A stretch of DNA of 64,000 nucleotides from Catajapyx aquilonaris (GCA_000934665.2 KZ537982.1:124001-188000); one strand, 5' to 3'. Shown: positions 1 through 64,000, counted from the stretch's first letter. Numbers and translations are program-made. Notes: generated from the sequence alone by a model not told the origin.

Positions 1-3000
1 TGGGTTTTTGGGTATCTGTGAAAGTATCCCGCTGTATTGGCACGCGACTTGAAGCGCTCGAAATTGATATCTGAGCAATTTTTTTTTTACTCTGCAAATG
101 AATAAACAGACGCAAAAAAATATTGTCGCACTGTATCCATGTGGTGTCCCGCGACTTGTTGTTTATCCTAGGCGAGTACATTAACAATAACCTGCACCTG
201 TACAGATATTGGTCCCACCTGTCAGCATTGATTGAACCGTTGTGTTACCATATGACATGAAGCATGCCGCACGTCTGCGTGGTCGTGTCTTCCGACGCGT
301 TTTCATGGCCGGGGTCTGGCTTTTTTTTTTCTTTTTTTTCCACGGACGTCCCAGGGAAGAGGAAATGACGTGACCGACATGGGAAATGTGGAAATTAGAT
401 AGCATGGCAGAATGAGCACTTAACGAACCTACCTGTACACTTTGAAGCGAATCGGAGAAACATTTGAAATTTTAAATACTGTCGTTGAGGAAGTGCAGCC
501 GACGGGTTTACGGTCTCCACGTGTAAGTGTTGTCTATATGCGAAAAATTGGTTGTGAATGGCGATTCTTTTTTGCACGTGTGTGTTACGTGCTGAAAAGT
601 ATAGAGGAATCTCATTCGTGGCGATAAAAGGGAGCAGAGTAGGTGGAGTTACGTTTTTTTTGCATAAAAATAATAGGCCGTAGCCTCGTAAATTTGTGCG
701 GAATTTGTCCGAAATTGGACAATTCCAGCAAAAGAATGTGGACACCAGGTTTTTGGCCTGTTGAATTTTCCTGCTACCTGCACGCACGACACGCATGGTC
801 TTACCTAGCAATTGCGCGGATTTTTTTTTCTCGTTACGAGTTTATAACCTGGCGTCTTCGATGATGAATGGAGCAGGCGTATGTTTCCTGGAGTGAGTCA
901 CCTAGCGATGACCTCAGGTATCGGCCCGCGCACCTGTGCTGATATTCGTGACTACGTAATGTCAATAACGGAAAGGAGGACGCGTCATGATTTTTTCCAC
1001 GTTGAATTCGGCGATCAACGAACCTGAATCAATATGAGGCCGGAAATTGAAACTGGCGGCCATGACAGTTAAGGGCAAAAGCTGGTGTGACTTCTTCCAA
1101 ATGGATGTCACCAGGACGTGCACCCAGCTGGTGTCAAAATGAGTGCTCGCAGGTGTGAAACGAGAAGGGTTTGACCTTGCACTACCTGATTCGCCCGAGT
1201 GCATCGGCGGCCAGGAGAAAGGATGGGACAAGGTCATCTTCTTTCTCCCCACATGCCCCCTTATCAAAAGGTGAGAGTGTACGTGCCATATTGCCACTCG
1301 GAGACACGTGAGCCGGATACGGAAATGCAGGAACTGGCGGAACCGGATTCTCACATTGTCACCACCTCGGACTTGACCACCTGGTATTATAAGATGGTGA
1401 GGTCCATCCAAGTCGCCCATCTTTTATTGCCTAACTGTTGGGCTGATATCCCGTTGGACTCTGCAAGTCGTTTGTTGATAGCGATGCATAACGGTAGTAT
1501 CGGATAGAACCATTTAGAGGCCTCATCACACCCCTCATTACACATGCATGAGCATAATTTGGCGGACCCAGCAAGACGTGGCCTACTTATATTTGGCCAC
1601 CCCTTTTGGTCAGAGCAGGGTAATTATTATCGTAGTGCATATGTGTCCTAAGTGCGGGCTTATTAACCTTTTGCCCCGTGTCGCATGGTGCGTTTTGTTG
1701 AGGAGAAAACAGGCACGCAGGATGCTGACGTGCGTGGGAATGAGCCAGTTTTGGTAACTTTGACCCCTGACTGTGGACTTCCATAAAGCAGACCTCCCTG
1801 AGAGCCATAAAAGCCACGGGGTAGCTCAAGTGACTACCGCAATGGGTTTCTTATGTAATGTTCGAAAATTTTCGGTTTTTGGAAGTTAGTGTGTGAAGGA
1901 GTCGGTTTCTTCATTTCCTTTTTTTTTTTTTCGGTGGATAGGGGGAGCCATGTGGGGTGTGGAAAAAGCTCCACCGAAAATAAACCCGACCCCAACTTGA
2001 GCTATGAATGAAGACCCCGTGAATGAAGAAAGTGCAGCCTCCCCGCCTCCTTCCAGGAAAAGCAAAGGAGCTGGGCTAGCAGGCGCCTTTGCTCCGGTTT
2101 GATCCGAAGAGTAGCCGGGAGATTTTTTTTTTTCAAAATGGACTAAAGGATCTTGCTCTCCCGGAAATGAGTCAGTTTCCGGATGCACCTTGAACTTAAA
2201 AGGAGGATTGCGACATCGGGATGAGTCCGGCGACTCGGAATAGGGGCACGCGCACGACATCACCGTTGTTCCATGTATATTACAGTGCAATTCGATTTTT
2301 TTGCGGTTGAGTCACTCGTTCGTGTGGGCAGAACTGCTCAAATGGCTGGATTTAGTCACTCGGGGAAGCAGCAAAGTTGGTCGGGTGGGTGAACCGAGTA
2401 GGTATTGTCAGGTTGGACTTACAACCCAGATAAATAAAGAAAAAGCATAATCCAAAGGGACTTGTAAAATTACTAAATGATTTGTAATTACCTACATACG
2501 AAGGTATTATTCTATGATACGAAGCATTTAAAAAGCATGAATTGGTCCGAACAGAGCCAATATATTTGGATGGCCCTTTTTATTTATTGTTCGCTATAGA
2601 TATTTTCTATCGTGTATCCCCACATTTTTTTTCTTCTATTTACGCCAATGGTGGACTTCGACCCTTGTTCTATCGGGCCATTCAATTAGTTGCACGCACC
2701 TCCTTACTAAGGGTTGTATCAACACCAATTAAGAAAAAAAAAATACCTATTATGAACACGATTTCCAAGTGTTGAATTGTACATTTTGCCATAATTTACG
2801 TTCGTACATCCATCTCTAACGACTTATAATGTGAAGTACTAATGGCTGTCAACAATATCAACAAATGTTGAATGCGTTCACTGCTGCCGTTTACATGTTT
2901 TCTGCAACCGAGCAGTTGTGTACAGGCTCAATGAAAGGGGTGTACTAGCAGAGGTCATGTTACTGATAGTGTCGGGTTTCATAATATTTTGGTTTTAAAA

Positions 3001-6000
3001 AGCAGCTTTATAGTACGTGAAAGGTGACACCTGTACGATGTGGTAGTGGTGGGTGTGAGGACAATGAATGAAAAGGGGGCTGTATGTCTGGTGCTCTTGT
3101 GCAGCGACATTCATTCCCAGGCTGGCCCAGCCGAGGCAGGTAACTGACCTTGGGCTTACAGACCCCCATCGTCATCTTACCTGTTCGTGTCAGATAAAGG
3201 CAATTATCTGTAGGGTGGAAGGAGTGGGCCATTACAAAGAATGGGGGGATAAACCCCTTGAAGGGGGGTGGGATTATGATCAAAAAAGGAAGGAAGTAGA
3301 ACCAATCAGTGCAGGGGTGCAGACATGGGCTCCCAATAAGAAGGGAAGGCGCTGGCCACCCAAAGGGAAGGTGATTCCAAGAGCTGATGAAGGACATGCT
3401 CAGGCGTCCTTGAGGCGTCGTGAGAGTGTCTCCCCTTCAGCGTGCCCCTACTACCCTCCCTCCCTCCCACTCCTCGTGTCGGGTTGACACCGTGTCGCAG
3501 GTTTCCAGACGCCAAATGTAAAATGGCTGCTACTTCCGGGAGAGAGGTCGGGTCACCCAAATGCTGGCTCAGAAGCGAAAAATATACATAGCCTATGTTA
3601 GCAACCCTTGACCTCGACGATGTTGGTCAGGTGCTGTGTTCAAAAACACTCGCTTGTTGTATCAACTATGATTAGGTACTGTACATAATAGAGTACTTTT
3701 CCGTAATGTGAGCTGACACAAACATCATAAGGCTCATGAAAATTTGTTGTGCTAAAAAAATTCAGTTTAGGGCCAAAATGTATGGCTGATGCACCCTGTG
3801 TTTACGCGAATACACACCCACTGCTGGCGTGCAATTTGCGTCAATATTGTTTGTTGCCACCGCATATCTGCCAATTTCGCCATTCCATTATGTGCACAAC
3901 TCGAAGGTTTCGAGCTTGCGTCAAACCCAATGGACGATTAACCGTCTTGACAATACACAATTCTGAGTAATCTTTATGGCGCTTATCTCTAAGCTGGCGA
4001 TAGCGACAATATGAGGAGAACGTCGCTGCAGGACGGCGACGTCTCCAGAAAAAATGTGGCGGATACGATTTTGTTCAGGAAGGTTGCTGGGGTAAAACAT
4101 CTTTGGAAATGTTGAGGGTAGAGAGTAGCCCACTTAATTTTTGGCAACTGCGTTTTTTGGCAAACGTAACTGGCTGTCAAAAATCTGGTTGTGTTCCCTC
4201 CCCCCCCCCCCCCNCCTCCCCCCCCCCCCCGGCCTAAAAGTAAGAGTAGGAGGTGGGTGAAAAACGAGATTGGAGAGGAAGTTCGGACATGCGTTTTGGC
4301 TGGCCAGATTGGCGCCATGCATACGCACAAATACACACATTATTTATTCCCTGGGACAAATTTTGGCTGGAGCTGAGGAGGGTTCGCACCTGGCCCTGTC
4401 TCTTCCTCCATCCTGGGGCCATTGATGAGAGACACAGGGAGGGTTCCATGGCCTCTTGTCTGGGTATTTTTAGGATAGAATAAGAGGTGGGGTACTATTG
4501 GAACCAGGTTGGCTGGCTGGTGGGATTTGCCAGGTACGATGCGTCACTTGATGGAACACATCCGAGTTAATTTGTAGAGAAATTGATATTTGATTGGTGA
4601 GAGCCATGGCTTTGATGTAGCAGTTCCAGCAGTATTTCAGTGCCACGTTTTGCTCCGGTTTTAAAAACGGATCCACATAACATGTCCCCTTCCAAAATAG
4701 TACTTATGTAAGTGAAAATGTGCTTTCAGTGTAGCGTCTGCTGCCTTTCGCATCGTTCGTCAAGCTTTTAAAACAGGCTCACACTTGGTTAGCCATCCCA
4801 GAAGTCCCCCCCTTTTTTTCCTTCCTTCCTATCCACCCCAAGCTGGTTCTCCCCCTCGCCTCGGGGCAAAACCATCTTCTTCTTTCCCCCCTCCCGTTGT
4901 GTCTTCTGGTCTCTGGCGGCACCTCAACTCGAAGTGGCGCCTGCTTGGGGGTTCGCGTGGGCCGTCAAAAGTCTCCCCCCAAAAATAAAACGAGGCTAAG
5001 ATTATCCGAGGCGAACAGCCACCACAAAAACCCATCACCTCAAAAACTCTCCCACCCCCTCCAAAACGCCACATCTGAAACAGCAGCAGCAGCAACAACA
5101 ACGTAATTCGACTCCTACGCAGACCTGGCGCCATCTATATGGTTGCTTTCCCGCCAAAAAATATAGTGGTGGATCACTTCCGGTGTGTAATAAAAACCCA
5201 AGCTGTTTTGCTCCTGAGACCGTGACTGAAGAGGTCGGGGGCAGCATGGACTGTTTCTTTTGCAGTTTTTCTTGGGGGGACGTGGCAGGACAATGCTGAT
5301 TGTGGATGGCCCCCCTGGTGCTATTGTTCGGGTGTTCTAGTGGCACTATTTTTAACGTGGCGTATCTAGTGTGAAAGGGTGGTAAATGAGCCGTATGTTA
5401 TACGAAGTGCCGCTATGTGAAAATTTTTGTCATATCGAGATGCTTGGGATTACTCGATGGCGACGTATAGTTTTACCTTGCACGTAAATATGCTGCCAAT
5501 CTGCGTATGCGCTGTTTTGACGTGAGAAAAAGTGGAAAGTTAGGCATTTTTTTTCGTTTATGAGTTGGTTCCTGGTTTCTAAGTGATTCCAGGTAGAAAA
5601 CTACCATGGGTTGGATGGATACTGATTTCATCAGAACTGACCGCTCGTGTGGGGAAAAAGGGGGCTCATATACACACTAGTGCAGATAATTGGCGAAATA
5701 CACCTTTAGATCGGGGGTTGATATACCGAATCGCACATTCCATCGCGCAGTATGTTCCGACAAGCCAGGTAGACATCATGGCCCACAGGTGATGTCCACT
5801 AACAGGCACACGTAGGCGTGCCCTATCTGGAAACGAAAATATACACAAGTCGTAAAAGTCTGGATAATCTTTGCAGAGCAGAGTCTGCTGCTTTATTTTT
5901 CCCTTGACCGCAGAATCTATCATTAGAAGTTTCTTCTCCCCCTCATGCTGCTGCCGGTTTTGGGAACGTCTATTCCCGGTTGACTTGCTGGTGGAGGCAA

Positions 6001-7055
6001 AGCGACGTCGGAGGTGTCGGAGGAATGGTAGGGGTAGTTCATGGGGCATAAGAAGTATTTTTGGTGGAGGGGGAGGAACACACTGGTGGCACCGGTTTGG
6101 TTGTGCGAAGTTGTCGTGGCGACCTTTTACGCACTGAGACCTTGATGATTGTGGGTCAGCCAGGTTTGGTTGGAGGACATGCGGAAGTTGCAGAAGACAT
6201 TGGAACATTTATGAATATTATCTTCTGTGGTGAAGGTAATCGTGGACATATGTTAGGCACGGATTTGGCGCACCGATTTGCTCCTGGCTGAATCGCAGAA
6301 AATCATGCCTCCAGCTTGTTCTGCGAATCTCCCGGCGTTTAGGGAATCCATTGAAGTGGACAGGGGACATTGCCCTGGGAGGAATGTACACATGTGTGTG
6401 CATGAATTTTTCTTGGCCTTCCCCCCCTTCCACCCACCTCTAAAACAGGCAGGGGAGCCAAAATGATTCTGATGCACAATTATTATTATTTTCCGAGGCC
6501 TATTAGAGCCGGAGGCTGAATATACCGTTTGATTGCCCTCCTTGTGGACAGCGGTGACCTCCAATTGGGAGCCCTTGCGAGGTCGAGTGGGCAGTCTGTC
6601 CGAGGCGTGGACGGTCCGGAACAACCGTCGATGAATGAGGAATGAATCGGTGGTTTCCCATCCAACCCAACCTCCCCCAACCCCCCCATCCTGGCCCACA
6701 CCCCTACCAAGCGTCGTTGAACTCTTACCACTGCTGTGTTTCCGTGTAAGTTCGTGGCGTCTTGCTTGGGTGGACCTCAATGACCTCTACCATACACACT
6801 TTTTGGCCGGATACGCAACGGAATGTGAAGCAATATTAATTACCATTTTGGCTACAAATATCTAAAATATTGCAAACAATTTGTTACTGGAGTCCAGCGA
6901 ATTGCGGTGTTGCGGCTTCAATTAGCGGGTGATAATCCGGGCCCGAGTGACCAATTAACCCGTCGTTAGCGCGTCAGGGGAATAACCTTGCATTTTTCTC
7001 GCACCAGAGGACGCTGACATTGTGATGCGAAAGTGTCGTAACAAGTTAGGTAACA

Positions 7056-7059
<4 letters not shown>

Positions 7060-7089
<30 letters not shown>
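7060..7089. repeat. (GA)n microsatellite
   Basis: About 15 uninterrupted GA units. Confidence 0.9.
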
Positions 7090-7093
<4 letters not shown>

Positions 7094-10000
7094 ACTTTCT
7101 TGGTCACGGTTGGACCCGCACATTCAAACCCGACTCGAGAGCGGAACTTTGCTTTTTTTTCTCACACACACACACACCAAAAGGTGGCTATTTCGGATAT
7201 TAGATAACTTTAGGAGAGATGCTCGTTTGAGTCAACATAGGGTGAGCCGAATTGCATTTTTGCTGGCTGCGTCGTTATGTGAACCCACCAAAGTGGTTCG
7301 TGACTCGCGAAGGTAACATCCGTAAAGCGCTTTTCCACTTATAGCACCATGATGTGAGAGCATAGTTGTATTTGCTCGAGGCACCTATACATGTCTCGGA
7401 TGGAATGTGGAAGATGTGCAGAAGCGTCGAGGACCAAATATAGCTTAGCCGTAAATGTGGTGTGCTGAAGAGGTAAAATACGAGAACGTTGCCTGTGCGG
7501 TGAATATATTCCGAGTGTGTGGGTGTGGAAGCGAGAGAAAGAGTTGGTTCGTCTTCATGCTCACACGGATACAGGGTATGTCTTGAACCCCCTATACTTC
7601 CCGTCTTCGCGGCTGGTTCCCCATGGCGGCTACGTGCATGCGTGTATGTTCTTCGAAGCAGCCCAAAAATGGCAGGACAACGTCCATCCAGCTCCCCATC
7701 CAAAAAATCGTTTTTCAACCCACCCCCCTCCCTATTTTGCCCGTTTTCTACATCTCACCTTGGGAGTCCTGGCGTCCGTAGGGGCGAAACGGTAACAGAA
7801 GCAGGCTTGGTATTTGGCCTCGTAGTTGCCACACTTGCCACTTTTTTGTGTGTGGTTTGGTCCTGATCGTAATGATTGTTTGGATGGGTATTTTGGATGG
7901 GGTTGGGCTAAGGTGGGGGGTTTTTTATGTCATTTTTTTAAGGAGGGGGCTAATGTGCGTACAAAGCAGGTGTCAGGTGCATGGAGATTTCCATGTGGCA
8001 ACAGGATCCTAGTTGGGCCCTGAGGGTAGGAGGAACCTTGAGGATTTCAGATGGGCGGCCCCCAGGTGGGTCACAATCGTTTCTTCAGGTATGGAGGGGA
8101 GGGAAGGTGGCAGGTAGAGTGGAGGGTTCTTCTCTTCTCCCCCCATTGCGGTCCTACCTTTTGTTCACCTTCCCGAGACGGTGCGCAGTGTCTGGCACTG
8201 ACCACTGGACATGGAGCAATCTCATATGCATGCCTCCCAAATAGGGTGCTCCTCTCTATTGATATGTAATGACGAATTAGGCACGCGCTGGATACAACAA
8301 AGGGTTGCGAAACCTGGACCGTTTTGTAATGGCGCATAGGCACTGAAAGGGAAATCAGTGCATTGCAAGTAGGTTGGGGCGAGTGTGTGAAAGTGAGAAA
8401 AATGGATAAAGGTAAAATATTCTGGGAAGCTTAGTCAGGTGGACGGGGCCCCAACCGGAGGGTCAAGGTTGCCCACTGGCAGGTGCGTTTTTTTTGTTGT
8501 TGTATTCTTCCCCGGAGTGGTCCTTGAAGGTGCTTCTTTGAGATGGGGATGGTGCGGCCATCTTAAAAAAAAGCGCTGGTGCTGCTGCTAGGCGACTGAA
8601 ACCCAAACGAAGGCAGGTCAAATCCGGTCGGGGCAACCCTCCTTTCTCTGCCTGTCGCAATTCCGGTGTCTTCCGAGAGGACTCATCCTTCGAAAATTGG
8701 GGAAGGGGGAAAGGCAACAGGCTTGTGGTGCAAGTCGAGATGAACGCAACTTTCGCCTCAACGACAAGGCGGAGCGATTCTTGGCTCTTGGCGAAAGTGG
8801 GTCGAGTGTGTGTGTATAAGGGACGAAGGAAGGAGGGGGTTGAATGTTGAGAGTCCAGCAATCATTTTTGGTGGTCCTAATTATACACCACATAATTTCA
8901 AACAAATTTTTCAAACATTTTGGTGGCGAAATTGTGCTGATTAAATGATCACAACTTGAAGCAGCACGCGAATCGTATCGAAGCGATGCATTGGAAACCA
9001 CGGAGAAATCATCCATCTCGACGATCGGAAGGAGATCGTGATGCGATCATGAAGGGCGACGTGCTACCCGTATTAAGGGAAGGATTGATTCGCAGACTAA
9101 TTTTAATGTCTGGCCCAATTAACGCAGTGGTTTCAGGTACGGGCTTAATTGCGATGGGCATGGTGCCGGAAACTTTTTATCGTCGACCCTACTGCTAATT
9201 CTCACACCTTGTGGTCTCAGGGAGTTATCAAGTTTCCATACGAGCGCGTGACCATTAAGTACATCCGACTTCAATATTGGGAGGAAGTGACCTTTCGGAA
9301 AGGAAATAAACTGTATACATATTATATATAAAAAAAGTGTAGACGATGGCCTTAGTTTGCAACCTTGTAGCTGGGGGTACGGTCTGGGATTAATCTGTTG
9401 GTGCAAAGAAAGTCACGTATGTTTGCGTACACACACTGCCAGGTCCAAGTGGGTCATGCGTTGATTTCACCGCGATTAGGCAACCAAGTTGATTTTCGAA
9501 CCTGATTTTAATTGTCACGATTAATGGTTTTCTCTTGAAAGGAGGCTCAAATTGGGTGGGATAAATTCGACACATTTGTGTCGAGGTATTCATTTTTAAA
9601 TGTTCATTAGTAGTTTTATAGATGCATATAAGGTCTTGGTCCATACACGGGGTGTGAAATTAATGCTGTAAATATATTTAAATTTTGATTTTAGACACCC
9701 CGTACGTGCCTAATCCTTTACACAATGACAGGATGTCAGAGAATTAGATGAGTAAATAAAGGTGCAAATTAATACTGCGAGCTACGATACGTATGGTCCA
9801 GGAAATACAATAGTGACCATTTGCGCACAGTTTATGCGCATACCTGCAAAAGCCTGCGCAGAAGTGTGTTCAAATGAGGATTCTGCGCATTATTTGGACG
9901 TGGGTTGTACGGTATACCGCCGGGTTCTGTAATATACACCCTAGCTTGGCCTTTCCTGCTCGCACACATGACACCAAAGCGTGCTTTTCTGCCATGGGTA

Positions 10001-12327
10001 CCCTATTGTTTGATGGAAGGACAATGAGCGATTCATTGATGGCAGGCAGTCTGCGCTTCTCTTGATTGCCCTTCAAGCACGCGCGGGTGGTATAGGCATA
10101 TGGTAGGTATGCTGCCACAATGTGTTTGCATCATCCTGTACATGCACATATCCAGAGAGCTTATTCGACATTAGTACACCAAGCATAAACTTGCACAGTA
10201 CACGTGCTGTGCAAGTTCGTGTTGGTTTATTCTCTCTTTCGGTTTCCGTTTGGTACATTTTGTTGCTAACCCCTGCTGGTCCCCTCGTTTCCCGTTACAC
10301 TTGGGAGCGGCACTGTTGTTGCCTTTTATACCCAAAATAGGATGGGTTGGGGTGAGGCACTTGTGCGTAAAGCTACTTAGTTGGACTGATGGATGAATGG
10401 GAGAGTAGGGAGGGGTCACTTTTTCCAAAAAATTAGGTTCTGCAGGAGTGCCTTTTTATACATGGTCGGATGTACAGTAAATTGGGGGAAATTTCGCGTT
10501 AAGGCTTAACCCAATTATCAGCTAAGTGATATTAGCTTTATCAGACTTGGGGTAGTTAATTGCCGGGTATTAAAAGGCTTCTTCCTGGTCCCTTAGCGCA
10601 TTTTACCACCGCTTTTTTTTTCGGCTGCTGGCTCAAATATATGGTATGATCTGAATAAATTATTTTATGCCCACTTAAATTTTTTTTCTGCATCAGTCAA
10701 CGCCGTGTAAGGTAATTTTGGGAGTTTTCCCTAGCGAGTGAGCTGTCACTCGTTGCCATATACTGCACCATAAATCTGTAATGAAGGGCCATAACTTAAC
10801 CTGTGCCGCGACAGTACCGGTATTATGTAATAACCGTTGGAACATGCTTAGATGTACCGGTATGGTAGCCTAAAACCAGTTTTCCTTGTTAGCGGTGGCT
10901 GTGCCGTCAGCGTTTATTTTGATGTCCTAGCATGTATGATAGGCGTTGCATATTGTGTGTCTAAATAGCTCAGCGTGTGAATGCATTTCCTCCGGGCCTC
11001 TCTACCTGCCTCTGCACATTACAGCGTATAAGCACTACATAATGAGTTCAATCTTGTAATACTGACGTCGCAATGGGCAGTGATTGTCAACAATACGGTG
11101 CAACTAATAGTTATAGAAGGACATGATTTTGCAATATTGAAATGTATGTGGAGATCACCATTCATGCTTGCAGCCCCGTGCAATACACCGAATTCGCTCC
11201 GGAAACCATATTGCTTCTTATGGACACAAAAGGGCGTCCCCTTTTGTTTGCGGTCAAAATGCGTCTTTCCTGTGCAGAATAACACGCTTCGTGTGGGAAA
11301 AAAGTGGGAAGCCATCTTTTTGCACCTTTTTGTGTATACATATCGAAGATCCTGGAATTTCCCTCCAGAAGAAAGGGGTCAGGACCATCGAACCAAGCGA
11401 CATTCGATGTAGCTCAAGGTGGATTTGTGGGCACGAAATGTACCTAGTTGGAACATCTTCAATCAGCCTGCTCGAGTGACCCGTGGCGTGACTGCTGTCG
11501 TCTCATATATAGGATGTGCATCGGAGCTTGATCATCCTGATCGAAGAAGAGTGGCCAAGGACGATGAAGAGAGTGAGGAATGCAAACTGTGGACCTGCTC
11601 AACTTTCGCCTTCGTAACAATGATCGTGGGGGGAATGGGTAGAGAGGGGTGGGTTGGGATAGAATTATTGCTAGGAGGGGTTCTGGTTTGGCTGGGAGGT
11701 TGGTTGGGTGGACAAGGATGAGGATGGAATGCGGTTGCGGCGAGACCTTAGCTTTTTGGGAGGATGTACCAGCCGAGAATGATAAGCTGGGTATGAGTTT
11801 GAAAATCTGCGAATAAACTATTGATACGGCGCGTTCAAATGAATTAAATGAAATCGCTAGCTGAAACATGCACCACGAAGCTATGAATGGGGTCCCCCCC
11901 AAACCTTGTCATAGTCATCCACACCTACACGGACTGTAATCTCCACATGAGTTAACTTAACCTACCAGTGCAGGTCAAGTAGTGTGTCACGCTCGCACAA
12001 CATGTGACCCACTTTCTCTTCAGACATCGGAGGGGGGATACGAAACCCGCAATCAGTAGTGTCACTAGAAATAGTGGACGTATATACGGGAGGCCCCTTT
12101 TTGTCACCTACAAACGCGTGATTTCGGAGGTCGTGAGGGAGGGAGGTCTTATCTTTGCTCTTTGACCCCTCTGGGAGGAGGGGGGGAAAACTGTACGTGT
12201 CCGTATATTTACTTCACGCATAACGACGGCGACCAATTTCTGCTTGACCTCCGCTAGTCAGTATCGGGTGAAGGGAGTACAGTTACGCCATATTTTCTTG
12301 CTAACACGTTTTGTTTATCCTCTGCAG

Positions 12328-17616
<5,289 letters not shown>

Positions 17617-20287
17617 AGTCAAGTCCAGTTGAGGAGCCCTTTTATGTGCAATGACTTTAACAGAAGTATTAACTGACAAGTGTGGAATCCTCGTGATCTT
17701 GCAAAGGAGGAACTTCTGCAGTGGATTCTTAATCCCAAAATGCGTGCCATTGCTGGGAAGTGCAAGAGAGTAGATTGCGAGGAAGGCAGTTCTGCCGTGC
17801 AATCATCCGCAGGTGTTGAAAATGGTACTGGTAGCTATTTTGTGGCCTTCAGAAATTTTGTGCCTCTGTGATAAACTTTGTACATCTTATTCTGGTATAT
17901 TGCCGATCATGTGCCCGCAAGAATTTATGAACTAAGGTGCCTTATTATGTGACAATCAGAGTACTGTAGATATTGTTTCCTACTTGCTCAGGCCGCAATA
18001 ATGGGTTGAACTTACATGCAGTATGTCTGATGGACCGGCAGACTACAGTAACTGTATGCAGCTAAGATTTATGAAAATATTTAGTACAACATGCTAATGA
18101 GCTCGACAAAATAAAAATGAACAAAAATGCAGGTAAAGACGAGTGCCTTGATACTTATGGAAGGCATGGAATTTTTTAAATTTAAAGTTCTTGCAAGTAT
18201 AGTACTTATAATAATTGCTCTGGCACATATGTGACCGTATAAATTGTATTATATGAAATGTGCAGCTTAGCTAAGATGGTTATGTAGCTAACAAGCATCA
18301 TGTTTTGACACTTTGCATGCAGCTGTATTTATAACTCTTTTCAAATGAAATTTCTAGCAAAGATGCTGCGAAATGGAACCAGCGTTTATTTGGCAGCTAT
18401 GCCACAAAGCACTTCATGCAATAAGAGTCTGTAATATGAGTCCAAACTCAACCTTGATGATGGGAACCTAATCTCCAGTGGGGTTTCCCCAGCATCATGA
18501 CCTCAATCCACGTGAACCTAATGACCAAAATAGGTGATATGGGATACCAAGAGATTTTTAGCCTGTTCCTTGCATGCCATGCTCATGAGAGTAATTGGAT
18601 GTTGCGTTTGCTCAAGTGTGGAGGCAAGAGGTGCAGAGAGTCCTTCTTCTTGCACTCTGATAAGTGGCAGCTGTTGATGGCAATGTTGCAATAGCACGTT
18701 GTTTTCAGTTGCAAGAGGACAGGATCTCCTGTTGCGCCCCAAATTTTGGAGGGTAAAGAAAACAAAGAGGCATTAATCTGAGAATTAGACCTGGTGAACG
18801 AAAGGATATTAAGGCCACAATGGACTCAAATCTCGTTACTTGTTATAAGGAAGGCGTAGGCGTAGAGATGTAGTTGCATTGGGTAGTTGTGTCAAATGTT
18901 TTGTGTACTTTTGTGTGCAGCAATGAATTCTTGTCCATAATTTTAATGCAGCAGTACAGTACACGTATGGTTTGACGAAGAGAACTGTTAGTCAATTATG
19001 AATTGAAATGGTGCAATAATCCAGGTACTGGTTACAAGTGCAAAGCAGAAGCAGCTCTTGTGATGTGTTAAGATCAAGAAACACGATCCATCCACTTTAA
19101 TGCCATTATTGTTGTATACTCCTGTTGCTCAAAGTTTAAAAAAAAATGTTGATACCAATAATTAAGCAACTGAAAACGTGCAAATAACCAGGAAGTGCAA
19201 CTGTTGGCACTCGTAAATATTCACTTACGACAGCTGTCTCCACTGTGACAGTATTCAATAAGGGACATGGGTGCATTTACAAAGACATTGTGTCTTATAG
19301 GTGAAATATGGGTTTAGAACACATTTTTATAGGGTATCAGACTTGCTCAAAGTAACATTTACATGGTGGGATCTCGGTGACACAAGATGGATCATTTAAC
19401 TTCCCATGGCCCTGGTAAAGGAATTATATCGAGTTCAATGCACAAGTGCAGCCTATCCTGTATTAGTTGCTAATTAGTTGCATTAAGTGGCAGAAAATTT
19501 TATTGTGAGACCAAGATCGTTGATAATGTTGAACAACACGAGAAAACGTTTTGGACGAAAAGATGAGTCCAGCATGTTTCAGGTGAAAAGTGATTTTATA
19601 AAAATTGTTACAAATTTATTGTTGCCTCGTTAATCCCACACAAATATTACCCCATGATTTCAATGGGGTGTGGTTTTTGATTCGAGATTAATGAAAATTG
19701 CGGAACTCTGAAGTTTAGTGTACTCTTGTGACCATTTTGTAAATGAAGTTTTAGTCTCCAATTACTTCAAGTTAACTCATTTGTTGACATGGTTAGTGTT
19801 ACTCCAACATGTTGTAAAAATGAGCTTGCCACCACATTGCCTTTGGACAAAAAGTGATTATTCATTTTCATCAGAAATTGAACTGGAAATGCAGCTATTT
19901 TCTAACTTCAGGCCATATGTTCATTTTTTTTTCCTTAGTTGATAAGGCATTCATGTAGTGGTTCTAGATGAAGGTGTTGGGTTTGGTATTAAGTTTATGT
20001 ATAACTCACTGAATGATGCTGCCCATGTTTATTATCACTGTTTTCATCATAGTCTATTCTTATTACTAATCCCTTTAAAGCAGTGACGATATTCCTGCTG
20101 TAATTGCATTGACAATCTGATTATTTTGTACAGTATTATGGTAAGGATGATTTTTTTTTGAATTGTACAATATGTCCACTGACAAAAATAAAAATGTGCA
20201 GCTCATGCTATAAGCATGTGACATTAGCTGACTGCAGATATTTCTTAGTCCTGAATTATGTGTTTGCTTGACCAGTATTTGTTATTT

Positions 20288-20543
20288 ATTTATTTTACCC
20301 CATTGGGAGAATTGGCGCCCCATTAGGGGGGTGGAATACCACCATTGGATGGGGCCAGGGATAGGGAGGGAAGGAAGCAAGCGGCTGCGGCCTATTATAC
20401 GGAAACAACCCCAGAATTATCCTGGGGGGACCGTGGAATACCACAGAAAACCCACGGTCAGGATCGATGGCCCCGGGAATCGAACCCAGGACCTCCCGAT
20501 TAGCAGTCGGACTCCTCAACTACCACACCAACCTGATTTAGTC
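20288..20543 (-). mobile_element. tRNA-derived SINE with 16-bp target-site duplication
   Basis: Direct repeat CCAGTATTTGTTATTT at 20272-20287 and 20544-20559. Minus strand has an A-box-like TGGTAGTTGAGG, B-box GGTTCGATTCCC (20475-20486) and a (TAAA)n tail. Confidence 0.85.
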
Positions 20544-21344
20544 CCAGTATTTGTTATTTGGCTGCAGTACAGCATCGCAGGAGTGGGTAAGAACGATGGA
20601 TGGTTTTCTACATATCTGTCAGCGTTTGCGTAATAATAATACACTAGACTCCATATGTAACAGACGTCAAGGAACCGCGGAACTCTGCTATAACCGAAGT
20701 TAGCTATAGACAAATATATGGGCCATATGTGGAAGTATGGCGGGATGAGCCTTCAAGTCTGTTATAACTGAGAATCTGTTACAGCCAAGAGTGCTATATC
20801 CGGAGTCAACTTAATAATAATAATATTAATATTATTATTAATAATAATCTGGCTCATTTCTGACACCCCATTCATAATGACATGGCATCATGTTGAAAGA
20901 GACTTGTGTAATATCTCTGGCACTAATAAGTCGACCTTTACTCATCACTATTCCAAAGCTTGAAATTTTACCATGAACCATCAGTGCAGAATTATTGCAA
21001 AACATATACTCTGCTGCCAAAACCCCTTTCCAGACCTTCCAGCAGGATGAGCCACCCAGTGTTCGGTGACCTCCCCCACATTCCAATAAGCTCATTACAA
21101 CCCAAGAGTTTTGGACATTACCCCAAGCATGATCCTCAAAAAAAGGCTTAAAAAATCCTTCGAGTGATCCCCCTTTGCAAATGAGCTTATCCTTGGTCAC
21201 CAAATCCGTGGCAGATGCTCCGCGGCGCCGTGCGGGAGACAATCGACCGTCTTCACCCGGCAATAATCCCTCATCATGGCTCATCCACCTTCAGGAATTC
21301 ATAATCCGCGGGATCCGGTTCATCCGTCCCATTAGCTAGGAGTG

Positions 21345-21354
21345 TGCGCATGCG
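21345..21354 (+). promoter_or_regulatory. NRF-1/Ewg-like motif upstream of the Na+/H+ exchanger
   Basis: TGCGCATGCG about 150 bp upstream of the first ATG in a CpG-rich segment, with a reverse CCAAT (ATTGG) about 25 bp downstream of it. Motif match only. Confidence 0.4.
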
Positions 21355-21502
21355 TCGGGATTCACGCTGGATTGTGATTGGTGCTGCTTGAGGGTGTAAA
21401 CCGAGCTGGAATTGTATAAATTGGGGTTGCGCAGTGTGGCCAGACGCAATCGGTGTCTGATCGGGTTGAGGTGCGGCTGGTGTTGTTTTTACTAGGGGGA
21501 AA

Positions 21503-24500
21503 ATGTCTGAATTGCGCGTAGCAAACATGGCTGCTGTTTGGCTCCTGGTGGCCGCCGCCTGCCTGGGACCAGGACATGCGACCCAGCAGCAGCAGCAGGA
21601 GGGGTCCAACCCGGACATACAGCTGGACGCGAAGGCGAAGAACACGCATCGGATAGACAGCCTCAACATTCTTCTGTACACGTTCCTTCTCATCCTGACC
21701 GTCGTCACCATCTGGATGTTCAAGCACAGGAGGCTCAGGTTCTTGCACGAAACTGGCCTGGCCGTCATCTACGGTCAGTGACACATTTTTTTAGACATTA
21801 AAAAAAAAAAATTTTGGGGAATGTGCGCGGGATACTGGGGAGGGTCCGATCGATGCGTCGTCACGAGGACGCTAATGACTTTGCCTTTTTTTGGGGGAGG
21901 TTTCAGACAATTTGTCAGGTAACATGTTCTATGGGTGCAAAGTACAAGATAAGGTGATAAGGTGCACTAGTAGGTTATACGCTGGCATGTTATTTGAACA
22001 CAGCTGTGTAAAGATGCGGCAAGTGTGTAACCGAGTAGACCGAGTTTGTACGAGCATCGATGGAACACCAAGTCTGAAACTATTTGCATGGGGCTTGTAT
22101 TTTCAGTGTTGGATGATTATTAAAGGTGGTAGTCTGCAACTCGCTTGATGATAGTGCAGGGAGCTGTGCAGTGTTAATTATTAATAGTGCCACCTGTCCT
22201 TTCACAATCAGCCAACAGGTTGCAGGATGTGTTCCATTTGTTGTGTGTGCAGGTGTTAGGCGTAAACAAATAGGCATTGACCTTGAGAGTATGTGGCAGG
22301 TCATGATATTCCACTGTCATTGGCAAGTAAAATGCCAAGGTATACCTCTGTGGCTTTATTTCAGGATGGGAAATATGCCAGCATATTTTGACTTGAGGGT
22401 CGCCTTTGTCGTGGTGCAGTTTTATGCATTTAACCCTGCGAAACTGATTCAGGTGGTGCAGACAGGTTGCATTTCATGATTACAGCAAGGGTATGGTGCA
22501 GTGTCTTTAACCTTTACACTGGAAAGTTGGTGTAATAAAATTTTAATTAGGCTAATGTTGGGCGTGCTATGTACAAGCGATGTGATTGCGTTGTAGAAAT
22601 TGTATCCTTCACATTACAAAATTAATGATATTACTCCATGATGATGATTCTGTGGCCTTTTAATGTGTTAGTATCAGCATGATGCTTAGCTAATTAAATC
22701 AGGCTTTGTGAATAATTACTCATGCTACTGCCTCCGGCACACTGATGAGTTATTGCTTCACCTCATGTGTAGCAGCAATTTAATGGAACAAATCTGTAAC
22801 TATTCACTGGTTCAGTCTGGACTATCAGCTGCACCATTCTTGATCCTTTAAAGAGACTAAAGATGCGCCTAGAAGCGGCTTGCGTTCTGGGCATCAGGCT
22901 AATACCGATCACCAAGTGTAGATCTCTGGCGGGGCGTGATAAAGGCAAGGGGATTACACAGATGGGATTTTCCTGCCTACTGATGGTTTGCGATATGCAG
23001 TCCTGCACTCCTGCCACCATCATTGTTAATCCTCACCAGCCCCGGCTTGCAAACTGCTTCAGGTTGCGACTCAAGGGAAAGCCTTCATCGTGTCCCCTAA
23101 CATTCAATCAGAACCTCATCAACCCAGTTCCCTTGATTTGGAATTTCGATGAAATTGCTTAGTCCTAATCAGCGAGACAGGGTTAGCATGAAGATTAAGG
23201 TCTGGCTCTGGGTCAAAATTATCACCTTTGCTGCGTAGCCCCAATTTGATGGCATAATTAAGTAGCTACGACTCCTGGTAATTAATACGAGTGCGCTATA
23301 AGAAGGAAATCCTATTAGTTCTATCATAATCATGAAAGGTCGGATGACCTGACTAAATAAAACCACCCTTATTATTACCAGTGGCTATAAATAAAGTGCA
23401 AATTATCAGATGATGGCAATGCCCTTGCAAGAGCAGTTATCTCACTAATCACTAACCTACCATATACTAATAAGCAAGAAAATAGGCGGTTGCTCCCAAA
23501 AGGTCATGTCAGAGCCCTGGGCGTTTTATCACTGCATAACAAGTACAGCCCATCCAAAACACTGTCAACAAGATTTTGGGTGCCTATAGCAACAACAACA
23601 ACAACAACAACATCACGACATTTCCCTATGAGGGGTAGTCAGCGATGAAGGGAGATGCAAGCTAACCCAACATATGAACTAATAAANATCATTACTTGAT
23701 ACAACCTCCCCAATTAAGCTAACAGATACATCTACACTGGCCTTATCACTTGCTGACAGCAAGTCCTTAAAATACTCTCCCCATCTGAGAAGGTGAGAAG
23801 GGTGCCTATAGCAGTTATTTTAATTGAAACTGACTCAATGTGTGTGTAGCTGTATATATAATATATAACTTAATATAACTGCCAATGTCATGTTGCAAAA
23901 ATGCAGTATGATTCATGAACAAATGTGGAATGCAATATACTTGTGCTCACTTGCATTACTTCATGAAGGATCAGGTGCATGTAAAACCTTTACTGCTAGT
24001 GCACTAATGAGTAGGAATTTTTAGTATCCTTGCTCACTTGTAAAGGTTTTTGACATATTGCGCGAAAAATTTCATTCCACCTCACTGTGCGAATCAAAGT
24101 CGCATTTTTTAAATACAAAAAAAAAGAGCGGGGGGGGGGGGGNGGGGTGCGCTTTTATGCTTGCCGCACATTCATGCGGGCGACTTTCCAAGGCTGGTCG
24201 GACCCAGCGTGAATATTAATGGCCATCTCTGAGCCGGTTATTGACTCTGACGTGCTCTACGGGGATTTTGAACGTGGAGTTGAATCCCAGATATATACCT
24301 GCTGCAACTGGACCAAAGAGTGGTCGATGCACACTTGGGTCCAGTGTGTGTAGTACCGCCGGGTATGGCCTCGAGGCATGGAGTAATTTAAGGGAGGGGA
24401 GCTCTTGAGCAGAATTCATTCCTGGTGATTGCCCGAATTAATTACAGGGCCTTACTGGACCACTATGGGGAGGATTTTGTTTGCGGGGACCCAGTCAGAA

Positions 24501-27500
24501 GGGTTAATGAGTCTTGAGGTTACCAGCCAATTAGGCCCGAATTTTTTTTATGGGTTCAATGCGACCAATTTGTACTCAATTTCTATTGGCACCTTGATTT
24601 CAATATATCAGCTTGAGCTATTCTTCAACATTGAGCAGGACGTGTGAGCATAATTTCAGGTAATTTATGTGCAAAATGGCGTTACGCATGCTGTGAGTTG
24701 ATTCGGTTGCCCTTGAAGTAATTGGCAAGTAACACTTTGCCCAATTGATATTGGCCTTCTTGGCCCTTGCCGAGTGTAAGTCAGCCATATAAATCATGGA
24801 TGGGTTACTCCATATGTTGCAAAAAGTAGTAACTAAATGTCTGAATCGGCCTGAATCTAACTGCCTACTACAAATGAAGAATTCAGCGCAATATTCTGAA
24901 ACCTTTGTTATTACCGCGATAAAACGTACACTTTATATGGCCCGTCACTTAAAAAATACGCACACTTTACATCCCCCGAATAATTGCACTTGTGTCGCTT
25001 TCGGCCATTCGGAATCTGGGAGGAAAGTCTGGCTTTTGAGTTTTTGATATGCATGTACTGGTTATTTGCAGCGGAGAAGATAAGAGTGATAACCCTTATA
25101 ACTATGAGCAGAGGAGCGGGTGTAATCAGTACCCGGCACTTGAGTTTGATGCCGGCAAGGGCGTAATCTCGGGGAACGACCTTTCGTAATGGGCGTGAAT
25201 CAACCGTGTGCTCAAGTTCACATGACTTGGGATGAATGGGGGATGGTCATGTGCCTGGGAGGTCAGCCAGATTTGGGAGGGAAAATGTAGGAAAATTGAC
25301 TAAATTGTATGTCGATTGGGGCGACTGTCATTAAACGAGTTATTTTTAGGTTTATCTAAGGTATATTCGTGTTCGATGTAATTGTACTGCACGGAGACGC
25401 ATGTCTGTATACAGTATATTGCTTTCCAGAATTTTCCTGGGTATTGAGACACTTTCCTGCGCATAGGTGTATTGCTACATGTTGTGATTCACAGTGCTAA
25501 TACAGGGAAGTATAGGCAGAGTGACTTGCTTTCAGGTTATACAGTGCAAAGTAGTTTTGTAGTCCAAGGCTGAATCAGAAAATACATCGGATATTGTAGG
25601 GTACCTTTGAGGCTTGATAATGGCTGTAGAGTTCCGTCCATTGATTGATTTCCAATTGTGAACAGGAATCAGTTGGGAAAAATATGGTTGAATTCATGCG
25701 ACAGTATCATTTGAAGTTTTGTTGCGAAAATGTAATTGAGTAATGTGCAGGACGTTGCTGAACAGCCTATTTTTTGTTGTACAGTACAGTACAGAAAAAG
25801 TGTCGAGTAAATTATCTGACTGGATTGCATGTAGAGCTTATGTCAGTAGCTGCGGTATGCAGTGCGGCAATTTACAGTGATGCTGTTACTTGTCTATGTG
25901 GCATTTTGAGTGCCTATTATATTACGAGGCGGTATATTGATAACGTCTTGCATGAGTATTGATCATATAGTGACATACGAGGATGTAGGGTGCTGCGACT
26001 GCTGCCTGTGGAATATTCACGTACAGTTGGCTATTTTTAACAATCTGTCGTGAGACACTTGATATATTATGGACGTCATATTGTCAAGTTAGCCCACACA
26101 TTGCGTGGTGTATTATAGCACGCAATATGTGTCATTTTCTATTTCGAAGTATTCGTAGTATGGCCTGTACGTTTGTAGGGTAGTATAGATTTGGAAAGGC
26201 ATGCAAATGACTTTTTCTGAATATTGGCATTTTTTTTTTTTCATTCCCATGCTAGTTGTATAGTACTGCAGCCTTATACAAAAAATGGCTTCGGAAAGTA
26301 TTAAATTTCATATTTTATATCTCGCTCCTTAGCTCACGCGCTTTTTCAAATCTCCCAGACCCAAGTTATTTTTGCGAGCGGAATTGCTTGTTCGCACTTG
26401 TTGAAGCCCGCGTTTTTAAATATTTGAAGAGCCCAGCAGAGCAGTGTGGCATGTAAGGGCGATGACTTTTGCACGGTTCCCATCCGGTGCTTACTCTAAT
26501 GTTGTTTTTTTTTAAACCTCTTGTGTTCCGCTCGACTGTCGCCATTATGCCGCTCTTATAATCGCCTTTATCTGCATATAGTACTATACTATATATAAAA
26601 ATGGAAGAACTGAGACCATAAAGCACACCTTTTTTTTCTGCGGTGCAAAGGTGCGGGTATATAAATTTATATTCAGGATCAAAGTCCAGCCATAACCCCG
26701 GCGCAGTGCCAGGGGTGTAGTGTGTATAATACATGGACCCTAGACGTCCACATGAATCCAGAGGATGCCTTTTTTTTCCACCAACCAGAATATACTGCTT
26801 CAAATTTATTTTTTTGCTTTTCTCGCTCTTTCTCCTCTCGTTCCTTCCACCATGCAAGTGAATGTGCATGCATTATGGAGAATCGTATCGATTTGGCTTC
26901 CTGAGAGTGTGCATGCTACCTTTTTCGTTTTTTTCGAGTGGCCTTGAGGGCGATAGTGCTATAGTCAGGGATGGGTCCGGAAATGTCGTTAGGGATTGCA
27001 TTTAGGGAGCTTGTCATGTGGGTTTGGGGGGAGGTAATGCTATTTTCTTGGAGGGTTGACATATGCACGTGGAGCCTTTCTCATTTTATTGTCCAATATG
27101 TCAGTACTGGACCGGCAATGCTAGACGAATTTAATAATAATAAATTTATTAATATTAAATTATTTTGTTTTTTTTTTAAATGTGGCGTGTCACTTTTGTC
27201 ACATGCCTCCTTATGATATAATGCATCAAATTGTAGTGTAGGTGTGGGTTAATCCGAGGCCATGGTCTCGATGGGGGTAAAGATCGCTAGTTGGCTCGTA
27301 TCCACAGACAACGTGTCATTTTGAATGGAAGTCGATTCTGAGTACATCGATAGGAGGCACCTTGTAGGTTTCCACCTCCTTAAAATACAAGGTCGATTGC
27401 AAGGACGCGTGTCTCACCAGTCGAGGAGGGCACGTGTCCCTACGGATCACCTTTGGCGGGGGGGCAGGGGTCACTGAGGGATTAGGAGCGACATGTGGTC

Positions 27501-30500
27501 ACATGTGGACCTGTCACATGTGCAGGAGCACATGGCTGGATGCACATGAGCGAGGGATTATCCCTTTTTCGACACGTGCGACTTATCTTTTTTATACTGT
27601 CTGAGTAAGCTGATAATGCGGCATATGCACTTATAGTGTCTATAGGGCATTCCATGGCGAGCAAGAAACTTTTTAGATGTTTTATTTATGTAAGGAAATG
27701 CACTGCCCCAGTCCACTGTCCAACAGATGAGACGAGGACATTATATGCTCCAACAGCCAGTTTCGAAAAAAGTTCACGAGTTACATACCTTTCAACTGTT
27801 TGCATGATGGGTAAATCGGCAGTAACTTTTTACTGTAGCATTTCATGACATGGCATGAAGGTACAGTACGTTGAAAAAAAATGACGAATTGTACTGTTAT
27901 ATTCGGTGTCCCTGAGGTGACGTATATAGTTACAACCGCACGCTATTGAGTTTTTCTTAGGGAGACAGTTACGTAAATGTTTTCCATCATTTGTTACAAT
28001 GACATCAAGGAAATGTAGGCAGCCCTCTTGGCGACGGTGAGCAGGACAACAGACAAGTTTTTAAAAATATTGTTAATATTTATAGTTCCATGGCCACGCC
28101 ATAAACCTGTGCAATTGATCAGTGATGTTTTTATTCCTCATGCGAGATGTCCAGGAAAACTGCGATTGTGGCTTGTGATAACACTGCGACATTAGTGCGT
28201 TGTTGTTTTTTTCAGACCGATGCTTGATATTTTTGAAATTAAAAACTACTAATTGCCCATTGAGCATGTAATAGTCTCCGTGCATGCAAGTGCAAAGTAC
28301 ACACAGTGTGCATAATGGAGAATTCATGCAACTCGTGGGTCCATGCGGCTGACCGCGACTCGTAACGAACTCTAACAAACTACTTTTGTAATTAGCCCGA
28401 CCTATATACGCACCGTTTGTTAAACGGAGCCTGCTGCTGCTGGCTGCGTGCACCTTGTAATGTATGGCATCGATTTCCTATCAAAGTAAAGCTCGGCGTG
28501 GCCCTCCCCAACAATTAATTTGAAGGGAACGTGTGTCATGAGAACTGTGCATGGCCTTCGAGAGCATCGCAGGATATGATCCTGGTAATTATGCCCGATG
28601 CGAAGGCCTATGAAGCATCACGAGGTGCCAGAGGTTTTTTTTTCGCGTGTCACATGAGACTTCGTTACGTGGTTGTTTTGGCAAGTCGGACATGCATCTG
28701 CCACTTTTAGGATTTGCTGTTGCTCCACTTTTTAGCCGGCCATAAGTTGTGGGTGTATAATTAATCAATAAGAAATGTGGTGGATAATATTCAGATTAAT
28801 AAGTAAACACGTGATGTAGGTTAAGGAGCTTTGTAAGGGTTATGTCGACAGAAGGTGGGGAGTATATCCAATCTATGAGGATCTGAGTTCGATTCCCGGG
28901 TTTTTTTTTTCTGGAAATGGGTTATGAGGAAAGGCGCTGGGAACGTGACTGGGAACTTGCTTATTTTTCATCCCCATATTAGTTTTTTTTAAAGCGTAAT
29001 ATTGCGGATATTGATTCGATTTTTTTTTTTGCGTTGTGTGCTAATGTTAGGCAATTTTGGAGGGCGGCCGTAATATTGACATCAGATGGCCTCATTCCTG
29101 CAAAATAATAGAATCTGTTCCTAATGGAGCCTTGACAACACGGTGGAAACGAAGACAAAGAATCCTGGGGTAGGCTGTGACAGGGCCATGCCACCCAAAT
29201 TGGATGCGGGTGGGGATAAATCTACACGCATTAATCTAGGGTAGTAATCCAGAAGTGACAGCCACCAAAAAGTATATAGGAGCCTGCAATATTGGATCTA
29301 GTCTGAGATAGAGTTGAGTAATGGATTTTTACGAGCTATAGTTTGATCAGGTGCGATTTTGACAAATTGGGGGGATCAAGATTGGTCGCATGTGGATGCC
29401 TTGTGTGTGGGCGGGTTATTATATGCAAATGTATTGATTTGAAATGAAACGCCAGGAGGACTGTTCGGAGTGTGGTTTAAACGAATTACCATTTGCGGAA
29501 ATGACGTTAATTTTTTTCCCCTCCGGATAGAAGACAATAGAGTTAATTCGGATTTCATCGGACGTATGATAAATAATTTATAGGGGTGTGTGTGGGTTGA
29601 AAATTCATATCAGGTGTGTGGTTTGGCACGGCCCACTTTTTAGGGGCGTGTACGTCGAAATTGCGATTTTTTTTTTTTTTTTTTGGTAGAGGACTGTGGT
29701 GGCCCTTAAGGCGACAGTACTCCTGAGTGACATAGGATGCTGGGCAGAAGTGTTTTTCCAGACTTGGCCTCAAGTGGCGTCGGAGAAACTGATCTTTGCC
29801 GAATTAAGGGCCGTAAGGGATCGATCCGATGGGTGACTAGGGACACAGGATAAATTGAAACAGTCGTCGACCTCTCACCTTCTGTACCTGCCTTATACAA
29901 CACCACGCAGATTCTTTTTCTACCGAGGTGCAGTGGATGCGCAGTGGAAACGCCCATGTTATTGCATTCAGAAAACAGTGAACTCTGGCACGATTCCAGG
30001 GGATCATTACTCAATTTTCGCCTGTATGTAAATGACGCAATTATTCAGTAATTTCGGGGTTATTCATGAGCTTATCTGGAGTGTTATCGCCATCACTTGA
30101 TATCTGCATGTTGCTCAATATTAGACAGGCGGACTTGTTCACTGAAAACAAAATGTGCAATTTTCTTACATTTCTGGGACTGACTGATCCTTTCAGAATT
30201 GGAAGGGAGCGCAGCTTCGTTTTCTTTTTGGGAAATTACCTGCATTTGTTACTTAGAGTTGATGGGAAAAGGGGGACGTAGAAATATTGGGGAGTGTAAC
30301 CATCTTGTAACAAAAGAGTCGGCACACATTTGTGGGAATGGAAAAAGCTCATTTCGAAAAGAGCTGCAGTTTCTTTGCCAATATATATTTTTTCTTACCA
30401 ACCTCCCCTTCAGGCTGTATCTGAAGCTCTTTGTACATTTTTTTCGTCTTTTAGTCAGGGTTGTGTTTCAATAATCGTGGATTGCTTATATATAAAAAAA

Positions 30501-33500
30501 AGTTACAAAAAAGGCGTGAGGGAAAAGGGTCTATAACCTCTGATATAATTTTCGCAGTTTCTGGTTTAGGAAACATCGATTTTCGCTTCGGGCTTAACTC
30601 TTACCTGCACTTTAGCCAGGGAGTTAATATCCTGGCGTCAAAATGTGGTCTTTCCAAGTTGATGGTCAGTTAACTTAATCCGTGGGGTTGGGCTGGGTCC
30701 TGACCAGCAGGCTGGAAAAGGGGCAGATGGGATGCGAGCTAGTTAGGGTAGTGGCTTTTTTGGGGGGATAGGACCAGGGGGAGGCTGGATGGGAATTTTT
30801 CATCGATCAAGGAGATCGGATGGCTGGCTCCTCCAAACACCCACACTGATCCAGTTACCAGGAGCATCAGGATAGAGATGGTTCTGATGCACCGGCTGGA
30901 CCGGACTTGTATCCAGAACAGAACTGAATAAGCGTAATGTGCAAAAGGAACTTAACGACATATGATATTGTTATATGTTATTCAAGTGTAGGTTGCGATA
31001 GGTTGGCTGGTTTTAAAAGAAGAGTAGAGTACCATGTTCAAAGGGTGCAAATGAAGCAGGGAGGAGTTGCATTGCTTGGGAATATTTTTGGGGGAAATGT
31101 GCCTTTCAGGCAGTTTCGGTCTGAAATGCTGACTTGATTAAGTTTAATTGCCTTCAGCAACAGTTTGCGTCTTAGTTCCTGGCCAATTTTCCTTGAGAGC
31201 CTCCGAACTGCTTATTGATGTTTGCTCCTTTCCTGCTCCCAGAGTCTAATATCCTGGGCCTACAAATGGGTGGCTATAACTCACAATGCAAATGAGGGGT
31301 TTCTGGGGTGACATTTCTAACTCTTGATACCACCCTTCCATATTGACAGACATAACAGACCTTGGAGGGAGAATTTATGGCCATGTTATGAACAGGCTTA
31401 ATGCTCCTTAAAGTTGCTTCCAAGTGTTAGGATGATAGTGAACTGGATATTGAAGGATACACTCTCGTTCTAGGTTTATTTGTGGGTGCCATCATCCGGT
31501 ACACCGTGACAGAAGAGCACATCACCATCATGCAAGTGGCACCACTGGGAGGACCAAGGATCAATCTGACCGTGCCACCTGACAGGCTTTGGATAAGCAT
31601 GAGCAGAAAGGACGTGAAGGATACAGCGTTCACCAACAAAACTTACCAGTACAACTTTAGAGGTGAAGTTACCTCGGGAGATAGCAACAATGAAATTGAG
31701 CAAAAGGTGAGGAAATATCAGTTGCATTCTTCATTGTCAGTGAGAATTTTGTGTCATGTCTGTAAAAAGTTCAAAATTGACAATTAATGCCGATTGAGTT
31801 TGCATTGTCAGCATTGCACTTTCAGTTACACTGTTACAGTGACATAATTTTCACATGAAGAAGCATCATTTTTCAAGATTGAGAGTGCAGTTTACACAAC
31901 CACGTTTTCTTTTGCAGGCAACATTTGATGCAGAGATTTTCTTTAATATACTCCTACCACCGATTATATTCAATGCAGGATATAGTTTAAAAAGAGTGAG
32001 TTTTCACAAGCTTTACCCTTTGGTACTTTGCTGGTGGGAAGTTTTCAAGTGTAATGAACTAAGTTTTTGTATTTTGTTACAGAAATACTTTTTTCGAAAC
32101 ATGGGATCAATTATGACATTAGCATTTGTAGGAACCACTATATCTTGCTTTGTGATAGGGTAAGAAACCAGTTTATCAATGCATTTTAAGAGCAAGTGTG
32201 CTGAACTTGATGCATTTTGTTTCCTTTTCAGAGGGATTCTACATCTCTTCACGAAATTAGTACCTTACCTTTCGCATACGTTCACGTTCTTGGACACCCT
32301 TTACTTTGGTGCACTAATCTCTGCTACTGATCCAGTCACAATTCTAGCTATTTTCAATGATCTTCATGTGGATGTAAATCTCTATGCGATGGTGTTTGGA
32401 GAAAGCGTGTTGAATGATGCTGTTGCTATGGTGCTCAGCGGGTGGGTACAACTTGATTTTGCATAATTCTACCACACAGCTTGTGTTTCTTGAAACCGTT
32501 TAACAATTGGATGTTTGCAGGTCTATTCAGAACTACGGGGAGAAGTACCAGCTGGACAAGAGCGGTGGTTTTGAAACCGTCGCATTTTTCAAGGCCATGG
32601 GTGAATTTGTGTTTATCTTTGGCCTCTCCCTGCTGATTGGTGCTGGAATGGGAAGTTTCACCGCTCTGATATCCTTTTATGCTTGAAACACACCAGGCTT
32701 TTCTGTGTCAATACGAGAGCTTTTTCCTTAATTGACTTTCTCACCTGACTAAATTTACCAGAGTTCGAGACTTTCCCCTCTTGGAAGCAGCCCTCTTTGT
32801 TCTCATGTCATACAGCACGTTCCTGATAGCAGAAGTAGCAGACTTGACTGGTAAGAGTTTTATAAATCATTTGGAGAGAGCAGAAATCTATTCTCAATTT
32901 TCTTCAGGAATTGTGGCTGTTCTCTTCTGTGGCATATGCCAGGCACACTACACTTACAACAACCTCTCGAGCGACTCAAGAACACGGACCAAGCAGCTTT
33001 TTGAGCTGCTCAACTTCCTGGCTGAAAATTTCATCTTCTCATACATTGGGGTGTCTATGTTTACCTTCCCTAAGCACCGGTTCGACGGTGGGTTCATCTG
33101 TGCTGCTTTTCTTGCTATTGCCATTGGCCGGGCAGCCAACATATACCCACTGATAGCGCTGCTCAACTTGGGCCGCAAGCACAAGATCCCATTCAACTTC
33201 CAGCACATGCTGTTCTTCTCAGGTATCTACCGAGACTCGGTTTTAATGACTTTGCATTATTGTTGCTTTAAAAAATACAGTACAGTACAATACAGTAGTC
33301 CCCAGTCTACGAACGGGGTTACTTTCGACCGTAAGCCAGATTTATACATAACTCTGATCCCTGAGGAACAGCACATATATGCAGCATAAAGATACTGCTC
33401 CCATGAACTGCTTTCGTAACGTGTGTTTGTTTACGTGTGTGAAAGAACATAGTTTCCCATTATTTACGAATGATGCAATATCATGTCGAACTTGGTGTCA

Positions 33501-36500
33501 GTCAACATACGCAGGAGTGACGAAAGTGGAGGGATAATATTATAAAATATTATCCTTCCAGGAAGCCTTGGGAGCCCGTTCGTAAGTACCGATCACCGTA
33601 AGTCAGGTCGTTCGTAAACCGGGGACCACCTGTATAAGGGAAATAAACAGAATGTGGTCAACTTACTATGCGCCACTGAAGTTAAATCTTGACAGTGAAG
33701 GCATATATTTAGGGCTCCTTGTATGAACAGTAGCTTTGGTTAACTGCAGAGTTAGCCCATGCACGAAAAGTAGTAAATTCCTTGGTTATTTTAAACCTGT
33801 GTTCGGAGACCAGTTCTTAGAGTGGTTCTTTGCTTTCAGGTCTTCGTGGAGCAGTGGCATTTGCACTGGCCATTCGCAACACGGTGTCGGATGCAAGGCA
33901 GATTTTGTTGACGACCACATCCTTGATAGCCATAGTGACTGTGGTGGTCTGTGGAGGAGCCACCATGCAACTGCTCACGTGGTTCAGGATTCCGTAAGTT
34001 CTCTAGCATGTCACATCACTCTACAATGTCCTACTGTTGTGTTGTGTGATACCATCATTTATTTCTGGGTTTCAGGGTTGGGATGGAAGAAGAAGTGGAA
34101 TCTCTGCAATATTCAGGTGTTCAGAGTGTGAGTATCAGTCATCTTAAATGGGCTGTGGGCTGTAGATTTAGCATATTGCTTTCACAATCTAGACTTAGGA
34201 GAGATGATGTAGATCATGCACATCAGCAGCATGCAGAATGCACGCATATTGTGCTGATTTGCTGAATTTCTTTGCTTTGTGATTGAAAACTGTGCTTAAG
34301 TCCTGCTTGATTTCCAACCACTAGCCCCTCACAACCATTAGATCAACACTAATAATAATCACTCTGCATGGCTTTTCCATAGGATAATGAAGCACTTCAT
34401 TACACTGTCAGTTCTTGCTGCTGATATGCATGTGATCATGACTAGTGTGCATTGTTCTTGAAAGTCCATGTGTCTCTGATTTATGTAGCTCTGACTTAGG
34501 TAGATAAAGACTTGCTTTAAAAAATTCCCATGTGTACAAAAATTTCTGACGCACAACATCTGTGAAACAAACTGGCAACATAAAATGCAGCCAATTGCAA
34601 ATAAATAAATAACCTGTTAAATGTTGGCTTGTAGCAACTCGGGCCTACCCACCTAGACTCAGTCTCTTGCTTAGTTGACACATGACAGACATTTGTAACC
34701 TGCTTCTGGGCGTTGTGGGGAACCATTCCCACTCACAATGGCCCCAATAATATGACAATGACTCCGGATCGATGTACAGTATAAGATACGCTATGATTGC
34801 ACAATTTTTAACAAGTTCCAAGTTTTGTAAAACTCGACTTATGTGTGATGCTGCGGAATGATTGACTTACATAAGTCAGGGACTTGCTGAAGTCCTTTTT
34901 TGGCACATAGCCAAAGTGTGGTCAGTTGCTTTGCTTTTACATCAGTCATTCATATTCTGCATGTTCCAGGTGTACAATACAATGGAGAATCAGAGGGTAT
35001 GTACATAGTGTTTCATTTGCATCTAATTGGGCGCAAGCTGTATTGTTTGCTTGGGGAAACAGAACTTCCCTATTCTGTGCAAGGCTAGCTAGTGCTATTG
35101 CATTTGAAGTGGTAGCAATTTAACAATGGGTGTGGTGCCAATACCTTAACAAAGCAGAGTAGTTTTGCAAAACTAATGCAGCCATGGCAAAGACGTGTTG
35201 AGAACATTTCACTAGTGTGTATACTATGTCTAGAAGGTTTGCTCTGTGGCATGCGTCATTTTCACTTGTGATAGCATGAGTGTGAAAATTGCCACTATTA
35301 GTCTTCCATCATTATCCATATAATTACAATATGGACAATTAATTTTTGACAAAGTTGTTGCATGATCGATATTTGGAAGGCTTTTTGGTAGGATATGTAC
35401 TACATGGACTGTGGGTATGGCTACAGTATCATGAGTTTAAAATGAAAACTTTGGAATCAATTAACATTGGACAGGGCAGCATGCTGACAGTGAGGCCACT
35501 ATGTGACATTGCAATGTATTCACCTGTATGGTGGATAGTTATGAAGCTATATGTTTTATTCACCTCTGGATTGCAAACTTGGCTCTTGAAGAGACGCTTA
35601 ACAAAATATTGGTGCATTGTAATTGGTGGAATGCACGTGGCATGTTCTCATATCGTCTTGCTCACTTAAGTGACTAGAAACTGACTGAAGGTTATTTATT
35701 AGCAGGGGCCTGAGATGCGTCCACTGGAAGGCAGCACTGTCAACACTGGCAGTGACAAGGCGTGGCTCGCAAGGGTGTGGCACGACTTTGATGTGCACTA
35801 CATGAAGCCTTTCCTTACTCACAGCAGGCCTACACTGTTGGAGACACTTCCTGTCAGCTGCACTCCCCTTGCTAGGCTACTCACCACCACCGAACAACTC
35901 ACTCAGGTATGAAATCTTTCTAAGATTTTATGTGCCGTTGTTTAGAGTTTGCCATTTCTCAAGTTGTGACTTCTCATTTGTGCAGGAATCACCAGATAAA
36001 CGCTACAACCTCTCTGATTCTGATCTCTGCCTTGATGAAAACGAGATGTGCACCGATGGGCAGAGGCATACCACAATTAGGGTGAGTTCAGTTGAAATGT
36101 TGGAAATTCTAAATGTTTGTAGGTGTGAGTCAGTCTCCATCCCCCACAATTTAATCATTTCTGTGTGGATTTTATTTGGCTTGTGCAATGACCTCTTTTT
36201 GTTACCCTAGCGGCAAAAGCCACAGGTTTAAGTACTCAATTAGAGCATGTTTGCACCCATTTGTGGACAAGATTATGCTCAGAAACGTTAAGAATTTACC
36301 TGTTTTTGGTAAGACCCCCCAACAAAGCGTACCGGATGTCTGTTCCTTGGGTTGTTGGATTTTCAGGCGAGAAAACTTTCGAATCTCTTTATACTTGCAT
36401 GCAACCCCAGGAGGATCCAGAAACACACAGTCAGCATAGTGTGGAAGCACACAACTTTATGTAAGGTCGGTCATCATTCCGAAGGTGCAGAAAAAATACT

Positions 36501-37944
36501 TTCGCTGCTGGTTTTAATAATTAATGTGTCCTGAGAAAATTCGTCTTGTAAATGGATGGCATCAAAGTAACGTTGCACCCATAACACTACTGTATAATTG
36601 TCTGCATTTGTATGACAGACAACTCTTTGAACATGGGAGGTAATGTGTATACTTACTAATCAAGTTATGTTTTCGGTCATGCTATGTTGCACTGTGGGAG
36701 TAGCATTTTTTTTTCTTTTCAGTATACATGTCCACGTCTTAATAATTTACTTGCACTCCTTCTTTACCTGTGGGTATATGGAGACAATAACTTGGGATAA
36801 ATGGGATAGAGTGTACCCCAGCAACAATAACTTACGAAGTACAGTAGGTTTTGCCAAACATCATTGATTTCCAAAATTTGTCAAGTTGTTATTTTGTTGA
36901 TTTATTTTTGAGCAGAACCTACTGCACGTTATGAACGAGGCTCACCTCATAATTGACTGGGTGTGCATGATATGGGTTTCTTTGCTAACTTTTGTAATCC
37001 AACTTCTCCTATGTATTTTACTCACTAGGTCATGTAGAGCTGGATGGTACATGTGCAACTTTTTTTCCCCTTTTCTCTTTTCAGCCTCAGTCTAAACCAA
37101 AAAGACCTGATATTCTCCTACTGAATGTGGTCTGACTGCTTGTGTACTGATATTTGAGTATGCTCGTTTCTTTATTTCTGTTCATGTTTTGCACTTGTGC
37201 TGCTCTGCCACTATTAGTTTCCAATACCAATGCATGGCTCTATGCTTTTTTGCTTTGACCTTCATCTTTCTTTTATGCATGAATTGCCTTGATTCACGCA
37301 TGCCTTTTATAGTGTGGTTCGACAAAATGATAGATGGCATTCAAAGTGGCCAATTGCATTGCAACAATTGCACATTCAGCGTATTGGTACAATGGTCTGT
37401 GTAAAAGACATTTGCTCAGTGCCTTCAGCAATGACTGGCAGTGTCTCACATTTACTTGGGCTGCTTCACATGTTGCTGACACATAATACAAGGCCCACTG
37501 TGTCATTGCTAGTTGTTACTAGAAACTAGGTAGTCCTTGGCCAACTCCCCACTACTGTAGCAAGGCTAATCATATTTGGTCTCTGCAAAAGCTAAAGTCG
37601 ATCTTCAGGCCAAATTTTTATGAAGGAATACTCTGCTATACAGTGCATGTGGTGAGTTGATAATGGATTACATAGTGTAGCACAATTGTACTAGAGGCCA
37701 AATACAAAGTAAGTAGGGAAACTTGCAAAGCATGTTGGAGAAGCTTCACACAAGCAGCCAGTTCTTGTGTTGGCCACAGATTGACACCAGTCTGCTCATT
37801 AGCAAAGATGGAGAAAGTATCAATGGTCACTTCAACTCTGCCTTTCAGAACGATCAGTTTCAAGCAGGCGACTTGGGACTGGGTACGGAGAGCACGATGC
37901 CAACTAGGGTTCGAGTCCCAGGCCCAGGTGGAGAGGAGTTATGA
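21503..37944 (+). CDS. Nhe3: Endosomal Na+/H+ exchanger (CPA1 family; Drosophila Nhe3 / vertebrate NHE6-7-9 clade)
   Basis: Exons 21503 (or 21527)-21773 (signal-like N-terminus, [19 protein letters not shown]), 31474-31706, 31918-31995 ([26 protein letters not shown]), 32083-32159, 32232-32441 ([28 protein letters not shown]), 32521-32668, 32745-32850, 32908-33222, 33840-33993 ([13 protein letters not shown]), 34076-34127, candidate 34970-34996, 35706-35906, 35986-36081, 37780-37944 (GDLGLG, stop). Exons of the cytoplasmic tail are less certain. Confidence 0.95.
23592..23799 (-). mobile_element. 5'-truncated non-LTR retroposon insertion with (GTT)n tail
   Basis: 14-bp direct repeat GGGTGCCTATAGCA at 23578-23591 and 23800-23813 flanks about 208 bp that begins with (AAC)n on +, i.e. 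a simple-repeat 3' tail on -. Confidence 0.75.
32669..32744 (+). other. U12-type (minor spliceosome) AT-AC intron
   Basis: 5' site ATATCCTTTT, branch site TTCCTTAAT (32724-32732), 3' end TCAC. Removal joins ...GSFTAL to [14 protein letters not shown] in frame, matching the conserved NHE6/7/9 sequence. Confidence 0.95.
33293..33632. mobile_element. Tigger/pogo-like (Tc1-mariner) MITE in an exchanger intron
   Basis: Imperfect terminal inverted repeats CAGTAGTCCCCAGTCTACGAACG and CGTTCGTAAACCGGGGACCACCTG, each flanked by TA; no transposase ORF. Confidence 0.75.
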
Positions 37945-39718
37945 TTGAGCCCATTCGTGATATCCAGCGCCAACTTGCGTTAGTGTGCCAGACCCCTCAG
38001 GTTGGGAGGTGTGGACCTTCTGGATCTTTTTTTTTTACAAGCCTCTAGTCAGGTTCTGGATATGGAAGAAGTGGAGGTGGTTTTGTTTCCTCACCACAGT
38101 GGAGATTAATTGTTGTCTCGCTTTATTGTGGTGCTGAGTGGCTTGTTGCTACACAGCACATCCTTTTTTTTTGTCTTGCAACCTTGTCTTGAAAGACACT
38201 GCTGAGTTTTGTACATATTTACACTCTGGAGATGCCAAAAGCAGGCCAGTTTTCTGTCTGCAGTAGTGTTTCTAGTCTGCATGAAAGAGAGAGAAAAAAA
38301 AAGGTGGCTGTGAAGAAACTTATTCACTGCAGGTGTCTTGCAGTGAACCAAAGTTTGTGAAGGACCTGAAACAAAGTCTTTTTTCTGTATCCAGTGTTGA
38401 TCATTTTGCACACTTTGTCACTGCAATTTCGTAACACATTACAAAGCAACATACATTGTTCGTATGGTAAAGGCATCAGTTAAATTCATATTGATTACAT
38501 TTTCCAATCCTTTCCTTGGTGTCTTAAGATTTTGCACAAAATACCGTGGCTCAAAAGAAAACTTGTTTCTCTTTTACCATTAAAAAATTCAGAGGTGGAA
38601 GACTTCATATGAACATTTTCGGTTACTTTTTTATGTTCGTTTTTGCAGTGTGTTGTGCCTGGAAGGGGATTTTTCACACCTCTCAACTTCAATATCTATT
38701 TGTATGTTAGTGTACAGTCTCTGGAAAACATTTTTTGTGTACATAGTAGTGTTACTGTTATCCCCAAAACTCATACGACTAGTTGAGATCTCTTTACAAG
38801 TGAATTCTTAGCCGCATGGTAGATTCAGCGAATTTTGTACATAGTTTTTGTACAGCATGATGGTGAAGGAAGTGAAATCCACATTTATAACATTGGTTAA
38901 AAGTTGCATAATTTTTTGTGGATAAGAAAAGCATGAATCCAGTATTTTTATCCCACGAAGAAAGCCAAAAAGAGTTATCAAGTGTAAAGCTAGTTAATTT
39001 ATTGCAGAGTTGTTGATGTTGGTTTATGACTGACAGTCTATAATGCAATTATTACAGTACCAGTTTGTAGTTTCAAAGGATTTCATTGCAAAGCGCTTGG
39101 TGAATTTTATATTCAATTATATGAGTATGCAAAATGATCCAGTTCTATGGATTTATTATGCCAGTAGCGAGAGACTGAGAGAGCGGAGTAGAGTAGAGTG
39201 AATGAAGTAAAAGTAGGTTTACACTCGTTTGAATTTTTACAGCAAAGTTGTTCAACACTTTTATTTAATTCTCATTGGGAATTGCCAGACAATCCGTGCA
39301 GTATTTTGTCCTCAGTCATCAGCACCTGAGGTTAATCAATGTTCTTCTATTTTTCTTCTCCATTTGGATACCTTCGGAACAAAAAAAAAAAAGAAAAAGC
39401 ATTGCCCTCACTTTTGTCCTACTTCCCAGTGGTTGTCGTGTGCGCTGTGTTTCCATTATCCTCACTTTAGATTGTCTCGAGGGTTTGACATCCTGAATTT
39501 GTTCTTCGGTTTTCAGGGGGGATTTATACAATAAATTTGTTAAAAATTCCCTCCTTAAATGTGATGTGGGAATTTTGAAAAAAATAATAAAATAATGGAG
39601 AGAGCCAACTGCTCTTTTATTTGTTTCCCATTGGGAATGTTGTTGCTGGGTATAATTATCTGAGTCATGGCAAGTTGTATGTTTGTGGCACTTTTTTAGC
39701 TGTCATGTTTGAAGGCGG

Positions 39719-42700
39719 TCAGACTTTGCCCATCCACCATTTGTGAGCGTGGCAAAGGTTGTCGCCATTCTCCACCAGCGGCAGGCATCGCCAGAATGTC
39801 ATCCGCTTGTGTGGCAGGTCAGTCTTCATTCCCAGGTCGAGGTTCAGGTTGTAGTACTTCATGCAATACGGACTTACAGGTTCCCATTGGGACAGCACGT
39901 CAAAGTCTCGCATCGGTGTTGGATTCCTGTAAGCAACATCGGGTGATACAGTACTCGTTATGGTGCAGACAGTGGCATGGTGCAGCACTATTGTATTGGA
40001 CATACCCATATTTGATGAAATTGGCCCACAATGTTGTCACGATGTCAATCATCCTGAAGTCATCATCTTGAGTCCGTGTTGCAGGGAAGAGTCTGTTGCC
40101 AAACAGGTACAGCAGCTCATCTTGCAGAGTAGGACCTGTCACAGACAGTGTTCGAGGACAATGAGGCTGTGGTATTAAGTTTTAATTTTTAACAAAATTG
40201 CCTGGGGTTCGAGCTACCAATTTCGACCCTCCATGAAACAAGTGTGTCCCAACTCGACTCCATCCTCAAAATAATGAGTCCGAATCGCACACTACAAAGT
40301 AGGTCTTCTCCCTCCCAACAAAGCCGGATGTCCCATTGTGGAATTGTGGTTTCATTATCGACAACGGAGATCGTGGCTGCGTGAGTGAGAGTGGTTGTAA
40401 CAAAGTTTGGAACCTCACATTATTTTTTCCCCCCACATAATATTCAAAGGTCCTCAAACATCTCAACAAATGTCATGTTAAAAAGGTAACATAAGGAAAA
40501 GGAAATAACATGTAAATCACAGTAGTTTGACCTTCGCAAATTTCTGCACCGGTCTACCTTGAGTATAAGGCAAGTGTAGAGTTTGGATCAGATTTTTTTT
40601 TTTTCCTTCCCTGGTAGCATTGTTGACTCCTGATAGTTCCGTCAACATATTAATCAGCAGAACATAGCCTATGATTTTACCGGTGGTGTACCCCCATAAT
40701 TACATCAAAACACATGGTATGACCAGTCTTGCAAAATTATTTTGCTACGAGCGAAACTCACAGCAGTTGGGATATAATTGAGCGAAACAAATCGGGAACA
40801 ATAATTCCTACAAGCCAATACTTCCGTCACTAATGCTCCATTATATTTTGTTAAGAAAGCATCCGCATATTCCTGGTAGAATCTCGTCACACTCTCTGGC
40901 CACTTTAATCTAAATCGTGACGTTGTCTACAGCTCACTATACCGCTAACTTCATAAGTGAAAGGCTCTTTTTATTGCTGCAATTGCATGACAGTATAATC
41001 CCCATCTAATTATATGCAAATTTTTTTACTCACCCAAATTGATGTCCTCTTCCCAGAAAGGCCGGACATACGTATTGTTGCCTCTATAAGTCAGACGATA
41101 CAGGTACGCGTTTCCTCCAGACAATGCATGTTGCCTAGCTGTTTCGTACACGGAGTAGTGGAACAGCCGATCAGAATACAGCTGCAATGAGGACTAGGTT
41201 TAAAACCGATTCTAAGAAACGTCGATCATTAATTCGGACGTACGTTAGTAAGAGCTCGCATGCTGTCCTGATTGATTGGCTTATTTCCGAAGTAAAATTC
41301 TCGGATGTCGTTGCTGACAGCATCCAGATCGGATGTCCTGTCCCGGTAATAATAGATGATTGGAAAAAGTCGCTCATATTGCGTGTCCAGCTCGTGTAGA
41401 AGCATCGTGTTGTTAATCAGACCTGAAAGTGGTGTAATTAAGCATACTGACAAATTGGACCGTAATTGTAGTGTCAAACCTATGATTTCTAGGAGACCAT
41501 CCTGGGCTGTGTTTCCGAGCAAGATTGGTATGTGGGCTGTGTCATTACTCTTGATGAGGTCGCTTGGAGGTTGGGCCAGGAACCTCTCACCTGGACCCAT
41601 TTCGACAGATGGAAGGAACACGTTGAACGGTGCCGTGTACCATTCCTACAAAATAAATTATACATGCAAATGTTCTGCAGGAGTGATGAACCAGAAGACT
41701 TACATGAAAGGCTGCGCTTTGCTGGACAATCACTGAGGCTGGAAGTCTCTGGAGACATTCCAGAAGCTCTTTGGAACTCTTCCAGCCGCAGTTGAGTAGA
41801 AGAGAGAGCTTCAGTGTTTGAGGTCTGGGGTTGACGACGTATGCCAGAGGGCTGAGGGCGGTGGCACTCTGCATGATGGCCCGATGGAACAGTCCTCTAG
41901 ACATGGGAGACATCATATGGAGATTGACTTGGCTGCCTCCAGTCACGCTGCCCATGATCGTCACCATGGAAGGATCGCCTCCAAACTTGTTAATGTGTCT
42001 CTGAACCCATCGAAGTGACTCGACCTGATCCTTCAACCCCATGTTGCCTTGAATTACGTGGTCACCAGTGCTCAAGTAACCTGCCGATGAATCAGGACAA
42101 TCAGAACACCAGTTCCACACCACGTATGACAAACTGACAAACCTAGCGCTCCTAGCCTGGAGTTGACAGTCACCAGGATGACATCATGGTTCATCAGGTG
42201 TTGAGGACTGTGGTACTGCCTATTTCCTGTGCCCCAAGCATAGGCTCCTCCATGGAAGAAGACCACCACTGGCAAAAGAGGTGGAGGACTCCCGTCTCTA
42301 GGAAGCTGGAATGCACCCTAATTAATTCCGATACCGGACATGTCTGAAGGCAAACACTTACTTGTGGAGTGTACACATTAAGATACAGGCAATCTTCCTC
42401 TCCAACTACAGCTTCTCCCTGGAAAGGGTCGATGCTGGGACAAAGTGGACCTTCTACTGTCCCATCACGCACAGTCGATCCCCACTTCGTTGCAGGCTGT
42501 GTAGGCTGAAAAGAGACAACAAGTGTTGAAAACTTCAAACCTATCTCTTTTCAAAAAGTTCTCCACATTTCAGAAACCTAGTGCAAAGTCCGGTTTTGTA
42601 GGTGTCTACTAGTGCAAGATCTACCTATGAGAATGCATCAGGACGTCAAGATACAATCCTGTTCATACACGCGGCTCGTACCTGCACCATTTGCAAATTA

Positions 42701-44272
42701 GTGCAGATAAGCCGATTTACATCATAATTCACTTTTGCGAACATGTCAGCTTAAGTGAAGTAGATAAGAATAGCCATTGTCAGTGGGTGTATTAAGCCAC
42801 ACACCACAAGTGCAACCAGTTGAATCTAGTTACTAGAGGCGATTATGCATCGTGCTGATTTGAGCCCAGATTAGAGAGTCTAATTCTTGAAGCCTGTGCA
42901 CATTCATCACGAAAATGAGAGGCGCTGGTTTTCCCCACGATACTTGTTGCGATACTCGAGGAAACGACATTGATATGACCACAATCTGACAGCAACTTCT
43001 TAAGAAGATGTCGTGACGAATTTCACGCTGATTGTGGGCGTTTTGGCAGAACTGTCAGGTCAGTAGTCTTCAACTACGAAGGACATGTTTTATAGTGTTC
43101 ATGTTAAAAAAAAGGGATGACGATGTGCTACAATGCGTCGGACATCCGGACACTTCCTGATGTCATTTGTCACTGGAAGTACTCGCACCAGTGACTTTGA
43201 CCTTGTTAAATTCATGAAGTGTGCCTGAATGACATTTGCTGTCATCAGTTACATAACCTGGGAAGATATCACGTATGTTTATGCGTGTGGTACACTGTAA
43301 ACAACGTGTGACTGTAATTAGGTCATTTCATAATGTCCTGAGAGACCGACCGTCACGGAAATGGCAAGCGAACAAATTCACTCATGCGTCTTAGCACCTG
43401 CACCACAGTCTTTCACGAAGATGTTACTTCATGTTGAGAAACTGACGTGAGAAGAATATAGTCTGCTCGTGCTATTCAGTGCTGAAGACGATTTGGCAAT
43501 ATGTCAACGGAAATACATAAAAATATGGCACATTAATTTTATTATCAGGACGACACACGTTTCGCACCTGCACTGCTGTGAATCTTCTTGAGACCGTACT
43601 CGCTCATTGTAAACACAAAGGTCACGCAACAAACCACACTTGACCTAACTCACGTCGCAATAATAAACCGAACAGGGGCCATGCCAAGCCGTCTGCTGAT
43701 AAAGGCAGATGGACCTAGGGCGAAGTGAAAGTCTGGAATCTGACCACACCCATGGCCATGATCTTGGAACGCAGTTAATCATAGTGGATATGACTCAGGA
43801 TTTTGGCGGTGAAAAAAGTCTGCGCATCCTGCCAATAAGGAAGCGGACGTGACCCCCTGAACCCAGCGTAAATGCCACTGTTTACTCAAACGCAATAACT
43901 GAGTGCGATAGGTCTTCGCGAGGACCTGTGACCAATTATTAAAGAACTCAATAATTCATAACAATTTACTGACTATAAGACCTTCTGTTGTATTATTGAT
44001 GACACCAGTCCTTGGATTGGTTTTATCTCCCTGATATACATGCACTTTCTCCATATAAAACCGTGCAGGTGGTAGCCTCCAGGATGACTTACCATGAACC
44101 GAAGTGATCCGGTCGGTGGTGTTGCGTAGGGCACCTTACCGAAGGAGTAAAAAGTCTTTCCTCTAGACGACACCTCCTTGGCCCCCCTGATGGCCCCTAG
44201 GTCCGTCAGCACCGTGGGCGCCTCCTGTGCCCACGTAGCACCCACGATAAGAAGAAGCACCGGCACCAACAT
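39719..44272 (-). CDS. Secreted carboxyl/cholinesterase-family protein 1, predicted non-catalytic
   Basis: Nine exons: 44272-44093, 42505-42362 (EDCLYLNVYTP), 42305-42143 (PVVVFFHGGAY, VTVNSRLGALG), 42080-41704 (GNMGLKDQ, FGGDP, GSVTGG), 41645-41480, 41422-41244, 41181-41034, 40135-40006 (WANFIKYG), 39926-39719. N-terminal signal peptide; frame intact. Confidence 0.92.
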
Positions 44273-47200
44273 TGTATGAGTCCGCTACCTGTAATAACAG
44301 TGGCCAAAAGTTGGTTAAAAAAGCAATGGTGCAACAAGGCGGAAAGCAGGTTTCGACAGCATCTTGTCGTACCCCCATTCGAATAATGTCACCCTTTCCT
44401 CGGCCTATTTATCGTTGTCCAATTAAGCCTAAGGGTTCGTTCACTTCTAAGAGTCTACAGGGTTATCTATAAAAATCAGTCTTGCAAGTAATTGAGGTCA
44501 AAACGTGTCCGGAGATAGGACTTGGATCCACCTTTCTCATTGCATTCGACGGAAGCCTTTTAATAAACGGCTCGAATAAGGTTAGAAAGTTTTTTTATAT
44601 ATTTTGTTCTCACGATGATGTAACAGGTACTGGGCATGTTTTTCGCCAAATTCTGACTGCCGGATTAGGGGTTTTGCAATGTATACATACATCGTAAATT
44701 TGAGAACCGGCATCGGATTGTTTGACTGGTGTTTGCAATACCTTTATGCAATAAGAAAATGCAAATGTGATGAGTCAGCTTGCATGAATATTTTACTAAT
44801 TTTTTATTATGTAATGGGCTGAGTGATTGAATGTTTGCACATATCTTCACTTTTAATTTTTTTCCCTTGCCAAATTTTTTTTAAAAATCAGAGCTTATAT
44901 TTGCAACTAAAAATAACTGCAAATTATGCAACTGAGCTCAAAACTGCTAAAACGGACCATTTGTCATAACATTTTACTTTAAAAAGTGACTTCATATTCA
45001 GCCCATTCATATATAGACATTACGTGCTCGACACAACAATAGGCTACGCCTATTGCGTTATTGCCTAAGGCACTTCCGTTTTTTTTTATTGTTACCTAAC
45101 TGCACGTGTTATATTACCACTAAACGCATATGATCATTGATAACACCTGCAAATAGGGTTTGTAGGTAGAAAAAATTCAGTGCCGACAACCGATTGCATC
45201 TGATATTAACCTACTCTATGGTTATATAGGTTAATCGGTTTTTCGTACAGAAAACAGTACCACGCACCATGTGTCCCATAAAATTTTTGTCTTCCCCCCG
45301 CCCCACCGCATCGATTCGAATCGCGGACAAAAGGTCGTCACGCCCCAAGAATTATTTTCAATTACAACTTACATTGAGTAACATGTACCACAGTTTTTGG
45401 GGTGGGAATTCTAACCATTTTAATCAAGATAATACAGCTCATATCAGAACAATTTGATCTCTCCTTGCGATCCTCGCACGCAAAATTCTCTTTTATATCC
45501 AACCAGTCCGACACTTTGTCCTACATACGACTAACCTAAAAACAGCTTTTATAAAAAAAAAATGTGATTTTAAATGACCACCACCTTTCGCTGAATGTAA
45601 ATTAAGCTATTAAAACAGAATTTTACGGTCTCATCTTGAGAAATTGGCCTACTTGCCTGGAACCTGCACCAATTTGGACATATGTAGGACCTTGGATAGA
45701 GCAAGGTTAGCTCACCTTGAGCAAGTTTAGTAATTAAATTCCTGATTATTTTTTTTAAAACTCGTACGTACACATACAAAGAAACATGTCCTCGGAGCCC
45801 TAATTTCTCTTATAAGTGACCAGAGAAATTGTAAGTGACCAAATTTTTTTTTCTGTTTTTCTGTCACACTCGAGCTAACTGGAAAGGGCAGGTCGTAGCC
45901 AGAGTGCAAACTGGTACGCCCGAACTTATTAGCCACGAAAAATGAAAAACCCTGACACGGCTCGATTATTGGCTGAATTGGCCAATAACTTCATTTCCAG
46001 GCGGAATTGCAACGCGGTCACTCCTGTTTGTCCGAAGAGGGGTCATAAACGATGAAGGTGGCGAATTCAGGAACTAGGAAATAGTAGTTGTCTTGAAAGT
46101 GCTGAGCTGGCTCCTGGCCAATTGTGACATTCGTTTATCAGGGGGGGTATGACTTATGTACAAAAATTATCAGCGTCTGGTTATTGAGTAGCACCAAAAT
46201 GTCATCGAAAAGCAAGTTCCCCACACTCTATTTATCATGCATGAATAGTACGTGAGAAGTCATCATATGCTCATGAAAGTGTGAACCCGAAATTCTACAC
46301 ACTTTAGTATGCCATACACAAACAAACGAACAAACTTTGCATTTTATTAGTTTTATAATTATTTAATTAAAACACAAGCTAGGGTGGTTGAAACAATCTG
46401 GTTCCTATTCAATCAGCGCCTATTTCTATGAACTATGTACTTTACCTGTTGTATGATCTGTGTAACTCCGAGCAGCGACGGGTTGTAACTGGGCCGCCTG
46501 TGATTCCACCAGTGGCTTTTTATGAAAGCTTGTCGCCTTCTGACTGGCGCTCACTGCGACTGTGAGGAAGAACCTTTGCCTGAAGGAATCAACCCATCCC
46601 AAAAATCACCGTTTTGCTAAGGCTCGCATTACGTATATGTTACGTAGGATGAATAACGGGATATGCGTCCTATACACAACCGGCTTAAAGATTAGCACGT
46701 GCCTACTTGGGACATCTGTGGGACAAACGGGGAATAAACCGGGGATTTTCTGTGGTTAGATGGAAATTCCGGCCGGATATTCATATTGGTTCCGGTGGTT
46801 TTCATGGGAGGGGCTGTTGGACGATTTTTGTTTGTTCGGTGATTAATTGGGAATCGGTTGTGCAAGGGATCGTGATTGCCACGATCGTGATTTGCGTCAA
46901 GGTGGGGGATACCAGGGCTTGGTCAGGGGATACAGATTGGCTATTTTGGACATGAAGGGTAATATATGGATGGGGAAACGCGTTTATACGATTTCCTGGT
47001 CGGAGGTTGACGTAATGTGTATTTAGTATAGATTCACGAATATCTACAACTTGTATGTATGCTATACTCACTACTATATGAATTGTTTGTAGCTGTTCCT
47101 GGAATTTAAATATATCCGGTAGTGAAGGAATTCCAATAAGCTTCATCCCAATTAAATAGTTTCTAGCTGAATAAGGAAATCGAGAATGTGATGTACTTCC

Positions 47201-49538
47201 CCAGTCTCCCAGGAGAGAGGTTTAATGGTATCTAAGTGATGGGTTGATCACATCAGCAACCAGTTTAGAGGAAAGCAGTAAACATGGCAAATGCATTTGT
47301 CCCAGATTGTTACTTCCATGTTTGAACTGCTCGCTATATAGGAAATTCATAACCAGTAGGTTTGGAGGGCCTGATTGATTGCTGATATTGGAGGCTGTTC
47401 AAGTTCTCCTCATTATGAAAAAGATCTGCATGAGTTAACCAAATGTTGCGTATCATCCCTGACCTCTAACCAGTCTATAACTTGCAATGCACGAAGGGAC
47501 ATATTATGGAGTGTAATGCTTGACTATCACTTTCCAATTGGTGGGAAAATGTTATATGTGCCCCTTTTTCTCCCTGGCAATACTGGTCGTAGCTAGTACT
47601 ATTAAAATGTGTGCATGTATCCTGAAAAAAAATGTAATGCCTTCGTCTTACATACCGTAACATTGCGGTACAATAATGTACACCTACTAATGAAAGGGTA
47701 CAATAAACTTTCAATGCTCTTCACGAGTGATGAGACTTTAGAAGAGTTTTTCAGTCTCGCGAATTAGTATGGATGTCACTATTAGTGTCATGAGAGCGTT
47801 AAAACACCATGTAGTTAGCGATTTTGTGTACTAGACAACTGCACGTAAATGCAAAAATATGCTTGAATTTTTAAAAAAATGCTCACTGATTTCTTGAAAT
47901 GAATGCATTGCATAGGTCAAATCTGATTAGGCCTATACTTGTTGGGAAGAAATAATAGGCCCTTTCTACGCACCACATTTATCTGAATCATGTTGACTCA
48001 AAAATGACGGCACATCATCCCCTTAAATGAAAGTGCTGACCTTTTGCCATGCTTTTTAACAACACCGTTTGTCACTGCTAACTGATTTTCCACATTCTTT
48101 TCATACGCGCTTCTAAGCCTTAAAAATATTATGAGACCATACAAGCCACAGTAAATCACTTCCACTACTAATTAGCCCCCACACGAGGAGGTTGGCATGC
48201 ATTAATGAGCGTATAGAAAAAAGGTGACAGCATCGGCCATAAGAAAATATAAGGAAAAGGTCTCTGGTCATGCATCCAATCATCAGGTCAAGGGAATTTG
48301 CGAAACGACGTGCAGTTTTGACCTCGAACTTTTACTGTTTCCCTTTCCCTCTTTTTCCATTTTGTTGCTATCGGATGCCTGCACGTAAAACACGCGCGTA
48401 AAAATAATAGTGTGTACATGCTCATCCCATGAAATTTCTTATTAGGATATACGTGTCATACAAACAATCAGCATGAAATCAGTTATAAGCATTGCAAAAT
48501 ATGACCATTCATTGCATGGCTGCATTTTCTATGCACCGATAGATGCTATTAACCTGAATTGAGTGTTGTAAAATTAATGCCACTTTAAATCTTAAAAGTT
48601 CCGTTATGTAAAAAAAAAAAATGTAGTTTGGACACATTCCGTGCAATGGCGCCAAAAACTGCGAACAACTTTCTAGAATTGCAATAAGCTTCCACTAGAT
48701 GTCAGGATTTGCAGGCGGGATTGGAATAAAGGTAATTAATTATGTGCAACAATTTTATTATGACGAATATGAATATCAGCAAAAATAATATCAACAATTC
48801 GTAATGTTGAGCGAGGCCTTTGTCTGAAGGTATAGATGGCAATGAGAGTGATGATTTTTTTTTGATTTACTTACTGAATATGCAAATTCTTCTTTAATAC
48901 TGCAGTTTTATATGAGAGTCCAGGTGATTCTTTGGTGTGATTTTCCGCTTCCCAGTCATGCAGCCTATATTGTCAACGACTCTGGTACAGTACCATTGTG
49001 ATGGCTACACCAAGCAGGTGAATTATTGGCAAAAGAGGGACCTGTGAGCTCGAGGAGTCGACATCTGCAAAATATAAATTTTATTTGCTCCAAGTTGAAT
49101 AAGATAATCTGTATTATGACTAGACAGAATAAAGCTGAAGAGGGAACATGGCGGAAAACATATAGATAAGCGAAGAAACAGCTCGATTATTGACAATATT
49201 TACCACCAATGGTGTAAATAATGTCAACAATTAAAATTAATTTAAAAAACATCAATTTGTATTGTCAATCTCCAATATTTATTTCCGGAGCTATACAAAT
49301 ATTTTGATGCCATTTGTTCATCAAAATAAATAGGGTGTCATTTCTACAATAAAACCTACAAGTCAGTACAAAATGTACATCAAATCAGTTCTATAAAACA
49401 ATGAACCAGAAGCTAAACATCTAGCCGTATCAAACCCCTTGCATAATACTTTTCTGGTAAAGGAAAGATTTATCAGGCTTTTAATCAAAAAAATAGCAGC
49501 CTTTTGGGTCAAATAAATTTCTGAATTACTGTCGACCA

Positions 49539-52500
49539 TTAGGATGGGCGCTTACGACGTCTGTCTTCCGGCTGAGGCGGTGGACGACAACGTGTGTCAT
49601 CTCCATTCTCCAGAAGAGGCAGGGACTTCCAGAACCTCATACGTTGATGAGGAAAGTCTTCCTTCATTCCAAGGTCCAAGTTGAGGTTCATGTACTTCAT
49701 ACAGTTGGTCTCTAGAGGCTCCCACTGAAGCAATGAGTCGAATTCGCCAGGAGGAGTTGGGTTACTATATAGAAAGTCAGATATTAGAGTGAGGAAACTA
49801 CTCATTGGAACCATTACTTACCCATACTTGACAAAGTTGGCCCACATAGTGGTCATGATCTCAACCATTTTTCGGTCCTTTGTTCCCTGTTTAAATTCAG
49901 GGGCGATGTCCATTGTGAAGAGGTACAGCATATCATCGTGTAATGTTGGACCTGTGTAGAAACATGATTAGAAAATTGTCAGGATGCGCCAAACATGTGA
50001 TACGTACGCATGTCTGCTTCTGAGCCCCAGAAAGACTTGATAAATGTTTCTTCTCCTTCAAAAGTCAGCTTGTAGAAGAAGGTAGGTGTACCGGTTGCTG
50101 CGTGCATCCTGGCTGCGTGGTATGTCGATGAATCGTACAGGCGATCAGAGTAGAGCTAGTGTAGAAATATTTGTTAGTAAATTAATGGCTTCAGTTGATG
50201 AAAGGAAGACTTACATTGACGATCGAGTCCATGGCGTTGTTATTGATGGGATTCTTTCCGAAGTAGACTTTCCTGACCTCCCTGGTGACAGCATCCGGGT
50301 CAGACGTCCTGTCTCTGTAGTAAAAACTCAAAGGAAACAACCTCTGCGAATGTTGGTCCAGTTCCTCCAAAAGTTGCGTGTTGTTGATCAAACCTGTACC
50401 AAACAATAATTGTAGTCATTCCTCACGGATCAACAATGCTCTTTACTTCAATTTCTGACCTATAATGTCAATGGCACCATCTCGTGCGGTGTTTCCGACC
50501 ATCCAGGGCACCCTGGCAATCTGGTTCTTTTTCAGCAAAGAGAAGGGGTCTTCAGACAAGAACCTATCTGGTCCTCCTTTCTCCACAGAGGGGGCGAAGG
50601 TGCTGAACGGGGCCACATACCACTCCTGTAAATGTTGACAAACACGGTCCAATATCCAGCAGATTAGGATCGCATCCCCAAATTAAAACTCACGTGAAAG
50701 GCTGAGTACTGCTGCAGGATGTCATGGGCGCTGACTCCTTGCATACAGGTCAGCAGCTCCTGAGAGTTCTTCCATGTACAATTGAGCAACAGGCCTAATT
50801 TGACCGTCTGAAGCTGAGGTTTGACCACAAATGCGATTGGAGACAATGCAGTAGCACTTTGTGATATTGCTCTGTGGAATAATCCCTTGGACATTGGCGA
50901 GAGCATGTGGTAATGCACACTGCTTCCTCCAGCAACGTGACCAACGATGGTGACATTGGCCGGGTCTCCTCCGAAGTACGAGATGTACTTCTGCACCCAC
51001 TTAAGCGCCTCTACCTGGTCCTTCAGTCCCATATTGCCCTGAATCACATGATCTCCGGTGCTCATGAAACCTGTTCAAAAAACGAGCCACTATAGGCATG
51101 ACCAGATCATAAAAGTGCGACTCTCACTAACCTAAGGGTCCTAGACGATAGTTGACCGTAACTAGAACAATGTCATGGTCCAGAAGGTACCGGGCTCCGT
51201 AGTACTTGCTGCTACCAGTGCCCCAAATGAAGGCGCCACCATGGAAGAATACCATTACAGGTATCGATGGTGGTTGACGCCCTCCTTCACGTCTCTACAA
51301 AAGGGAAAGGGGATTCATCATGTGTGTTGTGTATACATGACCCGACATACATACCCGTGGGGTGTACACATTGAGGTACAGGCAATCTTCGTTACCAATC
51401 AGTTTTTCATCGTCGAATGGGTCAAAATGTGGGCAAGATGCCCCTTCAACACTGCCATCTCTGGTTGATTGCCATGGCTCCACTGCACGAGGAGGCTGAC
51501 AATGAAATTTTAATTAAGTTGATAGGTGGCCAAACTGGATTGAACTTCCATCTGACATATATGTGGAACATTGAACTGTATGCATGATGCATCACGTCAT
51601 AAGTTTCACTTTCAGACGCTGCCAGATCCGGTGTAGACACATGTTACGCACCCTACACTTTTTACACTTATTTTCTCATTAAATCATAACGACCTGTTTA
51701 CATCTCATCATAGAGTGAAACTTTTTTTCCCACAAGGAAAGAGGTGCAATATTGCACACAATAGATTGGCACACTTTGCCATTGTCTGTATTTTAAATTC
51801 GCGAATATTAGTGTCTGGCATTTGCGTGCACCGTGGCGACAGTACCCATGAAACATAGGGAAGGAAGTTTAAAAAAATTCTTGTCTGGGTCTTGCTTCAG
51901 GTAACAGCAAGGCCACTCCTTATTAACTCAATAATAAAGGCTGCATATGAGGTGTAAAAATAAATTAAGCGTTTAGTTCTTGGTGGATGTGCATGTGAAA
52001 GTGCATGCCTATGCGAGGTTGTGTGACCTAACCTACGAGGTCATCACTGAAACGCATCAAGTGCGACACTATGACGTGCGTGCTCGCTCTAGTGTGAATG
52101 GTACAATAAATTGTGTCACTCATTAGCAGTTACCTATCAGGACATGAGCTGGAGCGGAACATATTATGTAAAAAATTCTGAATGACAATTTTAATCAAGG
52201 ACCAATTTTTTATGAAGCAAATTTGAGCTTCTCATTACCTGCACTTTTTATCCTAATGATGACATTGGTCAGGATCTTCCTTGTCCCGGGGCAGTCCGGC
52301 CAAAGAATGCGGTAATACCCTTCCATGTAAACAAAGGTCTTTGAACGACCAAGTTGGCGGAACCACTTTTTTTTACATGCTAGAACAAGTCTGCGGAAAT
52401 TACCTATACACAAAGCAAGTTTCAAACATAGAGTTCGTGTGCATTTTAAAATCGAAAGTGAAATGGACCAAAAATTGTTTGTATTTAGATCACAGTGGGG

Positions 52501-53610
52501 CATCACAGCAGGAACTAACCAGCCATTTCCTTTGTCATTATAAATCTAGGTTGGCGATTAAAAGTTTGCGAAATATTTGCCACATGCACATGTTTTTTTT
52601 CCGGGGTCCTTTTCTCCTCGGTACATATGCCAAATTTCGACCACAATGCAAGGACTCTTCTTCAGATAAGGAGAAAGGATGCTGTTGTCCAATGCGGTAT
52701 ACTAACCATGCATAATCTGAACGTGTTGCTATTTTTAAGCACCTTCATTTACAGCTTGTGGGAATAATAATAAAAAACGGAAGGACAGGATTTTATTACT
52801 CGCGTGCAACAGCAAGTGCTGCTGTATTTTAGGATGTCACGATTTGTTTAAGGGTGGTATTTGTGGGACCCGAGGTGACCATGACACTAATGGGACCGGT
52901 TAAAGAGTGCGGTTCGAATTCGGTAGAGCCTGTACTTTTACTCGTGGTTAATACCAATGTACAGTGCTGTGTAAAAATGTCTATTGACGATGTATGCAAC
53001 TTGGCGTTTAAACAAAAAAAATGACCATGATGGCCGTAACACCCGGTGAGAAATTTACTGACGCATACAATGTAATATTTTTCACTTGAAAATGAATTTC
53101 CATCTCCCACCATTATTTTTACTCACTGTTATTCTTATTGTAAATGCAATGTATTATTTGCAAGAATCTCATCAAAGAGTGTATCCCATTTTGGCATTTA
53201 TGAGTTATTTGTACCAGTAACAGACCTGGTGCCATTTAGCCATAATGAGCCAGGAAGCCAGGATTTTCTACATTCACTAGAGTCGTAAACAAATGCAAGG
53301 TCAAATATTTGTCTTCGATTATCTCAATTAGTGGATTTCACGTTTAACTGAAGTTCACTCAAATTAGAGAAATTGAAATTATTTCACCAACCAAAAATAA
53401 TTATCTCACCATAAATCTGAGCTGGCCAACCGGTGGCCTAGCATACGGTATCCCCTTGAAGGCCAGGTAAATCCTCCCATTGGATGACCTCTCCTCTGAC
53501 CCTCTGACCGACCCCAAAGGTGTGGGCACCACCGGCTGCTCCCTTGGACTTGGCTGACCCTTGACTAGACACAAGCCAAAAGCCAGCAAGACAACCACTT
53601 TTGTCACCAT
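49539..53610 (-). CDS. Secreted carboxyl/cholinesterase-family protein 2, predicted non-catalytic
   Basis: Nine exons with the same intron positions as paralog 1: 53610-53410 (FKGIPYARPPVGQLRF), 51495-51355 (EDCLYLNVYTP), 51294-51132 (FHGGAF), 51070-50694 (GHVAGG), 50625-50460, 50393-50215, 50155-50008, 49951-49822, 49764-49539. Signal peptide; frame intact. Confidence 0.92.
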
Positions 53611-56600
53611 TGCTGTCACCTCCGGTACAACGGGTATTACGAGTGAGACACACAACCTTCGCACTGGAAGGGCAGCCGTAAAATGAGGTGAGTTTGAGCC
53701 TGGCGCCCCCCTTTTTGTTACAAACGTGTGTGTGTGTCCCTCTGGTTTGAAGAACCAACCGGGAAGGAAGTCTCGTAGGTACGGCTTTCTTTTTTTTTTC
53801 CCCCGCCCATGTAGACGTCATGGTTGGGATGACAACATGCTCCCTGGACATCATGGTCACTCTGGGTATTTGACACTGAGGGTCAGGGGGTGGGAATTGG
53901 TAACTTGTAATCATCTTGTCATTTTGGGGACAACTGAATTGCTGGGAAGTTGTGTGACCAACTAGAGGATGTCATACAATGTGTACAGAGCCAAATTCAA
54001 AATGGGTTGAATACATTCCTTTTTGTAGAATATATTGCTGACATATTGAAAGGTTTGGAAATTGAGCTGCAATTGGCCTAAATTAATATTTTTCCATGTA
54101 ATATTTCTCACGTTCAGTATACAAAACAATGGGAACACTATACAACGTAGTTATTATGGATAATTCAGATTTGACCGCCTAAAGTAATTGAGTGCCAAAG
54201 GCTCACGCGATGGGAATTCTGGCAAACCTTGAGCTCTTAGTACCGTATAGTAAATTCTGAAATTGAATTGCATGATGTAAACGGATGGTAAATAATGCAA
54301 ACCTTGAGAGTTTGTTCCTGAAATTGGGAATAAATACTATATTGCAGATCCATTTCTTTTTATTCATTAATAATGCAACAAAGTGTAACAAGAATTGTTG
54401 AAGGAATTCTCCGGTTTACTTGGAAATGTTTGCACAATTCGTGAGGTGGAATACGTCACATTGCCTTAGATAAACCTATATATGATCTGGATGTATGTTT
54501 TCCTGAGGACGTTGATCCATGGAGGAAGCACCACTTCCCATTTCTGGGACCACAAGTTTGCGGATACTGCTGATGACGTAGGCTACAAAAACAGCGTCAT
54601 TCAATGAACGTATCATTTAAGACTCAACATTTATAGCTTGTGAAATTTCTGCGTACGGTACGTGCGGAGAGTCACATAAGTGCGTTGGCAATGTAATCTT
54701 GCCTTCAATTTTCCACAACCAAATCTAGAGTAAATAAGCCATAACTTATTTCCCTGAACTAGAGCACACCCTATATCAGTCAACCCAGATCTAGATATTA
54801 CAGTTTATAATATTTCCCCCCGGGCATGTACAGGTTGAGCCATGCACATCGCTCATGTTTAGAGGTAATTAGTTCCTGTGTTCCTGGACAGATGAGAAAT
54901 GAGTGTGTACAAGTCTTCCTTATAGGAATTCCCTATTTCAAAATTCCCGTCTTTTTTGAGGTGATAATTAAGGTGGTTAAAGTGAGTCAGTCGGCACGCC
55001 TTGATAACTCTAATCTTTACAAGGCCACGTATCACAATTTAAATCTTTTCAAACATTTCGCACAATTCTGAGTATAATCCGCGTCCATATTAAAATTGCA
55101 AAGTACTAAGAAAAGGCGTGTTCGCAGTAGAAGTAGCGCACTCTTACATTGGGTATTCCCAAGAACTGTTTATGCCAAAGCTTGTTTGATTTTTTGATGC
55201 AGTTCAAATTTGAAGTATGGACTTTTCTTATAGTATGTTGTGAGTGTATCAGGAAATGCGTCGGCATGGTTTGGATATCGTGGAAGCAGTTGACATGTAG
55301 CCCCCCCTTCCTATTTCGTGACCAGAAATGCCGGCAGGCCCAATTTGGCCCGTTTGAATGGAACCAGTCAGTTGGGTAACCACTCCTTCCTATTACACCT
55401 ATTCGCGTGATGCCATTTACATGCGATCTAAATGGGAGTCGACAACAGTGTTTCGGGAAGGAATCAACATTTTTTGGGGGTGTAAGAAATAGACCTCGAA
55501 TGGCTTCAAGTACTGGACAATGCATGCATGTAACACGGTTTCCCACTGAAGTGTCCTCGTCTCTTCATAGCTCAGGGTCGGAAGGATGGGTGTTGCTGTG
55601 GATGCAAGGCAATCGTGCTGTGATTAAATGATCGCTTGAATAGGATGTGACAGGGTGTAGACGTATCAACGTGTCAAAAATGGGAGCTTATTTTGGGGTT
55701 GGTTGTATAATTGACGTCATGTTGTAGGAAAGGACAGGTGAAGCGGATGTTGAGGTGCCATACACGTGTATTATTTCATTTAAACTCTTCGCCTTTCAAT
55801 TGATCTACTTTTCTAGTTGGAAACACTTTCGATATGAACATGCCGGAAACATCGGAGAGGCTGATGATTTTCTGTGTAGCGAATGGCCTGGTTTTGTGTA
55901 GACATGCTGAAATGTGAGGGCCACTTTCATTCGAATTCTACGATACAACAATGAAACGCAATTGTTCTCACAATTGTCTAGTATCTCGCTGAGGTTTAAT
56001 CGTCACTACGTGGTCACTACATTTTCGTTTCTCTTAGCATTTGTTAGTCGTTTTATAGGTTTCTATTTTTTTTAAATCTATTAGTATTGTAGCTGTGGAC
56101 TAGAGGGAGGTTGCATATGCATGAGTAGCTTGACTTACATCGCCATCTGGAAGATGCAAATTGTACTTTCAGAGAGAATAAAAAAGTCAAGGACAACCGC
56201 ACCTGACGTACAGTGCAAAAAGGTGTACATCCGTAACTCTGCACCCACACATCAAAACCTGCACTTCGTGTGTTGCACAGAGTAACTTCTGCTATCGATA
56301 TTTTATTATCGTGCTATGATGTTTTAGTACACCTTGAAGTAAATATTTGTCACTTATTGCATCTAGAGTTATTACAAAAGCACGTGTCTACTATTAGCTT
56401 TATGTTTCAATAGCATTACACTAAAGTTTATTACATTGTAGGCCTATATTTGTGTCATCTTTTCCTATATTTATTCATCGTAAACTACTCATTCTACGGG
56501 GAAATACCAAATTGTTGTTGTTGTTGTGTGAGCAGTCAGATTTATAACGCAACTTTTCAGAACTAGCAGGGGGGGGGGGNAACCAGACGCGCATATACAG

Positions 56601-56636
56601 GTTTATACCATTCACCGAGGCCATCGGTTTGACAAA

Positions 56637-57493
56637 ATGAAGATTTCGGCTCTAACATTCGGAACCATTCTGGTGTTGTCAGGAACTCTGGCAGCACCTA
56701 CTGAAGACTGGAGCACCTGCAATGAAAAGGGCCATTGGTACAGATTGGACATCGAATCTGGAGAGTTCTTGGAGACTGGTAAGAAGACATCATGCGGCCA
56801 GAACATGATTTTCTACATGCTAGAAGGTAACGACACTCACGGCATGTGTGATTGCGACTACAACCATGAGTGTGGGAATAACTTGCTCTACTGGCCCAAC
56901 CACAATCAATGCTATTGGATGCACCAACAGGTCAGTTTGTACACACTACAAGTCTCACCACTAATGGTTCGTATAATTATTATTATTATCAGGGTCCATG
57001 TGCGGATGGAGAATGGTTAACAGTTGACGACAATGGTGAGGCTCTGTGCGAACCGGATCCATGCCCAGGACACAGCAAAACTGGTGACCACGCTAGCCCT
57101 TTCTTCAGATGGTCAGACGGAGAGTGCTATCCTTTACATAAACAAGGACCGTGTCCAGAAAAGTACATTTTGTGGAAAGATGCTGATGAATTCTCGCCTA
57201 AATGTAAGGAAGGTGCAGCTTGTTCCATAGCCTTTCCTGGAGTTGCACCATGCAGGCTGGGACACCGGGTTGTGTCTATTGGAAAATGCAGTTTGACGAA
57301 TGGTAAGGCTGATAATTTTGGGGATTTATGTCGCACAGGCACAGCAAATAGCCAACTTGGTTTTGTCTGCATAGTATATAGAGACATGAATGTGCACGTG
57401 ATTTATTCTCTGAAGGTCAGCAAGTACCTGTATTTCAAGAATTTGACACTTCTATTGCGTCATAATTTGTGTAAGACGCCTATAAATAATTAG
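56637..57493 (+). CDS. Cys-rich secreted DUF4789-like protein A1; stop codon deleted, possibly decaying
   Basis: Exons 56637-56930 and 56993-57493; signal peptide; two CY-x4-QGPC modules; highly similar to A2 but with Cys2->Phe and a 70-bp deletion at 57333/57334. Confidence 0.75.
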
Positions 57494-57595
57494 CTATCGC
57501 TTGTTGTTCCTGGAAGTGGGATGCATAATCAGTTTTTAAGAGGTTTAGATTAGGGATACCGAGCTCAATAGTTACAGTCTGAAGTTTGAAAACAA

Positions 57596-58364
57596 ATGGA
57601 GGTTCATCCAGGAGCTGCCTTGTTGCTTCTCACTTGTGCTGTTCTAGTCACCGGCGCCCCTCAGGTGACGCACCCTACAAAGTGTTCCAATTATCTCCAA
57701 CGTCGAGATCCGACAAGTGGTAAATGCATCGACACGGGTGTTGGCACAGAAGGGAATCCTTGCAGGGGAGCCAACATGGCGTTTGTGACACTGGACAACT
57801 TGGGAGAGGAAGTGTACGGCGGCTGCGATTGCAACAATTGGGAGGAGTGCCATTATCGCTTGATCTATTATCCCAAGACAGATTCGTGTTACTTTATGCA
57901 CACCCAGGTGACTTATTTGCTCATAGCCTCACCGTAGTAATGTGGTAGTAATCTTGTAGAATTCATGCTATTCTTCACAGGGTCCATGTCGCCGAGGAGA
58001 ATGGTTCACCTTCAACAGGCAGGGTGATGCAGGCGAATGCAGACCCAATCTCTGCCCTGGATACGACACCGAAAATGACCTGTATTTTCCATGGCCCGAT
58101 GGCAAATGTTACCCCCAGGCGCATGAGGGACATCCTTGCCCGGACGGTTATAATTTGTTTATGCCAAGAGGTGGCTCGTTTCCGTCATGTGGCGAAGGTG
58201 TTGTTTGTCCAGCTGTCCTTCCTGTGCCAGTCGCTTGTCACCCTGGGCACCGTTATGATCATCTTGGTAAATGTTCCAAAACATTTACAAATCATGGAGT
58301 CGAAGACCTATGTGGGGGAGGCACGCGATGGCATCCGATTAGGCAAGCATGTGTGAAAGAATGA
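57596..58364 (+). CDS. Cys-rich secreted DUF4789-like protein B1 (18 Cys in mature chain)
   Basis: Exons 57596-57907 and 57981-58364; phase-0 intron splits Q|GPC as in the other intact paralogs; signal peptide; ends WHPIRQACVKE*. Confidence 0.85.
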
Positions 58365-58560
58365 ACTTGATCTAAGCACAGTTATTAGTCATGTTACTTC
58401 TGATAACTATAATGACATTTTCGTTCAGGCACAAGTGTTGCTCCATTAATGTAGTAAACGTGTATGAGTAATAAACTTTCTAATATGTATGTAACTATGT
58501 ATTAGTTTGGTTCACACTAACTGATGGGTGGTTGACCTATGTACACGTACAGTACACACA

Positions 58561-58773
58561 TATCTGATTGTGAAGGAAGGAAGTACTTACCCTACATGTG
58601 TGAAAGGAGGCGTATGTCCAGTGGCCTACCCCCTACCTGCGGCTTGCTTTCCAGGCCATCGCCTGGATCATCTTGGCCAGTGCAAGAAGACTTACAAAAA
58701 TCCAGAACATTCAGATTTGTGCAGCGATGGATCTCGCTGGCATCCGATTAGGCAGGCATGCGTTAAACAATAA
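58561..58773 (+). pseudogene. Orphan 3' fragment of a B-type Cys-rich gene
   Basis: Encodes ...CVKGGVCPVAYPLPAACFPGHRLDHLGQCKK...RWHPIRQACVKQ*, colinear with the B1 C-terminus; no exon 1, no first half of exon 2, and no in-phase acceptor seen. Confidence 0.75.
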
Positions 58774-59462
58774 CTAATATTGGCATTTGAAAATTTAGAT
58801 TAATAATTGAACATTTGATGTCATAAAAATAAATGACAAAACACGTCTAAAAATTATTATATTACGTAGGTGATGGTTTGTGTTAAAAATCCTACCTACC
58901 CACTAGAATCGCTGCAATTATTGAAGCAACTAAATGTCACAATGTTGATGTAACCAAACGTAACCCTAGATGTAAACATGGCACAGAAAATAATTCAGTT
59001 GTTTGGGGCAAAAATCGATTGTTACCATGATTGTTACTTTCGCCCCAGACAATTATTGGATTCTTCGCTCAGCGATACCATCGCTGATCGAATCGCTCAC
59101 GTGTAAAATCGGATTAATTATCCTTCATGATCATTACTAAATATGTCCAATAATGAGGCGAGGTATACAGAGCCAAAAATAAGTTACTGTCACTGCACTG
59201 AATGCTGGAAGGAACTTTGCAAGCAGTTTGTTGAAGGTTACAGGAGAACTGGTAGGTCTTGGAACATAACTTATTTATGCGAGACCTTGCACAAGTTGAC
59301 AACAAGTTACGACCAGATTCAGGATTGCAGCTGAATAGCAAATAAAATATACCAACTTGGTGGTGTTACGCGATAGACCAAAGAATATATTACGCAAGAA
59401 GATCACCTGGTCGGAATCCTTCAACGCGACAGTTCCCATTTCTTAGCCAGTGTATCAGCAAT

Positions 59463-59820
59463 ATGGAGGCTGCAATAATTTGTCTTCTCGCTCTTGTGGC
59501 ACTGACCAGTGGTGTTCCTATTAACATGGAAGTGGAGGAATGTTCAGATCCTCTGGAACGCCGTGACCCTGCGTCTGGTCGGTGTGCAATTGCTGGTGAA
59601 AGAGGTAAAGATAACCCTTGCAAAGGAGCTAATATGGTCCTTGTTACTCTGGATCACTTGGGAGACCATGTGTATGGGGCATGTGACTGCGACAACTTTA
59701 ACGAGTGTTCTCGGCGACTCATGTACTGGCCCAATACAAATTCCTGCTACTTCATGCATAGTCAAGTAAGTCATGCTCTGCTTTTATCAGCATTATTTTT
59801 TCCCGTGTATAATAGGACCT
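59463..59820 (+). pseudogene. B-type Cys-rich gene B': intact exon 1, exon 2 lost after the GP codons
   Basis: Exon 1 59463-59765 (signal peptide, RRDPASGRC, NPCKGANM, CDC, CYFMHSQ|GTAAGT). GGACCT (Gly-Pro) at 59815-59820 is followed by unrelated sequence. Confidence 0.7.
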
Positions 59821-59871
59821 ATAGACCTGTCCAGCGAAGACTACAAGATTCGCATCAAGCGTGATCAACCC

Positions 59872-60273
59872 GAAGGAGGAGGAGGCGGAGGAGAAAAGGA
59901 AGAAGAAGGAGAAGAATATGAAGAAGACGAATGTGAAGAAGGAGAAGAATGCGAAGAAGAAGAATATGAAGAAGAAGAATATGAAGAAGAAGAATGTGAA
60001 GAAGGAGAAGAATGTAAAGGAGAAGAATGTGAAGAAGGAGAAGAATGTGAAGGAGAAGAATATGAAGAAGAAGAATGTAAAGAAGGAGACGAATGTGAAG
60101 GAGAAGAATATGAAGGAGAAGAATGTGAAGGAGAAGAATGTGAAGAAGAAGGAGAAGAATATGAATACGGAGAATGAGAAGAACATGAAGAAGGGGAAGG
60201 AGAAGCGGAAGTGGAAGAACTAGGAGAAGGAAAAGGAGGAGGAGGAGGAGAAGAAGAAGAAGAAGAAAAGAAG
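59872..60273 (+). repeat. Purine-rich minisatellite (GAAG(A/G)AGAAGAAT(G/A)T-like 15/18-bp units)
   Basis: Tandem degenerate units reading EEGEEC/EEEEY in one frame and KKEKNV in another. Confidence 0.9.
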
Positions 60274-60994
60274 CATTGACCCGTGTGGGTCAAAGTTAGG
60301 GGAGTGATGTAATAACCCATTATTGTGTAATTGTTGTTTCAATTGCACATTCCATATTGTTAACGTTGTTGTTTGTTGGCATTTCGGATTTGTGTACATT
60401 GTCATTGTTATGATTGTTTGTGTGGTATCGTCGGATATCGTATTCCCGTTGTTAGTAACCAAGGTTGGTATCTATATCTATATTTTAGTTCGTTTGTGAG
60501 TTTGTTTGTCCCTTATACAAATCCAGGACAGAAGGCCCCTACACCGCCTTAAATTAGCATAGGCCTATACATCAAAAGAAAGAGGAAGATGAGGGGAATG
60601 CAACTATGGAAGTGATTTCCCTCGACAATGCAACCAGAAAAAAACGCGCCTCGCTTTACACCGGCGGCCGGTCAAATTTTCGATAATTTGGACCTCGAAA
60701 TATTAGTGATGTATTTGGGCCAGATATTTCATATTTAGTGACACGAATACAGACCCACACAAGTTGCAATATGTCTAGTTTGAAGCTTAGGTCATGAATA
60801 GTTCGTGAGCAAAAAAATTAGAAATAAATGAGAAATATTTAAAGCAGTGCCGGGGAGGGGAGGGGTCATTCCCCCTCCCCTCCGCCGCCTCGCGCGATAT
60901 TTTGTCCATCTCTATACCGCGGGAAGTAACATCGACAGCTTCAACAGGCCAGCGTTGGGAGATAGGCGTGGAGCTTTCACACCGTTTCTCAATA

Positions 60995-61193
60995 CAGGGG
61001 CGGATCCAGACTTTCGATTGGGGGGGGGGGGGGGGTCCCNNNNNNNNNNNNNNNNNNNNNNNNNNNNNNNNNNNNNNNNNNNNNNNNNNNNNNNNNNNNN
61101 NNNNNNNNNNNNNNNNNNNNNNNNNNNNNNNNNNNNNNNNNNNNNNNNNNNNNNNNNNNNNNNNNNNCCCCCCCCCCCTTGGATCCGCCCCTG
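60995..61193. mobile_element. hAT-type MITE spanning an assembly gap
   Basis: Perfect 14-bp inverted repeats CAGGGGCGGATCCA / TGGATCCGCCCCTG and an 8-bp target duplication TCTCAATA (60987-60994, 61194-61201); interior is an N run between G and C homopolymers. Confidence 0.88.
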
Positions 61194-62040
61194 TCTCAAT
61201 ACACCTCAGTGATAATCAGGTGTGACATTTTATTGATAGTCGTTTGGGAACACGCGTTGACGATACTGTACACAAACCGAGGCAATAAATAAAGGTGACT
61301 CGAGCCGAGTCAGGCAGTCAGTCAGTCAGTCAGTCGGCAGAGGTCTAAGAGGTAGGACCTCTCCTCTAAGTAAGTGTAAGTGTAAGACTAAAACCCACTG
61401 ACTGGCTTTCCTATAGCTCTGGTTGAAAAGAAATACATTATTTAATTAATTGTGTTTCATTTCAGGCAAGAGTACCTCTATAGGGATATAGGTCCCTATC
61501 CGCGGTCATATACTCTTGGGCCAGCAGCAACAGGTACCGACAAGAGGACTATCTCCATTTTCTATGTTGACTTCCACCACAACCACAACCTATCGTCACA
61601 TAGGGCCATACATGGGCTTTTATTAACGAAAATAAATGCACTTAGTATCGATTTAATATTATTTCAGATGCCGTGTTGTATTTTATAGCCACAGACTTCT
61701 GAGACGTGCATTTTGTGTATATTAATATGCGCCATCTGTATTTGCATGCGTATTACATTGTAGGTCTGTATTTGTGTCATCTTTTCCTTATATTTATTCC
61801 TCGTAGACTACTCATTCTACAAGGAAATGCCAAGTTGTTGTATGCACAGTAAGATTCATACAAGCTGTATGTAACGAGAAATATATATATATAAAAATGT
61901 ACTTGTGTCCCCTGGGGCCATAGTGAGCGGGGAATATTTGAATCGGTGACTCAACTTCTCAGAACTAGCAGCTTGAGCAGGGGGAAAAACAACACGTGCA
62001 TACAGGTTAAACCATTCACCGTGGCAATCGGCCTAACAAG

Positions 62041-62786
62041 ATGAAGATTTCTGCTCTAACTTTTGCGACTTTTCTGGTGTTGTCAGGAACTCTGGCAGCA
62101 CCTACTGAGGACTGGAACTCCTGCAAGGAAATGGCCCTTTGGTACAGATTGGACATTGAATCAGGAGAGTGCTTGGAGACTGGTAAGAAGACATCATGTG
62201 GCCAGAAAATGATTTTCTACATGCTAGAAGGTAACGACACTCACGGTATGTGTGATTGCGACTACAACCAAGAGTGCGGGAATAACTTGCTCTACTGGCC
62301 CAACCACAATCAATGCTATTGGATGCACCAACAGGTCAGTTTGTACACACTATACAACAGGTTAGTCTCACCACTAATGGTTCGTATAATTATTATTATC
62401 AGGGTCCATGTGCGGATGGAGAATGGTTAACAGTTGACGACAATGGTGAGGCTTTGTGTGAACCGGATCCATGCCCAGGACACAACAAAACTGGTGACCA
62501 CTCTAGCCCTTTCTTCAGCTGGCCAGACGGACAGTGCTATCCTTTACAGAAACAAGGACCGTGTCCAGAAAAGTACATTTTGTGGAAAGATGTTCATGAA
62601 TTTTCGCCTAAATGTCAGAAAGGTGCAGCTTGTTCCATAGCCTTTCCTGCAGTTGCACCATGCAGGCTGGGACACCGGGTTGTGTCTATTGGAAAATGCA
62701 GTTTGACGAATGATAAGGCTGAGAATTTTGATGATTTGTGTCGAGACAGTCACTGGGATCCAGCTACAAAGAAATGTATCATGTAG
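62041..62786 (+). CDS. Cys-rich secreted DUF4789-like protein A2 (intact, 18 Cys)
   Basis: Exons 62041-62334 and 62403-62786; signal peptide; ends HWDPATKKCIM*, followed by AATAAA about 20 nt downstream. Confidence 0.87.
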
Positions 62787-63060
62787 ACGTGGCTTTGAAC
62801 AGGTAAATAAAAGCACAGGCACATCAAAGAGCCAACGTGATTTTGTCTGCATAATATAGAGGCATGAATGTAAGCATGTCTGAAGGTCAGCAAGTAGTTC
62901 AGGAATTTGACACATTTATATTGCGTCATAATTGGAAAATCGTGTAAGAGGCCTACGTAAATCGCTTGTTGTTCCTGGAAGTGGGATGCATAATCAGTTA
63001 TTTAGCGGTTTAGATTAGGGATACCGAGCTAAATAGTTACAGTCTGAAGTGTGACAACAA

Positions 63061-63851
63061 ATGGAGGTTCATCCAGGAGCTGCCTTGTTGCTTCTCACTT
63101 GTGGTATTCTAGTCACCGGAGCACCTCAGGTGACTCGGGTGATACATCACCCTACAAAGTGTTCCAATCCTCTCCAACGTCGAGATCCGACAAGTGGTAA
63201 CTGCATCGACACGGGTGCTGGCACAGAAGGGAATCCTTGCAAGGGAGCCAACATGGCGTTTGTGACACTGGACGACTTGGGAGAGGACGTGTACGGCGGC
63301 TGCAAATGCAACAATTGGAAGGTGTTGGATCGTCAATTGATCTATTGGCCCAAAACGGATTCGTGCTATTTTATGCACACCCAGGTGACTTTTTGCTGAT
63401 ACCCTCATGGTGTTTTGTATACCCTAATAATCCCTAATATTCTCCACAGGGTCCATGTCGGCGAGGAGAATGGTTTACTTTCAACAGACAGGGTGCAGGA
63501 GAATGCAGACCCAACTTATGCCCTGGATACGACATCGATAATGGCCTGTATTTTTCATGGCCCGATGGTAAATGCTACCTTCAAGGGCACCAGAGTCATC
63601 CCTGCCCGGAAGGCTATTTTTTACGCGTAGCTGAAGGTGGCACATACCCGTCATGTGTCAAGAACAATCGCAAACGCAGAACTCTTATTGATGCTACTTT
63701 TCGGCTTCTAATGATATGTCAATCTGGACATCGTCGTGATTTTCTTGGCAAATGTAGGAGATTCAAAACGTTTAAGAATTCTAGAGTCGAAGGCCTGTGT
63801 GGTGAAGGTTTGCAATGGCATCCGATTAGACAAGCATGCTTGAAAGTATAG
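63061..63851 (+). CDS. Cys-rich secreted DUF4789-like protein B2 (16 Cys, internal RKRR)
   Basis: Exons 63061-63384 and 63450-63851. Exon 2 translated by hand is open: GPCRRGEW...PSCVKNNRKRRTLIDATFRLLMICQSGHRRDFLGKCRRFKTF...WHPIRQACLKV*. Confidence 0.85.
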
Positions 63852-64000
63852 TACCACTATAAGGACGTTCGGAGTACCGCTGATAGTGTGCCTGTTCATA
63901 AATTAAGCCTAACATAATGTCTGTTAAAGAGTATAGATATAGATATAATAAAATTCATTTCCCAGTGAATGTTTTTAAAAGCATGACGGTTGCCGCTCAT

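Follow-up and report, generated by a model that had tools for sequence, protein, structure and literature searches.

A divergent DUF4789 paralog of Catajapyx aquilonaris with a candidate convertase site ahead of its secapin-like terminal loop

Introduction

The furin consensus is R-x-K/R-R, and RKRR represents an optimal version of it for proprotein convertases. Release of the growth-blocking peptides (GBPs) of insects is the work of a serine protease, and they are not known to be cut out at a furin site.

In the available text of PMC6439351, GBPs are peptides of 19-24 residues with the motif C-x(2)-G-x(4,6)-G-x(1,2)-C-[KR]. Mature honeybee secapin starts with YIID and holds a single bond, Cys9-Cys20, according to the accessible part of PMC7693387. 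A beta-hairpin has been described for the secapin-like peptides of ants and caterpillars in the available portion of a 2024 paper, which also raises the question of whether part of some larger protein gave rise to the secapin-like toxins (PMC11335235). Proteins of the DUF4789 family (PF16033) are secreted and occur across the arthropods; their function is unknown, and two members from Aedes were raised by Wolbachia, as stated in the accessible text of a preprint (bioRxiv 10.1101/2023.09.03.556149). Searches of the full-text literature gave no match for PF16033, and no printed link between DUF4789 and secapin was found in them.

The locus described here lies in a stretch of 64,000 nucleotides of Catajapyx aquilonaris DNA (GCA_000934665.2 KZ537982.1:124001-188000), referred to below as the window. 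A first-pass annotation had singled out one gene, B2, as a paralog that lacks a cysteine pair and carries a furin site ahead of a cytokine-like peptide, and had proposed a tethered-versus-released switch in which a Cys6-Cys14 disulfide holds the C-terminal module in most paralogs while B2 releases it. The present analysis adds the transcription and splicing of B2, the derived nature of its cysteine losses, their placement in an old block, the family-wide distribution of the loop and an alignment of TLIDA, the start of the B2 tail, with NIIDA of a protein matching the secapin family.

Results

Organization of the gene cluster

Small two-exon genes encoding Cys-rich, predicted secreted proteins are arranged in tandem within the final 7.5 kb of the window, and tblastn across the window detected no similar genes outside this part. 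The gene models rest on open reading frames joined across introns of 62-73 nt with GT..AG borders in phase 0, and the signal-peptide-like hydrophobic N-terminus of B2 was judged by eye. All members are on the plus strand. B2 has exons at 63061-63384 and 63450-63851 (108 + 133 aa) with intact open frames; exon 1 comprises 108 codons with the signal peptide and the Cys1-Cys7 region, the intron (63385-63449) is 65 nt long with GT..AG borders in phase 0, and exon 2 contains 133 codons followed by TAG. The predicted precursor has 241 aa and 17 Cys, of which 16 remain in the mature protein once the signal peptide with its single Cys is removed. The canonical paralogs are B1 (57596-58364; exons 57596-57907 and 57981-58364), of 231 aa with 19 Cys (18 mature), and A2 (62041-62786; exons 62041-62334 and 62403-62786), of 225 aa with 18 Cys. 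The 18-Cys framework that the first-pass annotation had assigned to A2 and B1 was recovered, with 18 mature cysteines in each. Exon 1 of B2 is 81% identical to that of B1.

The remaining members are less complete. A1 (56637-57493; exons 56637-56930 and 56993-57493) is a copy of A2 with Phe at Cys2, which makes it an unclean reference. Compared with A2 it misses ~60 nt at the 3' end (62753-62813 unmatched), so that its last codons including Cys18 are replaced by a longer unrelated frame; damage to this copy is probable. An orphan 3' piece of a B-type exon 2 (58525-58773), with Cys13-Cys18 all present, starts 160 nt past the B1 stop, and B', a B-type exon 1 with no exon 2 after it (59463-59765; Cys1-Cys7 all present), is located ~700 nt further downstream. 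B' is followed by a long GA-rich low-complexity stretch (~59770-60340) and by an N gap (61040-61167). The orphan piece and B' may be remnants of more copies, or the missing sequence may have been lost in the assembly gap. Upstream of the cluster, exons of the carboxylesterase family (PF00135; E 7e-48, 9e-45 and 9e-11) were detected on the minus strand at 41229-42550, 50664-51074 and 53401-53817, belonging to at least two genes, as well as a Na/H exchanger exon (PF00999, E 6e-15) on the plus strand at 32736-33389.

Missing cysteines, basic insert and tail of B2

At the Cys6 column (63325-63327) B2 reads TTG (Leu) against the TGC of ...NNWEEC in B1, and at the Cys14 column (63687-63689) it reads ATT (Ile). 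An alignment column table showed Cys6 kept in A1, A2, B1 and B', and Cys14 in A1, A2, B1 and the orphan piece. Between body and tail B2 carries a 15-nt in-frame insert encoding NNRKR (63663-63677), which is absent from B1, A2 and the orphan piece in both DNA and protein alignments and whose placement is ambiguous by a few bases. The insert contributes to the tetrapeptide RKRR (63669-63680; CGC AAA CGC AGA), which fits the convertase consensus and is the only R-x-K/R-R within the four full-length paralogs; the former Cys14 position is found 3 residues C-terminal of it. Rechecking codons and translation left the two cysteine absences, the RKRR site and the loop exactly where the first-pass annotation had placed them. 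A frameshift was considered as the origin of this odd stretch and was ruled out, as the DNA aligns in frame with dense substitutions and the 15-nt insert.

Over its whole length B2 retains 16 of the 18 Cys of B1, and 56 of the 192 aligned non-Cys residues (29%) differ. The Cys6 codon falls within a run of six residues changed relative to B1, a cluster of changes that was not significant (P 0.06). When exon 2 was shuffled, an R-x-K/R-R motif arose in 21.6% of the B2 shuffles and in 3.4% of those of B1. Given the basic composition of B2, the presence of RKRR would by itself not be improbable; what stands out in the alignments is that the site lies within an insert of 5 codons and precedes the lost Cys14 by 3 residues.

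The segment past RKRR, the predicted released module (63681-63848), is a basic tail of 56 aa, the size that had been claimed; it has pI 10.1, a mass of about 6.5 kDa, 11 K+R and four Cys (Cys15-18). The counterpart tails in B1, A2 and the orphan piece have pI 7.8-8.7 and 6-7 K+R. The Cys15-Cys16 loop of the module (63717-63758) has 14 residues and the form C-x2-G-x6-G-x-C-R, similar to both secapin and GBP loops. The GBP motif appeared in 0.8% of the B2 exon 2 shuffles. The loop C-x2-G-x6-G-x-C is present in 11 of the 12 family sequences scanned, and the full motif with the trailing K/R occurs also in the orphan piece and in the homologs P0001, P0005 and P0008. As far as these sequences indicate, the loop is a trait of the family and not of B2. 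The earlier description of the loop as cytokine-like rests on the fit to the GBP motif, which is family-wide; a likeness to secapins is more demonstrable.

The AlphaFold model of B2 exon 2 is weak, with a mean pLDDT of 61.9. In it, values below 50 were obtained for residues 76-89, that is, the last two Arg of RKRR and the next 12 residues, and a beta-hairpin was predicted within the loop (94-96/102-104). The matching linker in the model of the homolog P0006 has likewise pLDDT below 50. The low values at the B2 site may only reflect a shallow alignment.

Family membership and distant homologs

With the exons scored separately, exon 2 of B2 (28.0 bits, E 3.3e-6), B1 (29.2 bits) and A2 (36.9 bits) passed the cut-off of DUF4789 (27 bits), and exon 1 of B2 taken alone was under it with 17.3 bits. 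The columns Cys3-Cys16 align with the DUF4789 proteins P0004 (57.4 bits) and P0006 (69.5 bits), and two of these columns are the ones that B2 lacks. The look-alikes of P0006 in the protein atlas are DUF4789 clusters of Arthropoda.

The family is sparsely represented in databases. An exhaustive search with exon 2 of B1 among 1.84 billion representatives produced seven matches at E <= 1e-3, from which P0003 was dropped as an unrelated repeat protein, and a word-indexed profile search yielded 3 matches among 307 candidates. The protein homolog search with exon 2 of B2 found no orthologue of B2, either near or longer. A metagenome scan with the P0006+P0004 alignment matched 145 stretches, none of which was confirmed. 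Solved structures searched by sequence gave nothing (best E 0.97), Foldseek returned no match at E <= 1e-3, and in a wide VIA-align comparison no chain of 48,161 reached Z >= 2. The 56-aa tail used as a query against the protein atlas gave weak leads only (best 0.79).

The best match of B1 exon 2 is P0001 (E 1.4e-7, in three stretches), a protein of 160 aa with three repeats of two Cys each that matches the Pfam family Secapin with 33.8 bits. From its first residue the B2 tail aligns with the start of the P0001 repeats, TLIDA falling on the NIIDA with which each of them opens; the hhalign match to P0001 is short and weak (E 0.0014, probability 17.7%, 22 columns). Searched directly against Secapin (PF17521, cut-off 25.9 bits), the 56-aa tail gave no match at E <= 10 and no exon gave one at E <= 1. 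Secapin, reached via P0001, appears to be the nearest named relative of the loop, by a likeness that is short and weak. For the B2 tail, Pfam at E <= 10 listed no GBP-type family and only a weak match to CBM_14.

Both P0001 and P0002 consist of three tandem loop copies with acidic or basic spacers between them, and in P0002 two of the three loop units are preceded by KR. Both have the look of peptide precursors in which the terminal loop of DUF4789 proteins has been multiplied, and the KR in P0002 suggests that the loop is used elsewhere as a released peptide.

History of the B2 block

The A-B gene pair has been duplicated, and the two copies (61949-63849 against 56547-58362) match unevenly. 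Identity is 90-100% over ~62040-63300 (vs 56634-57823), a stretch that runs from gene A across the A-B spacer to codon 80 of B; past 63301 it is 75% around Cys6, 65-76% in the intron and 49-57% around Cys14. Synonymous divergence between B2 and B1 changes in the same way, with dS of 0.055 in codons 1-80, 0.46 in codons 81-108 and 0.67-0.69 in exon 2; for A1/A2 it is 0.14. The jump of both dS and identity at 63301 means that a tract of recent conversion or duplication ends ~25 nt before the Cys6 codon. What follows (63301-63851, plus strand; dS vs B1 0.46-0.69) is a block of old divergence that holds both Cys losses and the insert. Gene conversion may have produced the high-identity tract, or a recently duplicated segment may have been joined to a 3' part of greater age, and the tract's stop just short of the Cys6 site, whose state has to match that of Cys14, may be due to chance or to selection. 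In the alignments, both Cys losses, the insert and the basic tail sit together in one old block, which has kept its open frame and its splicing.

The outgroup proteins P0004, P0005, P0006 and P0008 retain Cys6 and Cys14 wherever they are covered. Since both cysteines are kept in all the other paralogs and in three of the four distant homologs, the state of B2 is derived, and the direction of change, which the first-pass annotation had called unknown, can now be given.

Expression and selection

B2 is transcribed and spliced as modelled. A contig of run X5, with a depth of 5.2, skips the B2 intron of 65 nt exactly at the modelled GT..AG borders; it covers 63244-63381 and 63447-63679 with 0 differences and spans the Cys6 codon as well as RKRR except for its last base, the contig ending at 63679. 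Likewise, an X5 contig with a depth of 62 skips the A2 intron (68 nt). The DNA run X1 retains both the A2 and the B2 introns, and in X5 the A2-B2 spacer is uncovered. The kind of run X5 is unrecorded and it was read as RNA because its contigs lack introns; it comes from another study than the probable source sample. The first-pass annotation had made its proposal depend on B2 being expressed, and spliced, intron-less contigs were found.

Two further sets of contigs bear on the number of copies and alleles. An X5 contig with a depth of 32 matches exon 1 of B2 (63148-63272) with three differences (63201, 63218 and 63242); upstream of this, 23 different letters replace the end of the B2 signal peptide, and only 30 letters join it to exon 2 of A2. 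It likely represents another expressed B2-like allele or paralog together with an assembly chimera. In A2 (62079-62650), contigs resembling a second haplotype, which differ at 8-12 positions per 160 nt and show small indels in the intron, were observed in the DNA run X1 and partly in X5; these are either alleles or the A1 copy placed at 90% likeness.

The ratio dN/dS of B2 vs B1 is 0.21 over exon 2 up to Cys13, a substitution pattern that shows the body of B2 to be under purifying selection. Higher values were obtained for mature exon 1 (0.79) and for the region from Cys13 to Cys16 (0.77). No positive selection on B2 was shown, dN/dS vs B1 being below 1 everywhere, and the values of 0.77-0.79 around both lost Cys would fit relaxed constraint as well as adaptation.

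Pairing of Cys6 and Cys14

Eight sequences can be scored at both columns. Six (P0004, P0006, P0008, A1, A2 and B1) have both Cys and two (B2 and the distant P0007) have neither, so that the losses coincide and the discordant cases are 0 of 8, in agreement with the covariation expected by the first-pass annotation. The chance of the same two sequences being the ones short of each Cys, calculated by hand, is 1 in 28, for sequences that are related and that include only two loss events. P0007 is a distant four-unit protein with no basic insert at the place of RKRR and no C-x2-G-x6-G-x-C loop.

DUF4789-type proteins are repeats of a four-Cys unit, a-b-c-d. From this arrangement a pairing scheme may be proposed with bonds Cys1-2, b-c within each unit, d to the a of the next unit, Cys6-14, Cys15-16 and Cys17-18. 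The scheme fits B1, A2, P0006 (which lacks Cys1 and Cys2), P0007 and B2 without re-pairing, and Cys14 is in it the otherwise partnerless d of the last unit. The pairs Cys15-16 and Cys17-18 look self-contained: secapin bonds its own two Cys to each other, each P0001 repeat has just two, and Cys17 and Cys18 are jointly absent in P0004 and P0007. A direct Cys6-Cys14 bond is, in our estimation, slightly more probable than not.

Alternatively, the cysteines could form local pairs (e.g., Cys3-Cys6 and Cys12-Cys14), B2 and P0007 having each lost halves of two disulfides and the widowed Cys being re-paired or free. By spacing, both Cys occupy the same d place of the unit, 6 and 5 residues after c. The AlphaFold model of P0006 (pLDDT 75.7, pTM 0.66) points in the same direction, as extended hairpin registers set Cys12 opposite Cys14 (157+180 = 161+176) and Cys3 near Cys6; these registers would favour local b-d pairs and would leave two widowed Cys in B2. 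However, residues 177-180 of the P0006 model are helical and not an extended strand, which makes the register argument weak, and local pairs require new long-range pairs in B2 and P0007 as well as an unlikely C-x-C pair in P0006. We regard local pairing as possible though doubtful. It concerns the bond only and is compatible with either reading of RKRR. Whichever the partner, it lies N-terminal of the site and Cys14 C-terminal, so the loss of Cys14 is needed for a cut tail to leave.

Discussion

Based on the evidence above, it can be tentatively hypothesized that B2 is a pro-protein releasing a 56-residue basic peptide with two disulfide loops. DUF4789 proteins would consist of beta-hairpins stacked and stapled by disulfides, with a secapin-like disulfide loop and a second small loop at the end, and, in canonical members, Cys14 at the entry of the C-terminal module would tie this module to the body, most simply via Cys6-Cys14. 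In the B2 lineage, the block 63301-63851 would have gathered four derived changes: loss of Cys6, loss of Cys14, the 5-codon RKRR insert and 4-5 more Lys/Arg in the tail. A furin-type convertase of the secretory pathway would then cut after RKRR, leaving the body and a free, strongly basic 56-residue peptide starting with TLIDA, and B2 would act as the pro-protein of a secapin-like peptide. That Cys6 and Cys14 are bonded, that RKRR is exposed and cut, that the tail is released and that the peptide might serve in signalling or defence are steps that we infer. The tethered-versus-released proposal of the first-pass annotation gained from the expression of B2, the derived direction of its changes and the covariation of the two columns, and its cytokine label rests on a family-wide motif. 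The term switch was overstated: the other paralogs have no basic site at that place and are simply uncleaved domains.

Alternatively, B2 may be a working, uncleaved DUF4789 variant with one disulfide fewer, in which the basic insert and tail alter a surface that binds, e.g., acidic glycans, membranes or a partner, and the C-terminal module stays part of the protein. A body under purifying selection (dN/dS 0.21) is what a protein functioning as a whole would display, the loop module is integral to 11 of 12 family sequences, and a chance R-x-K/R-R is common in so basic a sequence, as the shuffles of exon 2 indicate. Yet in RKRR a predicted secreted protein carries the convertase consensus in its optimal form, and the pLDDT values below 50 set in inside this site. 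The insert falls exactly between body and module, beside the lost tether, and a cut there would yield an N-terminus like the one with which secapin-type units open. An uncleaved B2 is a reading that we hold to be plausible, with considerable doubt. That B2 is drifting towards loss, its missing Cys, insert and basic residues being neutral damage in a redundant tandem copy, is improbable, for although dN/dS is 0.79 in mature exon 1 and 0.77 in Cys13-Cys16, DNA identity to B1 in 63657-63760 (45%) is below that of the intron (63%) and the spacer (72%), and the neighbours A1, the orphan piece and B' are visibly broken, B2 has kept its frame and splice sites intact after a dS of ~0.7, a body dN/dS of 0.21, an even number of Cys (16 of 18) and a spliced transcript.

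Returning to B2 as a pro-protein, shedding of the tail would provide a first mechanistic handle on an arthropod-wide secreted family, namely a body plus a releasable peptide. It would also offer a natural experiment on the co-evolution of a disulfide tether and a convertase site, and a candidate for the birth of secapin-type venom or defence peptides from domains of larger proteins. If B2 is uncut, it is merely a divergent paralog in a fast-turning tandem cluster. A broader and rather unlikely extension is that the DUF4789 terminal loop is the evolutionary source of secapin-type peptides, with B2 as a living intermediate, in which one domain would have been freed of its disulfide tether and given a convertase site so that the larger parent became a pro-peptide, and tandem precursors of the P0001/P0002 type as later steps; if true, this would answer the question of an origin from a segment of a larger protein, raised for the secapin-like toxins of caterpillars and ants in the available text of PMC11335235.

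Comparison with known systems

The closest described system is the DUF4789 family itself. The proteins of the cluster have the same Cys framework as P0004, P0006 and P0008, and the place of their intron is the same as that of the read-through in P0008. B2 is unlike other members in that two framework Cys are missing, a basic insert with a convertase site is present and the tail is much more basic, a combination found in 0 of the other 11 sequences.

The likeness to GBP/ENF peptides consists in the fit of the B2 loop to the motif and in the position of the active part (in B2 a putative one), which is at the C-terminal end of a secreted precursor in both cases. In contrast, the match is one of motif only, and the same motif is satisfied by uncleaved relatives (the orphan piece, P0005 and P0008); the B2 module has 56 aa vs the 19-24 residues of GBPs.

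Like furin-type pro-proteins, B2 is predicted to be secreted and has an R-x-K/R-R within a linker, and no Cys bridge is predicted to span the site. In such pro-proteins the product is released only if no disulfide spans the site, and the B2 tail could, in addition, be held non-covalently.

With secapins, B2 would share a single-disulfide loop C-x-P-G-...-G-x-C, a hydrophobic x-I-I-D start, a basic charge and a predicted hairpin in the loop. It differs in having Q-S where secapins have P-P or x-P, and in a module of 56 aa with four Cys and a second loop, the mature secapin peptide having ~25 aa. Finally, secapin is carried on a short propeptide, whereas the B2 module is attached to a Cys-rich body of 180 residues.
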